Source of the DNA: a virus
Reading direction: 5' to 3' (one strand)
DNA length: 64,000 nt
IMG/VR virus record: IMGVR_UViG_3300045988_084189
Location: 25,423-89,422 of that record
The notes beneath the pieces are model-generated. The model was not told the DNA's origin. It saw only the letters and a list, made by a program, of their open reading frames with translations, and searched no databases. The translations under genes and the position numbers were made by a program. This document shows, one piece after another, positions 1-64,000 of the stretch; position 1 is the first letter of the stretch, and each line of letters starts with the position of its first letter.

Positions 1-333
1 CTCATTGATTTTATTCAAAATATCATCACTTACCACTCTTACTATTTGACTATTTGATTTGATTGCATTGGCAAAAATGTGCTTGTTGCAATCGCTAATT
101 GGCTCAATCCTCTTCTTTTCTTTCTTAGTGAAATCATATGCGCCAATACGAGCAAACACGTCTCTCACGCTACTATAAAAATTTCTTTGCTCTACATTGG
201 AATATACATCATCACCATCTCTGATTGGTGTATGATTTACCCATGTAAAAGCATCGTCTTCAATAGAAATGATATATCCAACTGCTCCACTATATGTTTC
301 AACATAATCCCCTACATGAAATTCATAGTTCAT
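1..333 (-). CDS. hypothetical protein, N-terminal part (gene runs off the left edge)
   Basis: ATG at 333-331 is preceded by AAAGGAGG. The frame stays open for all 111 codons down to position 1. It is absent from the ORF track only because there is no stop in the window. Confidence 0.6.
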   Translation of the reverse strand, partial: MNYEFHVGDYVETYSGAVGYIISIEDDAFTWVNHTPIRDGDDVYSNVEQRNFYSSVRDVFARIGAYDFTKKEKKRIEPISDCNKHIFANAIKSNSQIVRVVSDDILNKINE

Positions 334-654
334 TTAATCAACATCCTCCTTTTCACATCTTTCACCAAGACCACCTAAAATCATAGCATAAATTTCTAAG
401 AATTTATTGGTAATACCAGTGGTAATATTAGCCATATTAGCCATTGTTCCATCATCTTTTGACCAATCCCAACCATGCCATGCACATTCACTCTGCCAGT
501 AATCAAGATAGAAAATCTTGTCATCATATAGCTTTTCGATGATTGGCTTTAGATCAAGTAGATTATTTCGCACACCTGTCATAGTAACAGGTTTGTAGCC
601 ATTATCGTCAATCATCTTGTTAATTTTGTCAGCAGAATAAGTAAATGGGTTCAT
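334..654 (-). CDS. hypothetical protein
   Basis: 106 aa ORF packed tightly between neighbouring genes on the same strand. Confidence 0.6.
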   Translation of the reverse strand: MNPFTYSADKINKMIDDNGYKPVTMTGVRNNLLDLKPIIEKLYDDKIFYLDYWQSECAWHGWDWSKDDGTMANMANITTGITNKFLEIYAMILGGLGERCEKEDVD

Positions 655-2804
655 CTAATCAGCATCTCCTTTAATTCAGTGTCCCTTTCCTTCTCCTCTT
701 GCACCTTTAATCCCTCTTGAATAGCCGCCTCATCTCCAATCAATATTAGCCGCTCTTGTGCACGTGATACCGCTGTATAGCACAGGTTGCGACTTAGCAT
801 CCTTACGTGGATTCTATCAATCACCACAATCACAGCCTTTGCTTGGCTACCTTGGCAACTATGAATAGAAATAGCATATGCTAGTAGCGTATTCTTGATA
901 TGCGCCTTATCTACTATACAATCGCCGCAATCATACCGCACAATCATATATGGCTCTTTTTCATCAGGCACAATTTCCATTACTGTGCCAATATCGCCAT
1001 TGGCTACAAAAGCCGTATCGTCATCAACAAGCGGCATAGCATATTCGTTCTTTTTATTGATGACCTTATCACCCACTTTAAAATAAATAGGCGTATCATT
1101 GACTGTATGCCCAACTTTGCTTAATTCATTTGGATTGAATTTGGCTTGAATCGCCGCATTGATAGCCAATGAGCCAACATCGCCCTTATTAAATGGGGAT
1201 AGAATCAACACATCATCCTTACTATATCCATCTGCTAAGAGCTGCGCATACTCTTGTTCAATTTGCTTGATTACTAATGTATCAGTTTCAATAAACTTAT
1301 AATCTGTAAAAGTATCTGTTAGATGGTCATTTACTCCATTTCGTACATCAGTAGCTATGGTAATAATGCCAGATGTGTTATATCTGAATACCTTAGTCAA
1401 GTTGCATACAGGCACTATGCCACTATCAAGCATATCCTCAACAATGTTGCCACAAGCAATAGATGCAAGCTGAGATGGGTCAGCTATGAAGATGATTTTG
1501 GTGGTATCTGTTACTTTGTAAAATAGCATTGATAGCAAATGGACGCTAACCATACCCATCTCATCAATTAGCACATAATCGCCCAAATTACCATCACAAG
1601 CCAAGAACATATGAATGGTACTGGCTTCACGCCCTGTTGCTTCTCTTAGCCTCTTTGCCGCGATTCCAGTTGGGGATAATAGAGTATAAGTATAATCATT
1701 GGCTTCTAGCATCTCAATAATTGCCTTAGTTGTAGCCGATTTCCCCGTTCCGGCGCTCCCCGTCAGCATCATCACATCCTGCTTACAAGCCATCTCAAGA
1801 ATCCGTGCCTGTTCATCAGTCAGCTCTAATCCGTCTACACTTGTAAACTTCTGCCAATCCATAGGATAATAATGTGGATTGGCTATTTTTTTCTTGATGA
1901 CATCAGCAATATGTTGTTCGGCGTTATATGTGGCTTGTAGAGCCGTATTTTGGCTAGGCGCGTCATAGTGTACTTGCGCCGATTTCGTCACAACATCGAG
2001 TAGATGATGAACGCATTGAGGGGCTTTGCACTTGACCACATCAAACAACATCTTGGCTTGCATCCTTGTGTTGCCGTCCAGCTCATTATGCTTTAGAGCA
2101 TAAATAGTAGCCGCTTCGCATCGTTCATAGCTATTCAACCATTTTGCCGTTTTCTTAATTATCGCCCTATCTGCTCTATCAAAAGACCATTCAAGCAAGT
2201 TAATCATAACAGCATATGGATTGGCGTTTATATCCTTGCTAAACCCATATACATTTTTATATGTCGCGGCGATTTTATTTATGTCCTCATCATGCTCAAT
2301 GCCCCAAGCATATGTTTCGCCCATAAATTCAACGCGCTTATTGATCGTCTTGATTTTGTCAATATATCTTGGCAATAGCACCTTGCCTACGCCATAAATT
2401 TTTTTGTAGTCTAGTTTATCAGCTTCACCATTCAGCACCATACTAACAAAATGAGGATATGCGGTATGACATGATTCAGCTTGACCATTGGTCATTAAGC
2501 TTCGTAGCGTTTGTAATTCGGCTTTTTCTGTTAGATTGAATTTGCCATCTTTAGCTACAAATCCAGCAAAGCCAATGAATTTATAGCTGTATTTGTATTT
2601 ATCATCCACACATGGCTCTATGATACAATCAATTGATTGCCTCATCTTTAGGTCTGCAATGCCAGTTCCTTTTAGGCTAATTGTACCATATTTAGGATGA
2701 GTCTCTATTGTTTCATCCTTAGTGTTACATGATATAATCGAGAAATTGGTTTCAGGGTTATTGAATATCATGCGCATTGGGGTTAATTTTACTGTCTGCA
2801 TCAA
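651..2804 (-). CDS. RecD-like SF1 DNA helicase
   Basis: Walker A LTGSAGTGKSAT, Walker B VLIDEMGMV, and C-terminal ISIHSCQGSQAKAVIVVI / AVSRAQERLILIG motifs typical of the RecD/TraA family. Confidence 0.9.
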   Translation of the reverse strand: MMQTVKLTPMRMIFNNPETNFSIISCNTKDETIETHPKYGTISLKGTGIADLKMRQSIDCIIEPCVDDKYKYSYKFIGFAGFVAKDGKFNLTEKAELQTLRSLMTNGQAESCHTAYPHFVSMVLNGEADKLDYKKIYGVGKVLLPRYIDKIKTINKRVEFMGETYAWGIEHDEDINKIAATYKNVYGFSKDINANPYAVMINLLEWSFDRADRAIIKKTAKWLNSYERCEAATIYALKHNELDGNTRMQAKMLFDVVKCKAPQCVHHLLDVVTKSAQVHYDAPSQNTALQATYNAEQHIADVIKKKIANPHYYPMDWQKFTSVDGLELTDEQARILEMACKQDVMMLTGSAGTGKSATTKAIIEMLEANDYTYTLLSPTGIAAKRLREATGREASTIHMFLACDGNLGDYVLIDEMGMVSVHLLSMLFYKVTDTTKIIFIADPSQLASIACGNIVEDMLDSGIVPVCNLTKVFRYNTSGIITIATDVRNGVNDHLTDTFTDYKFIETDTLVIKQIEQEYAQLLADGYSKDDVLILSPFNKGDVGSLAINAAIQAKFNPNELSKVGHTVNDTPIYFKVGDKVINKKNEYAMPLVDDDTAFVANGDIGTVMEIVPDEKEPYMIVRYDCGDCIVDKAHIKNTLLAYAISIHSCQGSQAKAVIVVIDRIHVRMLSRNLCYTAVSRAQERLILIGDEAAIQEGLKVQEEKERDTELKEMLIR

Positions 2805-3061
2805 TCCTGTTCCTCAACCAATAGTTGTTCCCATCTATCAATAATAATCTCTATCAGCTTAGTTGCACCAAATGCTGGTTCCCAGCCCTCATTGTACATT
2901 GCTTCAAATCCGGTGCAATCAACAAATGTAATCCAACGATATTTTGTAGCTGTCACTTTAAATTCACTATTACCTGTTACGCTTACATTTGCTTTCAGCA
3001 AGTTATTGCAAATATGGCATACAGCATCAAGCCATGCTTCATAGGTTAATACGTCTTGCAT
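2801..3061 (-). CDS. hypothetical protein
   Basis: 86 aa ORF with an AGGAGG RBS, directly downstream of the promoter at 3092-3120. Confidence 0.6.
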   Translation of the reverse strand: MQDVLTYEAWLDAVCHICNNLLKANVSVTGNSEFKVTATKYRWITFVDCTGFEAMYNEGWEPAFGATKLIEIIIDRWEQLLVEEQD

Positions 3062-3091
3062 TAAAACAACCTCCTGTTCTTTGATAAATCA

Positions 3092-3120
3092 AGTATATCA
3101 TAGAATCAGGAGGTTGTCAA
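3092..3120 (-). promoter_or_regulatory. sigma-70/sigma-A type promoter (TTGACA-N17-TATACT)
   Basis: Reverse complement reads TTGACA (3120-3115), a 17 bp spacer, then TATACT (3097-3092). Confidence 0.7.
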
Positions 3121-3133
3121 TACCCTATTTTAA

Positions 3134-3388
3134 TTATTTTTCAATCATTTTCTTTAATTCTGCAAATAGCTCTCTGCCACAAATAGGACAAGTAGAATCC
3201 AGATCAACTACATATTTTTCATCTACAATTAAGCCGCAATTTGGACATTTAATAGGCGCATATTTTAGAGGATGCTCAATCCGTTTGCGACGATTTCTTT
3301 CTGCTCTGCTCAATTTCTTCTTTCTCCTTATACTTTGCTCTATATTCATCTCGTTTAGCTTCATCACCATCATTCCACCATTTGACAT
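3134..3388 (-). CDS. small zinc-ribbon protein (start uncertain)
   Basis: CPNCG...CPICG pair. Its 5' end overlaps the 3' end of the upstream gene, so an internal Met may be the true start. Confidence 0.4.
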   Translation of the reverse strand: MSNGGMMVMKLNEMNIEQSIRRKKKLSRAERNRRKRIEHPLKYAPIKCPNCGLIVDEKYVVDLDSTCPICGRELFAELKKMIEK

Positions 3389-4373
3389 TGATGTAGTCTA
3401 GCACTTTAGCCATACCAAGTCCCCTATCAGGAATCCACATACCAGAATCATCATATTTACCGCCACGCATACAGTAGTTGTAGAGTTGAGGATTGATAGT
3501 AGCTAATGTTTGGAATTTATTAGGCTCTTTTTCAAGGTGACAACCGAACCCACAAAAGATACAACCTGTGCGCTTTTGCTTGGTTGTAGTATATACGCCA
3601 TCCTTTTCTACAATATCACCATAGATTTCTTTGACATATGGGATATTATATTTGACAATATAATGCAATACATCTGATTTAGTCCAAAACGACAATGGAT
3701 TACTGGTTGGTCTATCCTTATCAAATGCGTTACAACCAAACTTGAGCCAATTCGATTCGCGCTGAGCACTCTCATCTGTCATAGTGCCGATAAATGGATG
3801 TAAGCCAGTTTCATGCTCAAATCGCTTTGATGGGTTCTTTTTCATTATATCACAGCATTTGTCACTTACTGGAATATAACAAGATGGCTCGATAAACTTG
3901 AGCCATTTTTTAGAGATTTTACCACGGTTATATTTGTTCCCATTAAGCCGAATTTGCTTTAGCCGTTCGCTCTTAGACGTCCTATATTCTTGAATAAATG
4001 CAGCTTGCTCTTTACTGATAATAGGGTAGCCATATTTTTCAATGACCTTAGCAAATGAGACATGATGCCACACCTTCATTTTTCTATCGTAGATCGCTGG
4101 CTTTAATACAATAACATTTGGCTTACCCATGATGAAATCACGTAATTCAGGATATTCAAGCCCTGTATCGCAATATACATCTGGAACATCTGGATATAAT
4201 GAATGGACAAGATGACTAAGGACAGTAGAATCAACACCACCTGAGTTTGAGATATACACATCTCCGTTCCAATGTTCATACCATTCTTTGATTCGTTGTT
4301 TAGACGCAATAATCTTTGCCTCTAACGGTAACGCTTGCTTTTGTCGCAAATCACCAATAGTCATTTTGCTCAA
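3276..4373 (-). CDS. PAPS-reductase-like PP-loop protein (IbrA/DUF3440-like)
   Basis: PP-loop SNSGGVDST near the N-terminus and a C-terminal Cys cluster CIFCGFGCH. Confidence 0.75.
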   Translation of the reverse strand: MSKMTIGDLRQKQALPLEAKIIASKQRIKEWYEHWNGDVYISNSGGVDSTVLSHLVHSLYPDVPDVYCDTGLEYPELRDFIMGKPNVIVLKPAIYDRKMKVWHHVSFAKVIEKYGYPIISKEQAAFIQEYRTSKSERLKQIRLNGNKYNRGKISKKWLKFIEPSCYIPVSDKCCDIMKKNPSKRFEHETGLHPFIGTMTDESAQRESNWLKFGCNAFDKDRPTSNPLSFWTKSDVLHYIVKYNIPYVKEIYGDIVEKDGVYTTTKQKRTGCIFCGFGCHLEKEPNKFQTLATINPQLYNYCMRGGKYDDSGMWIPDRGLGMAKVLDYINVKWWNDGDEAKRDEYRAKYKEKEEIEQSRKKSSQTD

Positions 4374-5974
4374 TTAAAATATTCACTCCAATCAATTTCA
4401 TTTTCTTTCTTATCAATAATCTCATATCGTTCAATAATAGCTTGTGGCTTAATTTGTCCATTATATTCATTCAATCCAAGAGATACTACTACCTCTATGG
4501 ATTTGCCTTGAGCTGATTCAAATTGGCTTGCTTCTTCATTACTAACAAAGAATTTGATAAACTCAATGCCGTCCTGAATCAGCTTGACAGTAATTGAGCG
4601 ATTACGATAAGTATAGATTTGAGGGGATGACAGGACTAGATGAAATAACGGCTTGTTTACATCTTTGCCCCATAAGATATTATTTTCTACACACACATTT
4701 GCAAGATTGCGTGTGATATTATTAGGCTCGATTTGAGCCGCTACTTCAATATCTGGCTCTACGTCCAAATCAAGCCCATCTAAAAATCGCGCAAATCGTT
4801 TTAGGTTGCTTTTCTTGACTGTGATACCAGCTGCGGCATCATGACCTTGACATTTAGCCAATCCTGATTCATTGATAATCTCAAGCAAATCAATAGGGCT
4901 GCGCATCGAGCCAGACCATGTTGTGCTGTTTAGCTCTCTAAGCAGGAATGTAGGCTTATTATATTTACCACAGAATTTATTGGCTACAAGTCCTAAATAG
5001 GATTTATTCTCAGGTTCACTAAAGCCGATAATGACCTTATGAGACGTATCAAGTCCATCTGACAACTTATCTACAACTTTCTTGACCTGATAATCCTGTT
5101 TGGACTTGACGGCTTTCATAGCCTTCACAGCGGCTTCTGGCTCAATCTTGCCAATCAGCGCATCAAAAAATATGCGCTTAGTAGACTGGTCATCACTACG
5201 AGCCAGTGCATTAGCAAGAGGCGCAATACCAAATGCCACACCCTCTGGATTAACGCCACGATTGCAACAATGCTCTAAGCAGTATTGAATGAATGGATTA
5301 GTTGGATTAGTCAAGCCGTCATATACATATTTGCGGTTCTCAGGTGAACGCAAGCTGCAAATATCAGATATTAGGCTAATAGATACTAGGTCTTTGAAAG
5401 ATTGGGTCGAGCCAATCGCACAAGCAAATTTTTCTACAACGCCTGTGCCGCTGATGTCGGTATTGATATTCGGCGCATTATCGGCTCGATATGGATTGAC
5501 TACTGTAGCATATCTATTTGACTTCTCAATGATATGATGGTCTAAGATGATAATATCAATACCCATACACATCAGTTCTTCGCATTGATATATATCGTTC
5601 GACCCGGCATCTGGCACGATTAGCAAATCTAATTCATCAGTAGCGATTTGACTTGCTATGTCTGATAGTCCATGCTCTTTACCAGCGTGACTATAAATAC
5701 GAATGTCCTCCAGTCCGTTCTCAATACATAGCATATAGGCAATAGCTGCTGAACAAGCCCCATCAAGATCGGAGTCAATCACAATACCAACAGAGCCTTT
5801 GGCGTGATTGAATAGATTTACAGCCATATCCATATTCTTATACATATCAGGCGATTGATATTCAATACTATCTGGATTTAGATATGCGTCAACATCGGTT
5901 ATACCGTAGGCGTGAAGTAAATCCCTTAAAAATGTGGCTTCATTAATGGAATCAAGTAGTGGATGAATCTTAAT
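4370..5974 (-). CDS. DHH-family phosphoesterase, RecJ-like
   Basis: DSDLDGA, VPDAGSND and ILDHH motifs. A RecJ-like N-terminus (FLRDLLHAYGITDVDAYLNP) lies upstream of the first ATG (5845). The frame is open back to ATT at 5974, immediately after a TAG. Confidence 0.85.
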   Translation of the reverse strand: MKIHPLLDSINEATFLRDLLHAYGITDVDAYLNPDSIEYQSPDMYKNMDMAVNLFNHAKGSVGIVIDSDLDGACSAAIAYMLCIENGLEDIRIYSHAGKEHGLSDIASQIATDELDLLIVPDAGSNDIYQCEELMCMGIDIIILDHHIIEKSNRYATVVNPYRADNAPNINTDISGTGVVEKFACAIGSTQSFKDLVSISLISDICSLRSPENRKYVYDGLTNPTNPFIQYCLEHCCNRGVNPEGVAFGIAPLANALARSDDQSTKRIFFDALIGKIEPEAAVKAMKAVKSKQDYQVKKVVDKLSDGLDTSHKVIIGFSEPENKSYLGLVANKFCGKYNKPTFLLRELNSTTWSGSMRSPIDLLEIINESGLAKCQGHDAAAGITVKKSNLKRFARFLDGLDLDVEPDIEVAAQIEPNNITRNLANVCVENNILWGKDVNKPLFHLVLSSPQIYTYRNRSITVKLIQDGIEFIKFFVSNEEASQFESAQGKSIEVVVSLGLNEYNGQIKPQAIIERYEIIDKKENEIDWSEYFN

Positions 5975-6233
5975 CTAAATCACCATCCTTTTTTGGCAAG
6001 TTGATATATGCCCAATAATCATCGGATGAGGCTTCCCACACAGCACCATCTGTATCCCACCATTGCAGTTCTGATACAACTCCTTCTCTATCTGTAACTG
6101 GGTCATATACTCCAACATCTTGCTCATCAATGTTAGCTACGCGCACTTCTGTATAATCGCTATAAGCGCAACAAACCAACACATCAACATGACGTTCTGG
6201 CATTTTGTCTCTCATATTATGCCATTCAATCAT
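5970..6233 (-). CDS. hypothetical protein
   Basis: 87 aa ORF, packed on the same strand as its neighbours. Confidence 0.6.
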   Translation of the reverse strand: MIEWHNMRDKMPERHVDVLVCCAYSDYTEVRVANIDEQDVGVYDPVTDREGVVSELQWWDTDGAVWEASSDDYWAYINLPKKDGDLD

Positions 6234-6661
6234 TCTTTTTCTCCTCCAATCTTAAACGGTCTGCCTTTCTTAGCTCTAAGATAACCAGAACGATATGCTA
6301 GAGCAATAGCCTGTCTAATATCACATTCATTACAATACTGTTGATAACGAACATTGATATTATTACCAACCCATTCAAGAATCTGAGATGGGAATGGGTC
6401 GTTTTTAATGGATTCAACGTTGTGCCAATGTAGGATATTGTCCATTTTTGGCTCTAACATATCATAAATTTCGCCAATATTCATATCTGTTTCATCATAT
6501 AGTACAAGACGTTTTAAGTCAATATAAAATTCATCGCCGTATTTTGATTTAATTACGGCTTTTTTGCCATCAATTTGCTCAATGCAACCAAAGTAATCAC
6601 GCGGACTCCTAGCAGGCGCTATCTTATCTCCTACTTTGAATTTACTCATAAAAAGATTCAA
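6230..6661 (-). CDS. hypothetical protein
   Basis: 143 aa ORF with a 4-nt overlap to the downstream gene. Confidence 0.6.
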   Translation of the reverse strand: MNLFMSKFKVGDKIAPARSPRDYFGCIEQIDGKKAVIKSKYGDEFYIDLKRLVLYDETDMNIGEIYDMLEPKMDNILHWHNVESIKNDPFPSQILEWVGNNINVRYQQYCNECDIRQAIALAYRSGYLRAKKGRPFKIGGEKE

Positions 6662-6896
6662 CCTCTCTTTCCACTAATTCTAATTCATCATCATAATACA
6701 GATCAGAACTATCCAATGGACTCCATATAGTACCTGTGCGTCTTAAAGAATACCCCCAGTGTCCATTCGTATCATTAAAGTGAATAGCAATGATTTCCGC
6801 CGTGTCGCCTGTCCTAATAGCATGAGCCCTGTAAGGATGTGTTTCACCAATAAGTCTCACCACATCGTATAAATGAAATTTACTAACGTAATAAAT
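6642..6896 (-). CDS. hypothetical protein (possible ATT start)
   Basis: The track ORF starts at GTG 6863 with no RBS. The frame is open upstream to ATT 6896, which lies 8 nt after AGGAGG. Confidence 0.5.
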   Translation of the reverse strand: MYYVSKFHLYDVVRLIGETHPYRAHAIRTGDTAEIIAIHFNDTNGHWGYSLRRTGTIWSPLDSSDLYYDDELELVEREVESFYE

Positions 6897-6926
6897 AAAA
6901 TCAACCTCCTTATTGTTGATATAGCA

Positions 6927-6955
6927 ATTATATCATAAAGAGGTTGATTTGTCAA
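6927..6955 (-). promoter_or_regulatory. sigma-70/sigma-A type promoter (TTGACA-N17-TATAAT)
   Basis: Reverse complement reads TTGACA (6955-6950), 17 bp, then TATAAT (6932-6927). Confidence 0.75.
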
Positions 6956-6964
6956 GTATTAAAT

Positions 6965-7285
6965 TTATCTGAATGTTGTGCCATCCCAAGGCTCATATTC
7001 ATAGCCGCAATGAGGACAATAATTGGATATACCAATAAGCTCTTTGCCACATCTAGCACACTTATACACATAACCATATTGCTCGTCAAATTTATCTGTT
7101 GGAATCCAATACAATTCAAGATTATTGCTCAACGGCTTATAAATACCACATAACTCTCTATATTCTTTACTACATTCAAACGGCTCTTTCACAGCCCAAC
7201 ACTCTGTTCTAACAGCAGTGCACTCCTTGCCGTTCACATATCGCTTATACTGACATTGATGTTCATATTTGCATGGTGTTCTCAT
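6965..7285 (-). CDS. Cys-rich / zinc-ribbon protein
   Basis: CARCG...CPHCG pair in a 106 aa ORF. Confidence 0.6.
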   Translation of the reverse strand: MRTPCKYEHQCQYKRYVNGKECTAVRTECWAVKEPFECSKEYRELCGIYKPLSNNLELYWIPTDKFDEQYGYVYKCARCGKELIGISNYCPHCGYEYEPWDGTTFR

Positions 7286-8334
7286 ACTCTTACCCTACTT
7301 CCCCATAATTTTATAGCTTGCTCATATGGTATGTCCATCATATTGCATTTATACATATCATAACCTTGATTATTATATACTATCGAACAGTTGAAGAAGG
7401 GCTTTAGCTTAGCCGCCAACTTCTTCATCTTGACAACAAAGAACTTAAATTCATCATCGCCCACTTTCTTATAGTCGCTATCCATACATAGTACCACATC
7501 ATTCACGCCCAGCTCTAGCAATAGCTGTATATGCTGTTTGCTTATATTAGAGCCAAAGACAGCTAGAGCATTATCTATACCGTATTGGGGCGACTTAAGT
7601 ACGCTTTTTTCTGATTCAAATAGCACTACTTGGCGCGACTTTTCAATAGCGGCTTTATTTTGGTCATAGCCATATAGGCAAGCAGATGATGGGAATTTAA
7701 GTACCGTCCCATCTAGTGTACATATTGGTCTATATTTGCCTTTAGCCACATCCTGCTCTCTTGTATATCGCCCCCTTACGCCTACTAGTTGACCATTAAA
7801 TATGACAGGTATGGAAATACACGCCTGACGCGCATACCATCCTATACCAAATTTATCAAGTATATCCGCTGAAATTCCATAATCTAGCCATTCTTGCGGA
7901 TATAAATGGTCAAATAGAGACAATATGGACTTGTCATATGTCAAGAGCTTATCTGGCTCTGGTTCGGCATTAGGTAGAAATCGGCGCAATTCAGCCCAAT
8001 TATCAAGTTGCTCATTTTGCTCGATTTGCCCTACTTGTAGATGCAGAACAGAGCAAATATATGATACAGCTTGATTGAAGTCAAGATGCTTGACGTGCTG
8101 AACTAGAGATATAGCATCACCTGAAAAGCCGCAACTCCAACAATGGAATGAGCCAGATTCTATATAGTACCATAATTTGGGCTTGTGTTTATCCCAATCA
8201 GTACCCCAATGACAAATTGAGCCGAATATCAGATTATTGCTATCAGCTTTCATCAATGGCGCACCCATAGCATCCATTAGCTCTATAATGCGGTCATCTG
8301 TTAGCTGGGATTTGAGAGATGTGATGTCAATCAT
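7282..8334 (-). CDS. dnaG: DNA primase (DnaG-type, CHC2 zinc finger plus TOPRIM)
   Basis: CH...FHCWSCGFSGD zinc finger, plus VVLFESEKS and CMDSD TOPRIM acidic motifs. Confidence 0.85.
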   Translation of the reverse strand: MIDITSLKSQLTDDRIIELMDAMGAPLMKADSNNLIFGSICHWGTDWDKHKPKLWYYIESGSFHCWSCGFSGDAISLVQHVKHLDFNQAVSYICSVLHLQVGQIEQNEQLDNWAELRRFLPNAEPEPDKLLTYDKSILSLFDHLYPQEWLDYGISADILDKFGIGWYARQACISIPVIFNGQLVGVRGRYTREQDVAKGKYRPICTLDGTVLKFPSSACLYGYDQNKAAIEKSRQVVLFESEKSVLKSPQYGIDNALAVFGSNISKQHIQLLLELGVNDVVLCMDSDYKKVGDDEFKFFVVKMKKLAAKLKPFFNCSIVYNNQGYDMYKCNMMDIPYEQAIKLWGSRVRV

Positions 8335-8653
8335 GATTTAAGCATATCTTTTCAAATTCAATGTATTGTGTGCCAATAAAAATCAACCCATCGTCTGGCT
8401 TATTATCTGACGTTTGAACATTGAGATAATGCGTAATTGCAGGACATAGATAAACCGGCTCTTTATATAACTTGATGCCGAGTTTTAGATATTTAGAGCC
8501 ATCTTCATTATCATGGGATTCTACTACAAAATTATCATAATCATCTTGAGTGTCGAACGATATGATTGTTTCATAGCTTTTAGTATATGAGCGAGGTGGC
8601 TCATGTGGTACATTTATATGTTCTCTTTCTTCTTTCACATTTATATGAATCAT
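8327..8653 (-). CDS. hypothetical protein
   Basis: 108 aa ORF whose ends overlap both neighbours. Confidence 0.6.
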   Translation of the reverse strand: MIHINVKEEREHINVPHEPPRSYTKSYETIISFDTQDDYDNFVVESHDNEDGSKYLKLGIKLYKEPVYLCPAITHYLNVQTSDNKPDDGLIFIGTQYIEFEKICLNHD

Positions 8654-10122
8654 TTAGCATACACCAGCCTTGTCTTAGTTAATTGATAGGGGTTGTCAAA
8701 TTTCGTAGTTACAAAACAATCCTTTGTTCGACCTGTATTCAAATCAAGATGGAAATAAATCTTAATACCCTGTTCAACTTGTGAAAAGCGCATCTTATAG
8801 CATGATAATACACGATTTGGCTTTACCTTATCAGGATATTTCTCCATCATCATATCGGCTATTTCTTGCTCTTTACGGCGCAACGGCATGATTACACCAG
8901 CCACATCAGCCTTGTTTTGAATTGCTCTTGAACCAGCTGCAACGCCGCTATCCATAATCTCCTGTGTCATAGCATTAGCATTGACCTGAGTAAATGTCAA
9001 GACGGCTATATTATATTCAACCGCCAAATCCTTGAGCTTACTTGCTATACCAGATAGCACCTGATCTGAACGAGTAGATACACCATTCTTTTTTGCTAAG
9101 TCGCTCGATACAGATGAGGATTCGACGATATAATCATAACATAGAAAGCCTACTTGCTTATTGACCACATAATCCTTTACATAGGATTCAATCAAATCAA
9201 CAGTATAATTAGGCATCGTGACAATATATAGCTTAGATTCATGCAGGATTTTAATAGCCTCATCTACACGTTCTTCTTCACCTTCTTCATATCGCCCATT
9301 CAAGATGCTAAAGCATGGTACGCCACTAATTGTAGCCACAATTTTAGGGGTGATTTCAGTGTCACCAGCCATCTCAAATTGGAGATATAGACCAGCCTTA
9401 TGCTGATAGCATGGATTGTCTACATATTGCTCCTTGTCTATATCATAGATTCTAGGACAGCATACTTGTACAAGATTAGCCAAGCAAATGGTTGATTTGC
9501 CTACGCCTGAGCCGACTGAATAGATAGATAGCTGCCCCGGAATCCAGCCTCTAGCAGCTGTGTTTAGGTATTCACTGAATGTTGTTGCGCCAAATAGCGG
9601 CTCTGCCTTGAAGCCCTCTTTTACCGCCTCAAATCCATCACCAGCTTTTAGCTCATCTATATCTTTGTCTTTATAGAATTGCTTCTTTATAGCTATCTGT
9701 TGTGCATCAAAATATTGCACTATATCCTCTATGGTTGCCTTATCGTCTTGCTCAAATTTGTCTATGTTGTAACCAGCGTTTTTATATGAGCGAAGTAATG
9801 TGGCGCGGCGTACATTGGTATAGTAAACCTCAAAATTACCTACATTAGCAAGCTGCTTAACTGTATCAATGAAATCGTCTAGCTGATTTAGCTTGAAAAT
9901 ATCTTCTACTTGCTTATTATTCTTACATAGCATATAAAGGTCTAGTGCAGATATAGATTCAGCTCCACGTTTAGCTAGAGCAACACAGCCTTGCCATAAT
10001 CTGAGGTGAAAATCAACCGTGAAATCTTCACGACTTAAGGGGTATTTATCAGAAATAGCAAGAGAGGGCTTGATTAGCAAACAACCCAATAGCAACCTAA
10101 CAGAATTTTGGTCATAGAGCAA
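8650..10122 (-). CDS. dnaB: replicative DNA helicase (DnaB-like)
   Basis: DnaB-type N-terminal domain and a RecA-like core with SVGSGVGKST. TTG start lies 7 nt after GGAGGA. Confidence 0.85.
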   Translation of the reverse strand: MLYDQNSVRLLLGCLLIKPSLAISDKYPLSREDFTVDFHLRLWQGCVALAKRGAESISALDLYMLCKNNKQVEDIFKLNQLDDFIDTVKQLANVGNFEVYYTNVRRATLLRSYKNAGYNIDKFEQDDKATIEDIVQYFDAQQIAIKKQFYKDKDIDELKAGDGFEAVKEGFKAEPLFGATTFSEYLNTAARGWIPGQLSIYSVGSGVGKSTICLANLVQVCCPRIYDIDKEQYVDNPCYQHKAGLYLQFEMAGDTEITPKIVATISGVPCFSILNGRYEEGEEERVDEAIKILHESKLYIVTMPNYTVDLIESYVKDYVVNKQVGFLCYDYIVESSSVSSDLAKKNGVSTRSDQVLSGIASKLKDLAVEYNIAVLTFTQVNANAMTQEIMDSGVAAGSRAIQNKADVAGVIMPLRRKEQEIADMMMEKYPDKVKPNRVLSCYKMRFSQVEQGIKIYFHLDLNTGRTKDCFVTTKFDNPYQLTKTRLVYAK

Positions 10123-10125
10123 TGA

Positions 10126-10491
10126 TTATTCCTCCATCGCGTCTTTGATTTCTTTTACCTTTTCAACATATTCTTTGAAGCTAAACCATTTGTTTTTCAT
10201 TAGATGACCAATCCTGTCAATCGTGTTATGCTCATCTACATGGACGCGCACATATTTACCCTTTAGGTCTTCCCATTTATCAACCTCAAGCGTTTTCATT
10301 AACTCAATGATAGCGCCATACCCATCAGATGAGCCATAATGCCCAACTTCACTACACCAGTGGTCGAGACAATAGCCGCCCATACCACCTCCCCAACCAG
10401 CACCTTCAACATAAATATAAGCTGTTAGGCAACCATGATCTTCACCCAGTTTAGTTTCTGTAATTTTAGCATTCAGCGTTTCGTTACGCAT
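10126..10491 (-). CDS. hypothetical protein
   Basis: 121 aa ORF. Confidence 0.6.
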   Translation of the reverse strand: MRNETLNAKITETKLGEDHGCLTAYIYVEGAGWGGGMGGYCLDHWCSEVGHYGSSDGYGAIIELMKTLEVDKWEDLKGKYVRVHVDEHNTIDRIGHLMKNKWFSFKEYVEKVKEIKDAMEE

Positions 10492-10777
10492 TCATATCCT
10501 CCTTCCAATCAATCATCTGTCCGCAATGACTACAATATTTGCCATTTTCCTTACTTACATTACCATCACAACGAGTACAAGCCAATTCGTTCGACCCATC
10601 TTGCCAACGGTGATATGGTAAATGTGGAATTTGCTTATCAAGAGCACTAACGATAGCTCCCGGAATGTCTGAATTACCTTCATAGAAAAAGTTACCTAAA
10701 AACCATGTCAACGCCTTATTATAATCAAATTCATCTTCTTTTGGCAAATCATCAGGTACTACTTTATCCATTCTCAT
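10484..10777 (-). CDS. hypothetical Cys-rich protein
   Basis: 97 aa ORF with CTRC...CSHCG. Confidence 0.6.
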   Translation of the reverse strand: MRMDKVVPDDLPKEDEFDYNKALTWFLGNFFYEGNSDIPGAIVSALDKQIPHLPYHRWQDGSNELACTRCDGNVSKENGKYCSHCGQMIDWKEDMNA

Positions 10778-11256
10778 CCAAACACATCCTCCTCATCATT
10801 CTTTTTCACAATCGTCTCGACCCCATCTTCAGCTTGCCATTGCTGTATATTCTGCCTTACCTGATTTAGCCAAGTATAATATTTTTTACATTCATCATAT
10901 TTATACTTGACCAGTCCAAGCGGCGATTTAGATATATCCAATCCTTGCTCTTTATGGATATATCTGATAGTATAAGCAATGCCGCCATATGTCATATCAG
11001 GGTTATCTTTCATCAACTGAGCAAGCTGGATGCCTACAAGCCGCATATTGGCATCAGGGGCTACTTGGCTTATATAATCCAGCAATTTGCGCCTATCATC
11101 TTTTGATTCTTGCTTTGGCTTGACGGTATGAGCATTGATATAATCCTGTTTACATTGCTCACAGCAGAAATAGAATTTAGGCTTATATTCGATTGCGTCT
11201 TGTTTTGGCGTTGATTTACCACATTGACGGCATTTAATTGTAGGTGGCTTGCTCAT
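10774..11256 (-). CDS. hypothetical zinc-ribbon protein
   Basis: CRQCG...CCEQC. Start moved to the ATG at 11256, which has an AGGTGG RBS and an ATGA overlap with the upstream stop. Confidence 0.6.
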   Translation of the reverse strand: MSKPPTIKCRQCGKSTPKQDAIEYKPKFYFCCEQCKQDYINAHTVKPKQESKDDRRKLLDYISQVAPDANMRLVGIQLAQLMKDNPDMTYGGIAYTIRYIHKEQGLDISKSPLGLVKYKYDECKKYYTWLNQVRQNIQQWQAEDGVETIVKKNDEEDVFG

Positions 11257-11402
11257 TTGCTTACCACCTGTGCGCAACAATATCTCTTATCAAATTTGCG
11301 AGCTTTGCTAATCGCCTCATCGTAGTTGTCGGCTTTGATATTTATGACATTTTCTTTAATCCAACCGTCTTGTAAGTAACAATACCAAACTTTCCAAGTC
11401 AT
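11253..11402 (-). CDS. small hypothetical protein
   Basis: Start moved to ATG 11402, downstream of AGGAGG. The track start at 11465 lies inside the promoter. Confidence 0.5.
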   Translation of the reverse strand: MTWKVWYCYLQDGWIKENVINIKADNYDEAISKARKFDKRYCCAQVVSK

Positions 11403-11436
11403 AATAAAACAACCTCCTGTTTCATTTGTTGGCTTA

Positions 11437-11465
11437 ATTATAGCATATAAATAGGAGGTTGTCAA
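11437..11465 (-). promoter_or_regulatory. sigma-70/sigma-A type promoter (TTGACA-N17-TATAAT)
   Basis: Reverse complement reads TTGACA (11465-11460), 17 bp, then TATAAT (11442-11437). Confidence 0.75.
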
Positions 11466-12091
11466 GAGGAAATTATCTCATATTCCAACATCCACTTATC
11501 AATTTCTTCTTGGCTCATAGCCGTATCTGTTTTTTTATAATCAACCACTCTAAGACCTCTAGGATGCGTTATAACCCTATTTTGCTCTATGCTATATCCT
11601 GCATCATATTCAAGCCGCAATCGGCATATACAGCCATCACAGCCGTCAGGACGCTTGATGATAAACACCCTGGGCGAATCGCCGCATATATTCAAGAATC
11701 GGCTCGAATCCAGCCATTGTCCATCCATTTCTATATTCATGCTATCAGCCGCATTATCTTCAACTATGCGGCAATATTGTACATTATAATACAATGATTT
11801 TTTCCATTCATTGATATTGCCTGATACCAATAGCCTAGTAGGTATATTGCATCCTCTCATTGTATAATAATGTTTATTTTTGATATATATATAGCCGTCT
11901 ATTCGTGGATGGATATATTGCGCCATAGCCAGCCATGATTTGATTTGTTCCTCGTTCCATTTGCGGCTTAATGTTTGGCTCATGGTGAGGCATTGATTAT
12001 TGGTGATGACGCTGAATTTGGCTTTCATATGGGTCTGATATAGGTCGATTCGCAGCTCTTGCAGTTGAGCTACACATAGAAATTTATTCAA
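11462..12091 (-). CDS. hypothetical protein
   Basis: 209 aa ORF. TTG start follows AGGTGA. Confidence 0.6.
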   Translation of the reverse strand: MNKFLCVAQLQELRIDLYQTHMKAKFSVITNNQCLTMSQTLSRKWNEEQIKSWLAMAQYIHPRIDGYIYIKNKHYYTMRGCNIPTRLLVSGNINEWKKSLYYNVQYCRIVEDNAADSMNIEMDGQWLDSSRFLNICGDSPRVFIIKRPDGCDGCICRLRLEYDAGYSIEQNRVITHPRGLRVVDYKKTDTAMSQEEIDKWMLEYEIISS

Positions 12092-12112
12092 GCATCATCA
12101 CCTACTTTGTCA

Positions 12113-12544
12113 TTATTTTGATCTAAAAATTACCACCATAGATGGAAATGGGGCTGAATTTTTACATCCACCAAATTTGAGCCGTCCTTTAATGAAACGA
12201 ATCTCTGTATTTGGCTTATTGTAAATATACTCGTGGAACCAGCGTGTATCAGTTCGAGCCGGTAATAGCATTACTACAGTAGCAGAACCAATATGAGACG
12301 AAATATAGGCGCGTCGCACCCACTCACCAATTTTACGTCCATATGGAGGATTGCACCATACTGTCCCAACCCAAGGGCGGCTCAATCCATCAATTTCTTT
12401 AGTATAGTAATGTTCGCACTTATGATTGTTTTCATCAGCACACACATCTAGTGTGAAATGAAATTCATCATTTAGCTTATCGAAAAAATCTTGTGGCGTT
12501 GACCAATTATCTGTTGCGCTTGAAAACATTACATCTGTATTCAT
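12113..12544 (-). CDS. DNA N6-adenine methyltransferase (phage Dam-like)
   Basis: NPPYG catalytic motif and an N-terminal WSTPQDFF...LDVCA pattern. Confidence 0.85.
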   Translation of the reverse strand: MNTDVMFSSATDNWSTPQDFFDKLNDEFHFTLDVCADENNHKCEHYYTKEIDGLSRPWVGTVWCNPPYGRKIGEWVRRAYISSHIGSATVVMLLPARTDTRWFHEYIYNKPNTEIRFIKGRLKFGGCKNSAPFPSMVVIFRSK

Positions 12545-12562
12545 TTTTATCACCTCACAGCT

Positions 12563-12591
12563 ATTATATAATAAAAAGGCGGGATTGTCAA
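12563..12591 (-). promoter_or_regulatory. sigma-70/sigma-A type promoter (TTGACA-N17-TATAAT)
   Basis: Reverse complement reads TTGACA (12591-12586), 17 bp, then TATAAT (12568-12563). Confidence 0.7.
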
Positions 12592-12606
12592 GCCCCGCCT
12601 TTTATA
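12573..12606 (-). terminator. intrinsic terminator hairpin overlapping the promoter -35
   Basis: GGCGGG (12578-83) pairs with CCCGCC (12594-99). A/T runs flank both sides, and the loop contains the TTGACA box. Confidence 0.6.
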
Positions 12607-12616
12607 TTTTTATATT

Positions 12617-13237
12617 TTATCCGAATGGATTCTCCTCGGAATCATCCCAAGGATTTTCTGATTCAGCAGGAGTGGGCGTATCAGTAGGCGCAGTATTGAA
12701 CACATCGCCAAAATCGGGGATTGGGTCATTGGTAGGAGCAGTTGTAGTCTTAGTAGTAGTTAGCTCCTTGAGTGCAGGAATTTCATATTCGCCCTTTTCA
12801 ATGGTTTCAACAGAACGAACAGCCGCAACATAGTTACGAACACGAACTTGACCCTTCTGGTTCTGATACTGCTCATCTGCGATGATTAGACCAACAACCT
12901 TATTAACAAGCGTCTTTTCATCAAAATTCCACTGATAGCCCTTGTTTGAGCGCTCAACTGCGTTTGTAAAGCCCTTAAACATAGATGCCGCAGAATCCTT
13001 ATAAGAACGGATGAATGTACCGGCATTAGGCCACTTGCGTTCCTTGCGTGTATCGCCGTCATACTGCTTCTTGAAATAGCCCTTATCATCGCCCTTTACG
13101 ATGTCAAAATAAATCTTAAGATATTCCTTCTCAGGATGATCTTCTACGTTAAGAATCTTGCAAATATAGCCATTCGGTGTTAGACGCTTAAAAGATGTGC
13201 TTTCCTGAATATTCTCCCAATTTTCGATTCGCTTCAT
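12617..13237 (-). CDS. DUF669-like putative ssDNA-binding protein
   Basis: Sits next to the AAA_24 ATPase, as in many phage recombination modules. Thr/Pro-rich linker and an acidic tail DDSEENPFG. Confidence 0.55.
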   Translation of the reverse strand: MKRIENWENIQESTSFKRLTPNGYICKILNVEDHPEKEYLKIYFDIVKGDDKGYFKKQYDGDTRKERKWPNAGTFIRSYKDSAASMFKGFTNAVERSNKGYQWNFDEKTLVNKVVGLIIADEQYQNQKGQVRVRNYVAAVRSVETIEKGEYEIPALKELTTTKTTTAPTNDPIPDFGDVFNTAPTDTPTPAESENPWDDSEENPFG

Positions 13238-13289
13238 AGTAAATTTAACCTCGCTTTAATTTGATTTTAATAAATAGATTGTTTATATT

Positions 13290-13958
13290 TTACTCAGCTT
13301 TTTTAGCTGGAGTAGTAGATTTATCCTTAGGCGCACTTGCCTTTCTTAGCCCATAATATTCTCTGATTGTATCATCAACCATCTTTAGGTCATTATCAAT
13401 CTCAAGAGAATCAAACATACCCATTGGTGACTTGCATGGGTTCGAGCCATCAGACTGTGTGATAAAATAATGCTTGCGCTCATCTGCTTTACATAGCAGG
13501 ACAATGCTAAACAAGCCTTCTACTGTGAGCTGCTGGTCTAGCATCTTGCCTAGCGTCTTAGCCTTTACCTTGCCATTTTCATCAGTGTCAATATGCTGCA
13601 TGATATATACAATCGTGTCAGGGCTGGTATCTTCCTGAACGACACGCAACATATCTTCATAGTTCTTAGCCATCGTAGTGAACTTGCCATATCCGACTTC
13701 ATTTACCTTATCAAAGCTTTCAAATGCCATAAGATACTGAGCGTCATCTACGACCCAACTTAGCTTCTTTCCGCTACATACCGCGCCTTTGATACTGGCG
13801 TATGTTGCCTTATTCATACTCTGTAGCTTATTTACATTTCTGAATGGTAGCGGCTTAGATGCCACATTTAGGATTCCAACATCCTCTTGCTTGAAATTTC
13901 TAAGTGACGCTGATTTACCAGAGCCACTTTCACCTAAAATAAGAACTGCTACGCCCAT
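13290..13958 (-). CDS. AAA_24 / Sak4-like ATPase
   Basis: N-terminal Walker A ILGESGSGKSAS in a ~220 aa protein. Confidence 0.75.
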   Translation of the reverse strand: MGVAVLILGESGSGKSASLRNFKQEDVGILNVASKPLPFRNVNKLQSMNKATYASIKGAVCSGKKLSWVVDDAQYLMAFESFDKVNEVGYGKFTTMAKNYEDMLRVVQEDTSPDTIVYIMQHIDTDENGKVKAKTLGKMLDQQLTVEGLFSIVLLCKADERKHYFITQSDGSNPCKSPMGMFDSLEIDNDLKMVDDTIREYYGLRKASAPKDKSTTPAKKAE

Positions 13959-13982
13959 TTACTTACTTAATCCTCCTTATTC

Positions 13983-14360
13983 TTATTCAACTTCTTTTAG
14001 CCAAAAATCACAACGGCATTTGCCGCATACTCCTCTTTTTTCACAATCATCCTGAGATTCACGCTGAAGCAACTCAATATTCAACTGGCATGGAGCAATG
14101 GTCGGTAGTCCATCATAGCCAATCTCAGCATCGGGCCACTGATTAAAAAACTCGTCCTGTCTTGTTTTTACAGGATGTTCTTTTGCCCATTTCTCTACCA
14201 TCTCAACGAATTTATGGTATGCCATTGGATGAAGATTGAATATGTCATTCAGTTTCTCGAAATAGCAAACATCGCATAATCGTTTCTTGCCATCTTGAGC
14301 AGTATTTTTGCACCACTTACAATATCTTTTCGCTTCTTTCAAAAATTCAACAGCATCCAT
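13983..14360 (-). CDS. hypothetical Cys-rich protein
   Basis: 125 aa ORF with an AGGAGG RBS. Confidence 0.6.
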   Translation of the reverse strand: MDAVEFLKEAKRYCKWCKNTAQDGKKRLCDVCYFEKLNDIFNLHPMAYHKFVEMVEKWAKEHPVKTRQDEFFNQWPDAEIGYDGLPTIAPCQLNIELLQRESQDDCEKRGVCGKCRCDFWLKEVE

Positions 14361-14377
14361 TATTTATACCTCCTTCA

Positions 14378-14656
14378 CTACCACTGTGTTCCAAATATAT
14401 CTTTTTCGTCTAACGGATGATTTGACATTACCCTACATGACCCACAACATTTACAAATTGCCTCTTTGCCATCATCAGATAAATATATTCTATCAATATC
14501 AAGAGGTTGACAACAACATAAATATTTTTCATTTCTCCGTCTGCCGCATGGTTGCTTTGGTTTACGCTTAAACAACCGCCACAACAACCAATCAATCTTG
14601 GCGAAAAAATATGGGTTTCTTCTTATATTGATTGTAATTGGAAATATATTTTTCAT
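14378..14656 (-). CDS. hypothetical protein
   Basis: Start moved to ATG 14656, which follows GGAGGT. This removes the overlap with the polymerase gene. Confidence 0.5.
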   Translation of the reverse strand: MKNIFPITINIRRNPYFFAKIDWLLWRLFKRKPKQPCGRRRNEKYLCCCQPLDIDRIYLSDDGKEAICKCCGSCRVMSNHPLDEKDIFGTQW

Positions 14657-14657
14657 A

Positions 14658-17600
14658 CTATACCTCCAATTTCTTCCAACATTTGATTTCAGTGTAAACA
14701 TCTCCGGTTCTCACCCATTCCCCGTTTTCATCCTTTTTCATTTTATTTTTCTCTTGTAATACAGCTCTAATTACATCACCCTTTAATAATTGATGATTTG
14801 TCCAGAATTTTTTATTAGCCCTATATGTGCGTTCTGCGCCATAGCATAGGTTATATAGTGTGCAATAAACCGTACCGTATCCTGTTGTCTTGACATCTAG
14901 CACCAACCAATCATTAGGGTCTGAATTGGGGTCATTTACTGTACAATAACCTAGGTACTCAAGTTGCCATTTAATGCGGTCAACAATAGTAGTTGGTTTG
15001 ATATTGGCTTGCTTAATTAAAGCCGTTATCAATGCTCTATTGTCAATCTCTCTAAATTGCTTCTCGGTTTCTTTGCCACAACACGGTCTAATTACATCTA
15101 TCATTATATCATCAAATGATGATTTTGTCAATACCTTTGCTGAAATATATTTTTGATAAATCTCATATTCAGTAATGAGCCGATTTGGTTGAGCAAACTT
15201 ATTAAAATATCCAAGATGGAATAGAATTTCAATGGCTTTCTTATTGATTCTTGGGTCATCCATAAGGGCTTGATATAGAGCGGCGCGATTCTTTATATCA
15301 GACTTTCCAAGCTCATATAGTGCCTCTGGTGCGCTCTTAGGCATATCCTTAATAGATGCCATAGTCTGCACAATACAGTTGTTATCACGGTCTATATTGA
15401 ACGCCCTGTTGTCATCGCCAAATTGAATATCTTTGAGCTTATAGCCGCGCTTTAGCATCTCTTGTTTAATGAGCGCAACCTTGTCTTTTTCGCCCTTATC
15501 AGTAAATCGCTGAAGAACGCACTTATAAAATTCCAGTGGATAATGCGCTTTGAGATAAGCAATCGTTACACTATCAATAGCCATACAATAAGCATGGGCT
15601 GAATTGAAGCCATATGCGGCGCTATTCTCAATAATCGTCCATACCTTATCAGCAAGCTCATGTGCCTTATTATCATCATCTGTTTCGCCGGTATCAAGAA
15701 TAGCTTGAGCAAAATTCTTGATAAATTTTGGCTTTGCGTCCTTGATGATATAATCCTTTTTCTTACTAATTGCCTTGATAATAGTATATGTTTCAGACAT
15801 GGGGAATCCAGCAAAACCAAGGACTTTCATTAGAGATTCCTGATATAGAATGAATGACGATGAGCAGTATTCATCTTGAAGCAAATCATCAAGCGCCTTG
15901 ATACCATAATCAAAATGTTGTCGTTGCTCAAATGTCTGGTACATAGATTGGAAAGACGGCCTGATTGCAGCTATGAACTGGGTCAACTCAGCAATATTCT
16001 TTGGCTTATATCGCATTACTTTTTGAGTTGACTTTGGCTGTTCACACTGGTTGACGCATTGTGTATAACCATCTGCGTAAATCTGCCATGTTGCATCATC
16101 ATGTGCAATTTTTTCAAGAAGCTGGTTGACAGTGAATGGCTCGATTCCAGCCTCTTTATAAATATCATATGTCAAGCCGATTGAATCAACAATAAGATAA
16201 TCTTGCTTTAGATAACCAAAAGCATCAATCGTACCCGATTCAATATTGGCTACAAGCACCTCTTTGCCAGTTGCTTCAGATTTACACAGGCTGATGCCAA
16301 TGTCAGATTCAATGTCGCCCTCATAGCATAAGCAACCGCAGGGATGCCCCTTTGCAGTATCATAAATACCTAGATATTTCTTACATCCATCTACCAGCTC
16401 TTGATATTTCGGCTCGATATATTTATGAATATCAACCGTTTCACCATCTTCAGCGTGCTTCTTGGCTGTTTCATATCGGTCTATCTGCTTGCTTACTTCA
16501 TTAGCTGTATCAGGCTCGACATTATATGCTCTTGCATACATTTTCCATGCGGCTTTGAATTTTAGTGTACCAAGAGCCAATAGATCATATGTGCCAAGTT
16601 CGCCTACTAGATCGCGCTGTGCCTGAATGAATGGTTGACGGTCACTGACGTTGTTATCAATATCAGGTGGCGTATGACTATCTAAGACGCGCTCTTTGGT
16701 CAAGAACCGCTCTGAATACATAAGGACTGGACTATTGACCTTATCAACTTTAGTAAGCCTCAAGAGCTTATTAAGATACATAGATACAGCAGAGCCACGC
16801 CCTGATGGAGTCAAGATGCCACCATATTTCTCTTGTCCGCGCTTCATTACCATATATGACAAGATGAAATAATCAGCCATATTACAAGCTTCTATCTCGC
16901 CTATATCATGCTTAATCTCTTGATAATACTGTTGCAGTTTATCTTTGTTAATATCGGCTTTTTGCAAAACCCATTCATCTTTAAGAATCTGCTCAAAGAT
17001 ATGGTTGCGTTCTTCTTGTGTCTTATTGCGCAGCTCTTTTATAACAGGAACTTTCAATGAGCGGTCGAGCTTGATGTCCTCAAATTCAAACAGCACATTG
17101 GTATTATTGATAGCGGCTTTAATCTGACCGTCTGTCAGTACGCCTTGTTGCTTAAACCGCTCAAATAGCACATCATAGGTTGGATAGTCCATATACCATC
17201 CATCTTCATCCTCATAATGGATGTTGCCCGATTTGAGCAATTCATCTCTATCGAGCATTTGGGATTCAGTAATAACATGGCTATCACAACCAGCGATAAT
17301 TGGTACAAGCAATTCTTCACTAATTTGGATGATGTGCCGATTTAATTCTTTCTGCTCTGGCGTGTCGTGCGCCTGTACCTCAAGATAAAAATGAGGAAAT
17401 GACTCAGCTAGATGCCTAACAATGTCGGCAATATCATCATATTTATTCCAGAAAGCAACACAAGCTGTTGTAATCATCACATCATCATATGGCAACTGGT
17501 CAATCAATTCAAGGTCGATACGAGGACGCGCATAATATCCATCCTTATTAGCAATAGATAGAATCTTATTGATTGCTTTGCGCCCTTTATCGGTTCGCGC

Positions 17601-17906
17601 CAATAATACAATATGGCAGTTGCTTCTATCAGGTTTATGCCTGTCTTTTACCCAGTATGCTTCAGTACCATATATCCATCTGATATTCGTGCCGTTCTTC
17701 TTATTAAATTTCTCTAGGTCATCATATTGTTTGAAATAATTACCAGCCCATCCATGCTCTACTGTAGTATAGATACATGGTTTATCACCATATCGTGCTT
17801 TTAGCTCATTCCAATAATCTATTGGCAAGAGCGGGCTATCTTTCATATATCTATTGCTTAGAGATGTATGTTTATGGTAATTTACCCAAATTGGCTCATT
17901 GTTCAT
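14658..17906 (-). CDS. dnaE: DNA polymerase III alpha-type (DnaE-like) with N-terminal PHP domain
   Basis: HKHTSLS PHP motif, GRGSAVSMYLNKLLRLT and PDIDNN catalytic-core motifs, 1082 aa. Confidence 0.9.
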   Translation of the reverse strand: MNNEPIWVNYHKHTSLSNRYMKDSPLLPIDYWNELKARYGDKPCIYTTVEHGWAGNYFKQYDDLEKFNKKNGTNIRWIYGTEAYWVKDRHKPDRSNCHIVLLARTDKGRKAINKILSIANKDGYYARPRIDLELIDQLPYDDVMITTACVAFWNKYDDIADIVRHLAESFPHFYLEVQAHDTPEQKELNRHIIQISEELLVPIIAGCDSHVITESQMLDRDELLKSGNIHYEDEDGWYMDYPTYDVLFERFKQQGVLTDGQIKAAINNTNVLFEFEDIKLDRSLKVPVIKELRNKTQEERNHIFEQILKDEWVLQKADINKDKLQQYYQEIKHDIGEIEACNMADYFILSYMVMKRGQEKYGGILTPSGRGSAVSMYLNKLLRLTKVDKVNSPVLMYSERFLTKERVLDSHTPPDIDNNVSDRQPFIQAQRDLVGELGTYDLLALGTLKFKAAWKMYARAYNVEPDTANEVSKQIDRYETAKKHAEDGETVDIHKYIEPKYQELVDGCKKYLGIYDTAKGHPCGCLCYEGDIESDIGISLCKSEATGKEVLVANIESGTIDAFGYLKQDYLIVDSIGLTYDIYKEAGIEPFTVNQLLEKIAHDDATWQIYADGYTQCVNQCEQPKSTQKVMRYKPKNIAELTQFIAAIRPSFQSMYQTFEQRQHFDYGIKALDDLLQDEYCSSSFILYQESLMKVLGFAGFPMSETYTIIKAISKKKDYIIKDAKPKFIKNFAQAILDTGETDDDNKAHELADKVWTIIENSAAYGFNSAHAYCMAIDSVTIAYLKAHYPLEFYKCVLQRFTDKGEKDKVALIKQEMLKRGYKLKDIQFGDDNRAFNIDRDNNCIVQTMASIKDMPKSAPEALYELGKSDIKNRAALYQALMDDPRINKKAIEILFHLGYFNKFAQPNRLITEYEIYQKYISAKVLTKSSFDDIMIDVIRPCCGKETEKQFREIDNRALITALIKQANIKPTTIVDRIKWQLEYLGYCTVNDPNSDPNDWLVLDVKTTGYGTVYCTLYNLCYGAERTYRANKKFWTNHQLLKGDVIRAVLQEKNKMKKDENGEWVRTGDVYTEIKCWKKLEV

Positions 17907-18544
17907 TTATGATTCACCGGCATAACCACGCCATCACCATTTTCAGCCTTGAAATAAATTGGGCTGATTCTATTTGCCGCATACGCCTTACAATCAGGCA
18001 GACATTCCATAGCATTAAGCAAATACTGCGGATTGACCCAAAGATTCAATTCCTCATCAAGTAGATAATCGGCTACCTTCTTATCATTGTTCTTTTCTTT
18101 GATTTTATGCGTCTTGATATATACCTTGAGTTCTCCAATATCAGGCAGGGTAATTTCCTCAGAGTCATATATTGGTCTAACAATCTGCTCAAGCTGCATT
18201 TCCTGTCCATGATATTTTTCATCAATCTCAGGCAGGAGCTGCTTTTCATTAAATCTAATAGCTACATAACTGTCACATACACAATACAGTGTTGAGCCAT
18301 CTTTTGTCTGATTTGTAAACATACCTTCAAGCATAGGGTGATTGCGCAATTCAGCATTCTTGATAATCCTATTGGCCGCAGTTACAATCGACTTAGTGCC
18401 AGATTTCTTTGATTGCTCAATGAGCATATCAGCTTCAAGCTGCTTCAGCACATTATTCATCTCTTCCCCAGTAAAAATCATGCCCTCAGCAGTTACAGAA
18501 TCTCGCCATGTTTTGATAGTATCGTACAGTCTTTCTGTAGTCAT
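17903..18544 (-). CDS. hypothetical protein
   Basis: 213 aa ORF with an ATGA overlap to the polymerase gene. Confidence 0.6.
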   Translation of the reverse strand: MTTERLYDTIKTWRDSVTAEGMIFTGEEMNNVLKQLEADMLIEQSKKSGTKSIVTAANRIIKNAELRNHPMLEGMFTNQTKDGSTLYCVCDSYVAIRFNEKQLLPEIDEKYHGQEMQLEQIVRPIYDSEEITLPDIGELKVYIKTHKIKEKNNDKKVADYLLDEELNLWVNPQYLLNAMECLPDCKAYAANRISPIYFKAENGDGVVMPVNHK

Positions 18545-18546
18545 AA

Positions 18547-18753
18547 TTATTCACCTCTCGCCTTTTTGTCAGTTCTAAAATCTACTACTCTATTATTAGG
18601 GTCAAAATCCTGTGATGGTTTAGGCATGATTTCATCTATCATATCATTAAACCATTTATAGCTATGCAATCTGTTCCACAAATTCTCAAATTGTTCTTCT
18701 GTAAGAACTGGTAACTTGAATTTATCACCCATACCAACAACCGCCCCTTTCAT
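18547..18753 (-). CDS. hypothetical protein
   Basis: 68 aa ORF, the first gene after the promoter at 18765-18793. Confidence 0.55.
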   Translation of the reverse strand: MKGAVVGMGDKFKLPVLTEEQFENLWNRLHSYKWFNDMIDEIMPKPSQDFDPNNRVVDFRTDKKARGE

Positions 18754-18764
18754 TTGATACTTGG

Positions 18765-18793
18765 ATTATATCATAGATTGGAGCGGTTGTCAA
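18765..18793 (-). promoter_or_regulatory. sigma-70/sigma-A type promoter (TTGACA-N17-TATAAT)
   Basis: Reverse complement reads TTGACA (18793-18788), 17 bp, then TATAAT (18770-18765). Confidence 0.75.
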
Positions 18794-18803
18794 GAGGGTT
18801 TAT

Positions 18804-18962
18804 TTATTTTTCTTCTTTTTCTGGTTCTGTTTTATTGGTAGTCCAATAGCTTTGGTTTAATATCGGTTCTGTAGTTGTTGTTCCTCTTATAGAATAGCAA
18901 TGAAAACAATCGCCATCACAATAAGCCCAGCCTTCTCCACATTTTCTCATCTGCATATCCAT
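18804..18962 (-). CDS. small Cys-rich protein
   Basis: Start moved to ATG 18962 (GAAGGTG RBS, TGATG overlap with the upstream stop). Confidence 0.5.
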   Translation of the reverse strand: MDMQMRKCGEGWAYCDGDCFHCYSIRGTTTTEPILNQSYWTTNKTEPEKEEK

Positions 18963-20362
18963 CAAAAATACACCTTCTGATCTTGCTGAGTACATATTAC
19001 CCTACTTGATTTACCTTGTTTGATTAGCTCATCCTGTAGAGTATTAGCAAATTCTACCTTGCTTGAAAATTCACTATGTACTAAGCACAGCTTATCATAA
19101 TCTATATTCTGATAATATTGCATGAGCTGGTTATAATTAGCATGAGATGAAAATGTATTCAAGCAATATATCTGAGCATTGTTCTGAATCATTTCACCAT
19201 CCAGCATGATTTCTTTTGCGCCATGCTTGATTTCATATGCAAGCGTATTAGGACTAGCATAGCCAGAGAATAGCACGGCATTTCGGTTATTAGGCAGGAT
19301 ATATTTGAGATGCGCCAAAGCCCGTCCAGCATTGAGCATACCACTACTAGCCACTATAATGGCTCGTTCATTTGATTGCTGAATAGCTTGGCTTTCTTCC
19401 CATGATTCAATTAGCCTCAAGTTGAGCTTATCTTCATATTCTAGTTGCTCTGACCATGCTCTATAAATACGACAAGCAAGTGGCGAATCAAGATAAATAG
19501 GAATCATCTGCCCATCAATCTTGCACTCTGTGGCTCGTGTGCGCCATAGAACATCAAGAATATCCTCTACACGCTGTAGACTAAAAGCTGGCATCAAGAT
19601 ACGGGTATATTGACAAATAGCCGCATTTATAATCTGTTCATCATACCAGCGATCTTTCTTCATGCTATAACATCTTGTCGGGTCACTATATGTACATTCA
19701 CCAACCACTACATTACATCTTGGCAATGGCTCGATTGGCGGCACAGATACGCTCTTAGCCTCTGTATTGAAATCACCTGTAAAGCCAATTCGCTTAATGC
19801 TATAACCCTGTTTGATTTCCAACACAGCTTGAGCTGAATGAATGATATGACCGGCATGATAATATGTCAGCTTTGCGCCGCCTACAATGGTCGTAGGAAC
19901 CCCAAACGGCACTTCAACAAGCCATTGCATCACCTTATCAATATCAGTCTCAGTAGCCAATGGCGGCGCTTTGATACCATGCTTATTCTGCATCTTCAAG
20001 CTATCCTGTACCATAATTTTAATACAATCGTCCATCATTATCTTGAGGATAGGGATTGAGCCTTGAGGAATATAGATATATGCTTGCATCCCCATAGCAA
20101 CAGCAATGAGTAGAGCCATACAATGGTCTGAATGGCAATGTGATATAACAACACCATGCACCGTCTTCGGCTTGATTTTCTTCATCTGATCACGATTAGC
20201 TCGATAATCAGCTACTAGATTATTGGTCTGAATCATGCCCATATCAACAGCTAATTTGATATTGTCGAATCTAATAATCGTGCATGAACCAGTTACAGAT
20301 GCGGCATTACCACCAGTGAAATGTAGATATGGCTTGGATGTGCCAGATGATTTAGCTGGCAT
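18962..20362 (-). CDS. MBL-fold metallo-hydrolase, beta-CASP-type nuclease
   Basis: HCHSDHC (HxHxDH) motif and ~470 aa length. Start at ATG 20362 follows GAGGAGGTGG. Confidence 0.8.
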   Translation of the reverse strand: MPAKSSGTSKPYLHFTGGNAASVTGSCTIIRFDNIKLAVDMGMIQTNNLVADYRANRDQMKKIKPKTVHGVVISHCHSDHCMALLIAVAMGMQAYIYIPQGSIPILKIMMDDCIKIMVQDSLKMQNKHGIKAPPLATETDIDKVMQWLVEVPFGVPTTIVGGAKLTYYHAGHIIHSAQAVLEIKQGYSIKRIGFTGDFNTEAKSVSVPPIEPLPRCNVVVGECTYSDPTRCYSMKKDRWYDEQIINAAICQYTRILMPAFSLQRVEDILDVLWRTRATECKIDGQMIPIYLDSPLACRIYRAWSEQLEYEDKLNLRLIESWEESQAIQQSNERAIIVASSGMLNAGRALAHLKYILPNNRNAVLFSGYASPNTLAYEIKHGAKEIMLDGEMIQNNAQIYCLNTFSSHANYNQLMQYYQNIDYDKLCLVHSEFSSKVEFANTLQDELIKQGKSSRVICTQQDQKVYF

Positions 20363-20675
20363 TAGCCACCTCCTCATCCTTCTTACCAGTTGGCAAATAA
20401 GCCCATGCTATGACATTATCCCAATTACCATTAAAATCCAAATAAATCAGACCATAAATTCCACAACATCCATCGCTCATACAAGTATCTTGATGCACCC
20501 AACCTTTTTTAGTTAGAATAAGAATGTCTTCATCCTCATTTGGCATCTGACAATTAAATACATATGATGGATATTCTTCTGCGCTTAGACCATGTTCTGC
20601 AAATCCTTCAAGTTCTTCCTCAGTAGGCGGTCTAGTCACAACCTCATGCCATACAATTTTTTCAACCCATTCCAT
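20352..20675 (-). CDS. hypothetical protein
   Basis: Start moved to ATG 20675, which overlaps the upstream stop. Confidence 0.55.
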   Translation of the reverse strand: MEWVEKIVWHEVVTRPPTEEELEGFAEHGLSAEEYPSYVFNCQMPNEDEDILILTKKGWVHQDTCMSDGCCGIYGLIYLDFNGNWDNVIAWAYLPTGKKDEEVANAS

Positions 20676-20872
20676 TAAGCCGACTCGCCATCCTTTCTCA
20701 TCTTTAGCACATTTCTCAGCACACAATCCATGCAATTCAAATCTGCGTCATTCCACATTTTATCCCTCTGTGCCGTCATGCGTGGGTCGATTTTTACATA
20801 TCGGTCACAATTTGGCTGATAATCACAACGCATACAAGGAATTTCATAAATATGCTTAGGTCTACGGCTCAT
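20675..20872 (-). CDS. hypothetical Cys-rich protein
   Basis: 65 aa ORF. Confidence 0.55.
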   Translation of the reverse strand: MSRRPKHIYEIPCMRCDYQPNCDRYVKIDPRMTAQRDKMWNDADLNCMDCVLRNVLKMRKDGESA

Positions 20873-21132
20873 TCATATTCCTCCTCATATTTAGGCTCGG
20901 ACGGTACGCTAAATCCAATGGCTTGAGTAATAGCAGGACTAGGCGCAATCTTTTCAGCGGCGGCATCATGCTCTGCTTTATCAAGCTCTAGCTCCATCGA
21001 CATCCGGTTAATCTTGGCATTGATAACTGACTGTACCAAATCCACAATCGAGCCGCACAGAGGCAACAGTGAGCTTACAAACAGGACTGCGCCTCCTGCA
21101 ATCCATAGCGGCGTTAGGTGGTTTTTATTCAT
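20869..21132 (-). CDS. small membrane protein
   Basis: N-terminal hydrophobic helix LWIAGGAVLFVSSLLPLCG. Confidence 0.55.
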   Translation of the reverse strand: MNKNHLTPLWIAGGAVLFVSSLLPLCGSIVDLVQSVINAKINRMSMELELDKAEHDAAAEKIAPSPAITQAIGFSVPSEPKYEEEYE

Positions 21133-21204
21133 AGGCGATTATCCTTTGCTTCGTAAAATAATACAAGAATCCAGAGAATGAGAAAGATAAACAGAATCAG
21201 CCCA

Positions 21205-21459
21205 TCATCCATTATCAGCCTCATCCTCATTGTCTACTGGTGTAGACATTTCTTTCATTTTCTCCATCCTGCCGTCAGCCTCTCCTACCTTGGCTTTGAT
21301 TAGGTCTTTAATCGCCTTAGCCGAGGTTAGCGGCGCAATCTGCTTGCTGATTTCATAAATACAAGCATCCCAGCCAGTCATTAGGCCGCGATTAAAATGT
21401 TCTTTCAGCTTTCCTTCAATGCTCTCAGCAATAATTTCTTTCAGCTTATCGTCAGACAT
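21205..21459 (-). CDS. hypothetical protein
   Basis: 84 aa ORF with a GGAGGG RBS. Confidence 0.55.
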   Translation of the reverse strand: MSDDKLKEIIAESIEGKLKEHFNRGLMTGWDACIYEISKQIAPLTSAKAIKDLIKAKVGEADGRMEKMKEMSTPVDNEDEADNG

Positions 21460-21745
21460 AATTCCCTCCTACTTTAATGTCACATCTTGGACAATACACC
21501 TCTGTTACTGGCTCGTAACATGGCGGTTCATCCACCTCTGGATGATAAACTAGATGTGTGTATGATTCTAGCTTAGAGCCACATTCAGGACATCTATTCA
21601 TTGCCTCTAGCTCTCTAGTTGCCGCATATGCTAAGCGCATATCCTTGAGTGATGCTAAATATAATAGGCAATCAGCCGCAATATCTTGATTGCTATCATA
21701 ATAACCTATAACAGCCTCTACAACTTCATCGTGCATATCAGTCAT
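21452..21745 (-). CDS. hypothetical zinc-ribbon protein
   Basis: CPECG...CPRC pair. Confidence 0.55.
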   Translation of the reverse strand: MTDMHDEVVEAVIGYYDSNQDIAADCLLYLASLKDMRLAYAATRELEAMNRCPECGSKLESYTHLVYHPEVDEPPCYEPVTEVYCPRCDIKVGGNYV

Positions 21746-22299
21746 TCTACTAGTTCCAGATTATCGTAGTCAACAACATATTCACGTGTTGTGATATTGC
21801 TTTTAATCAAAGCACACTTCTTACCATTCTTAGCAGAGCAATTCTCAACATGCAAAACTTGATATTTATTATAGATAGACGGTTGCCCAATGCCAGAACT
21901 AGACTGAACGACACGAACAATATGCTCTACAGGGATATTATTTTCCTTAAAAAATCTCGTTGCCTCCATACTATTACATTGCTGACTCGTTTTTACCTTA
22001 ACAATATCCCCAACCTTAATTTCTCTTGGCTTCTTTGCTTCGGCCATTCTTTCCTTCAATTCATCAATACCAACCTGTAGCCGCCAATCATCTTCAGGAT
22101 GACAACGAGCCTCGACCTTCTTACCGTCCTTACTCGTCATCGTCATGCGATTGCCCTCAATATGCAGGTCATAATCGCCCTCTAGCCACTTAGGCGCTAG
22201 ATTCTTTTCATAGAATTTGTATTCTAACTTCATGTCTTTCTTTGTCCTTTCTTTCATAATTTCTTCGTATAGACTATTAAATACATCGTCCCACATCAT
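21742..22299 (-). CDS. hypothetical protein
   Basis: 185 aa ORF with a GAGGAGG RBS. Confidence 0.6.
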   Translation of the reverse strand: MMWDDVFNSLYEEIMKERTKKDMKLEYKFYEKNLAPKWLEGDYDLHIEGNRMTMTSKDGKKVEARCHPEDDWRLQVGIDELKERMAEAKKPREIKVGDIVKVKTSQQCNSMEATRFFKENNIPVEHIVRVVQSSSGIGQPSIYNKYQVLHVENCSAKNGKKCALIKSNITTREYVVDYDNLELVE

Positions 22300-22317
22300 T
22301 GTTTTATCCTCCTCAAC

Positions 22318-22485
22318 TTACATGATAATATTATTATAAATATACGCATCATCTTTGTAGAAAATTTCATTTGTATGCAGATACCTACAAATCCATAAAT
22401 TATCTGTATCATCCCAATTTTCTACAATGGCGTATCGTAGCCCATGTTTGAAAATAGTATCTCTGCATACCAGTCGCTTTGGCAT
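22318..22485 (-). CDS. small hypothetical protein (55 aa, below the ORF-track cutoff)
   Basis: ATG 22485 lies 9 nt after AGGAGG. Reads MPKRLVCRDTIFKHG... and stops at 22318. Confidence 0.45.
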   Translation of the reverse strand: MPKRLVCRDTIFKHGLRYAIVENWDDTDNLWICRYLHTNEIFYKDDAYIYNNIIM

Positions 22486-22503
22486 TTTTCATATCCTCCT
22501 TAA

Positions 22504-23340
22504 TTAAAAATTCACCACCGACATTGCGGTAATTGCTCTTTGTTCTGTTCTCTTAACGTACCTAGATGTGATCTGGATTCCAGAATGTCCCATTGCCTTA
22601 CTAATGACCTCAATCGGCACATTAGCCTCAGACATCATAGTAGCAAATGTGCGGCGCATTGTATGATTGCTAATATGCAATTCTTCCCAATTCTCAATAC
22701 CAGCTTTTCTAGCACATACCTTGAGCATAGCACTAGTATTCTTGCCATCCATTTTATTGCCACGATTACCCACGAACAGATATTCACAGCCATCTTTGCG
22801 CTCATTAGCAATATAGCTATCAATCAGCTTGATCGTTTCATCAGCCAAGCCAACCAATCTATCCTTATCGCCCTTACCACGGATGACCAGTACATTATTG
22901 CTACGGGATTCATACTGCTCAAGCGTGATATTGGCAAGCTCATGAATACGCAAGCCAGTCTGAGCAAGCATCATAATAATCGCCTTATTGCGCAGATTGG
23001 TAGCAGCATTGACCATTGCTCTGACCTGTTCGCCATTAAGAGCCGACTGCTCACGATTTTTAATTTGCGGCGCTTCAAGCATCTCAGCAGGATTGCGGCT
23101 AATGAACTCGTTACGATACAGGAACTTGAAATATTCACGAACCGCTGACGTTCTCTGAGCAACAGATGCAGAACTGAGATTGCTCATGCTGGACTGCCAC
23201 AGCTCAAGGTCAATCGGCTTGATTTCAGACTCAGGCTTGTTGACATATGCCATGCAATTCTCAATCGCCTTAGTATATTCACGAATAGTGCCCTCGCTAC
23301 GGTGCTTTGCCTTGAGGCTCATAACAAACAGTTCGTTCAT
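22504..23340 (-). CDS. int: tyrosine recombinase / integrase (XerC/D-like)
   Basis: The R...HTMRRTF...GHSGIQITSRY catalytic set is present. Start moved to ATG 23340 because the track start lies inside the promoter. Confidence 0.85.
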   Translation of the reverse strand: MNELFVMSLKAKHRSEGTIREYTKAIENCMAYVNKPESEIKPIDLELWQSSMSNLSSASVAQRTSAVREYFKFLYRNEFISRNPAEMLEAPQIKNREQSALNGEQVRAMVNAATNLRNKAIIMMLAQTGLRIHELANITLEQYESRSNNVLVIRGKGDKDRLVGLADETIKLIDSYIANERKDGCEYLFVGNRGNKMDGKNTSAMLKVCARKAGIENWEELHISNHTMRRTFATMMSEANVPIEVISKAMGHSGIQITSRYVKRTEQRAITAMSVVNF

Positions 23341-23369
23341 AATGTTCAGCTCCTTCATTTGATGGTTTA

Positions 23370-23398
23370 AGTATAGCACCATAGCGGCGATTTGTCAA
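23370..23398 (-). promoter_or_regulatory. sigma-70/sigma-A type promoter (TTGACA-N17-TATACT)
   Basis: Reverse complement reads TTGACA (23398-23393), 17 bp, then TATACT (23375-23370). Confidence 0.7.
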
Positions 23399-23459
23399 GC
23401 CCTATTTTATAAAAATCCCTACAATCTTTCGACCATAGGGATTTTACCAGGAGGATTAT

Positions 23460-23735
23460 TTACTCATTGATTTCTGCCTTGAGTGTGCTTGTAGGCTTAA
23501 ATGTCAGAGCATACTTGGCAGGAACTTCAATGGTTTCGCCTGTCTGTGGATTACGAGCAGTACGAGCATCACGCAGCTTGGTTGTGAACTTGCCAAAGCC
23601 ATGAATCACTACATCTTCATGCTGGACTAGGCTGTTCTTTACATAGTTGATAAATTCATCAACAATTTCCTCAGTATCCTTGATTGTGTTGTCTGTTGAC
23701 TGAGCTACAAACTTGATTAGTTCCTTCTTGGTCAT
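23460..23735 (-). CDS. hup: HU/IHF-family DNA-binding protein
   Basis: GFGKF...RTARNPQTGE...FKP arm motif, 91 aa. Confidence 0.9.
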   Translation of the reverse strand: MTKKELIKFVAQSTDNTIKDTEEIVDEFINYVKNSLVQHEDVVIHGFGKFTTKLRDARTARNPQTGETIEVPAKYALTFKPTSTLKAEINE

Positions 23736-24179
23736 AAATTCCTTTTAATTTCCTTTCAATTTCTAATAAAATTTTATTAAAACAAGTCGCAATGTTCATG
23801 CGCATATTGACTTGATATATAGGGTTATTGTTCCACTATCAACTACTTACAGGGTCCTCTTACCCAAGCCCTATATTGTTTTGCGCGGAATAGACTATCA
23901 CCACGCTATGAGCCTGTGTCGAATATCGCTCTTTGTCCAGTTTTCTGTCAGCTGGCAAACACCTCATCTAATGCGCACTTAATGAGGATTTAAGGCGTTA
24001 CTTCATAGCATCAGGTGGTCAACCATCAACTATTCAGCAACTAGCATTACAACCTATAAACTAGACTATCCGCAGTGACCAAATCTTGAGGACGGCCTTA
24101 CAAAGCTAGGATTTTCAGCTTTTCCTCCAGACGTCTATCAAGTGTGCTTACAATGCTAGTAGAGGCATGATAGACGTTT

Positions 24180-24252
24180 TGACCGTGGTAGGATTCGAAC
24201 CTACATCTCAACCGCTATGGACGGAGAGTATTACCAATTAGGAGACGCGGTC
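24180..24252 (-). other. degenerate tRNA-like element (canonical T arm and acceptor stem, no proper D or anticodon stems)
   Basis: Reverse complement: GACCGCG...GTAGG-TTCGAAT-CCTAC-CACGGTC-A. The acceptor pairs 6 of 7. The D region cannot pair. The anticodon-like stem is only CCG/CGG around the loop TCCATAG. No CCA is encoded. Confidence 0.3.
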
Positions 24253-24867
24253 ATATGGTAGTAGGCTTTAGGCTCAACCTACAGGAACCGCCATTGATTT
24301 GTTTTTATCGACCCTAGGCATCGATTGGCTAGTAATCCAAACAATGGTCAACAAACCATAACTACTGGTTATGATAGCAAGCGAGGCCGCGCGTGACCTC
24401 ATCTTATATAAATTCCTCAATTACCATCGACAGGTGTAATTATGTCCTCAATATACGTTTTTGAGTAATGTCTACTCTCATTGAGTACCTTATATAAAAT
24501 TGCGCTACTTGCTATCATATGGAAATGGGCTTTAAGCATCAACCCATTAGAAGCAAATCAATAAACCTACACTCTAACCTAGTCCTAAGACTGCTAGAAC
24601 CTCACCCTGTTTTTGTATGCCTCGCCTCAGCTTATTGATTACAACTTTAATTAGTAGCCCTTAGTTGCCACGGGGTCAATCTCTGCTTAATCCGTCTGGT
24701 TCTCGTTATCGACATGATTGACTGCATATGCCTTTATGCTGTTAAGCAATTTAACTTCCTCTCACCAGCTCGATTTGCATTTGATAATGGAGTGCTTATG
24801 ACACATTCTCATCTCCATAATAGTAGTCTATAAACCAGCCACTATATATCATTTCAAGTGGACTTAA

Positions 24868-24944
24868 TGGTAGCTCAGGTGGAATTCGAATCCACACTTT
24901 ACGGATTTTGAATCCGCTCCCTCTGCCGATTGGGGTACTGAGCC
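24868..24944 (-). tRNA. tRNA with anticodon CAA and a short (5 nt) variable loop; CCA encoded
   Basis: Reverse complement parses as GGCTCAG-TA-CCCC-AATCGGCAG-AGGG-A-GCGGA-TTCAAAA-TCCGT-AAAGT-GTGGA-TTCGAAT-TCCAC-CTGAGCT-A-CCA. Confidence 0.8.
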
Positions 24945-25778
24945 ATATTCAATCTCAAGCCGACTTCCTGCCTCATAGCTATTTCTAGCATCGGCTCGTG
25001 AATGATGTTTACATAATATCCTTATATCACCTTCGTCGTTACGTTTTTGCATGGATGCTAACGTGGCACGATTGGGCGCGACCCCAATTCTCTAGTCTGT
25101 ATCTGCCGCTTCTCAAACTCTGCGCAGACCCCAGTGCGGGCGTGATATAGATTTGACGGTTATCTTCAAATCCGGTCGGATATTATATTATTTGTCAATC
25201 CCAATCCCTTTTATTATGCCGAACAGATTGACTAGTGCGCCCTACTTGGCATTAGGCAATTACGCCATTTATGCTTATCTCATTTGTCTTACGCACGTTC
25301 CCTTGCTCGCTTTTTTATCAAAGACCGACATACCACGTAGGATATGCGGTTAGCTTGGTTTGCCTATCGCACGAGCAATGATAGGTTTTTTACGACAATA
25401 TGGTAGCTATGACCCGGTTTCATGGTCAATTACGAAGAGCAGTTAAAAGTTGTTACCTTTTACTTAAAATCTCTCTTCAACCTCTTACGAGGGACTAAGC
25501 CGTATCATTCGGATTTCCCGACTCATTTCGACTTGCGGATTTGTTACCTACCGCTGCACTACCTGCTAACCTTTCTATGTTAGCCCCGACCCGTCTGTTC
25601 AACTATCGTTAGCTATTGCCGAAGTGTTATTGCACTCTACTCCATATGGAAGACCTATTTGATCGTTCGAGTGCAACATATGATGGCTGTTCATCAAACT
25701 CCACTTAGCTGTTTCGTAATGCCCATCTGAACTATGTCAGGACTCAGCGATTTCAGCACCATCATCTTTACATTCTCA

Positions 25779-25807
25779 ATTATACCACACTTGATTTTAT
25801 TTGTCAA
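25779..25807 (-). promoter_or_regulatory. sigma-70/sigma-A type promoter with TG-extended -10, driving the ORF-free region
   Basis: Reverse complement reads TTGACA (25807-25802), 17 bp ending in TGG, then TATAAT (25784-25779). Confidence 0.75.
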
Positions 25808-25882
25808 GCATTATTTTTCATACACTAATAATCAATAAATTTTCTTAAACATCTAACCATACAACTTACCCTACCTAATCAA

Positions 25883-26122
25883 CTAATCTGAAATTTCTTC
25901 ATTATTAGTCAATGATTTCTTTGCCATACGAGCTGATTTGAGCCGTTCTGCCGTAACTTGCTTCTGCTCTTCGGTCATTGAGCGGGTACGCCCTGATTTG
26001 CCAAATCTCAAGTCATAAAGCGGACAAGACTTAATTGGACAATGTTTCACTTCGTTTGCTGAATCACCTGAGCATTGTAAACAATATTGTCGTATTCGTT
26101 TCAGCGGAGATGCTGAATCCAT
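25883..26122 (-). CDS. small Cys-rich (zinc-binding) protein
   Basis: CLQCSG...HCPIKSCPLY in a 79 aa ORF with an AAGGAG RBS. Confidence 0.6.
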   Translation of the reverse strand: MDSASPLKRIRQYCLQCSGDSANEVKHCPIKSCPLYDLRFGKSGRTRSMTEEQKQVTAERLKSARMAKKSLTNNEEISD

Positions 26123-26151
26123 ATTAGGTACTCCTTTTATTTTATTTTATC

Positions 26152-26227
26152 TGGTCGAGGGTAAGTGATTTGAACACTTGTAGCACGATTATAAGTCGTG
26201 TGGACTAGACCGCTGTCCGAACCCTCG
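26152..26227 (-). tRNA. tRNA-Ile (anticodon UAU)
   Basis: Reverse complement parses as CGAGGGT-TC-GGAC-AGCGGTCTA-GTCC-A-CACGA-CTTATAA-TCGTG-CTAC-AAGTG-TTCAAAT-CACTT-ACCCTCG-A-CCA. All stems are Watson-Crick. Confidence 0.85.
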
Positions 26228-26326
26228 ATAATTTGAGCCTTTTATCGTCATGCTCAGGACTATATTCTAGGAGGTTCACAATGAAGAACTGTAATTGAGA
26301 TTACCCAATTTCTCAACCACATCTGT

Positions 26327-26355
26327 ATTATACCATAAGATTCGCTGTTTGTCAA
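26327..26355 (-). promoter_or_regulatory. sigma-70/sigma-A type promoter (TTGACA-N17-TATAAT, TG-extended)
   Basis: Reverse complement reads TTGACA (26355-26350), 17 bp, then TATAAT (26332-26327). It lies upstream of tRNA-Ile. Confidence 0.75.
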
Positions 26356-26364
26356 GCATTATTT

Positions 26365-26706
26365 TTACCAATCTGCATTGATTACAATTTTATCTCCGTC
26401 ACTAAGAGCAGATTCTATTAGCCACAATACTTGCTCCATTTGCAACGAACTGCCAAAATCAGGCTGATTTACAAATTTGATAAGCTCATCAATTTGTTCG
26501 TCGTTAAGCGCCATATCCTTACCATACATGGGTTGTGAATACGGTTGTCCTTTTACATATGGCTTATAGTAGCCAATAGATTCAAGATATTCATACCACC
26601 ATCTACCGCCGCAATTTATTGTATCAACGTCTCGATATGTCACCAATTCGCCGCAATGTGGACAATAAATCGGTTCAGCGCGGCTAATGGTAATATCTAA
26701 TCCCAT
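26365..26706 (-). CDS. hypothetical protein
   Basis: 113 aa ORF with an N-terminal CPHCG. Confidence 0.6.
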   Translation of the reverse strand: MGLDITISRAEPIYCPHCGELVTYRDVDTINCGGRWWYEYLESIGYYKPYVKGQPYSQPMYGKDMALNDEQIDELIKFVNQPDFGSSLQMEQVLWLIESALSDGDKIVINADW

Positions 26707-26737
26707 ATATCATCATCTCCATTCATTTGATAATTGG

Positions 26738-26766
26738 ATTATACCATATAGAATTTAATTTGTCAA
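26738..26766 (-). promoter_or_regulatory. sigma-70/sigma-A type promoter (TTGACA-N17-TATAAT, TG-extended)
   Basis: Reverse complement reads TTGACA (26766-26761), 17 bp, then TATAAT (26743-26738). Confidence 0.75.
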
Positions 26767-26769
26767 GCA

Positions 26770-27204
26770 TTATTTGATAAATTTATTTTTAATATCCGTC
26801 CATTTTTTAATCTGGTCATCTACACGCACCCATGTACCATGATACATATCAGCATCAAACCACCATATACCATAATAGAGACTATAATAATTAAGATTCG
26901 CCTCATTTATAATGGTTGGGAATGGATTACCAAATCCACAATAGTTAAATAACTCCTTAACAAATTTTATATCGCTCTCATTGCCAACTGTAAAAGCATA
27001 TACATCATTATCAAAATCGGCCCATACGAATGCGACATCATCAAATTTGATTTCTGTCCCATCTTTTCTATAAAATCCAAGACAACTGTCTTTGCGTTTC
27101 GTTACATCTTTATATCTACATACCCACTCATGGCAATGCGCCTCATATTCATCATCAAATTCTGCGCCGCAATATTCACATTTATAAATCGTTGTTTCAA
27201 TCAT
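26770..27204 (-). CDS. hypothetical protein
   Basis: 144 aa ORF with an N-terminal CEYCG...HCHEWVC. Confidence 0.6.
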   Translation of the reverse strand: MIETTIYKCEYCGAEFDDEYEAHCHEWVCRYKDVTKRKDSCLGFYRKDGTEIKFDDVAFVWADFDNDVYAFTVGNESDIKFVKELFNYCGFGNPFPTIINEANLNYYSLYYGIWWFDADMYHGTWVRVDDQIKKWTDIKNKFIK

Positions 27205-27338
27205 TTCTTAAATTCCTCCGTTGCCTGTTTAATAACACTGATTATACCATATACCAAAAGAATACCAGTGCCAATAATTGCCAATGCAAGTACGACAAGT
27301 CCAGAATAACGAACAATATTCCATAATACATCAATCAT
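27201..27338 (-). CDS. small membrane protein (45 aa, below the track cutoff)
   Basis: ATG 27338 follows GAGGAGG. Contains the hydrophobic helix LVVLALAIIGTGILLVYGII and ends in an ATGA overlap with the next gene. Confidence 0.45.
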   Translation of the reverse strand: MIDVLWNIVRYSGLVVLALAIIGTGILLVYGIISVIKQATEEFKK

Positions 27339-27510
27339 CAACCTCATCCTCCTCGTCATCTAAGATATACTGAAGAATAGTTGTATATGTATTTATTTTT
27401 GTTTTTGCTTTAATTTTTACAATTTCATCCGTTGTATTATCTCTAATCTCTGTAATCTTATCAATCATATAAAGACAAAAATCAATTACATCATCCAACG
27501 TTGTTTTCAT
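27331..27510 (-). CDS. small acidic protein (59 aa, below the track cutoff)
   Basis: ATG 27510 overlaps the upstream stop (TAATG). The stop overlaps the next start. Confidence 0.45.
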   Translation of the reverse strand: MKTTLDDVIDFCLYMIDKITEIRDNTTDEIVKIKAKTKINTYTTILQYILDDEEDEVDD

Positions 27511-28085
27511 TATTCAAATAATTCCTCCATTTCTCTAACATGATATTGCCTATCTTTCAGATCATCCACCCTAGTTCTAGCCAATTCCCAATTTGAACCA
27601 GCAAAGCCGCTTTTCATCACATCAGCTATAATCTGCTCATCTTTATATTTGCGCCGTTCGAGCCGTAAATCATGGAGCAACTTATATATCTTATATCCAT
27701 CACGAGCATTGTATGAATTGAACTCAATAGCATGAAGCACGTCTTGAATTTTATTCTCTACCTCTTGTAGCTTATATTCAACCCATGTCACCCTTGCTAC
27801 AAGCTGGTCATGCAGGTCACAGAACGAGCCGATTTGCGCCAATGCTGAATCATAATTCACCAAATTTGAATTGTTGAACTGGTCGAAATCGACGGGTTTA
27901 GATGGTGCATCAATCTGTTGCACAAAATAACCCAGATTGCGCATTTGCTTTGGTAAATTAGAAAGCGCATTATCGGCTTTGGTTTTATCACTAAATTGAA
28001 ATGACTCGTTTAATTCGGGCGTTGGTGTCCATTGTCCTATAGCATTGTGCATAAGATAGGATTTTTGATTATATAGTACATACAT
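27510..28085 (-). CDS. hypothetical protein
   Basis: 191 aa ORF with an AGGTGA RBS. Confidence 0.6.
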   Translation of the reverse strand: MYVLYNQKSYLMHNAIGQWTPTPELNESFQFSDKTKADNALSNLPKQMRNLGYFVQQIDAPSKPVDFDQFNNSNLVNYDSALAQIGSFCDLHDQLVARVTWVEYKLQEVENKIQDVLHAIEFNSYNARDGYKIYKLLHDLRLERRKYKDEQIIADVMKSGFAGSNWELARTRVDDLKDRQYHVREMEELFE

Positions 28086-28095
28086 ACATCATCAC

Positions 28096-28776
28096 CTACG
28101 GTTCGATTATACCATATTCATTTACATTTGTCAAGAGAATATTTGCCCATTCTGCATTTTTATCTTCAGTCAGATAGAAAAATTTATGACCACCAATCGT
28201 CATCGCATAATTCTGAGATTCATGCCATGGGCTATCGCACAATTTTGGGGCATAGAAAAACAGAATCGGCTTTTCGGTCACAAATTGCCCCATGTCAAAA
28301 ATATCATGCACAGCATCCATGACTTCAATATACATTTTTCTATCCTGCTTATCCAAATCCGGATTCCAACCGGCATACTGGTAGACCTCTTTGACTTCAC
28401 GAGCCGTCAAGCCGTCTTTAATCATTGCATCAAAATAGCACTGAGCAACAGCCAACTTGCCTTTATACGGCTCATAGGCGCATTCACCAGCCATTACAGA
28501 TTCAATAAACCAACGATCATCCTCTGTTAAATTGATGGGAGATTTATAACGTTCAATTTCAGATTCCTGTTCTACAATCTGTGGCTCGACGTAGATATAT
28601 TGCGGCTCAACAGATTCAAATTTTGATTCCTCAATCGGTTTGGTCTTAACGGTATATTGTACAGATTGCACGTTATGGCTCGATTCGAATGGACTCAGGA
28701 TAATACCCATACATCCAGCCAACCCAAATAAGGCAAGCCCAATTCCTGCAACGGCACATCTAGTTGTACGCTTCAT
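28096..28776 (-). CDS. SleB/CwlJ-like cell-wall hydrolase with a lipoprotein-type signal peptide
   Basis: N-terminus ...ALFGLAGC (lipobox-like). The core AGECAYEPYKGKLAVAQCYFDAM resembles the Hydrolase_2 family. Confidence 0.55.
   Translation of the reverse strand: MKRTTRCAVAGIGLALFGLAGCMGIILSPFESSHNVQSVQYTVKTKPIEESKFESVEPQYIYVEPQIVEQESEIERYKSPINLTEDDRWFIESVMAGECAYEPYKGKLAVAQCYFDAMIKDGLTAREVKEVYQYAGWNPDLDKQDRKMYIEVMDAVHDIFDMGQFVTEKPILFFYAPKLCDSPWHESQNYAMTIGGHKFFYLTEDKNAEWANILLTNVNEYGIIEP
28105..28133 (-). promoter_or_regulatory. sigma-70/sigma-A type promoter (TTGACA-N17-TATAAT, TG-extended)
   Basis: Reverse complement reads TTGACA (28133-28128), 17 bp, then TATAAT (28110-28105). It lies inside the 3' end of the hydrolase gene. 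Confidence 0.7.
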
Positions 28777-28803
28777 TTTAATTTACCTCCTCAATATTCA
28801 TTT

Positions 28804-28956
28804 TTCATTTTGTGGCTCGTATATATGTATATCACATTTGATTCTATTTGTCAAGTATGAATTTCAATTTTCATTTTGGGATTATAAATATCAATTCCGA
28901 TTTTAGAATTTCATTTTCCACATATATTTACAATCTCGAAAGTCATTTTTCATTTT
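28804..28956. repeat. four dispersed copies of TTCATTTT(CCA)
   Basis: Copies at 28804-11, 28870-77, 28910-17 and 28949-56. The last two extend to TTCATTTTCCA. Confidence 0.6.
28826..28854 (-). promoter_or_regulatory. sigma-70/sigma-A type promoter (TTGACA-N17-TATACA)
   Basis: Reverse complement reads TTGACA (28854-28849), 17 bp, then TATACA (28831-28826). Confidence 0.6.
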
Positions 28957-29339
28957 CCAGCTCGTGCATATATAGATATCTATATACGTACACATATACA
29001 ATAACAATAATCATTATCATTTACACATACATATATCAATCAATCGATATATTAGCACATCCATCTACATATACATTTACATATTCATATGCAGATACAT
29101 CTACATCATCATGCACATAAATGATGCAGATAGCAATACGCATGATATAGATAGATATATTTATCGATAATGCGCAGCTTTATGTCTATGAATAAAAGCA
29201 TTACTTTCATGCACATATCACGATTTATATTAGCATCAAAGTCAACATCATTCACATTTTTCATATGAATATTCACCAACAGCATCACATTTTTACATGG
29301 GAGATTTATGTACATTCACACATTTTTCCATTGTAAAAT

Positions 29340-29880
29340 AATGTGCGGTTGTCGGCTGGCAACTTGTCTGTATGACATAAGACGCACAAGTTATGAGCGC
29401 AGATTTCACCATAGCCATGTCGCGCCGTTGGAACCGATTTGAGCCGAGTTTATACTCATCCTAGGTAATATATGCCCATAGTCGATTCGAGCCGCCACGC
29501 CTGTCCTGAGCCACGCATCGTCGCCGCGATTGTATATAGGCATATATTACCGGGGGAAAATTCGTTTGACCTAATCCGCACACGCGCACATGAGAAAATC
29601 CGGCTCGATTTTTCCGCGCCGATCCATTATATGTACTGTATATTGCTGGGAAAAATGTAAAAAATTGTAAGGTGCGCTCGTACTTATGCCCGCTCGACCC
29701 CTCGATTTTTCACTTCATTTGAGTAAAGCATGGTGGGAAAATATGGTAGTTAAAGTCGTCTAACAAGATTTGTGAAAAAATGGAAATAGCCTGAAAAGTT
29801 GGAAGTTGTGCAGATTGTACAAACATAGTTAAACGCCTTTAACTCATGTTCGACCTTCCCCTCCTCATATGTTATCCATA
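29340..29880 (-). ncRNA. candidate promoter-driven non-coding transcript
   Basis: The consensus promoter at 29891-29919 points into ~0.5 kb that lacks any RBS-preceded ORF. The only AUGs behind the SD-like GAGGAGGGGAAGG give 2- and 8-codon mini-ORFs. Confidence 0.3.
29464..29551. repeat. perfect 13-bp inverted repeat around a GC-rich 62-nt spacer
   Basis: GGTAATATATGCC (29464-76) pairs with GGCATATATTACC (29539-51). Confidence 0.8.
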
Positions 29881-29890
29881 GGTCACTTTG

Positions 29891-29919
29891 ATTATAGCAG
29901 ATTGATCGCAGCTTGTCAA
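29891..29919 (-). promoter_or_regulatory. sigma-70/sigma-A type promoter (TTGACA-N17-TATAAT)
   Basis: Reverse complement reads TTGACA (29919-29914), 17 bp, then TATAAT (29896-29891). Confidence 0.7.
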
Positions 29920-30033
29920 CAAAAAAATTGCATAAAAATAAGCCGCCAATTTTGGGCATATTGTACAATGCCCTTCTGGCGGCTTTGGCGGCTTTATACG
30001 GCGCGAACTATGCCGGGGATATATAAACATAGG

Positions 30034-30070
30034 GAAGAAAAGAAAAGCCCATAGCGGTCAAGCTATAGGC
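30034..30070 (-). terminator. intrinsic terminator ending the small-ORF island operon
   Basis: On the minus strand: GCCTATAGC-TTGACC-GCTATGGGC (8 of 9 bp) followed by TTTTCTTTTCTTC. Confidence 0.65.
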
Positions 30071-30089
30071 TTTAGAATTGCTATTTGAT

Positions 30090-30398
30090 TCACGGCAGTA
30101 AATCATATCTATCATATCGGGCCGATACGATCATATCATCGTGAACGTCCTGCGTTCCCATATCGCAGAAGATACAAGTGATATCATCTCCAACTTCATA
30201 ATCACCTGTATCTGTATCAAATGCGTAGACCATGCCGCCCGAAGTTTGAACGGAAACGCGCTCCGTGTCCTTGTCTACGGTTTCAATTGCAATGCAGCGG
30301 CTTGCATCGGCATAGATTCCATATTTTAGAATATTCTTTTCCTTCGTAGCGGAAAACAGCGAAGAAATCAAAATTGCAATAGTGATAATAGCCTTCAT
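30090..30398 (-). CDS. small secreted or membrane-anchored protein
   Basis: N-terminal signal-like MKAIITIAILISSLFSA with a GGAG RBS. Confidence 0.55.
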   Translation of the reverse strand: MKAIITIAILISSLFSATKEKNILKYGIYADASRCIAIETVDKDTERVSVQTSGGMVYAFDTDTGDYEVGDDITCIFCDMGTQDVHDDMIVSARYDRYDLLP

Positions 30399-30516
30399 TT
30401 TATTTTACTCCTTCCTATTCTCACGCCTTCAGCGCCTCTTCACGGACTTTTCAGCGCGTCGGCATATAGTTTGACGTTTTTTTCTGTTTGTGGCGTGACG
30501 GGCCTTCTATGCCGTT

Positions 30517-30690
30517 TCAGGCGGTATAATATCCGCGCCTGTATAACTCCGCTTCTGCTTCTCGCTCAGCTTTGCAATCTTCAGAATACAATGCGCCCGG
30601 CATTGGTTTATTACATGCGCGGAAATATGCGGCACGATCCCGCGCCCATTGTAGCACGTCCAGCAGTTCGTCAATGGTATATTTCTCCAT
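30517..30690 (-). CDS. small hypothetical protein
   Basis: Start moved to ATG 30690, which follows AAGGAGG. Confidence 0.5.
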   Translation of the reverse strand: MEKYTIDELLDVLQWARDRAAYFRACNKPMPGALYSEDCKAEREAEAELYRRGYYTA

Positions 30691-30703
30691 GGTAAAATCC
30701 TCC

Positions 30704-30889
30704 TTAGCAGTATTCAAACGTCAACTTGTCATAGTCGTAAATTGTAACATATTTGACGGGGATTGATGCAATTTCAATATGTTTTACGCTTCTCAAGTGA
30801 TTTCTCAATGCTTTTTGATTGGAAAATTTTGTGGTAGTAAAACAGTATTCCCCATTGATATAGCAACGAATTTTTCTAGTTTTTTCCAT
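30704..30889 (-). CDS. small hypothetical protein
   Basis: 61 aa ORF with an AGGAGG RBS that is part of the repeated junction sequence. Confidence 0.5.
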   Translation of the reverse strand: MEKTRKIRCYINGEYCFTTTKFSNQKALRNHLRSVKHIEIASIPVKYVTIYDYDKLTFEYC

Positions 30890-30903
30890 AATAAAATCCT
30901 CCT

Positions 30904-31128
30904 TTATTTACAATTTTTTACAATAAAATCCATTGCTTCTTCTTCCGTATCAAATGTTTTTACCTTATTTTCCCAAGTTTTGCAAGTATACGGATTTCCA
31001 GCCCATGCAACAAAATAAGGATTTTTTACGCCTCTGCAATGATATTCCAAAATGCCAACATATCCATCTTTTGAATGAATATAATACGTATCAAAATAAG
31101 CATTCCCTTGTCTGTAAATCTTTTCCAT
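30904..31128 (-). CDS. small hypothetical protein
   Basis: 74 aa ORF with a GGAGGAGG RBS. The C-terminus ...VKNCK is shared with the next ORF. Confidence 0.55.
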   Translation of the reverse strand: MEKIYRQGNAYFDTYYIHSKDGYVGILEYHCRGVKNPYFVAWAGNPYTCKTWENKVKTFDTEEEAMDFIVKNCK

Positions 31129-31147
31129 GATAAAAAATCCTCCTCCC

Positions 31148-31354
31148 TTATTTACAATTTTTTACACTTTGCACCCGCTCAATCACATTGTAAAAAAGTG
31201 GTAGAATTTCGGCGGGCGCGGGCTTGTTTCTTGACACTGGCAATAATTTACAAATTTGTAAATAATCTGCATCACTATCAATATGGTAGTTTATTGAATC
31301 TGCCAATTTCTGGAGTTGGTATAATTTTGAATCCCAGTATTTTACAGTGTGCAT
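31148..31354 (-). CDS. small hypothetical protein
   Basis: 68 aa ORF with an AGGAGG RBS and C-terminus ...VKNCK. Confidence 0.5.
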   Translation of the reverse strand: MHTVKYWDSKLYQLQKLADSINYHIDSDADYLQICKLLPVSRNKPAPAEILPLFYNVIERVQSVKNCK

Positions 31355-31357
31355 ATG

Positions 31358-31492
31358 TTAGCCTCCTAAAATCATATTGACAAGATATGGAATCCAAAAC
31401 AAGCTGGAAATTGCTACCAGACCACCCAAATACTGGAAAATCCAGTAAATGGGATTCAAGCGGCGCTTGCGTTTCCTATTTTTTACCAACAT
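31358..31492 (-). CDS. possible 44-aa membrane peptide (below the track cutoff)
   Basis: ATG 31492 overlaps the end of the upstream ORF. Basic N-terminus KNRKRKRR followed by a hydrophobic helix. Confidence 0.35.
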   Translation of the reverse strand: MLVKNRKRKRRLNPIYWIFQYLGGLVAISSLFWIPYLVNMILGG

Positions 31493-31833
31493 AGCAGCAC
31501 GTCCTCCATATCATTATCTTTGCAGAATCCGCACGCCGTAAAATCAGCGCCGGAAATTTTCCATGTTTTCCCCCATTTTTCAGACTGGCCATATTCAAGC
31601 GTTGCGGGCTGGAGCGCGTTTAATTCCTGCATGCGCTTTACAAGTCTATCGCGCATTGCGTCATATTGCGTTGCCGTTTCCAGCTTCAAACCGCGCCGCA
31701 ACTTATGATCGACAATGCACTCTGCAGCAGCTTTTAACATTCCTGCACTACGCTTTTTTGCGTCAGTGCGAAAGAAAAAATCCGTCTGCGTCATAGCGTC
31801 GAAAGTGGCGTATCCCTTGTAAATTTGTTCCAT
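31483..31833 (-). CDS. hypothetical protein
   Basis: 116 aa ORF. Confidence 0.55.
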   Translation of the reverse strand: MEQIYKGYATFDAMTQTDFFFRTDAKKRSAGMLKAAAECIVDHKLRRGLKLETATQYDAMRDRLVKRMQELNALQPATLEYGQSEKWGKTWKISGADFTACGFCKDNDMEDVLLCW

Positions 31834-31912
31834 TGTAAAAAATCCCCTTTTACTAAAAAATGTTAATGGAGTGCCGCTTTTTTACGGAAAACGGCCTAGA
31901 AAACCGCGTGCT

Positions 31913-32461
31913 TTATTCAGCAAAAAGATTTTTAATTTCTTCCAGATCCTTTTCCGGAATGTTGTCAATCACCCATCCATGACCGTATTTATACGGTTTT
32001 CCGTCAGCTTTACGGGTACCGATCAAATCAGCGTTTAGAGGTACTTCATACAGTCCACAATTTTTCAACATTTCACAAGCTTTTTTATAATCGTATTTGT
32101 TGCCATTAGCTTCCCATTCTGAAATAGCTTTTTCCTGTTCGGGCGTTCCGGCGTGCATACCGTTCAAGTGATATTTTTTCCAAAAAGTATAGATTTTTTT
32201 GAAAAGAGGCGTTTTAATATATTTTGCAATTTCATCGAGATTTTGACCACCCGAATAAATATCAGAATGACAATGATTCCAGATACTCCCGCTTGCCGTA
32301 AATTCAACATATTTATTGCAATATTTTCCGGTGAAATTGCCGTCTTTATCAAAGACTTTTTCTCCACCCTTTTCTTCCAGACAAACAGTCACATCAACAG
32401 CACAATCTTTCCGGCCTCTGCACATATAGTCGATTTTGCCAAAATTAAAAGTTTTTTTCAT
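31913..32461 (-). CDS. hypothetical protein (family not recognised)
   Basis: 182 aa ORF with a GGGAGG RBS. It is the largest ORF of the island. Confidence 0.65.
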   Translation of the reverse strand: MKKTFNFGKIDYMCRGRKDCAVDVTVCLEEKGGEKVFDKDGNFTGKYCNKYVEFTASGSIWNHCHSDIYSGGQNLDEIAKYIKTPLFKKIYTFWKKYHLNGMHAGTPEQEKAISEWEANGNKYDYKKACEMLKNCGLYEVPLNADLIGTRKADGKPYKYGHGWVIDNIPEKDLEEIKNLFAE

Positions 32462-32485
32462 TTTTTTGTTCCTCCCTAAAATATG

Positions 32486-32698
32486 TTAGTTTTCAAATTG
32501 CTTCCGGAACTCTTTTTGATGGCGCGTTGTTGTATTGCTCCATTTTCCAAGCTCTTCCACCTTGCCATTGATGCAGCGGGAAACGATAGTATTATAACTC
32601 TGGAGTTCAAAAGTTCCGTTTTCATGATCGATAACGTGCGCTTTTCCATAAAAGCTCTTGCGTGCATCGAATTGGGGTTCAAGTGCATAAATTCTCAT
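32486..32698 (-). CDS. small hypothetical protein
   Basis: 70 aa ORF with an AGGAGG RBS. Confidence 0.55.
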   Translation of the reverse strand: MRIYALEPQFDARKSFYGKAHVIDHENGTFELQSYNTIVSRCINGKVEELGKWSNTTTRHQKEFRKQFEN

Positions 32699-32746
32699 GG
32701 TTTTGTTTCCTCCTAAAATGTTTTTTTTGGATCTTATGAATATAAT

Positions 32747-32911
32747 TTAATTAAAATAAATAACTTTAGTGTTACAACCCATAAGATTAATAAGCCACTC
32801 TGTAGAAAAATTAAAAGTAACAGATTTATTTCTATAAATAATGTTTGTATATGCAGGTTTTCCGATGCGGATATATCCGTTTTTGATGCAAAAATATTTA
32901 GCCTTAAACAT
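32747..32911 (-). CDS. possible 54-aa protein in an AT-rich insert (alternative to track ORF 32734..32919)
   Basis: ATG 32911 follows GAAGGTGG. The product MFKAKYFCIKNGYIRIG... is less low-complexity than the track frame. Confidence 0.35.
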   Translation of the reverse strand: MFKAKYFCIKNGYIRIGKPAYTNIIYRNKSVTFNFSTEWLINLMGCNTKVIYFN

Positions 32912-32944
32912 AATACCACCTTCTAAAATATTTTGTTTGTTTGT

Positions 32945-33151
32945 TTACTGATAATAGCGGCGGGTATAGCAGCTCCCACGATACGAAAGAAATTCTTCTT
33001 CTGGTTCATTGCTACGTTCGTACCAGACTTCGCAAAATTCCGGGCGCGTGCGGTGGATGTTCTTGCAAAGTTCCTTTGCCTCTGCCGATGTCTTTCTGGT
33101 TCCAAAATGCGTTTCCGTATAATCAGCGCGACGTGCAAAAACATAATACAT
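32945..33151 (-). CDS. small hypothetical protein
   Basis: 68 aa ORF with a GGGAGG RBS, the first ORF of the island operon. Confidence 0.5.
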   Translation of the reverse strand: MYYVFARRADYTETHFGTRKTSAEAKELCKNIHRTRPEFCEVWYERSNEPEEEFLSYRGSCYTRRYYQ

Positions 33152-33757
33152 TTTAATTTCCTCCCTAAAAATTTTTAGTATGACATAGCGCTTTTTTTAT
33201 CTGGTAAAAAACGCTTGAGAAAAACGCCCTTGCATATCGTATCAAATGCAAGTTTGATATATGCGAACTATACGCGTCGCATATCACGCTAAAAATTTTA
33301 TCCTCCTATTTTTTGGTTATTTTGCCCGCTTGCGTCGCAATACTGCCTTTATCAACTAAGCGGGACTTTTCATGTTATTCACTTGCCAAGGTACAACCGG
33401 CGCTTCGTGCCGTGTCGTTGTTTCGCTCTGTATGCTTTCATTATAGGCATATAGCCGGAAAAGTCAAGAGCTCTGTTATAAAAATATTGCACAAAAAAGT
33501 ACGGCTGATTTTATGCAAATTTACGAAACGGATATTATATATATTATAGTATATAATAGCTGGACAACGATAAAAGTATATAATGCCGCTCAGAGGCGCT
33601 CAGAGCCGTTTTAAGCGGTTTTTATGTTCAGACGTAAAATCATACGGCGAAGAAAAGTATTCCGTTATACATATTTTATACAGTTTCAATATTCATTATT
33701 TTAATGGTAAATAGCTATGATATGCACTCAAAAAGTTAGAATATACTAGAATTGTAT

Positions 33758-33983
33758 TGATTATTGTATAGTTATGCAATGAATATACTGTATAGATATA
33801 CATTTCTGTATTATTAAGAATTATTCTTATTATTGAATCAGTATAATTATATCGATATTGATTATTGTATATTTTTATCGATATATTATATCGATATATA
33901 TAGCCATATAGTGTACTGATTATAATAGTTACAATATAGTTACAATGTGTTGCATAGTGGTATCAGTATTTGAATATCGATAT
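33758..33983. repeat. AT-rich repeat cluster: ATATCGATAT palindromes and a duplicated 13-mer
   Basis: ATATCGATAT at 33849-58, 33888-97 and 33974-83, plus TATCGATAT at 33876-84. TGATTATTGTATA occurs at 33758-70 and 33859-71. Confidence 0.75.
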
Positions 33984-34336
33984 AATTGTATTGAATATGA
34001 CTGTATCTTGTGTAGTGTATTAGATATACTAATTGGTATAATATGGATAGTTTAGTAAATGGTGTTTACTGGTAGGAGTAAGTGGTGTTTACCAAAAATC
34101 ATATAATGTGTAACGCGTACGCGCGTATGAACTGTATTAATTCGATTGATACAGTTGGAAAAATTTTGTTCTATAATTGTAGAATAAGATTGACTCGCAT
34201 AATCATGCGATAGATATCGCATTTTCATATGAAACAGTGGGAAAGTGCTATTTTCCGGCGTTTTTGATATTAGCAGTATTTTACAGGACGGGGGCATGGT
34301 TATGGATGAAGATGGTAGAAATGGATGAAATTGGCA

Positions 34337-34500
34337 TTTAGCACAACAATTCACACACCATGTAATCATGCACATTCTGTCTATAACACTATAACAACAA
34401 ACCACATAGTCTGTAATATCATACAGACTCCAACAAACTACACAACCTGTAATCAGATATGTTTTATCATCAACAACAAACCTAATACCATGCGATCAGG
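34337..34500. repeat. four imperfect ~35-40 bp direct repeats (iteron-like)
   Basis: Each unit has ACAACAA(A/T) followed by ...C(A/C)TGTAATCA. The last copy has degenerated to CCATGCGATCAGG. Confidence 0.55.
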
Positions 34501-34616
34501 ATTATCACACAGATATGAGTTGGGGGGATTTTTATTTCTCTTATAAATATCAAAAATTTTCCCCCATACGCTATAGTAATAATTTACAATTCGTTAACAA
34601 ATAGATGATTAGAATA

Positions 34617-34625
34617 TGGTATAAT
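34617..34625 (+). promoter_or_regulatory. TG-extended -10 element (TGgTATAAT) upstream of the 342-aa gene
   Basis: ATGGTATAAT at 34616-25. Only a weak -35 (TTAACA) is present, at non-optimal spacing. Confidence 0.4.
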
Positions 34626-34650
34626 TGTTATAAGATTTAGATGAATTTAA

Positions 34651-34739
34651 TTTTTGTCTAAATCGTGATACTAATATAATACGCAGTATTATTATAGTAT
34701 CATCACTTAGACAAAAATTTTTTTCATTTAGACAAAAAT
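34651..34739. promoter_or_regulatory. three copies of the 12-mer TTAGACAAAAAT (two direct, one inverted): candidate operator set
   Basis: Direct copies at 34707-18 and 34728-39, 21 bp apart. An inverted copy lies at 34651-61. All sit between the -10 element and the ATG at 34760. Confidence 0.55.
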
Positions 34740-34759
34740 GTGAAAGAGGCTTATTTTAT

Positions 34760-35788
34760 ATGAGAAAACAAAATATCAAACAACCAACAGGCGCTGAATT
34801 GATTAAATCATTAGAAAAGGTAGAAGGGCGCGAATTAAAATATCAAGACTTATGCAAAGCGCTTAATTTAACACCAAAAGGCGGCTGTTCGAAAGTAACG
34901 CAACTTGATAACATTAGAAATTATTGTCAACTAGATACGCTAGAACATCCTACCCGTTATATTGTCCAAGAGGTATATCCTGAAGCAGATGCCCTTATCA
35001 ATGAGCTAGATAAAGATTCATATCAAGCCGCATTTGAAGCCGCCCTTTATCAAATATTTCTAAAGACAAACTGCGCCACTATATATGCGTCAACCAGCAA
35101 TCTACTTAGAATGTTCCAAGAGGTCAATGATAATTTTAGCTATACATATAGCCAAGCCGTAGAAAATTCAGAGCATTATGGCTATATGAGTTTAGTCAAT
35201 GGCGTTGTATATAATATTCTTGCTCAATGGACTAGGCGCAAATTGCTAACCATGAAAAACCGCTATGTCATTGACTTGAATAGAGGCTATCGGCTCTATA
35301 AGCAAAGAAGCAGCCCAGAAGGAAAAGAAACATGGCTCGAAACATATGACGTACCAGAAGATAGCTCGGATCATCAGATTTGTCTTTCTATCCATTCTAA
35401 AGCCGTCAATGAGATAATGCCGCCAAATTGGGGTAAGGTTATAGATAATAGGGTCTACAAGCCATATGTGTCCACAGAGCAATATAAGGCGTTTGAGGCG
35501 CGGCTTGCTCAATTAACTCAAGAGGCATTTGGCGGCGAATATGTCAAAGTCAAAGAAGTCTATATCATCAAACCAGCCACAAAGGAATGGATAGCTAATC
35601 GGTTATTAGATGTCTATGAGCATTATCCTAGCTTTGAAAAAATCAATAAAGAGGCTTGCGCTAAGATTATTCAGACCAGCCAGCTTAGTTGTATCACAGG
35701 CAAACAGCGGCGCGAATTTGTTGATATCAATATGAGCAATAAGCAGAGCGACAAGCTCAAGGATTTAGTCACTAGTGAAAAACAATAA
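34760..35788 (+). CDS. hypothetical protein (isolated rightward gene; possible N-terminal HTH)
   Basis: 342 aa ORF bounded by the repeat region on one side and a bidirectional terminator on the other. Confidence 0.7.
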   Translation: MRKQNIKQPTGAELIKSLEKVEGRELKYQDLCKALNLTPKGGCSKVTQLDNIRNYCQLDTLEHPTRYIVQEVYPEADALINELDKDSYQAAFEAALYQIFLKTNCATIYASTSNLLRMFQEVNDNFSYTYSQAVENSEHYGYMSLVNGVVYNILAQWTRRKLLTMKNRYVIDLNRGYRLYKQRSSPEGKETWLETYDVPEDSSDHQICLSIHSKAVNEIMPPNWGKVIDNRVYKPYVSTEQYKAFEARLAQLTQEAFGGEYVKVKEVYIIKPATKEWIANRLLDVYEHYPSFEKINKEACAKIIQTSQLSCITGKQRREFVDINMSNKQSDKLKDLVTSEKQ

Positions 35789-35790
35789 AA

Positions 35791-35838
35791 AATCTGCCCC
35801 AATTTATTCCCTGCATATATAGGGTCTTGGGGCAGATT
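35791..35838. terminator. bidirectional intrinsic terminator between convergent genes
   Basis: An 11-bp stem: AATCTGCCCCA (35791-801) pairs with TGGGGCAGATT (35828-38). An A-run precedes it and a T-run follows. Confidence 0.7.
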
Positions 35839-35843
35839 TCATT

Positions 35844-36158
35844 TTATTCAGTTGTATTACAAGTCGAACCTTCATCATAAATGAACGGAGGGTCTCCTGT
35901 ATTCACATACGTTTCTCCATTCCACACGTATTTTTGACCAGTGGAAATTTCGGCGCTTCTCCAATTTGTCACAAATTGCTTATATTTGCATCCTAGCGTC
36001 GTTTCTACACATTCAGGCCAATTTGCATTTTCTCTTAGTTGTTTATATTCTGCTTCAGCTCGTTTTACATCTTCACTAAATTTGCAAATGCGCCAATTCG
36101 AGCATCCATCGCATACTGACACGCTAACTTTATCATTTAGTAACATATAACGTACCAT
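35844..36158 (-). CDS. hypothetical Cys-rich protein
   Basis: 104 aa ORF. Confidence 0.55.
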   Translation of the reverse strand: MVRYMLLNDKVSVSVCDGCSNWRICKFSEDVKRAEAEYKQLRENANWPECVETTLGCKYKQFVTNWRSAEISTGQKYVWNGETYVNTGDPPFIYDEGSTCNTTE

Positions 36159-36396
36159 CCTTATTTAATCTTGGCGTGATAGCAGTACCTCTAGGATAAC
36201 CACGTGCTTCGCCGCCAACGACGATATAATTAACGCCTGTTTCTTCATCTACTACTGTCAGCACATCATATGAGCCATTAGTGTTCTCAGCCCAAATCTT
36301 GATCGGACGATTCTGCTCTGCTCCAACCATCGTAACGCTGCAAGCACCAAGAACGACACATAAAATCATGCAAGCAATAATTGCAATTCGCTTCAT
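36133..36396 (-). CDS. small lipoprotein
   Basis: Signal peptide with lipobox: MKRIAIIACMILCVVLGAC. Confidence 0.55.
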   Translation of the reverse strand: MKRIAIIACMILCVVLGACSVTMVGAEQNRPIKIWAENTNGSYDVLTVVDEETGVNYIVVGGEARGYPRGTAITPRLNKDGTLYVTK

Positions 36397-36663
36397 CTAT
36401 TCTTTCTCCTTTCGTTTTTCAATCGCTTTCTTTACTTTATCCTTACATTCATCAGGCACTCCATATCCATCTGCAAATCCACCCATTTCCATTAGATTAT
36501 CTGGCGCATCTCTGAACATCCTGAGAAAAGCCATATAATCCTTTCCGGTTGTTAGCTTATATGCTTTCATTTGTTGTTCATGACGCTCCAACCAATCCAC
36601 TACATCACGCAACGCTTTACGATATGCTTTGATGTATTGCAGTGGGATTTCGTTAGTATTCAT
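36397..36663 (-). CDS. hypothetical protein
   Basis: 88 aa ORF. Confidence 0.55.
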   Translation of the reverse strand: MNTNEIPLQYIKAYRKALRDVVDWLERHEQQMKAYKLTTGKDYMAFLRMFRDAPDNLMEMGGFADGYGVPDECKDKVKKAIEKRKEKE

Positions 36664-36989
36664 ACTGGTTTCACCACCATCAATGTTCCGCGCAAAATTC
36701 CATCATCTTCATATTCATATTTAATACAATTTCCATCTTTGATACCTTCCATTAAGTCGTTGAAAATATGTGCTTTAGCCAGTTCTATGCTAACTTGTGG
36801 GTCGATATGTCCAATAGAATCAACCCAATATTGTGATCTAATCATTTCAACAGGTCTTGTTATTTCAATAAGAGTTCGCTTATATTCATTACATTTGATA
36901 CATGGCGCGACACAACCGCCCAATTTTCTAATTAGCCAACATTTGAATTTAGTCCACATTTTTCTTTCTCCTATAATTACAAAATCCAT
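36660..36989 (-). CDS. hypothetical protein
   Basis: 109 aa ORF. Confidence 0.55.
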   Translation of the reverse strand: MDFVIIGERKMWTKFKCWLIRKLGGCVAPCIKCNEYKRTLIEITRPVEMIRSQYWVDSIGHIDPQVSIELAKAHIFNDLMEGIKDGNCIKYEYEDDGILRGTLMVVKPV

Positions 36990-37203
36990 TTGGTTCAGGG
37001 TCGTCTAATCCAAATGGATTAAGACAATATGGTACATTTTCGTCATTTAATCTAAAATATTCACAATCTTGACATCTCACTACCTGAATCGCGTCAACAG
37101 TCGAGCAATTTTGTAGAAAGTTGAGAATACTGTGTCGTTCTTTTGCATCAAGAATGTGTTCAGACACCCACTTAGCTTCTTCATCAGCATCAATCAGCCG
37201 CAT
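36949..37203 (-). CDS. hypothetical protein
   Basis: 84 aa ORF. Confidence 0.5.
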   Translation of the reverse strand: MRLIDADEEAKWVSEHILDAKERHSILNFLQNCSTVDAIQVVRCQDCEYFRLNDENVPYCLNPFGLDDPEPNGFCNYRRKKNVD

Positions 37204-37206
37204 TTA

Positions 37207-37485
37207 TTAATCCTCCATATCTTTTACAGGATTACCTTCTCTGTCTGTAAGCACACACCAGCGTTTTACCTCTTCCCATTGAATATAATCCATATAACTT
37301 TCTGTTTCCCAACATTCTAACAGATTGTTGTAACAAGCGACAATAAAATCATCATCGTTATGTGAATACAAACTATTTGGGATTTCTTTCGTTTGTAAGA
37401 TATGATATGCCCCACTAACAGGCCAAGCGTTGTCTTTGGATGGATACCACCCATCATCTTTAAGCGTTGGATGATGCCAAATCAT
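37207..37485 (-). CDS. hypothetical protein
   Basis: 92 aa ORF. Confidence 0.55.
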   Translation of the reverse strand: MIWHHPTLKDDGWYPSKDNAWPVSGAYHILQTKEIPNSLYSHNDDDFIVACYNNLLECWETESYMDYIQWEEVKRWCVLTDREGNPVKDMED

Positions 37486-37667
37486 TTATCAATTCTCCTG
37501 TTCCATGCTTCCATTGCATCGATTTTTCTAAAATAATCCTGTGTCTCTACGTTACAATTTGCGCATTTAACATGATACGTTTCGCCAGTATCCCAAAATG
37601 AATCTTTTATTCTAATAATGTCAATCGATTTACAGCCGCAGAACGGACACGGCTTCAGTCTAATCAT
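37482..37667 (-). CDS. Lar-like (restriction-alleviation family) small zinc protein
   Basis: LKPCPFCG...CANC...AMEAWNRR pattern in 61 aa. Confidence 0.5.
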   Translation of the reverse strand: MIRLKPCPFCGCKSIDIIRIKDSFWDTGETYHVKCANCNVETQDYFRKIDAMEAWNRRIDK

Positions 37668-37670
37668 TTA

Positions 37671-38087
37671 TCAATCAATCCTTTCTTCAGCAATTCCATC
37701 AGCTGTACTATAACAAATATGCTTAATTCCCAATTCTTTTATATATTTCATACAAGCAGGACATGGACGCGCCATTGCCTTATTGCCATTTGCATATTCA
37801 CGATATACATACAGCGTTGATTTGCTAAAATCAATATCCAGATATTTTACTTTACTTAATGCCCTGATTTCAGCATGGAGCGAATTTACCACGCCGCTCT
37901 GATTTGGGTCAAATTCACGCTCTGCATTAAGCCGCTTCTGCAATGGGCTTGTTTTGGTGCTATTGCATCCAGTAGCAAGCAATACGCCCTTATAGTACAG
38001 AGCTGCGCCAAGATGGTATCTAGGAAATTCAGATTCTTTGCTTGCTCTACAAGATGATTCAATGCCGCGCTTAGTTCTCTGGTTCAT
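37671..38087 (-). CDS. dCMP / cytidine deaminase family protein
   Basis: HAE(IRAL) and PCPAC zinc-binding motifs. Confidence 0.85.
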   Translation of the reverse strand: MNQRTKRGIESSCRASKESEFPRYHLGAALYYKGVLLATGCNSTKTSPLQKRLNAEREFDPNQSGVVNSLHAEIRALSKVKYLDIDFSKSTLYVYREYANGNKAMARPCPACMKYIKELGIKHICYSTADGIAEERID

Positions 38088-38308
38088 TCCTTTTCTTCCA
38101 GTTCTCTAATCAATCTGTCAATATACCATTTTGCCTTTTTGACATCTTCAATGCCATTCTTTTCTTCATAACGAAATAGATACTTGATAGCATTTCCTGC
38201 ACAAAACGCTTCAATCCCTACTTTTCCAACTATTGCAGATTTAATACAATCAATACATTCTATTTCGCCTTTAACATAATGATTAGGATGATTTACATTA
38301 TCGTTCAT
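38084..38308 (-). CDS. DUF3310-like phage protein
   Basis: NHPNHY...IECID...GNAIKYLFRY pattern. Start moved to ATG 38308. Confidence 0.6.
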   Translation of the reverse strand: MNDNVNHPNHYVKGEIECIDCIKSAIVGKVGIEAFCAGNAIKYLFRYEEKNGIEDVKKAKWYIDRLIRELEEKE

Positions 38309-38795
38309 ATTTATATCTCCATTTATAACCGCCAGCAGTTTTTGAAAACCCACGACAACAATTACTAATTGAACCTTGTCTAATGCCAGTCTCTTTTTCT
38401 GCTTCTATTTGATTTGTAAATTCTTTTACAAAATTATTTTCTTTATCAAACATAATTACAGGAACGTATGTTTTACTTGTTCTATTACCGTAATTGACAT
38501 TGTACTTTCTTGTACACCATTCTAAGTTATTGACATTATTGTTTGAATGATCGTCATCCTTGTGATTTACTTCTGGTAAATTATTTGGGTTTGGAATAAA
38601 TTCTTGAGCAACAAGTCTATGAACAGCAAACGTTTTCCATTCGTTAATATTTGTATATAATCTAACTCTCTTATATCCATGATGACTGTTTATAAGTTTT
38701 AACAACTTTTTACGTTTTACTGAATAGACTTGTCCAAAATTACTAATTCTATACAACCCTTCGTATCCATGAATATCTTTCCAAGTTTCTTCCAT
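38298..38795 (-). CDS. free-standing HNH homing endonuclease (NUMOD4-type N-terminus)
   Basis: WKDIHGYEGLYRISNFGQV and HKDDDHSNNNVNNLEW motifs. Has its own promoter. Confidence 0.85.
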   Translation of the reverse strand: MEETWKDIHGYEGLYRISNFGQVYSVKRKKLLKLINSHHGYKRVRLYTNINEWKTFAVHRLVAQEFIPNPNNLPEVNHKDDDHSNNNVNNLEWCTRKYNVNYGNRTSKTYVPVIMFDKENNFVKEFTNQIEAEKETGIRQGSISNCCRGFSKTAGGYKWRYKYER

Positions 38796-38899
38796 ATTTT
38801 TATCTTCCCCTTTTAAGATTTATTAAGAACATAGCTTCAAGAAAGGGCTTGATTATCTCATAGATTAGCTATTTCTATGTTCCCTATGTTTTTTTATAT

Positions 38900-38928
38900 A
38901 TTATATCACATTTGAATTGAAATGTCAA
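38900..38928 (-). promoter_or_regulatory. sigma-70/sigma-A type promoter (TTGACA-N17-TATAAT)
   Basis: Reverse complement reads TTGACA (38928-38923), 17 bp, then TATAAT (38905-38900). The leader contains the 8-bp helix GAACATAG/CTATGTTC. Confidence 0.7.
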
Positions 38929-38933
38929 TAGTT

Positions 38934-39197
38934 TTATTTATTTGATTTATTTATAAAAATTTCTACATTGCTATCAAACAAATCAAACAAACGACGCATT
39001 TCTTCAATAATATTTTTATGATGATTCACCATATCAGCATCAGGCTCTTTGTCGCAGCATTTAGCTTCAGCGTTTTCACAAGCCATTGGGTCTAGCTCTT
39101 TATACCAGCCATAGATTTTATCAAGCATCTCATCGTCCATTTCATCAAATGCGCAAGAATAGTCATCTGTAAATTCGTCCGTTTCTTTATCATACAT
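38934..39197 (-). CDS. hypothetical acidic protein
   Basis: 87 aa ORF. Confidence 0.5.
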   Translation of the reverse strand: MYDKETDEFTDDYSCAFDEMDDEMLDKIYGWYKELDPMACENAEAKCCDKEPDADMVNHHKNIIEEMRRLFDLFDSNVEIFINKSNK

Positions 39198-39297
39198 ATT
39201 TTTTTAATTCACACTCATCACAAGTGTCGCCACAATGATCACAATACCATTCAAGCGCATCAATTTTTTCTCTTCTTGTCATATTTATTCATCCTCC

Positions 39298-39513
39298 TTA
39301 TCCATTTACCATTACATTATCAAGCGCTTCATATAGTGTCCAATCTTCATCTGATTTAATTTTAATTTGCTCGAATGGGCGATATTCAAGCTTATCTGGC
39401 ACTTCATACCGCCAGTCACAATCTAGGCAAGCCCATACATCAATAGGCGGCAATGTACAAATACAAGTATGGTAAATGTCGCCACCGCATTTAGGGCAAG
39501 TATAGATAATCAT
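39298..39513 (-). CDS. small zinc-ribbon protein
   Basis: CPKCGG...CLDC. Confidence 0.5.
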   Translation of the reverse strand: MIIYTCPKCGGDIYHTCICTLPPIDVWACLDCDWRYEVPDKLEYRPFEQIKIKSDEDWTLYEALDNVMVNG

Positions 39514-39813
39514 TTATTCATCCTCCATTTCTTTCTTCGCCATTTTGACAATATTTGCGGCTTCTTCTTTTGTCAAGTTATCGTCAAAAGCACAACCCAC
39601 ATCTGAGATAACTAAATCGAGACCATATCCTCCATCCCACGGGTCGATATAGATATTATCTGCATAATATCTTAGAAATTCCTCAAATGTGTCAAATGCG
39701 CCAATTTCATAATCACTGTCACCACATTGCTCACAATATAATTCATCAGATGGGATATAATCATTTGATGTGTAAAGTCCTCCAAGATGACTTTCATATA
39801 CATATACACTCAT
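39514..39813 (-). CDS. hypothetical acidic protein
   Basis: 99 aa ORF with an AGGAGG RBS. Confidence 0.5.
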   Translation of the reverse strand: MSVYVYESHLGGLYTSNDYIPSDELYCEQCGDSDYEIGAFDTFEEFLRYYADNIYIDPWDGGYGLDLVISDVGCAFDDNLTKEEAANIVKMAKKEMEDE

Positions 39814-40974
39814 TTATTCATCCTCCTCATTTTCATCACAATCTTCATCTACAAAATGGACATCTACATGAAAAATTTCTTTTAGTACATCAATAGCCTC
39901 TTTTGGCTCGATGCGGAAAAATTCTCTATCAGGGTTGACCCGCTCCTTGTCAAAATATTTATGGATATTATTTTCTAGCTCAAAGCAATCATCGCTAAAC
40001 ACAAAGCAATGAGCGTGAAATGGCTCAGGAAGCGATGAACTTGATAGTTCTTTTATTCTGATGCTAGGATTCAATCTGCGTGTACACCCAAGCTTGGTCA
40101 ATCCGGGCAGACTTGGTGATGTGATTACATATAGCCAACCAGCCTTACTATGTAACTCACGATAAGCAATAGAATCGAGCCGCTTATCAATATTAGCTAA
40201 TTGAGATTTAATCCTATTACGTTCATCATCTGTCAGCGCCTTATCAAACGCAATATTCATTGCTTTCTTTTCTTCCAGCAACTTGGCGCGTTCTCTAGCA
40301 ATATCAGCAAGCAACTGTTCTTGTTCTTTTAATCTGCGCTTTTCTTCACGGATTCGCGCCTTTTCTTCTTTCTGCTTGACCTTAATAGCTAAGTTAATAT
40401 CGAGCATATCAAGCCGCGCTTTGACATATTCAGCATTGAGTGCCAATCCGACTTTATTTGCTTTAGACTGATAAGAATTAAATTTATTCTTAATCAATTC
40501 TTTGCTCTTAGCAATATTGCCTGTTGTCACAGATTTTTCTTTGCTGTCAATATATCCCGACATAGCATAGCACAATCCGCGCCCATACACGTCCTGCATT
40601 TCTTTGCCGCGCCTAGCAGAATCATTGAGTGTATATCCTTGTTCAATGCGATATAGCCCAGTATCTACAGCAGATTCAATTTTACTTTGTAGCTCATAGC
40701 GCTTATGTTCAAGTTCATCTAGCGAATCCTGATAATATGGGATATTATAATCCTGCATTTCTTCAATGACATGAATTTTGCCGTTTAGTGCATCAAGGAC
40801 GGATTGAGCCGCTTTTGCAGATCGCATGGTGTTTTCATATTGATGCGCCGCAATTTGCCGATGTTCGTCATAGTTATCAATCTCTGCTTGCATACTAGAA
40901 ATATCTGCTTTGAGTTGAGCAATCTGCTCTTCAAGCTCTTTCTTCTTCTTGTTCAGCTTGAAAGTCTCGAACAT
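39814..40974 (-). CDS. DUF4041-like coiled-coil protein with a C-terminal T5orf172/MUG113 (GIY-YIG-superfamily) domain
   Basis: C-terminus GWLYVITSPSLPGLTKLGCTRRLNPSIRIKELS... and a long coiled-coil N-terminus. Start at ATG 40974 follows AAGGAGG. Confidence 0.65.
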   Translation of the reverse strand: MFETFKLNKKKKELEEQIAQLKADISSMQAEIDNYDEHRQIAAHQYENTMRSAKAAQSVLDALNGKIHVIEEMQDYNIPYYQDSLDELEHKRYELQSKIESAVDTGLYRIEQGYTLNDSARRGKEMQDVYGRGLCYAMSGYIDSKEKSVTTGNIAKSKELIKNKFNSYQSKANKVGLALNAEYVKARLDMLDINLAIKVKQKEEKARIREEKRRLKEQEQLLADIARERAKLLEEKKAMNIAFDKALTDDERNRIKSQLANIDKRLDSIAYRELHSKAGWLYVITSPSLPGLTKLGCTRRLNPSIRIKELSSSSLPEPFHAHCFVFSDDCFELENNIHKYFDKERVNPDREFFRIEPKEAIDVLKEIFHVDVHFVDEDCDENEEDE

Positions 40975-41170
40975 GCTTAGCCGCCTCCTTGCCAAAAATC
41001 TTGTCTATATGCTTATCAAAATCCAACGGATTATTGCTTTTTGCTAAAATCTGCTTAGTGCTGGTATTATATAGCTCGAATTGACCATTGCCGCAATTAT
41101 TGATAATCCAACCAGTATCGCCATATTGGACTACGGCGTTAATTTTCTTTGTTCTTGGCATTTGTTTCAC
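40931..41170 (-). CDS. hypothetical protein
   Basis: 79 aa ORF, the first gene after the promoter at 41182-41210. Confidence 0.5.
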   Translation of the reverse strand: MKQMPRTKKINAVVQYGDTGWIINNCGNGQFELYNTSTKQILAKSNNPLDFDKHIDKIFGKEAAKHVRDFQAEQEEERA

Positions 41171-41181
41171 CTCACGCTATG

Positions 41182-41210
41182 ATTATATCATATCAATTTG
41201 CACTTGTCAA
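41182..41210 (-). promoter_or_regulatory. sigma-70/sigma-A type promoter (TTGACA-N17-TATAAT)
   Basis: Reverse complement reads TTGACA (41210-41205), 17 bp, then TATAAT (41187-41182). Confidence 0.75.
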
Positions 41211-41242
41211 GCATAATTTTTGATGAATTGATTTTTCACATC

Positions 41243-41290
41243 AATTTAACTATTATCTACGAATGTATATGAGTAGATAATAGTTAAATT
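41243..41290. repeat. perfect 18-bp inverted repeat with a 12-nt loop in the divergent control region
   Basis: AATTTAACTATTATCTAC (41243-60) pairs with GTAGATAATAGTTAAATT (41273-90). Confidence 0.85.
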
Positions 41291-41365
41291 GTAATTATAT
41301 ATACTAATAGATATTATAGCATAGAAAATCTGTAATGTCAATAGAAAAATTTTTTATTTTACTAC

Positions 41366-41394
41366 TTGACAAAGTAATGAATATATGGTATAAT
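41366..41394 (+). promoter_or_regulatory. sigma-70/sigma-A type promoter (TTGACA-N17-TATAAT, TG-extended)
   Basis: TTGACA at 41366-71, a 17 bp spacer ending in TGG, then TATAAT at 41389-94. Confidence 0.75.
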
Positions 41395-41401
41395 ATAGTA
41401 A

Positions 41402-41429
41402 ATAAGTAAATACGTTAGTATTTACTTAT
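41402..41429 (+). terminator. perfect 12-bp hairpin immediately after the first rightward promoter (attenuator or terminator candidate)
   Basis: ATAAGTAAATAC-GTTA-GTATTTACTTAT, followed by the T-rich ACATTATTTCTTTCTTT. Confidence 0.4.
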
Positions 41430-41490
41430 ACATTATTTCTTTCTTTGGTACTTTCTTTCTTAGAATTTATAATTGGAAACAATTAGATAC

Positions 41491-41519
41491 TTGACAAATA
41501 ATCAATCATATGATATAAT
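41491..41519 (+). promoter_or_regulatory. sigma-70/sigma-A type promoter (TTGACA-N17-TATAAT)
   Basis: TTGACA at 41491-96, 17 bp, then TATAAT at 41514-19. Confidence 0.75.
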
Positions 41520-41548
41520 AGCATTAAGCTCAAGGAGGTGGTAAGAAA

Positions 41549-41692
41549 TTGTGGAGCGAAATGAGCTATAACTGGTATGTGTCGGAAGATACAGAACCAG
41601 AAGTATGGGATAATGAATATGAGCCAACTGAGCGTGATTGGGCGCTTTGGATATATGGTAGTTCAGAGAATGAATTAGAGGTGATTTTTTGA
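41549..41692 (+). CDS. small acidic protein (47 aa) translationally coupled to the RNAP gene
   Basis: TTG 41549 lies 7 nt after AAGGAGGTGG. The stop TGA 41690-92 overlaps the TTG start at 41689. Confidence 0.45.
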   Translation: MWSEMSYNWYVSEDTEPEVWDNEYEPTERDWALWIYGSSENELEVIF

Positions 41693-43569
41693 GCCTACAG
41701 ACGCAAATTTATTTGCATTCAGTGGATACGTCATGTTTTTATGATGACAACGAAATGATACTACATAGACGGCTCGTTCGGTTATATTCGTTGCGTAAGC
41801 GATGGAAGGATGATAGCAAGCCAGATTGGCGCATCAAGTCTGTAAATCGTTTGCTCAAAAAAGAAAAGGCGCGATTATCTGAATTGCTTGATGACGCAGT
41901 GAGTCGAAATGTAACTAGAGAATTGCGTCAAGATGCTGTGACCGATAAGACAGTTGTTAATCTATTTGAATCCGATTTAACGCGCAGCTTGGGCCTTGAG
42001 CCGTTCAAGTTGACTGATGAGTTATTCATCATTAACGTATTTTTCTTTCAAGTGTTTAATAATCTAGTTCATCAAGGGTTTATCTACAATGGCGAAAAAT
42101 ATGTGTTCCTTACTGCATCAGCAGGACAGATCAGAACGAAACGAGCAGTATTCGTTAAAGAATCATCGTTTAAGCGCATTGAGCAAAAATTGATGTGCGG
42201 CTTGACCATAGACGAAATCAATGAGCGGGGAGGAATGAACCAGAATAAATTTCTTGCATATTTGGCGCTTATGAACTCTGCTACAGATGTTTGGCAAGAT
42301 TTCGACATTGACAAATCAATCGTAGTAGATGATTGGGAAACGGCTGTTCCGGGATTGGTTGACCATATTGATGGCGTGTCATATGAGATTCGGCGCGAAA
42401 TGACAGAGACGATTATTCCTCATATGGATGGATGCGGCATTATGCTTGATGAAGCAACAAGAATGGTGCGTATGCCATGGGTAAAGGGATTGCTTGTTAC
42501 ATTTCCATTTGATAAATTTATCAAAGAAAAATGCGGCGGAGAAGCGACTGTAACAGATATTTATGGCAATGAGCATAAAATCATAGAGGAAGATATACGG
42601 TATATATTCACAAAGAGCCAATTCAAGCTATGGAAATTTTATGATTCGTGGGATTGCTACAAGGCTCGATTCAAAAATTTTGGATGTAATGCCTGTTATT
42701 GCAATATAGAGGAGTCATACATTCCAAAGAGCCGCATCAACTATCAGATGCTACAGACATTAAGTGATATGACTGATAATGAGATTGACCGCATCATCTC
42801 TAAGACGGCACAAGAGATTGACGATGTTGGCAAAGATTATCAAGTTACTATGAGGCTACTTGGCGCAACAGAGAACAATCGGTATAAATCAGCTATGCAA
42901 GAGGCGTTGTTGATATATCCTGAGTTGTTCAAGGATTCATATAACCGAGAAATTCTGAAGCAGACTAAAAAGAGTCTAGTTAAGCAAGCCAAGGGTGGGC
43001 GGCTTAGAGTAAATGGAAAATATCTTTTCTTAGCGCCTGACCTATATGCGTTTTGCGAATGGCTATTCCTAGGCGAACAAAACCCACAAGGATTACTTGC
43101 AGATGGTGATGTATATACAAACCAATATCGAGACGAAGAAACATTGGCTTGTCTGCGTTCGCCGCATCTATATCGAGAATGGGCAATCAGGACGAATCGG
43201 CGCAGTTTAGAGCTTGATTATTGGTTTGGTGGGACTAAGTGCATATATACTAGTTGCCATGACCTTATTTCTCGTTACCTTATGTTCGACGTAGATGGGG
43301 ATAAGGCTCTAGTGGTAAAAGATAGAACATTGACAAATTGCGCCAAACGCAATATGCAAGATATAGTCCCTCTAGCATATGATCTCAAAAAAGCCAAGGG
43401 CGGCTTGTTAAATCCAGACAGTATGTACAATGGAATGGTCAATGCTTATACTAAGGGCAATATCGGGCCGGTTAGTAATAACATTACAAAAATATGGAAT
43501 AGTGGTGAAATCACACAAGAAGAACTAGATGTAGTAAAATGGCTTTGCTTCGAGAACAACGCTGTGATT
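41689..43569 (+). CDS. YonO/RdRP-like single-subunit RNA polymerase, exon 1
   Basis: MFDVDGDKALVV (DVDGD at 43288-302) followed by GNIGPVSNN. The frame degenerates 12 codons after ...ENNAVI, once inside the intron. Confidence 0.65.
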
Positions 43570-44679
43570 AAGAATCGGTCACCTTACACAGTAATGTGTA
43601 TGTAAAATCTGGTGAACCTACAAATGTAGGGTGTGCGGTCTATGCCGTGCTAACAGGGAAAGCTAAAATGTTTGTTAAAAGATACTAATAGGGAGAGGAG
43701 GTGCCTATGATGAAATTTATTAACGAACAGGCAATGAAAAATGAGATTGGCATTTATAAGATTTCCAACATCGTGTCCGGACGGGTATATGTCGGTCAGA
43801 CCAAAGAACGCTTTCAAAGAAGATATTGGCTACATCAGTGGGAGTTAAGAAATGGATGCCATGACAATAAATATTTGCAGAACGCTTGGAATAAATATGG
43901 AGAAGATAATTTTATATTTGAAGTAATAGAGATTTTACCACGAGAAGAAATAGATGAACGTGAGAGATATTGGATAGCATATTATCGTGAGAACGGTGGT
44001 TGTTATTGTATTCAAGATGGAGGGCAACCAACAAATCTTGGGAAGTATGTATCGCCTGAAGCTCGTAAGAGAGTTGGCGAAATGAACCGACAACGTATGC
44101 TTGGGTCTAAATTGAGCGAAAAGACTAAGCAGAAAATGGCTGAAATTCGTACTGGTAAACACCCGATTAGAAAGAATGATCTAATGACCGAAGATGAGGC
44201 AAGAACTGTTAAAGAAATGCTCGTTGCTGGTTATTCTAGTGGCGATATTGTAAAAATAACAGGCGTGCCATATAAGGGTATAAACAGTATCATATCAAAT
44301 AATAACTATGCGGCCATTAAAGTTGACGGTTGGGATGAATATATTACCAATAGAATGAAATCTGTAAAGCATCGACTTACAAAAGAGCAGATTCTTCAGC
44401 TTGTTGAAGATTCAAAGAACGGAATGAGCAATGAGGAGTTGGCTAAAAAATACAATGTTGGTGAATGCTCAGTGCGCCGTCATATTAGATTAAATAAATA
44501 ACAAACATCATGCTAATCCTGTGCCAAGCCTCGAAAGAGGAAGGTTAAACGACTATCCTGAAAAGGAGTACAGATGGGGCGAAATTCCCCATTTGGAAGT
44601 GCCAGACCCCTTGAATATCAAGGGTGAAGATATAGTCTAAACCCCTAATAAATATCGGGAAACCGAGGGTATATATTAC
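43570..44679 (+). mobile_element. group I intron carrying a GIY-YIG homing endonuclease ORF (boundaries approximate)
   Basis: P1 is GTGATT (43564-69) with GGTCAC (43577-82). P7 is GACTA (44551-55) with TAGTC (44633-37). The hallmark AAGATATAGTC lies at 44627-37. GAAA-tetraloop hairpins sit at 44556-67 and 44656-65. Confidence 0.75.
43707..44501 (+). CDS. intron-encoded GIY-YIG homing endonuclease
   Basis: GIYKISN...GRVYVGQT...RRYWLHQ motif, NUMOD-like repeats (G.K.SE.TK.KM) and a C-terminal HTH. ATG 43707 follows GGAGAGGAGG. Confidence 0.85.
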   Translation: MMKFINEQAMKNEIGIYKISNIVSGRVYVGQTKERFQRRYWLHQWELRNGCHDNKYLQNAWNKYGEDNFIFEVIEILPREEIDERERYWIAYYRENGGCYCIQDGGQPTNLGKYVSPEARKRVGEMNRQRMLGSKLSEKTKQKMAEIRTGKHPIRKNDLMTEDEARTVKEMLVAGYSSGDIVKITGVPYKGINSIISNNNYAAIKVDGWDEYITNRMKSVKHRLTKEQILQLVEDSKNGMSNEELAKKYNVGECSVRRHIRLNK

Positions 44680-53428: not shown

Positions 53429-53941
53429 ATGATGTTATCAGAAAGAACAAGTGAAGCCCTAGATATTCTAGTTGGGCAGTATTTCCAGTTGAACCGCACG
53501 TTCGATAGGTGCGTATCGTGGATGGAAGTAAAATTTGCCATGCCAAATGCCGCAAATATTATCCATCATAAGCTGGCGCATCTTTGGCCGCTTATGGCCG
53601 ATACTGTAAGCGACTTTAAGCATCAGTGGAATATGACTACATACTATCCTGAGACGCGCGGCGATAAGCGCACATATGATAATCTTGAGCAAATGATGGG
53701 TACTATGCTTAGAGAAACGCTTGATATATATCAAGTTATTAAGCAGACGTATTATATTGCTAAAGAAGAAAAAGATTTTAATGCAAACGCTATGCTACAA
53801 GAGCTTATGCAGGATATGAACAAGGTTGTAGCACAGATTATTCTATTGGATGATAAAGCCAAGCAAATGCCAACGGCATATGATGAATATGACCGTCATA
53901 TTGACAGTTGGGGAATTGTTGGCTTGGAGGATTATCAATGA
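53429..53941 (+). CDS. hypothetical structural-module protein
   Basis: 170 aa ORF. Confidence 0.55.
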   Translation: MMLSERTSEALDILVGQYFQLNRTFDRCVSWMEVKFAMPNAANIIHHKLAHLWPLMADTVSDFKHQWNMTTYYPETRGDKRTYDNLEQMMGTMLRETLDIYQVIKQTYYIAKEEKDFNANAMLQELMQDMNKVVAQIILLDDKAKQMPTAYDEYDRHIDSWGIVGLEDYQ

Positions 53942-54114
53942 TTATCCTTGGAATCCCAAAGAATCCAGAAGATTATTTTATTGCAGATAGCGCCCTAGCA
54001 TGGGAACTAGATAAAGCTGGCTTCTCAGCTAAATACCTAGATGATGACGCGCATTATTATAAGCGCAATGCCAAATTACTAAAATGGCTTAAAAAGAATG
54101 GAATAGAAGGATAA
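53938..54114 (+). CDS. small hypothetical protein
   Basis: ATG 53938 forms an ATGA overlap with the upstream stop. Confidence 0.5.
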   Translation: MIILGIPKNPEDYFIADSALAWELDKAGFSAKYLDDDAHYYKRNAKLLKWLKKNGIEG

Positions 54115-54139
54115 TACGCTAGAAAGGAGGAGTTTATGA

Positions 54140-54559
54140 TTGGAAACAGTCAAGAACATTGCTGCAATTTTAGGAGCAATCCTTTCTTTGTCAGCGGTTA
54201 TCACTCTATGTTGCAAACCTATCAAACTATATATTGCAAACGCTCTAAAAAAATATCAGAACGAACAAGATGATAAATTAAAGCAAAATACCCTTAAAGC
54301 AACGCTCAAGAGGATTGAGAGTAAGCTAGACGCAACCGTAGCATATACAACTGAGGCGTGTCGTGGTGAAATTAAAAATATGTTCTATAGATATATGGAC
54401 ACTAAGACACTACCATATTATGAAAAAATGCACATGTTGCAGATTGAGGATATTTATGTCAATAAGCTGCAAAAGAACCATTACACCAAGGGGCTTATTG
54501 ATGAAATGAAAACGTGGTCTGTTGACTATACTGGTGTTGATTCACAAGATGTCAATTAA
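54140..54559 (+). CDS. membrane-anchored hypothetical protein
   Basis: TTG start lies 7 nt after AAAGGAGGAG. N-terminal helix IAAILGAILSLSAVITLCC. Confidence 0.55.
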   Translation: METVKNIAAILGAILSLSAVITLCCKPIKLYIANALKKYQNEQDDKLKQNTLKATLKRIESKLDATVAYTTEACRGEIKNMFYRYMDTKTLPYYEKMHMLQIEDIYVNKLQKNHYTKGLIDEMKTWSVDYTGVDSQDVN

Positions 54560-54596
54560 CCATAAATTACCATCCTTGAAGAAAGGAGGAAGATAA

Positions 54597-56117
54597 TTGA
54601 AGAAAGATGTAAAATTTCAGCTTGAAGATGCTGTTGAATATCCTGAATGGTGTGATAATTACCCAGAGCATAAATTTACTGTGTTTAAGTGTTGCTTTTT
54701 AAGCACTAAGCCAAATGCACATAAGCTAGATATTAGTGATGATGTATTACGGCGCGACGCTCAATCCATTCTTGGTAATATGCTTGTGGCGAAAATTCAG
54801 AATGGTGATGCGACCACACACCTACCATCAGAAATTCAATATGGCTATTTCCCGCGCGAACAAGAGATTGAGTTTGTTGAGGAAGATGGCATTACCAAAG
54901 CATACGCTTATGCGGTTGTAAGCAAGCACTATAGTAAGGAATTAAACAACATCTTTGAGTTTGATAATCTTCGCAATAGCTCTGTCGAAATGACGGTAAC
55001 AACGGATAAAGATGAAGATGAAGGTAAGGTAGTAGCACTAGATATTTTTGGATTAACTGTACTCGGAAAAGCCATAAACGGCAGTTGCCCTGATGCAGAT
55101 ATCAAAATGGTGCGATTCTCTACTGAGGATGCGGATGCTTATTTTGCTAAATCTGATTCTCTATCTAATCTAAAGCAATTTGTCGAAGAAAGGAAACAAT
55201 TAATGGCTGAAAAGAAAACGTATAAGATTGACAAGTCCAAAGCAGCCATGTCTACGGCTGATTGGGGCGATTACGACAAGGCGACTATGAGAGATAAAAT
55301 CATGGAAGCTAAGAATCGTGATACGCTTGTTAAATCTGTATATCTACTTGTAGAAGATGGTTGGAAAGATGCGCCATCTGAACACCTCAAGTACCCAGTT
55401 ATGATGCTTGATGGTGACAAATTCATCTATAACCGAAACGCTCTATCATCTGCACTAGCATATGCAAAGCAGAATGATGAGACTGAGGTTGTAAATAAAA
55501 TTAAGGCTATCTATAAAAAGTTAGACCTTGATGACGATTCTGAAAGAAAGGAGGAGGCTAAAATGGAAGAGATTAAAGAACTTGCCGCTACCGAGGTTGA
55601 GGCTGAATCCACTCTTGAGGAAAAGAAAGAAGAAATGGCCGAGCCAGAGATTGAGGTTAAGGCTGAAGAACCAAGTTGTGACGATTGCGATGAGCATGAC
55701 CACGATGACGACAAAGATGACGAGCATGAGGAAGAGCATGAGATGTCCGCTGATGATATGAAAGCTCGTATTGCACAGCTTGAAAAAGATATTGAAGATA
55801 GAGACAATATCATCATGGGTCAAAATTCTGAGCTTGAGACGCTACGTCAATTTAAGAAAGACGTAGAGAACAAGGAAAAGGCTATTTCTGTCGAGGCTAT
55901 CATGGCTGAATGCAAGGAATATATGTCTGATGATTGCTATAAGCAGATGCGCGAAGAAGGCATGGCTTGTGAATTTGCGAATGTTGATGCTTGGGCAAAT
56001 AAGGTTAAGGCATATTGTTTCTCTGCTGTAAAGAAAACCACAAAGAAAGAGAAAACCGACGTATTTACTTTCGCGGCTCCTGTTGAAAAGAAGGAGCATA
56101 AAGGTCTATGGGACTAA
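54597..56117 (+). CDS. putative scaffold or prohead-protease-like protein
   Basis: 506 aa ORF with a very acidic coiled-coil segment (EEAKMEEIKEL...DDCDEHDHDDDKDDEHEEEHE). It lies upstream of the capsid gene. Confidence 0.4.
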   Translation: MKKDVKFQLEDAVEYPEWCDNYPEHKFTVFKCCFLSTKPNAHKLDISDDVLRRDAQSILGNMLVAKIQNGDATTHLPSEIQYGYFPREQEIEFVEEDGITKAYAYAVVSKHYSKELNNIFEFDNLRNSSVEMTVTTDKDEDEGKVVALDIFGLTVLGKAINGSCPDADIKMVRFSTEDADAYFAKSDSLSNLKQFVEERKQLMAEKKTYKIDKSKAAMSTADWGDYDKATMRDKIMEAKNRDTLVKSVYLLVEDGWKDAPSEHLKYPVMMLDGDKFIYNRNALSSALAYAKQNDETEVVNKIKAIYKKLDLDDDSERKEEAKMEEIKELAATEVEAESTLEEKKEEMAEPEIEVKAEEPSCDDCDEHDHDDDKDDEHEEEHEMSADDMKARIAQLEKDIEDRDNIIMGQNSELETLRQFKKDVENKEKAISVEAIMAECKEYMSDDCYKQMREEGMACEFANVDAWANKVKAYCFSAVKKTTKKEKTDVFTFAAPVEKKEHKGLWD

Positions 56118-56150
56118 AACTAAAATTGATTAAAAGGAGATAATTATATT

Positions 56151-56669
56151 ATGGCAAATACTCACTCTTTTGTTATCCGCACTCTTGACGATTGGCAGAA
56201 TGATTCCATCAACTGTGCTGGTATTGCTACTGTTGACCTAGATAATGGTCAGTTTGTTACTCGTGGCGCTCTTGGTCTAACCACTGATGGCGGCTATGAA
56301 TTTGCTTGCACGCTACCCCTTGCTAACGCTACCGATCTATGGCTCGTCGAAAAGCCCGCTGTTGGTAATACTATTGAACAGCAGGAAATGAGCGACCCTC
56401 GTTATTTCTATAACCCCAAGGGCACTGCATTCTCCATTAAGGGTCTAACTGCTGGTCGCACTTTCCTTGAAGTTCCTGCTTCTGCGTTTACTACTGCTCC
56501 TACTGATGGCACTTCTAAGTTTGCTACTGTTGATACCAATGGCCGTCTAGTTGCTGCTACTAGTGCCCCTTCTGGTGCTGGCACTTATTTCAGCATTGAG
56601 GCTACCCACAGTGTTGACATTGGTATTGAGTCTGTTAAGACTTGGATTCTCAAGTGCGTCCGTAACTAA
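56151..56669 (+). CDS. hypothetical head-module protein
   Basis: 172 aa ORF with strongly biased (highly expressed-like) codon usage, next to the capsid gene. Confidence 0.5.
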   Translation: MANTHSFVIRTLDDWQNDSINCAGIATVDLDNGQFVTRGALGLTTDGGYEFACTLPLANATDLWLVEKPAVGNTIEQQEMSDPRYFYNPKGTAFSIKGLTAGRTFLEVPASAFTTAPTDGTSKFATVDTNGRLVAATSAPSGAGTYFSIEATHSVDIGIESVKTWILKCVRN

Positions 56670-56704
56670 TTAAATTTAATAAATAAGCAAAGGAGATATA
56701 TATT

Positions 56705-57796
56705 ATGAATCTAAGCAAAGAAATTGTTGCTTTCTCCAATGGCAACACTAAGTTCTATGAGCAGTTCATGGACTATCACTTCCATAAGTCCGATGCTGAA
56801 CAGGGTCGTAAGCTAGGTGCTTATGATGCAACCAAGCCTCTTGCTGAAAAGCATGATGTTGTCAACGCCGCATATTTTGCAGAAGTTGAGCGTCTTTCCA
56901 ACTGCACTCGCAATGCTGAGAATACTGATGCGTGGGCAGCTAATCCTATGGTTCGCTGGGCTAACTTCGCAGTTATTAACGCCCTAGTCAATGCAGTTCT
57001 TCCTGCATATGTTACTGAGTCTCTTGCTCCATTCGTTGATTTCCGTATGGCTGGCATTGGTGACATTGTTAAGGTCAAGGTTATGCCTCGTACCCTTTAC
57101 ACTGTCTCTGCTGGTGGTACTGGTGAGCGCACTACTTTCCGTCAGAAGAAGTATGCTGGTGATGTTGTCATTTCCATGCAGGAGCGCATTATCACCACTT
57201 ACGTTGATATGTATCGCGTGATGGCTGGTAAGGAAGATATTGCCGATTTCGTTCGCGCTATCGTTCTTTCCATTGAGATTGATATGCAGAAGATGGCCGT
57301 TGCCGCTCTTAATGCTGGTCTAGCTGGCGCTTCCTATCCTTCTCAGTTCCTAGAGAATGCTGCATTTGACGCTAAGAAGCTTATTGCTCTAGCACAGCGC
57401 GTTCAGGCTTACAACAATGGTATTAAGCCAATCATCATGGGTACTGCTTCTGCCCTAGCTAACGTCCTACCCGATAGCACTATGGGTTATCGTGGCACTT
57501 ACGACGCTAATGGCGGCTCTGTCCACGTTCTCCGTGACTTCTATGGCTTTGCTCTCTATGAGCTACCCCAGATGCCTACTGGCTCTAACTATGGTCTAGC
57601 TCTTGATGACAACAAGCTATATGTTGTTTCTCCTGTTGGCTCTAAGCTAGTTGTTGGCGCTATGTCTACTACTCTCACCAACAGCAACCAGTTCTATGAG
57701 AATGCTGATCTAACGCAGAACTTTACAATGCGCAAGAACTATGGTTTCGAGTTCGTGGGGGCACAGTACGCTGGATTGTTCACCATCACCGAGTAA
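56705..57796 (+). CDS. major capsid protein (by position, size and codon bias)
   Basis: 363 aa ORF with a strong RBS AAAGGAG. It follows the scaffold-like gene. Confidence 0.6.
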   Translation: MNLSKEIVAFSNGNTKFYEQFMDYHFHKSDAEQGRKLGAYDATKPLAEKHDVVNAAYFAEVERLSNCTRNAENTDAWAANPMVRWANFAVINALVNAVLPAYVTESLAPFVDFRMAGIGDIVKVKVMPRTLYTVSAGGTGERTTFRQKKYAGDVVISMQERIITTYVDMYRVMAGKEDIADFVRAIVLSIEIDMQKMAVAALNAGLAGASYPSQFLENAAFDAKKLIALAQRVQAYNNGIKPIIMGTASALANVLPDSTMGYRGTYDANGGSVHVLRDFYGFALYELPQMPTGSNYGLALDDNKLYVVSPVGSKLVVGAMSTTLTNSNQFYENADLTQNFTMRKNYGFEFVGAQYAGLFTITE

Positions 57797-57803
57797 TTTC
57801 TTA

Positions 57804-57832
57804 TTGACAAAATCGTAATCTCATGATATAAT
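57804..57832 (+). promoter_or_regulatory. sigma-70/sigma-A type promoter (TTGACA-N17-TATAAT)
   Basis: TTGACA at 57804-09, 17 bp, then TATAAT at 57827-32. Confidence 0.75.
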
Positions 57833-57933
57833 ATATAAGAGAGGACAGGGTTTGGCCACCTTTCTAATTGCCGTTACAATTAGATTACTCTCTAATATTT
57901 ATAACAAAATATCTTTGACGGAGGATAATTTGA

Positions 57934-58863
57934 ATGAAAACTAATGCGAAAGATAATGTTTTTAGTGTATATATGCACACTAATACAATAAATGGCAAAA
58001 AGTATGTTGGTATCACATCTAAAGAGCCAACTAGAAGATGGAAAGGTAATGGTTCTGGATATAGAAACAATGAACATTTTTGGAACGCTATACAAAAGTA
58101 TGGTTGGGACAATTTTGAACATGATGTTATATATCAGGGGCTAAATCTTGATGAAGCTAGTTGTATTGAGAAAGAGCTTATTGCTAAATATAATACCAAC
58201 AACCCCAATTTTGGATATAATTTAACTAGCGGAGGAGAATATGGACAAGAACTGTCCGATGAATCCAGACGCAAAATGAGCGATAAGGCTAAAAATAGAG
58301 TAATCACCGAAGAATGGCGACAGCATCTAAGCGAGGCTAGGATTGGACGTGTTCCTTGGAATAAAGGCGCGTCTTTATCGGAGGAACAACGGGCTAAAAT
58401 TTCTGAGTCTGTTAAAGGGCGTAAACATAGCACTTCCAGCATTGAAAAAATGCAAATGAATTGTTATAAAAACAAAGCCGTTGTGCTTGATGGTGTTATT
58501 TATGCTTCTATGGCAGAATGTGTGAGATCTCATCCTGATGAAAATTTGACACAGCTTAGAGCTTGGTTGCGTGGCGAAAATTCTATGCCGGAAGAATATA
58601 AAAATAGGGGTTTATCATATTATGGCGTTAACCATGAATATATAGAGGATACTTCTGTATATGCTGATAAAAGTGTAATATGTGATGGAATAGAATTTAC
58701 ATCTATGATAGAATGTGATAGGTATTATGGATTACCAAGATGTACTACTTCTCATTTATTGCATGGAGATTATAAGATGCCCCAAAAGTTCAAAGATATA
58801 GAGTTACGATATTCAAATAAGAAAAGATATTGGTATAAAGTAATTGAGGATGAGAGCGAATAA
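57934..58863 (+). CDS. free-standing GIY-YIG homing endonuclease
   Basis: VYMHTN..NGKKYVGIT...RRW motif, NUMOD-like repeats, and duplicated C-terminal V(L/I)(D/C)DG..(Y/F).S..EC modules. Confidence 0.85.
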   Translation: MKTNAKDNVFSVYMHTNTINGKKYVGITSKEPTRRWKGNGSGYRNNEHFWNAIQKYGWDNFEHDVIYQGLNLDEASCIEKELIAKYNTNNPNFGYNLTSGGEYGQELSDESRRKMSDKAKNRVITEEWRQHLSEARIGRVPWNKGASLSEEQRAKISESVKGRKHSTSSIEKMQMNCYKNKAVVLDGVIYASMAECVRSHPDENLTQLRAWLRGENSMPEEYKNRGLSYYGVNHEYIEDTSVYADKSVICDGIEFTSMIECDRYYGLPRCTTSHLLHGDYKMPQKFKDIELRYSNKKRYWYKVIEDESE

Positions 58864-58913
58864 CTCTCATCTTTCTCTATTTATAACGGAAATAAGAAAG
58901 GAAAATAAAAGGA

Positions 58914-59567
58914 ATGGCAAATACTACAAACACTAAATCCACTACGACTACCAAGGCAACTAAGCAGACCGAAGCACCTGTTGTTGATGCTGAAAAAGAG
59001 GCATTAAAGGCGCAACTTGCAGAACAGCAGAAGCGCATGGAAGAAATGATGGCACAGATGCAGGTTCTTATGCAAGCACAGTCTCAGGTCAAGACAGATA
59101 CCGCATCTATCGAGGATAAATCTAAGGCACTTAGAAATATTAAGTTCATCAATATGTGTCCGGGTAATATCAATCTGCGCGGTACTCGTATGCACAGAAT
59201 TGAAGGTCAGTACAAGTATAAGATGATTCCAGAGTCAGAGGCGTTTTCTGTCGTAAACAATATGCCAGAAACTGTATCTAGCGGCATGGTATATATTGAT
59301 GACCCAGAATTTGTTCATAAGTGCGACCTAGATGAAATTTATCGACATATTCTTAGTGCGACACAGCTCAAGGAACTACTCAAGCAGAATGTGGTTGATA
59401 TTTGTGAGACATATAAGGGCGCAACTGACCAGCAGAAGCAAATCATTGTAGATACTATTTCTAATATGGTACTTGATGGACATCCGGTTGATGCAAATGT
59501 GCTTGTAAAGATTGGTGAACTTAGTGGTAAAAATCTAATTGATATTGAACCCCTCGAAGAGGAGTGA
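58914..59567 (+). CDS. hypothetical structural protein
   Basis: 217 aa ORF. Confidence 0.55.
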   Translation: MANTTNTKSTTTTKATKQTEAPVVDAEKEALKAQLAEQQKRMEEMMAQMQVLMQAQSQVKTDTASIEDKSKALRNIKFINMCPGNINLRGTRMHRIEGQYKYKMIPESEAFSVVNNMPETVSSGMVYIDDPEFVHKCDLDEIYRHILSATQLKELLKQNVVDICETYKGATDQQKQIIVDTISNMVLDGHPVDANVLVKIGELSGKNLIDIEPLEEE

Positions 59568-59573
59568 TAAATT

Positions 59574-60014
59574 ATGGCAACATCGTTTGATGTTATTGGG
59601 CAAAGAGCATTAAGCGTAATTGATGACTATAAACTGCGCAAGCTATATGACGCAAACATCGAGCTGTTTCACGACAAGATTGATGGGTGGATCGTTAGTT
59701 CAGCCGCAAAGTTTATAGAATGTGAGCAACCTCTAACATACGATTCAGAGCTTAGACAATTTGACGCAGATTTAACAGATTTAGAGATTCAGATTCTTGC
59801 CGAATATTGGGTTATATACTGGTGGCGCGGTGAGACGGACGTAGCAACACAGATTGCGCAAAAACTTAAAGTTCCATCCTCTTTCCAGATGGATGGCGTA
59901 TCCTCGCAGAATTTCAAAGAAAAACAGAACGTCATTGATAAGCTCGAAGAAGATGTAGATAGGCTCATTCACGACAAATACCAGCTCTTATATCTATCCT
60001 CCTATAATTATTAA
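59574..60014 (+). CDS. hypothetical head-tail joining region protein
   Basis: 146 aa ORF. The call is based on position only. Confidence 0.5.
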   Translation: MATSFDVIGQRALSVIDDYKLRKLYDANIELFHDKIDGWIVSSAAKFIECEQPLTYDSELRQFDADLTDLEIQILAEYWVIYWWRGETDVATQIAQKLKVPSSFQMDGVSSQNFKEKQNVIDKLEEDVDRLIHDKYQLLYLSSYNY

Positions 60015-60028
60015 AGAGGGGTGGATAT

Positions 60029-60295
60029 ATGAGTAGAACAGACAAGCAAGATAAAATTCATGCTTTATATAAAGTCCTGTTACTGTTTGAAGATTTAACC
60101 AGTCTTGAGCCAACAATCGAAGAAGCCGACTATACAGCATATTGTGAGCGGCTATCTGTGCGATTTAGGGCGGTTGATGGTGAAATCGCCGATACATTGG
60201 CAGGATTAAGCAAAATGGGGCTTGAGCTTACTCATCCTATTATTCGTTCATGTGTATTGCGCATGACGAACAGGATTGAAAGGATGGGTGATTGA
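60029..60295 (+). CDS. hypothetical protein
   Basis: 88 aa ORF. Confidence 0.5.
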   Translation: MSRTDKQDKIHALYKVLLLFEDLTSLEPTIEEADYTAYCERLSVRFRAVDGEIADTLAGLSKMGLELTHPIIRSCVLRMTNRIERMGD

Positions 60296-60296
60296 T

Positions 60297-61049
60297 ATGG
60301 CATATGAGATGTTTCAATATCAATCAAACCCCAATGATTATTACCGCGATTTGACGCAAGAATATATAAATTCACAATGGGATAACACCTCGGCTAAAAC
60401 GCCTGAGAATGGCGGCGAATTGCTAGAGCAAAATGGAATAGGGTCTAATGAATATAATCCAGTAGAGGCATGGGTTGCGCCTACTGTGGCAACTACATCG
60501 ACCGGACAAAAGGATACTATAGATTTTCTACAACTAATATTTAGAGATATTGACCATTTTGTTGTGCGCGGGCTGTATTACAAGTTCGACAGCAATGTAT
60601 GGATTGTCCATGATTCAGGTAAATTTGATGGCTTGCCCCGTGGCGTTGGTGTGCGCCGTTGCAACAATGTTATGCGGATTAAAGATGAGGTCAATGACGT
60701 AATCTTTAGTGCGCCATGTGTTGTTGACTATGATATGCAATCACCATCAGCACAGGTAAGTACACCCATCATCACGCCAAATAATCATGCTGTTGTTATG
60801 GTTCAGGGTAATGAGGATGTATATAGGCTATTCAAATATAACACACGTTATATATTGGGTGGTAGACCATTCAAACTGTTATCCTATCAGAACGCAATCA
60901 ACGCATACGGTATTGATGAGCCGACATTGCTTATCCTTGAGCTATATCTTGATGAGGCTCATGCCGGTGATGATATTGCGAATCAGCTTGCGGATAATAG
61001 CTCCATTGATTATCCAATGGATGAAAACGTGCCATTTCCAATGGGCTAA
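60297..61049 (+). CDS. hypothetical structural protein
   Basis: Start moved to ATG 60297, just past the upstream stop. Confidence 0.55.
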   Translation: MAYEMFQYQSNPNDYYRDLTQEYINSQWDNTSAKTPENGGELLEQNGIGSNEYNPVEAWVAPTVATTSTGQKDTIDFLQLIFRDIDHFVVRGLYYKFDSNVWIVHDSGKFDGLPRGVGVRRCNNVMRIKDEVNDVIFSAPCVVDYDMQSPSAQVSTPIITPNNHAVVMVQGNEDVYRLFKYNTRYILGGRPFKLLSYQNAINAYGIDEPTLLILELYLDEAHAGDDIANQLADNSSIDYPMDENVPFPMG

Positions 61050-61063
61050 AGGAGGGCGGTTAG

Positions 61064-61642
61064 ATGTATAATTCATTAAGTCGTTTACCGACAATACCAT
61101 ATAATATTATGGTGTATTTAGCAAAATCAACCGACCCTATTGCTGAGATATTTTGGAAGATGTTGGCATATCAGGACTATAAGGCGTTAAGACATGAACC
61201 GCTTACATTTCAACAGAAGATGAAGCTAGTATGGGCGCAAGGCAAGCAGGATACATATAGCGTATTCTTAACCAATCTAATTGAGGATGCTATGGCTGAA
61301 TCTAAGCAGATTGTTAAAATATATCAATATTACATCCATGCCTCAGAGTTATATACTAGCACAGTAGTCTATGCGTTTGATTGTTTGTATGGCGGTCAGA
61401 TGAGCCTAGTTGAATATAACGGCATTCCTGTCAATCGCGGCGATTTGTTCATCCATTGCATCCTTACTCTATTGAATGGAGTAGAAGTTGGTGGCGTAGG
61501 CAAGCTGACATTCTTGGATGATATGAGCCGATATAGCGCGGCACGGTCAACAATTGGCAACAATAAGACCTTCACAGGTGTGCAGTTATACATGGCTGTT
61601 GATGTTGGCGATGCTGGCACAGAGGATGGTTGCCGTGTTTAA
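61064..61642 (+). CDS. hypothetical structural protein
   Basis: 192 aa ORF. Confidence 0.55.
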   Translation: MYNSLSRLPTIPYNIMVYLAKSTDPIAEIFWKMLAYQDYKALRHEPLTFQQKMKLVWAQGKQDTYSVFLTNLIEDAMAESKQIVKIYQYYIHASELYTSTVVYAFDCLYGGQMSLVEYNGIPVNRGDLFIHCILTLLNGVEVGGVGKLTFLDDMSRYSAARSTIGNNKTFTGVQLYMAVDVGDAGTEDGCRV

Positions 61643-62516
61643 TCCGAAGTCGGACTATTATGTCTACAATGAGCTTTACTTTGCTTATGATAAGCCTGTA
61701 CCATATAAATTAAGGAACGGTCATGAGCTTCAGATATATCCTGTAAAATTACAGGATTCTTTAATCTTTTTAACAAGTTGTGACTTGTTGACTATAGATA
61801 AAAATAGTCTTGGCTCTGTTGAGATTATTCAGATGTCTTATCTCAAGTATATCATGCAATATAAGCTAAGTCAAGAGGATGAAGATGCGGCTAAATATGA
61901 GCGACAAAAATTGACAAATATTTGTATCCTTTGTTTCCATATGCAACTGCCATTTATTCTGAATGACGATAGCGGCAAGCCTTTCATTGGTGATGTTGGC
62001 AATAGTGAGGTCAAGATATATGAGAAAGATTTTGAAGATATTCGCCGCATTGTTATGTACCAAAATATACTTGACTATGATGACGAATATATTGACCCGG
62101 ACTTAAAAAAGGCAATTGAAGAAACTAAGGCAATGAGAGCCGCAAAATGTGCGCCGATTTCGACTGAGCGCAAAATCGCTATTGTCGCGGCTCATACCGG
62201 TTATGATAAAGAAAAGCTCTACACTATGACATATCGCAGTTTCAATCTCTTGTTTAATGAGGTATGCGAAGAAGTGGATTTCTTAACGACGCGGCCTATT
62301 GCCTTGTATGCGGGTAAAGCCAAAGACATGGAGCATTGGATTTACAAGAAAAAGAAAGATAAATATAGTGACTATATCATGACGCTTGAGGATTATAATA
62401 AATCCATGGGTGGCGATGGTCAAGTTGCTGATGGTAAAATAAGAGCATCAAAGAATATGCCTACTGATGGGGCGGCTTTAGATGCTATGTATAATATGAA
62501 TACTAACTCAAAATAA
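61626..62516 (+). CDS. hypothetical structural protein
   Basis: Start moved to ATG 61626, giving a short overlap with the upstream gene. Confidence 0.5.
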   Translation: MVAVFNPKSDYYVYNELYFAYDKPVPYKLRNGHELQIYPVKLQDSLIFLTSCDLLTIDKNSLGSVEIIQMSYLKYIMQYKLSQEDEDAAKYERQKLTNICILCFHMQLPFILNDDSGKPFIGDVGNSEVKIYEKDFEDIRRIVMYQNILDYDDEYIDPDLKKAIEETKAMRAAKCAPISTERKIAIVAAHTGYDKEKLYTMTYRSFNLLFNEVCEEVDFLTTRPIALYAGKAKDMEHWIYKKKKDKYSDYIMTLEDYNKSMGGDGQVADGKIRASKNMPTDGAALDAMYNMNTNSK

Positions 62517-62537
62517 CTGAGGAGGAAATGAAAATAT

Positions 62538-63611
62538 ATGGCTAATATTTTTACGGCTGGCCCTGCAAGAGCACTATTCTTCTATGGTCAGCAACTAATT
62601 GGTGTTGGCAAAACACTTTCAGATACCACCTTCGATGCCTCCATCACGGGTGAGGAAGTCCGTGGTGGCCCCGGCAATCTACTCTACGGTAAATATTTCC
62701 ACGATTCCAATCTGAACATTCAGATTACTGACGCAATGTTTAACCTACAGTATGTTGCAGCTTCTCTAGGTGTTGATGTAAATCAGGGTGGCGTTACTCT
62801 GTATGAGTCTCCCAAAGCTGGTGAGACTGTTGCCACAGGCGGTAAGATCACTCTAACTGAGACTGCTGTTGCATTTGATGGTACTATTCTTGCTTGGTAT
62901 AAGAAGCCCGCAGATGATGACTGGACTGTTGCTACTGTTTCTCAGAATGCAATCACTATTCCTAGTGCTAAGAATGGTGACCATTACTGTGTCAAGTATT
63001 TCTATCAGAATATGAACGCTAAGTCTATCACTATCAAGGCTCAGTATGTACCTAAGACTCTGCACCTTGTTCTGATTAACGACCTATACTCTGGCGATGT
63101 CGCTAATGTTGCTGCTTCTACTTCTAAGTATGGTCGTCTCATTACTGATATTCCACAGTATCAGCTAGATGGTTCTCAAAATCTAGCTTGGTCTGCAACT
63201 TCTGCTGCAACCGTTTCTCTAAACGGCTCTGCTCTAGCACTTGATGATGGCGCTTCTTGCGAGGAAGACCCCATCTATGGTACTATGACTCAGGAAATCT
63301 TTGGCGCAAAGTGGCAGGACGATGTCAAGGCTGTTGCTGTTGCTAATGCTGACCTAGAACTAGCCAAGAACGCCACTGAGACTCTACAGGTCTATGCCGT
63401 CTTTGGTGGTGGCGTTGCATCTCGTATGATGGACAATAGCAACTTTAAGTTTGCTGTTGAATCTGGCGCTTCTGCAAGCGTTGCCGAAAATACTGGTGTT
63501 ATTACTGCAACCAGCACTGCTGGCAACACTGTAATTTCTGTAACACTCAATGGCGCAGATGGCCAGCCAACCGATAAGATTGGCTATGCCAACGTTACGG
63601 TTACTGGCTAA
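62538..63611 (+). CDS. putative major tail (tube) protein with a C-terminal Ig-like domain
   Basis: 357 aa ORF with biased codon usage. The C-terminal ...VITATSTAGNTVISVTLNG...ANVTVTG is Big_2-like. A strong terminator follows. Confidence 0.4.
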   Translation: MANIFTAGPARALFFYGQQLIGVGKTLSDTTFDASITGEEVRGGPGNLLYGKYFHDSNLNIQITDAMFNLQYVAASLGVDVNQGGVTLYESPKAGETVATGGKITLTETAVAFDGTILAWYKKPADDDWTVATVSQNAITIPSAKNGDHYCVKYFYQNMNAKSITIKAQYVPKTLHLVLINDLYSGDVANVAASTSKYGRLITDIPQYQLDGSQNLAWSATSAATVSLNGSALALDDGASCEEDPIYGTMTQEIFGAKWQDDVKAVAVANADLELAKNATETLQVYAVFGGGVASRMMDNSNFKFAVESGASASVAENTGVITATSTAGNTVISVTLNGADGQPTDKIGYANVTVTG

Positions 63612-63634
63612 TCACAATTTAATAAACAATAATA

Positions 63635-63658
63635 ATGGGGTAGTTTCGGCTACCCCAT
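63635..63658 (+). terminator. intrinsic terminator
   Basis: AATGGGGTAG-TTTCGG-CTACCCCATT followed by TTATT. Confidence 0.7.
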
Positions 63659-63692
63659 TTTATTACAACTCAATATGAGGAGGTAATAAATC

Positions 63693-64000: not shown

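Follow-up and report, generated by a model that had tools for sequence, protein, structure and literature searches.

Between an HU gene and the next protein gene, the 64,000-nucleotide stretch of viral DNA analysed here (the window) holds about 2 kb with no credible protein gene and an embedded tRNA, and an earlier note proposed that it encodes one or more giant structured RNAs. What, then, is transcribed from it? Our analysis indicates that the region is probably a co-transcribed, hypervariable array of accessory structured RNAs, punctuated by tRNAs. The family that carries it consists of phages of ~70-100 kb from gut Clostridia-type hosts.

Coding potential, promoter and features of the region

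Between positions 23736 and 25882 no open reading frame in any frame is longer than 85 codons, which is also the longest stretch between stops, and the region is indeed free of open reading frames over the ~2 kb that had been claimed. Each frame contains 35-38 stop codons on the plus strand and 59-62 on the minus strand, and the reassignment of any one stop codon yields a longest frame of at most 146 codons. The interval 23395-26364 is the largest gap in the window without a 100-codon open reading frame. The two short frames at 24864-25052 and 25153-25353, rightly discounted in the earlier note, both span cassette junctions that differ between relatives, and thus cannot be conserved genes. With at least 35 stops in each frame and no stop reassignment that opens one, we rejected a hidden or recoded protein gene.

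The promoter, previously described as perfect, agrees with the consensus at 12 of 12 positions and has the upstream TG (25807..25779, minus strand), which would place the start of transcription near 25772. This segment accompanies the array in several relatives and is absent from the three that have no array (L022, L024 and L026). Listed in the direction of transcription, the features are as follows.

25779..25807, minus strand: array promoter, TTGACA-N17-TATAAT with extended -10 TG, 12/12 matches
25680..25778, minus strand: module H, the first transcribed domain, with a conserved closing stem GAUGAUGG/CCAUCAU
25622..25679, minus strand: module G2, an 8-bp hairpin UUGCACUC/GAGUGCAA alongside RAGATH-33
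25387..25625, minus strand: module G, the proposed full RAGATH-33, ~239 nt with 12 helices (P1-P10, P2b, P5b)
25304..25390, minus strand: module G1, an 87-nt element, found in L070 and L071 upstream of F without RAGATH-33
25192..25303, minus strand: module F, an RNA of ~110 nt with very high sequence conservation (14 distinct sequences)
25014..25191, minus strand: module E, an RNA of ~175 nt with 7 helices (alignment A7, 16 distinct sequences)
24945..25015, minus strand: module D, structured 5' leader that immediately precedes the first tRNA slot
24868-24944, minus strand: tRNA-Leu(CAA), 77 nt, without a long variable arm (ARAGORN; Rfam tRNA, 56.6 bits)
24520..24867, minus strand: module C1, ~350 nt, non-coding, present also in L040 and L067
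24370..24519, minus strand: module C2, 150 nt, with a perfect 12-bp closing stem (24370-81 with 24508-19)
24253..24369, minus strand: module B leader, 117 nt, structured and conserved, ahead of the second tRNA slot
24180..24252, minus strand: degenerate tRNA-like element (Rfam tRNA, 25.2 bits; gathering score 29)
23886..24179, minus strand: module A, a multi-hairpin RNA of ~290 nt with long invariant stretches
23820..23885, minus strand: module A2, a small element with UAUAGGG/CCCUAUA as its closing stem
23736-23819, minus strand: HU leader, 84 nt, the most conserved segment (median identity 98.8%)
23460-23735, minus strand: HU gene (DNA-binding protein, PHROG phrog_379, E=2.5e-29)

An intrinsic-terminator scan made no call, including between the array and HU. 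By eye, a terminator-like hairpin is seen at ~23405-23445, which the scan missed because its loop exceeds 8 nt; HU is the sole protein gene between the array and this hairpin. A tyrosine integrase adjoins HU.

The impression that the region is less AT-rich than its flanks holds on one side only: its G+C content of 0.42-0.45 exceeds that of the flank at 26-28 kb (0.31-0.38) but is about equal to that at 22.6-23.4 kb (0.43-0.46). Folding-energy z-scores (-0.3 to -3.7) were discarded as evidence of structure, being unremarkable and too weak, with a coding control scoring equally well (-2.3). The five perfect helices that had been picked out by eye all exist, each inside a helix that is kept in relatives.

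A mosaic of cassettes and tRNA slots

In a comparison with about 25 related gut phage contigs of ~70-100 kb, the interval bounded by the HU gene and a small Zn-finger-like gene resolves into ~13 sharply bounded cassettes, of which the relatives carry differing subsets in differing orders, again with sharp junctions. The array is missing altogether from L022, L024 and L026, where the HU leader lies at most 90 nt after p79. Because some or all of the cassettes are lacking in relatives, they appear to be accessory, and the patchwork points to their exchange between phages. Median identity to the window is 90% for F, 91% for E, 95% for D, 97% for the B leader and 96% for A2, compared with 83% and 75% for the coding sequences of HU and p79; this excess over the flanking genes may stem from recent horizontal spread instead of selection. 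The few independent sequences available for C1, C2, G1 and G2 limit what can be read from those modules.

A blastn search of the 'distant' type with the whole region against 50,697 deposited phage records returned the tRNA as its sole match, and the modules thus appear to be absent from cultured phages, the closest of which by portal protein are Enterocloster bolteae phages (47% identity). The p79 protein gave no useful match in the phage search. Pattern scans with 19 bases of module A and 18 bases of module F also pulled in chance matches, which were discarded: L075-L077 were rejected as module carriers, as were L032, L035, L039 and L043-L045, which resemble repetitive coding sequence.

Part of this mosaic is built around tRNA slots. 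The region had been said to contain one canonical tRNA and one tRNA-like module, and this is what we find: ARAGORN calls the tRNA-Leu(CAA) but not the element at 24180-24252, which is thus no canonical tRNA and stays below the Rfam gathering score. In the Rfam alignment, this element keeps its acceptor stem, save for one C.A mismatch, and an intact T arm, while its D and anticodon arms are aberrant and mismatched, with a loop UCCAUAG and C at position 33. In the same slot of relatives, ARAGORN calls tRNA-Ile(TAT), tRNA-Thr(TGT) or tRNA-Met(CAT). More generally, tRNA identity at fixed slots turns over among relatives, with single-base anticodon changes, and leader D, whose stem is the helix 24958-63/24991-96, precedes different tRNAs in different relatives. 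The B leader ends in a hairpin motif (...GGUUGAGCCUAAAGCC...CCAUAUG), and a copy of this motif ends C1 (24515-24537, direct repeat D1); elsewhere the motif precedes a tRNA. C2, carried by the window and L001 only, occupies a site where the motif predicts a tRNA, and the slot of A2 holds a real tRNA in L029. The motif can be read as a promoter (TTGATG-17-TATGAT, 9/12), a reading that we discarded, since its -10 hexamer would then extend into the 5' end of the tRNA.

Between the slots lie modules of another kind. A terminal stem of 8 bp (25185-25178 with 25021-25014) closes module E, whose helix 6 is the previously noted helix 25071-76/25083-88. In the alignment of E 98.3% of cells are paired, and 10 pairs are changed on both sides, compared with 2.0+-1.2 after shuffling (0/500) and at most 3 in slid controls. 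Module F has no compensatory pair in its RNAalifold structure; its central hairpin is found with three unrelated replacement stems of differing lengths. Module A has an optional stem-closed insertion of ~90 nt and at least five hairpins in which relatives carry swapped stems. Its 5' hairpin is the helix 24131-40/24168-77, with a stem that is swapped in relatives, and the helix 23962-67/23982-87 is another of its hairpins, again with a stem sequence that varies. RNAalifold on MAFFT alignments missed these variable hairpins because of indels, and formal covariation in A is small. The same is true of H, in which the closing stem is invariant and the 3' half conserved, with an inner segment that is wholly different among three groups of relatives (11 distinct sequences). 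Modules F, E, A and H have no Rfam match. We consider them candidates for new RNA classes, as judged against Rfam, with statistical support for E and structural hints for F, A and H; a further 8,495 candidate RNAs have been listed from IMG/VR (PMC10690425). Covariation across related loci, which had been suggested as a check, is thus seen in E (10 pairs) and in module G (45/63 pairs), but is nil in the RNAalifold structure of F and slight in A and H.

RAGATH-33 beyond its catalogued extent

Searched against Rfam 15 at E<=10, the region returns only RAGATH-33, tRNA and two spurious weak matches, with no match to any ribozyme, group I/II intron, RNase P RNA, 6S or Y-RNA-like model; ARAGORN finds no tmRNA. 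The RAGATH-33 match (RF03102; 25501-25613, minus strand) covers the model from end to end (1-113 of 113) at 139.9 bits (E=7.5e-31), above the gathering score of 120.4, and thus makes module G a member of this family. The literature that we searched does not mention 'RAGATH-33', an orphan motif from comparative genomics.

The RF03102 model is 113 nt long and has three hairpins, with long conserved stretches drawn as unpaired. In module G, by contrast, another ~125 nt provide pairing partners for these stretches. The hairpins of the Rfam model (P2, P3 and P6) are kept, with 99.8-100% of cells paired and double-sided changes in P3 and P6, and to these are added P1, a 10-bp helix that joins the 5' and 3' ends, as well as P4, P5, P5b and P7-P10. 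Our own covariance model R1 scores 270.5 bits on module G, and all relatives that were retrieved match the RAGATH-33 model too. In the MAFFT alignment of this extended form, RAGATH-33ext (A8), 94.4% of cells are paired and 28/57 pairs show double-sided change, compared with 16.9+-2.0 after shuffling. In the model-based alignment of 67 distinct sequences (A10), which is fitted to the model and therefore leans towards structure, the corresponding values are 96.3% of cells and 45/63 pairs, against 30.5+-2.1 shuffled (542 cells versus 139), with at most 18 pairs in slid controls. Two invariant G.U pairs in the 67-sequence alignment, U.G in P2b (67/67) and U.G in P4 (64/64), would be A.C mismatches on the opposite strand, so that the structure is that of the minus-strand RNA, as for the tRNAs. 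Judged by these comparisons, RAGATH-33 appears to be an RNA of ~240-265 nt and 12 helices, about twice its catalogued size.

The wider distribution of the element agrees with this extent. A metagenome scan gave 66 real RAGATH-33ext matches, all with the 3' domain except two that are cut by contig ends. A scan of a genome collection (596 billion bases) with an 18-base RAGATH-33 pattern gave 18 matches, 16 of them due to chance, which is about the number calculated, and only L049 and L054 are real. In the loci retrieved around 85 full-length copies, the called tRNAs all share the strand of RAGATH-33, and none is on the opposite one; this strict same-strand residence of RAGATH-33 in phage tRNA arrays is documented here. 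A copy begins 0-1 nt past the upstream tRNA in 34/85 cases, and ends 4-7 nt ahead of the next tRNA in 26/85. The copy in L008 lies between two promoters with 11/12 matches, one of which ends 12 nt upstream, and has a U-run after the P1 stem. In larger phages RAGATH-33 is either a self-contained gene, from promoter to U-tract, or an exact spacer between two tRNAs; the order tRNA-G-tRNA is that of L002. Of its neighbours in the window, G2 is limited to the window and L001 (MFE z-score -3.7), and its hairpin is the remaining helix picked out by eye, 25630-37/25669-76.

Inspection of the alignments by eye brought out several details of the fold. P4 is acceptor-like; P5, 2 nt after P4, resembles a D arm (4-bp stem, GG-containing loop); P10 resembles a T arm (5-bp stem, 7-nt loop UGAAACN), with U and A where tRNA has U54 and A58. 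None of these features is picked up by the Rfam tRNA model. RAGATH-33 also contains two identical GGUAAC(A/G)A loops. P5b and P6 are separated by a conserved internal loop, whose sequence by eye departs from the canonical k-turn pattern; we therefore rejected a k-turn there, although tandem G.A pairs are possible.

The proposed array, its rivals and known systems

We propose that the consensus promoter at 25807-25779 drives one long minus-strand transcript, made of ~13 independently folding modules followed by the HU mRNA. Co-transcription, transcript ends and processing are here deduced from promoter, strand and tRNA adjacency. The modules would be of three kinds: tRNA cassettes, each a structured leader with a tRNA slot; stand-alone structured RNAs (H, G1, F, E, C and A); and a RAGATH-33 copy, presumably acquired horizontally. 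One slot would hold tRNA-Leu(CAA), and three others (after the B leader, after the C1 motif and by the HU leader) degenerate tRNA or non-tRNA sequence. The tRNAs and tRNA-like elements would mark the sites at which host tRNA-maturation enzymes cut the precursor: RNase P would act at the 5' ends of tRNAs, and RNase Z or exonucleases would act at the 3' ends. Such processing could free the stem-closed RNAs as stable molecules acting in trans. As a working guess, the targets of the modules during infection would be the RNA or tRNA metabolism of the host, or else defences that target tRNA. More speculatively, and with little confidence on our part, one could imagine the full RAGATH-33 as a tRNA-directed machine or decoy within an exchanged, moron-like toolkit of non-coding RNAs: it may imitate tRNA, or grip tRNA elbows, and so draw off the enzymes with which the host processes tRNA, or defence enzymes that cleave it.

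Since the array sits between a strong promoter and HU, with no terminator found by the scan and a leader of 84 nt that is the most conserved segment of all (98.8%), one could instead regard it as a long 5' untranslated region that controls HU in cis, for instance by processing or by structure-dependent control of translation. We consider this unlikely: relatives keep the same HU leader without the array or with other subsets of it, RAGATH-33ext is found elsewhere far from any HU gene, in tRNA arrays or alone, and the tRNAs of the array will be excised regardless.

Still less attractive is a decayed tRNA array, a row of dead tRNAs and neutral spacer in which the one live tRNA is the only function. 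A slot with a sub-threshold tRNA-like element would fit such decay, as would the slots of C2 and A2, which hold or predict tRNAs in relatives and are non-tRNA here, and the evident viability of relatives without an array. Neutral spacer, however, would not be expected to be more conserved than the adjoining protein genes, to show strong compensatory change in G and E, or to keep its hairpins while their stems are replaced. RAGATH-33ext, moreover, is maintained across many metagenomes, at 85 loci or more, some with a promoter of their own, and besides the element at 24180-24252 the rest of the region has no tRNA-model match at E<=10.

A DNA-level element (an origin, recombination hotspot or protein-binding array), or a gene hidden by recoding or sequencing errors, is very improbable: the adjacent HU and tyrosine integrase, and a cassette shuffling that implies frequent recombination at junctions, would suit the former, but the invariant G.U pairs are strand-specific and point to RNA, no repeat arrays or iterons were found, and a gene is opposed by the at least 35 stops per frame that no reassignment opens and that recur unchanged in L001, a relative of 98% identity. 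Least probable of all is that the ~2 kb form one giant ornate RNA with the tRNA embedded in it, whether of the GOLLD/ROOL type or of a new class; the region is one promoter-driven unit free of open reading frames, and tRNA arrays of the kind that house RAGATH-33 can also contain ROOL (L013), but such an RNA is contradicted by a mosaic whose pieces occur in differing subsets and orders and in some relatives not at all, by the lack of any conserved long-range pairing found between modules, by the closure of G, E, C2 and H each with its own terminal helix, and by a scan of 23600-26300 on both strands that, as the earlier note had suggested, covered GOLLD, ROOL, OLE, raiA and introns and gave no match to them at E<=10. 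The ROOL model itself works in this setting, scoring 302 bits in the L013 array, alongside RAGATH-33.

The earlier note is thus partly supported, and the evidence fits its hedge better than its headline. Of the giant structured RNA(s), the non-coding, promoter-driven character and the conserved minus-strand structure stand, while the single giant molecule gives way to a mosaic. Its 'known class, new class or decayed tRNA array' is matched by RAGATH-33, by classes absent from Rfam and by a degenerate tRNA, though the known class is not GOLLD or ROOL.

The array of tRNAs and accessory structured RNAs proposed here has a precedent in phage T4, where the host enzymes that process tRNAs release the stable small RNAs RNAC and RNAD from precursors that also contain tRNAs. 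The arrangement that we infer is of the same kind, the RNAs of the array lying on the tRNA strand, contiguous with tRNAs and under a common promoter, but host and phage family are different, and the present array is far more modular and variable. RNAC and RNAD themselves are small RNAs from the phage tRNA region, with unknown roles (PMC3014915), and the search of the phage collection with the whole region returned no match to them. The general phenomenon is already known, and the value of the present locus lies in refinement and as a source of candidates rather than in a new principle. The RAGATH-33 entry needs revision, the catalogued part being about half of a larger, well-supported fold with a fixed genomic niche, which alters the choice of construct for biochemistry or cryo-EM. 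A promoter, swappable tRNA slots and stem-closed cassettes together make a natural system, for which the array-less relatives are natural controls. The role of non-tRNA RNAs in phage tRNA clusters, a question since T4 RNAC and RNAD that includes GOLLD and ROOL, thereby becomes testable.

In phages and prophages, the structured non-coding RNAs GOLLD and ROOL adjoin tRNA genes, with which they probably share a transcript (PMC5737381); both form oligomeric cages (PMC12286853). They share with the present modules a place beside phage tRNA genes but no match in sequence or structure, and their units are larger (580-800 nt compared with 60-350 nt here). Phage tRNA arrays have been connected with codon supply or with escape from tRNA-targeting defences (PMC10264068, PMC11464382, PMC11555353). 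The present array resembles them in its same-strand clustering, in the turnover of slot identity and in single-base anticodon changes, and differs from them in having one confident tRNA in 2 kb, most of its length being structured RNA other than tRNA.

A cassette mosaic between HU and p79

The region described in the earlier note as ORF-free and promoter-driven, 23736-25882, is flanked by HU, encoding a DNA-binding protein, and by p79, a small Zn-finger-like gene. Stop-to-stop frames within it run to 85 codons at most on either strand, each frame contains 35 stops or more, and freeing any single stop codon by recoding gives at most 146 codons; the region falls inside the window's largest stretch without a 100-codon ORF, which bears out the absence of ORFs. 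The gene-strand promoter is indeed perfect, and the five helices listed earlier were all found, each as part of a helix kept in relatives. Two small ORFs marked in the region are not genes, since both span cassette junctions that differ among relatives. The region exceeds the 26-28 kb flank in G+C and not the 22.6-23.4 kb flank. Folding-energy z-scores lay between −0.3 and −3.7, with the − strand below the + strand in every case; one coding control reached −2.3, and folding energy alone is thus unconvincing here.

Features of the region, with segments numbered 1-16 in RNA sense (− strand)
25883-26122, −: p79, 79-aa Zn-finger-like gene
23736-25882: non-coding region
25807-25779, −: 1, promoter, TTGACA-17-TATAAT with extended −10 TG, 12/12 consensus
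25778-25680, −: 2, module H
25679-25622, −: 3, module G2
25625-25387, −: 4, module G (RAGATH-33)
25390-25304, −: 5, module G1
25303-25192, −: 6, module F
25191-25014, −: 7, module E
25015-24945, −: 8, leader D
24944-24868, −: 9, tRNA-Leu(CAA), by ARAGORN and Rfam
24867-24520, −: 10, module C1
24519-24370, −: 11, module C2
24369-24253, −: 12, leader B
24252-24180, −: 13, tRNA-like element
24179-23886, −: 14, module A
23885-23820, −: 15, module A2
23819-23736, −: 16, HU leader
23460-23735, −: HU gene, PHROG DNA-binding protein

Relatives were about 25 IMG/VR phage contigs (47-101 kb) fetched via p79 and conserved DNA words. One, L001, is 98% identical to the window over the entire region; in the others the flanking genes are 68-92% identical, and differing subsets of sharply bounded segments lie between p79 and HU. 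Rather than a single RNA, the region is a cassette mosaic. Three relatives (L022, L024 and L026) lack the array, the HU leader beginning no more than 90 nt after p79; G2 and G are limited to the window, L001 and one short contig of that type from a metagenome, and two relatives (L070, L071) carry G1 without G2 or G. Median identity to the window is 90% for F, 91% for E, 95% for D, 97% for leader B and 96% for A2, the coding medians (HU 83%, p79 75%) lying below most modules. Within the locus, conservation peaks in the 84-nt HU leader (23736-23819), whose median identity is 98.8%, compared with 83% in the HU coding sequence. A small ORF (MKVVVGNRGSGVTT...) runs through this leader in array-less relatives (L026:6320-6480), so the leader may derive from a former coding sequence or overlap one.

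Full size, fold and setting of RAGATH-33

Searched against Rfam 15 at E ≤ 10, the region gave nothing besides RAGATH-33, tRNA matches and two weak, spurious ones; GOLLD, ROOL, OLE, raiA and introns, the classes proposed for checking, had zero matches, as had ribozymes, RNase P and tmRNA. RAGATH-33 (RF03102) lies at 25501-25613 (− strand; 139.9 bits, gathering score 120.4), and no mention of it was found in the literature searched. By nhmmer, a conserved block of about 230 nt (25391-25621) is present in 20 of 20 viral loci sharing a RAGATH-33 word, and the additional ~125 nt pairs with segments unpaired in the Rfam model. RAGATH-33 is thus twice the size of that model; we call the full RNA RAGATH-33ext.

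Twelve helices were defined: P1 (end-to-end), P2a/b, P3, P4 (long-range), P5, P5b and P6-P10. In a plain MAFFT alignment of 18 distinct sequences (A8), 94.4% of cells are paired and 28 of 57 pairs change on both sides; shuffles gave 16.9 ± 2.0 (0/500) and slid controls no more than 10. A metagenome scan with the 5′-domain pattern gave 67 loci, 66 of them real, and the 3′ domain is present in all of these save those cut by a contig end. A covariance model built from A8 (R1) found 88 copies, with a single match in the window (25387-25625, 270.5 bits). Across its 67 distinct sequences 96.3% of cells are paired, with 45 of 63 pairs double-sided (30.5 ± 2.1 shuffled, 0/500; slid controls at most 18) and 542 double-changed cells against 139 in shuffles; being fitted to the structure, this alignment gives somewhat inflated figures, and the MAFFT result agrees in direction. 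P2b and P4 contain invariant U.G pairs that read A.C on the opposite strand, so the fold is that of − strand RNA. The P5b-P6 internal loop (25497-25534) is asymmetric and nearly invariant, with GAAAUGAG opposite AAUGAUA; by eye it could hold tandem sheared G.A pairs, and its sequence does not fit a canonical k-turn.

At 85 full-length copies, all tRNAs called lie on the same strand as RAGATH-33ext and none on the opposite one; 34 copies start 0-1 nt past an upstream tRNA and 26 end 4-7 nt ahead of the next. A subgroup (loci L004, L005, L008, L009, L015 and L017) carries a promoter of its own, with a U-run behind P1. In L008 the RNA is flanked by 11/12 promoters, one ending 12 nt before it and the other starting 45 nt past its end. 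The second points into ~540 nt (L008:3585-4154) without tRNA or Rfam match, and further unknown RNAs probably reside in RAGATH-33-carrying arrays. Most carriers are 110-218 kb contigs, several of which bear a human gut label; two gut MAG contigs also carry the RNA. The window copy is ~93% identical to large-phage copies despite belonging to a different, smaller phage family, which indicates horizontal acquisition. The tRNA arrays of these larger phages also carry ROOL (L013:4468-5062, 302 bits), RAGATH-18 and DUF3800-XI (L015:1595-1667 and L012:305-354).

Other modules and the tRNA slots

Module E, with 16 distinct sequences, adopts a 7-helix fold with an 8-bp closing stem; 98.3% of cells are paired, and 10 pairs are double-sided against 2.0 ± 1.2 shuffled (0/500; slid controls at most 3). 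F is nearly invariant in sequence, its central hairpin being swapped for three unrelated stems of different lengths. A combines long invariant stretches with five or more swapped-stem hairpins and an optional, stem-closed 90-nt insertion; it was excluded from the covariation statistics because MAFFT could not align the swapped-stem regions. In H the closing stem and 3′ half are kept around three unrelated versions of the inner segment. Independent sequences of C1, C2, G1 and G2 are too few to judge.

Of the two tRNA elements noted earlier, tRNA-Leu(CAA) stands, and the second, tRNA-like one scores 25.2 bits, under the tRNA threshold of 29. The slot after leader D holds, in relatives, tRNA-Leu(CAA) of 77 or 84-85 nt, tRNA-Leu(TAA), tRNA-Val(TAC) or tRNA-Ile(TAT). 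The window's 77-nt tRNA-Leu(CAA) lacks the long variable arm usual in tRNA-Leu and shares its slot with the class-II-like 84-85-nt type, so its charging identity is uncertain. After leader B the window has a degenerate element where ARAGORN calls Ile(TAT), Thr(TGT) or Met(CAT) in relatives. Two homologues there, L029:6817-6890 (TAT, Ile) and L040:6179-6252 (TGT, Thr), are set apart by a single base of the anticodon, which has apparently switched between close phage relatives. The hairpin motif at the end of leader B recurs within C1 (direct repeat 24251-73/24515-37), and after this second copy C2, a 150-nt element with a perfect 12-bp closing stem, replaces a tRNA in the window. The A2 slot holds a genuine tRNA in L029. 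A decayed tRNA array, as the earlier note had suggested, thus describes the tRNA slots, with their degenerate or non-tRNA occupants, and not the rest. Upstream of p79, tRNA-Ile(TAT) (26152-26227) has its own perfect promoter (26355..26327); it measures 76 nt, against 90-95 nt by ARAGORN in most relatives, where an insertion or intron may account for the length.

Proposed role and related elements

The analysis establishes the anatomy of the locus, its strand, the promoter consensus, the turnover of cassettes and the RNA folds of G and E. A single transcript would start at ~25772, cross the array, continue into HU and stop at a hairpin read by eye at ~23405-23445, and host tRNA-processing enzymes would cut at the tRNA and tRNA-like elements, freeing stem-closed RNAs. 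Since the cassettes can be dispensed with, are mobile and go together with tRNAs, we favour their being accessory trans-acting RNAs, which may target host RNA/tRNA metabolism or defences directed at tRNAs (compare PMC10264068, PMC11464382, PMC11555353). The closest precedents are T4 RNAC/RNAD (PMC3014915) and GOLLD/ROOL (PMC5737381, PMC12286853); the general kind of element, a structured RNA carried within the tRNA cluster of a phage, is already known. New are RAGATH-33's complete architecture and its niche, the statistically supported RNA E, the candidate RNAs F, A and H, and the swappable-cassette organisation within an HU leader. The portal protein shares 47% identity with its counterpart in ~100-kb Enterocloster bolteae phages, and none of the modules occurs in a deposited phage.

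Elsewhere in the window, two orphan Rfam motifs adjoin at 48666-48862 (+ strand), DUF3800-VIII (50.3 bits) and drum (44.8 bits, barely over its threshold of 43). ORFs are also scarce at 28907-30089 (~1.2 kb), where none reaches 100 codons and no Rfam match is credible. This stretch is kept in relatives at 74-90% identity and has a TA-rich core near 29000-29120 (G+C 0.27); it could be an origin or an additional non-coding RNA.
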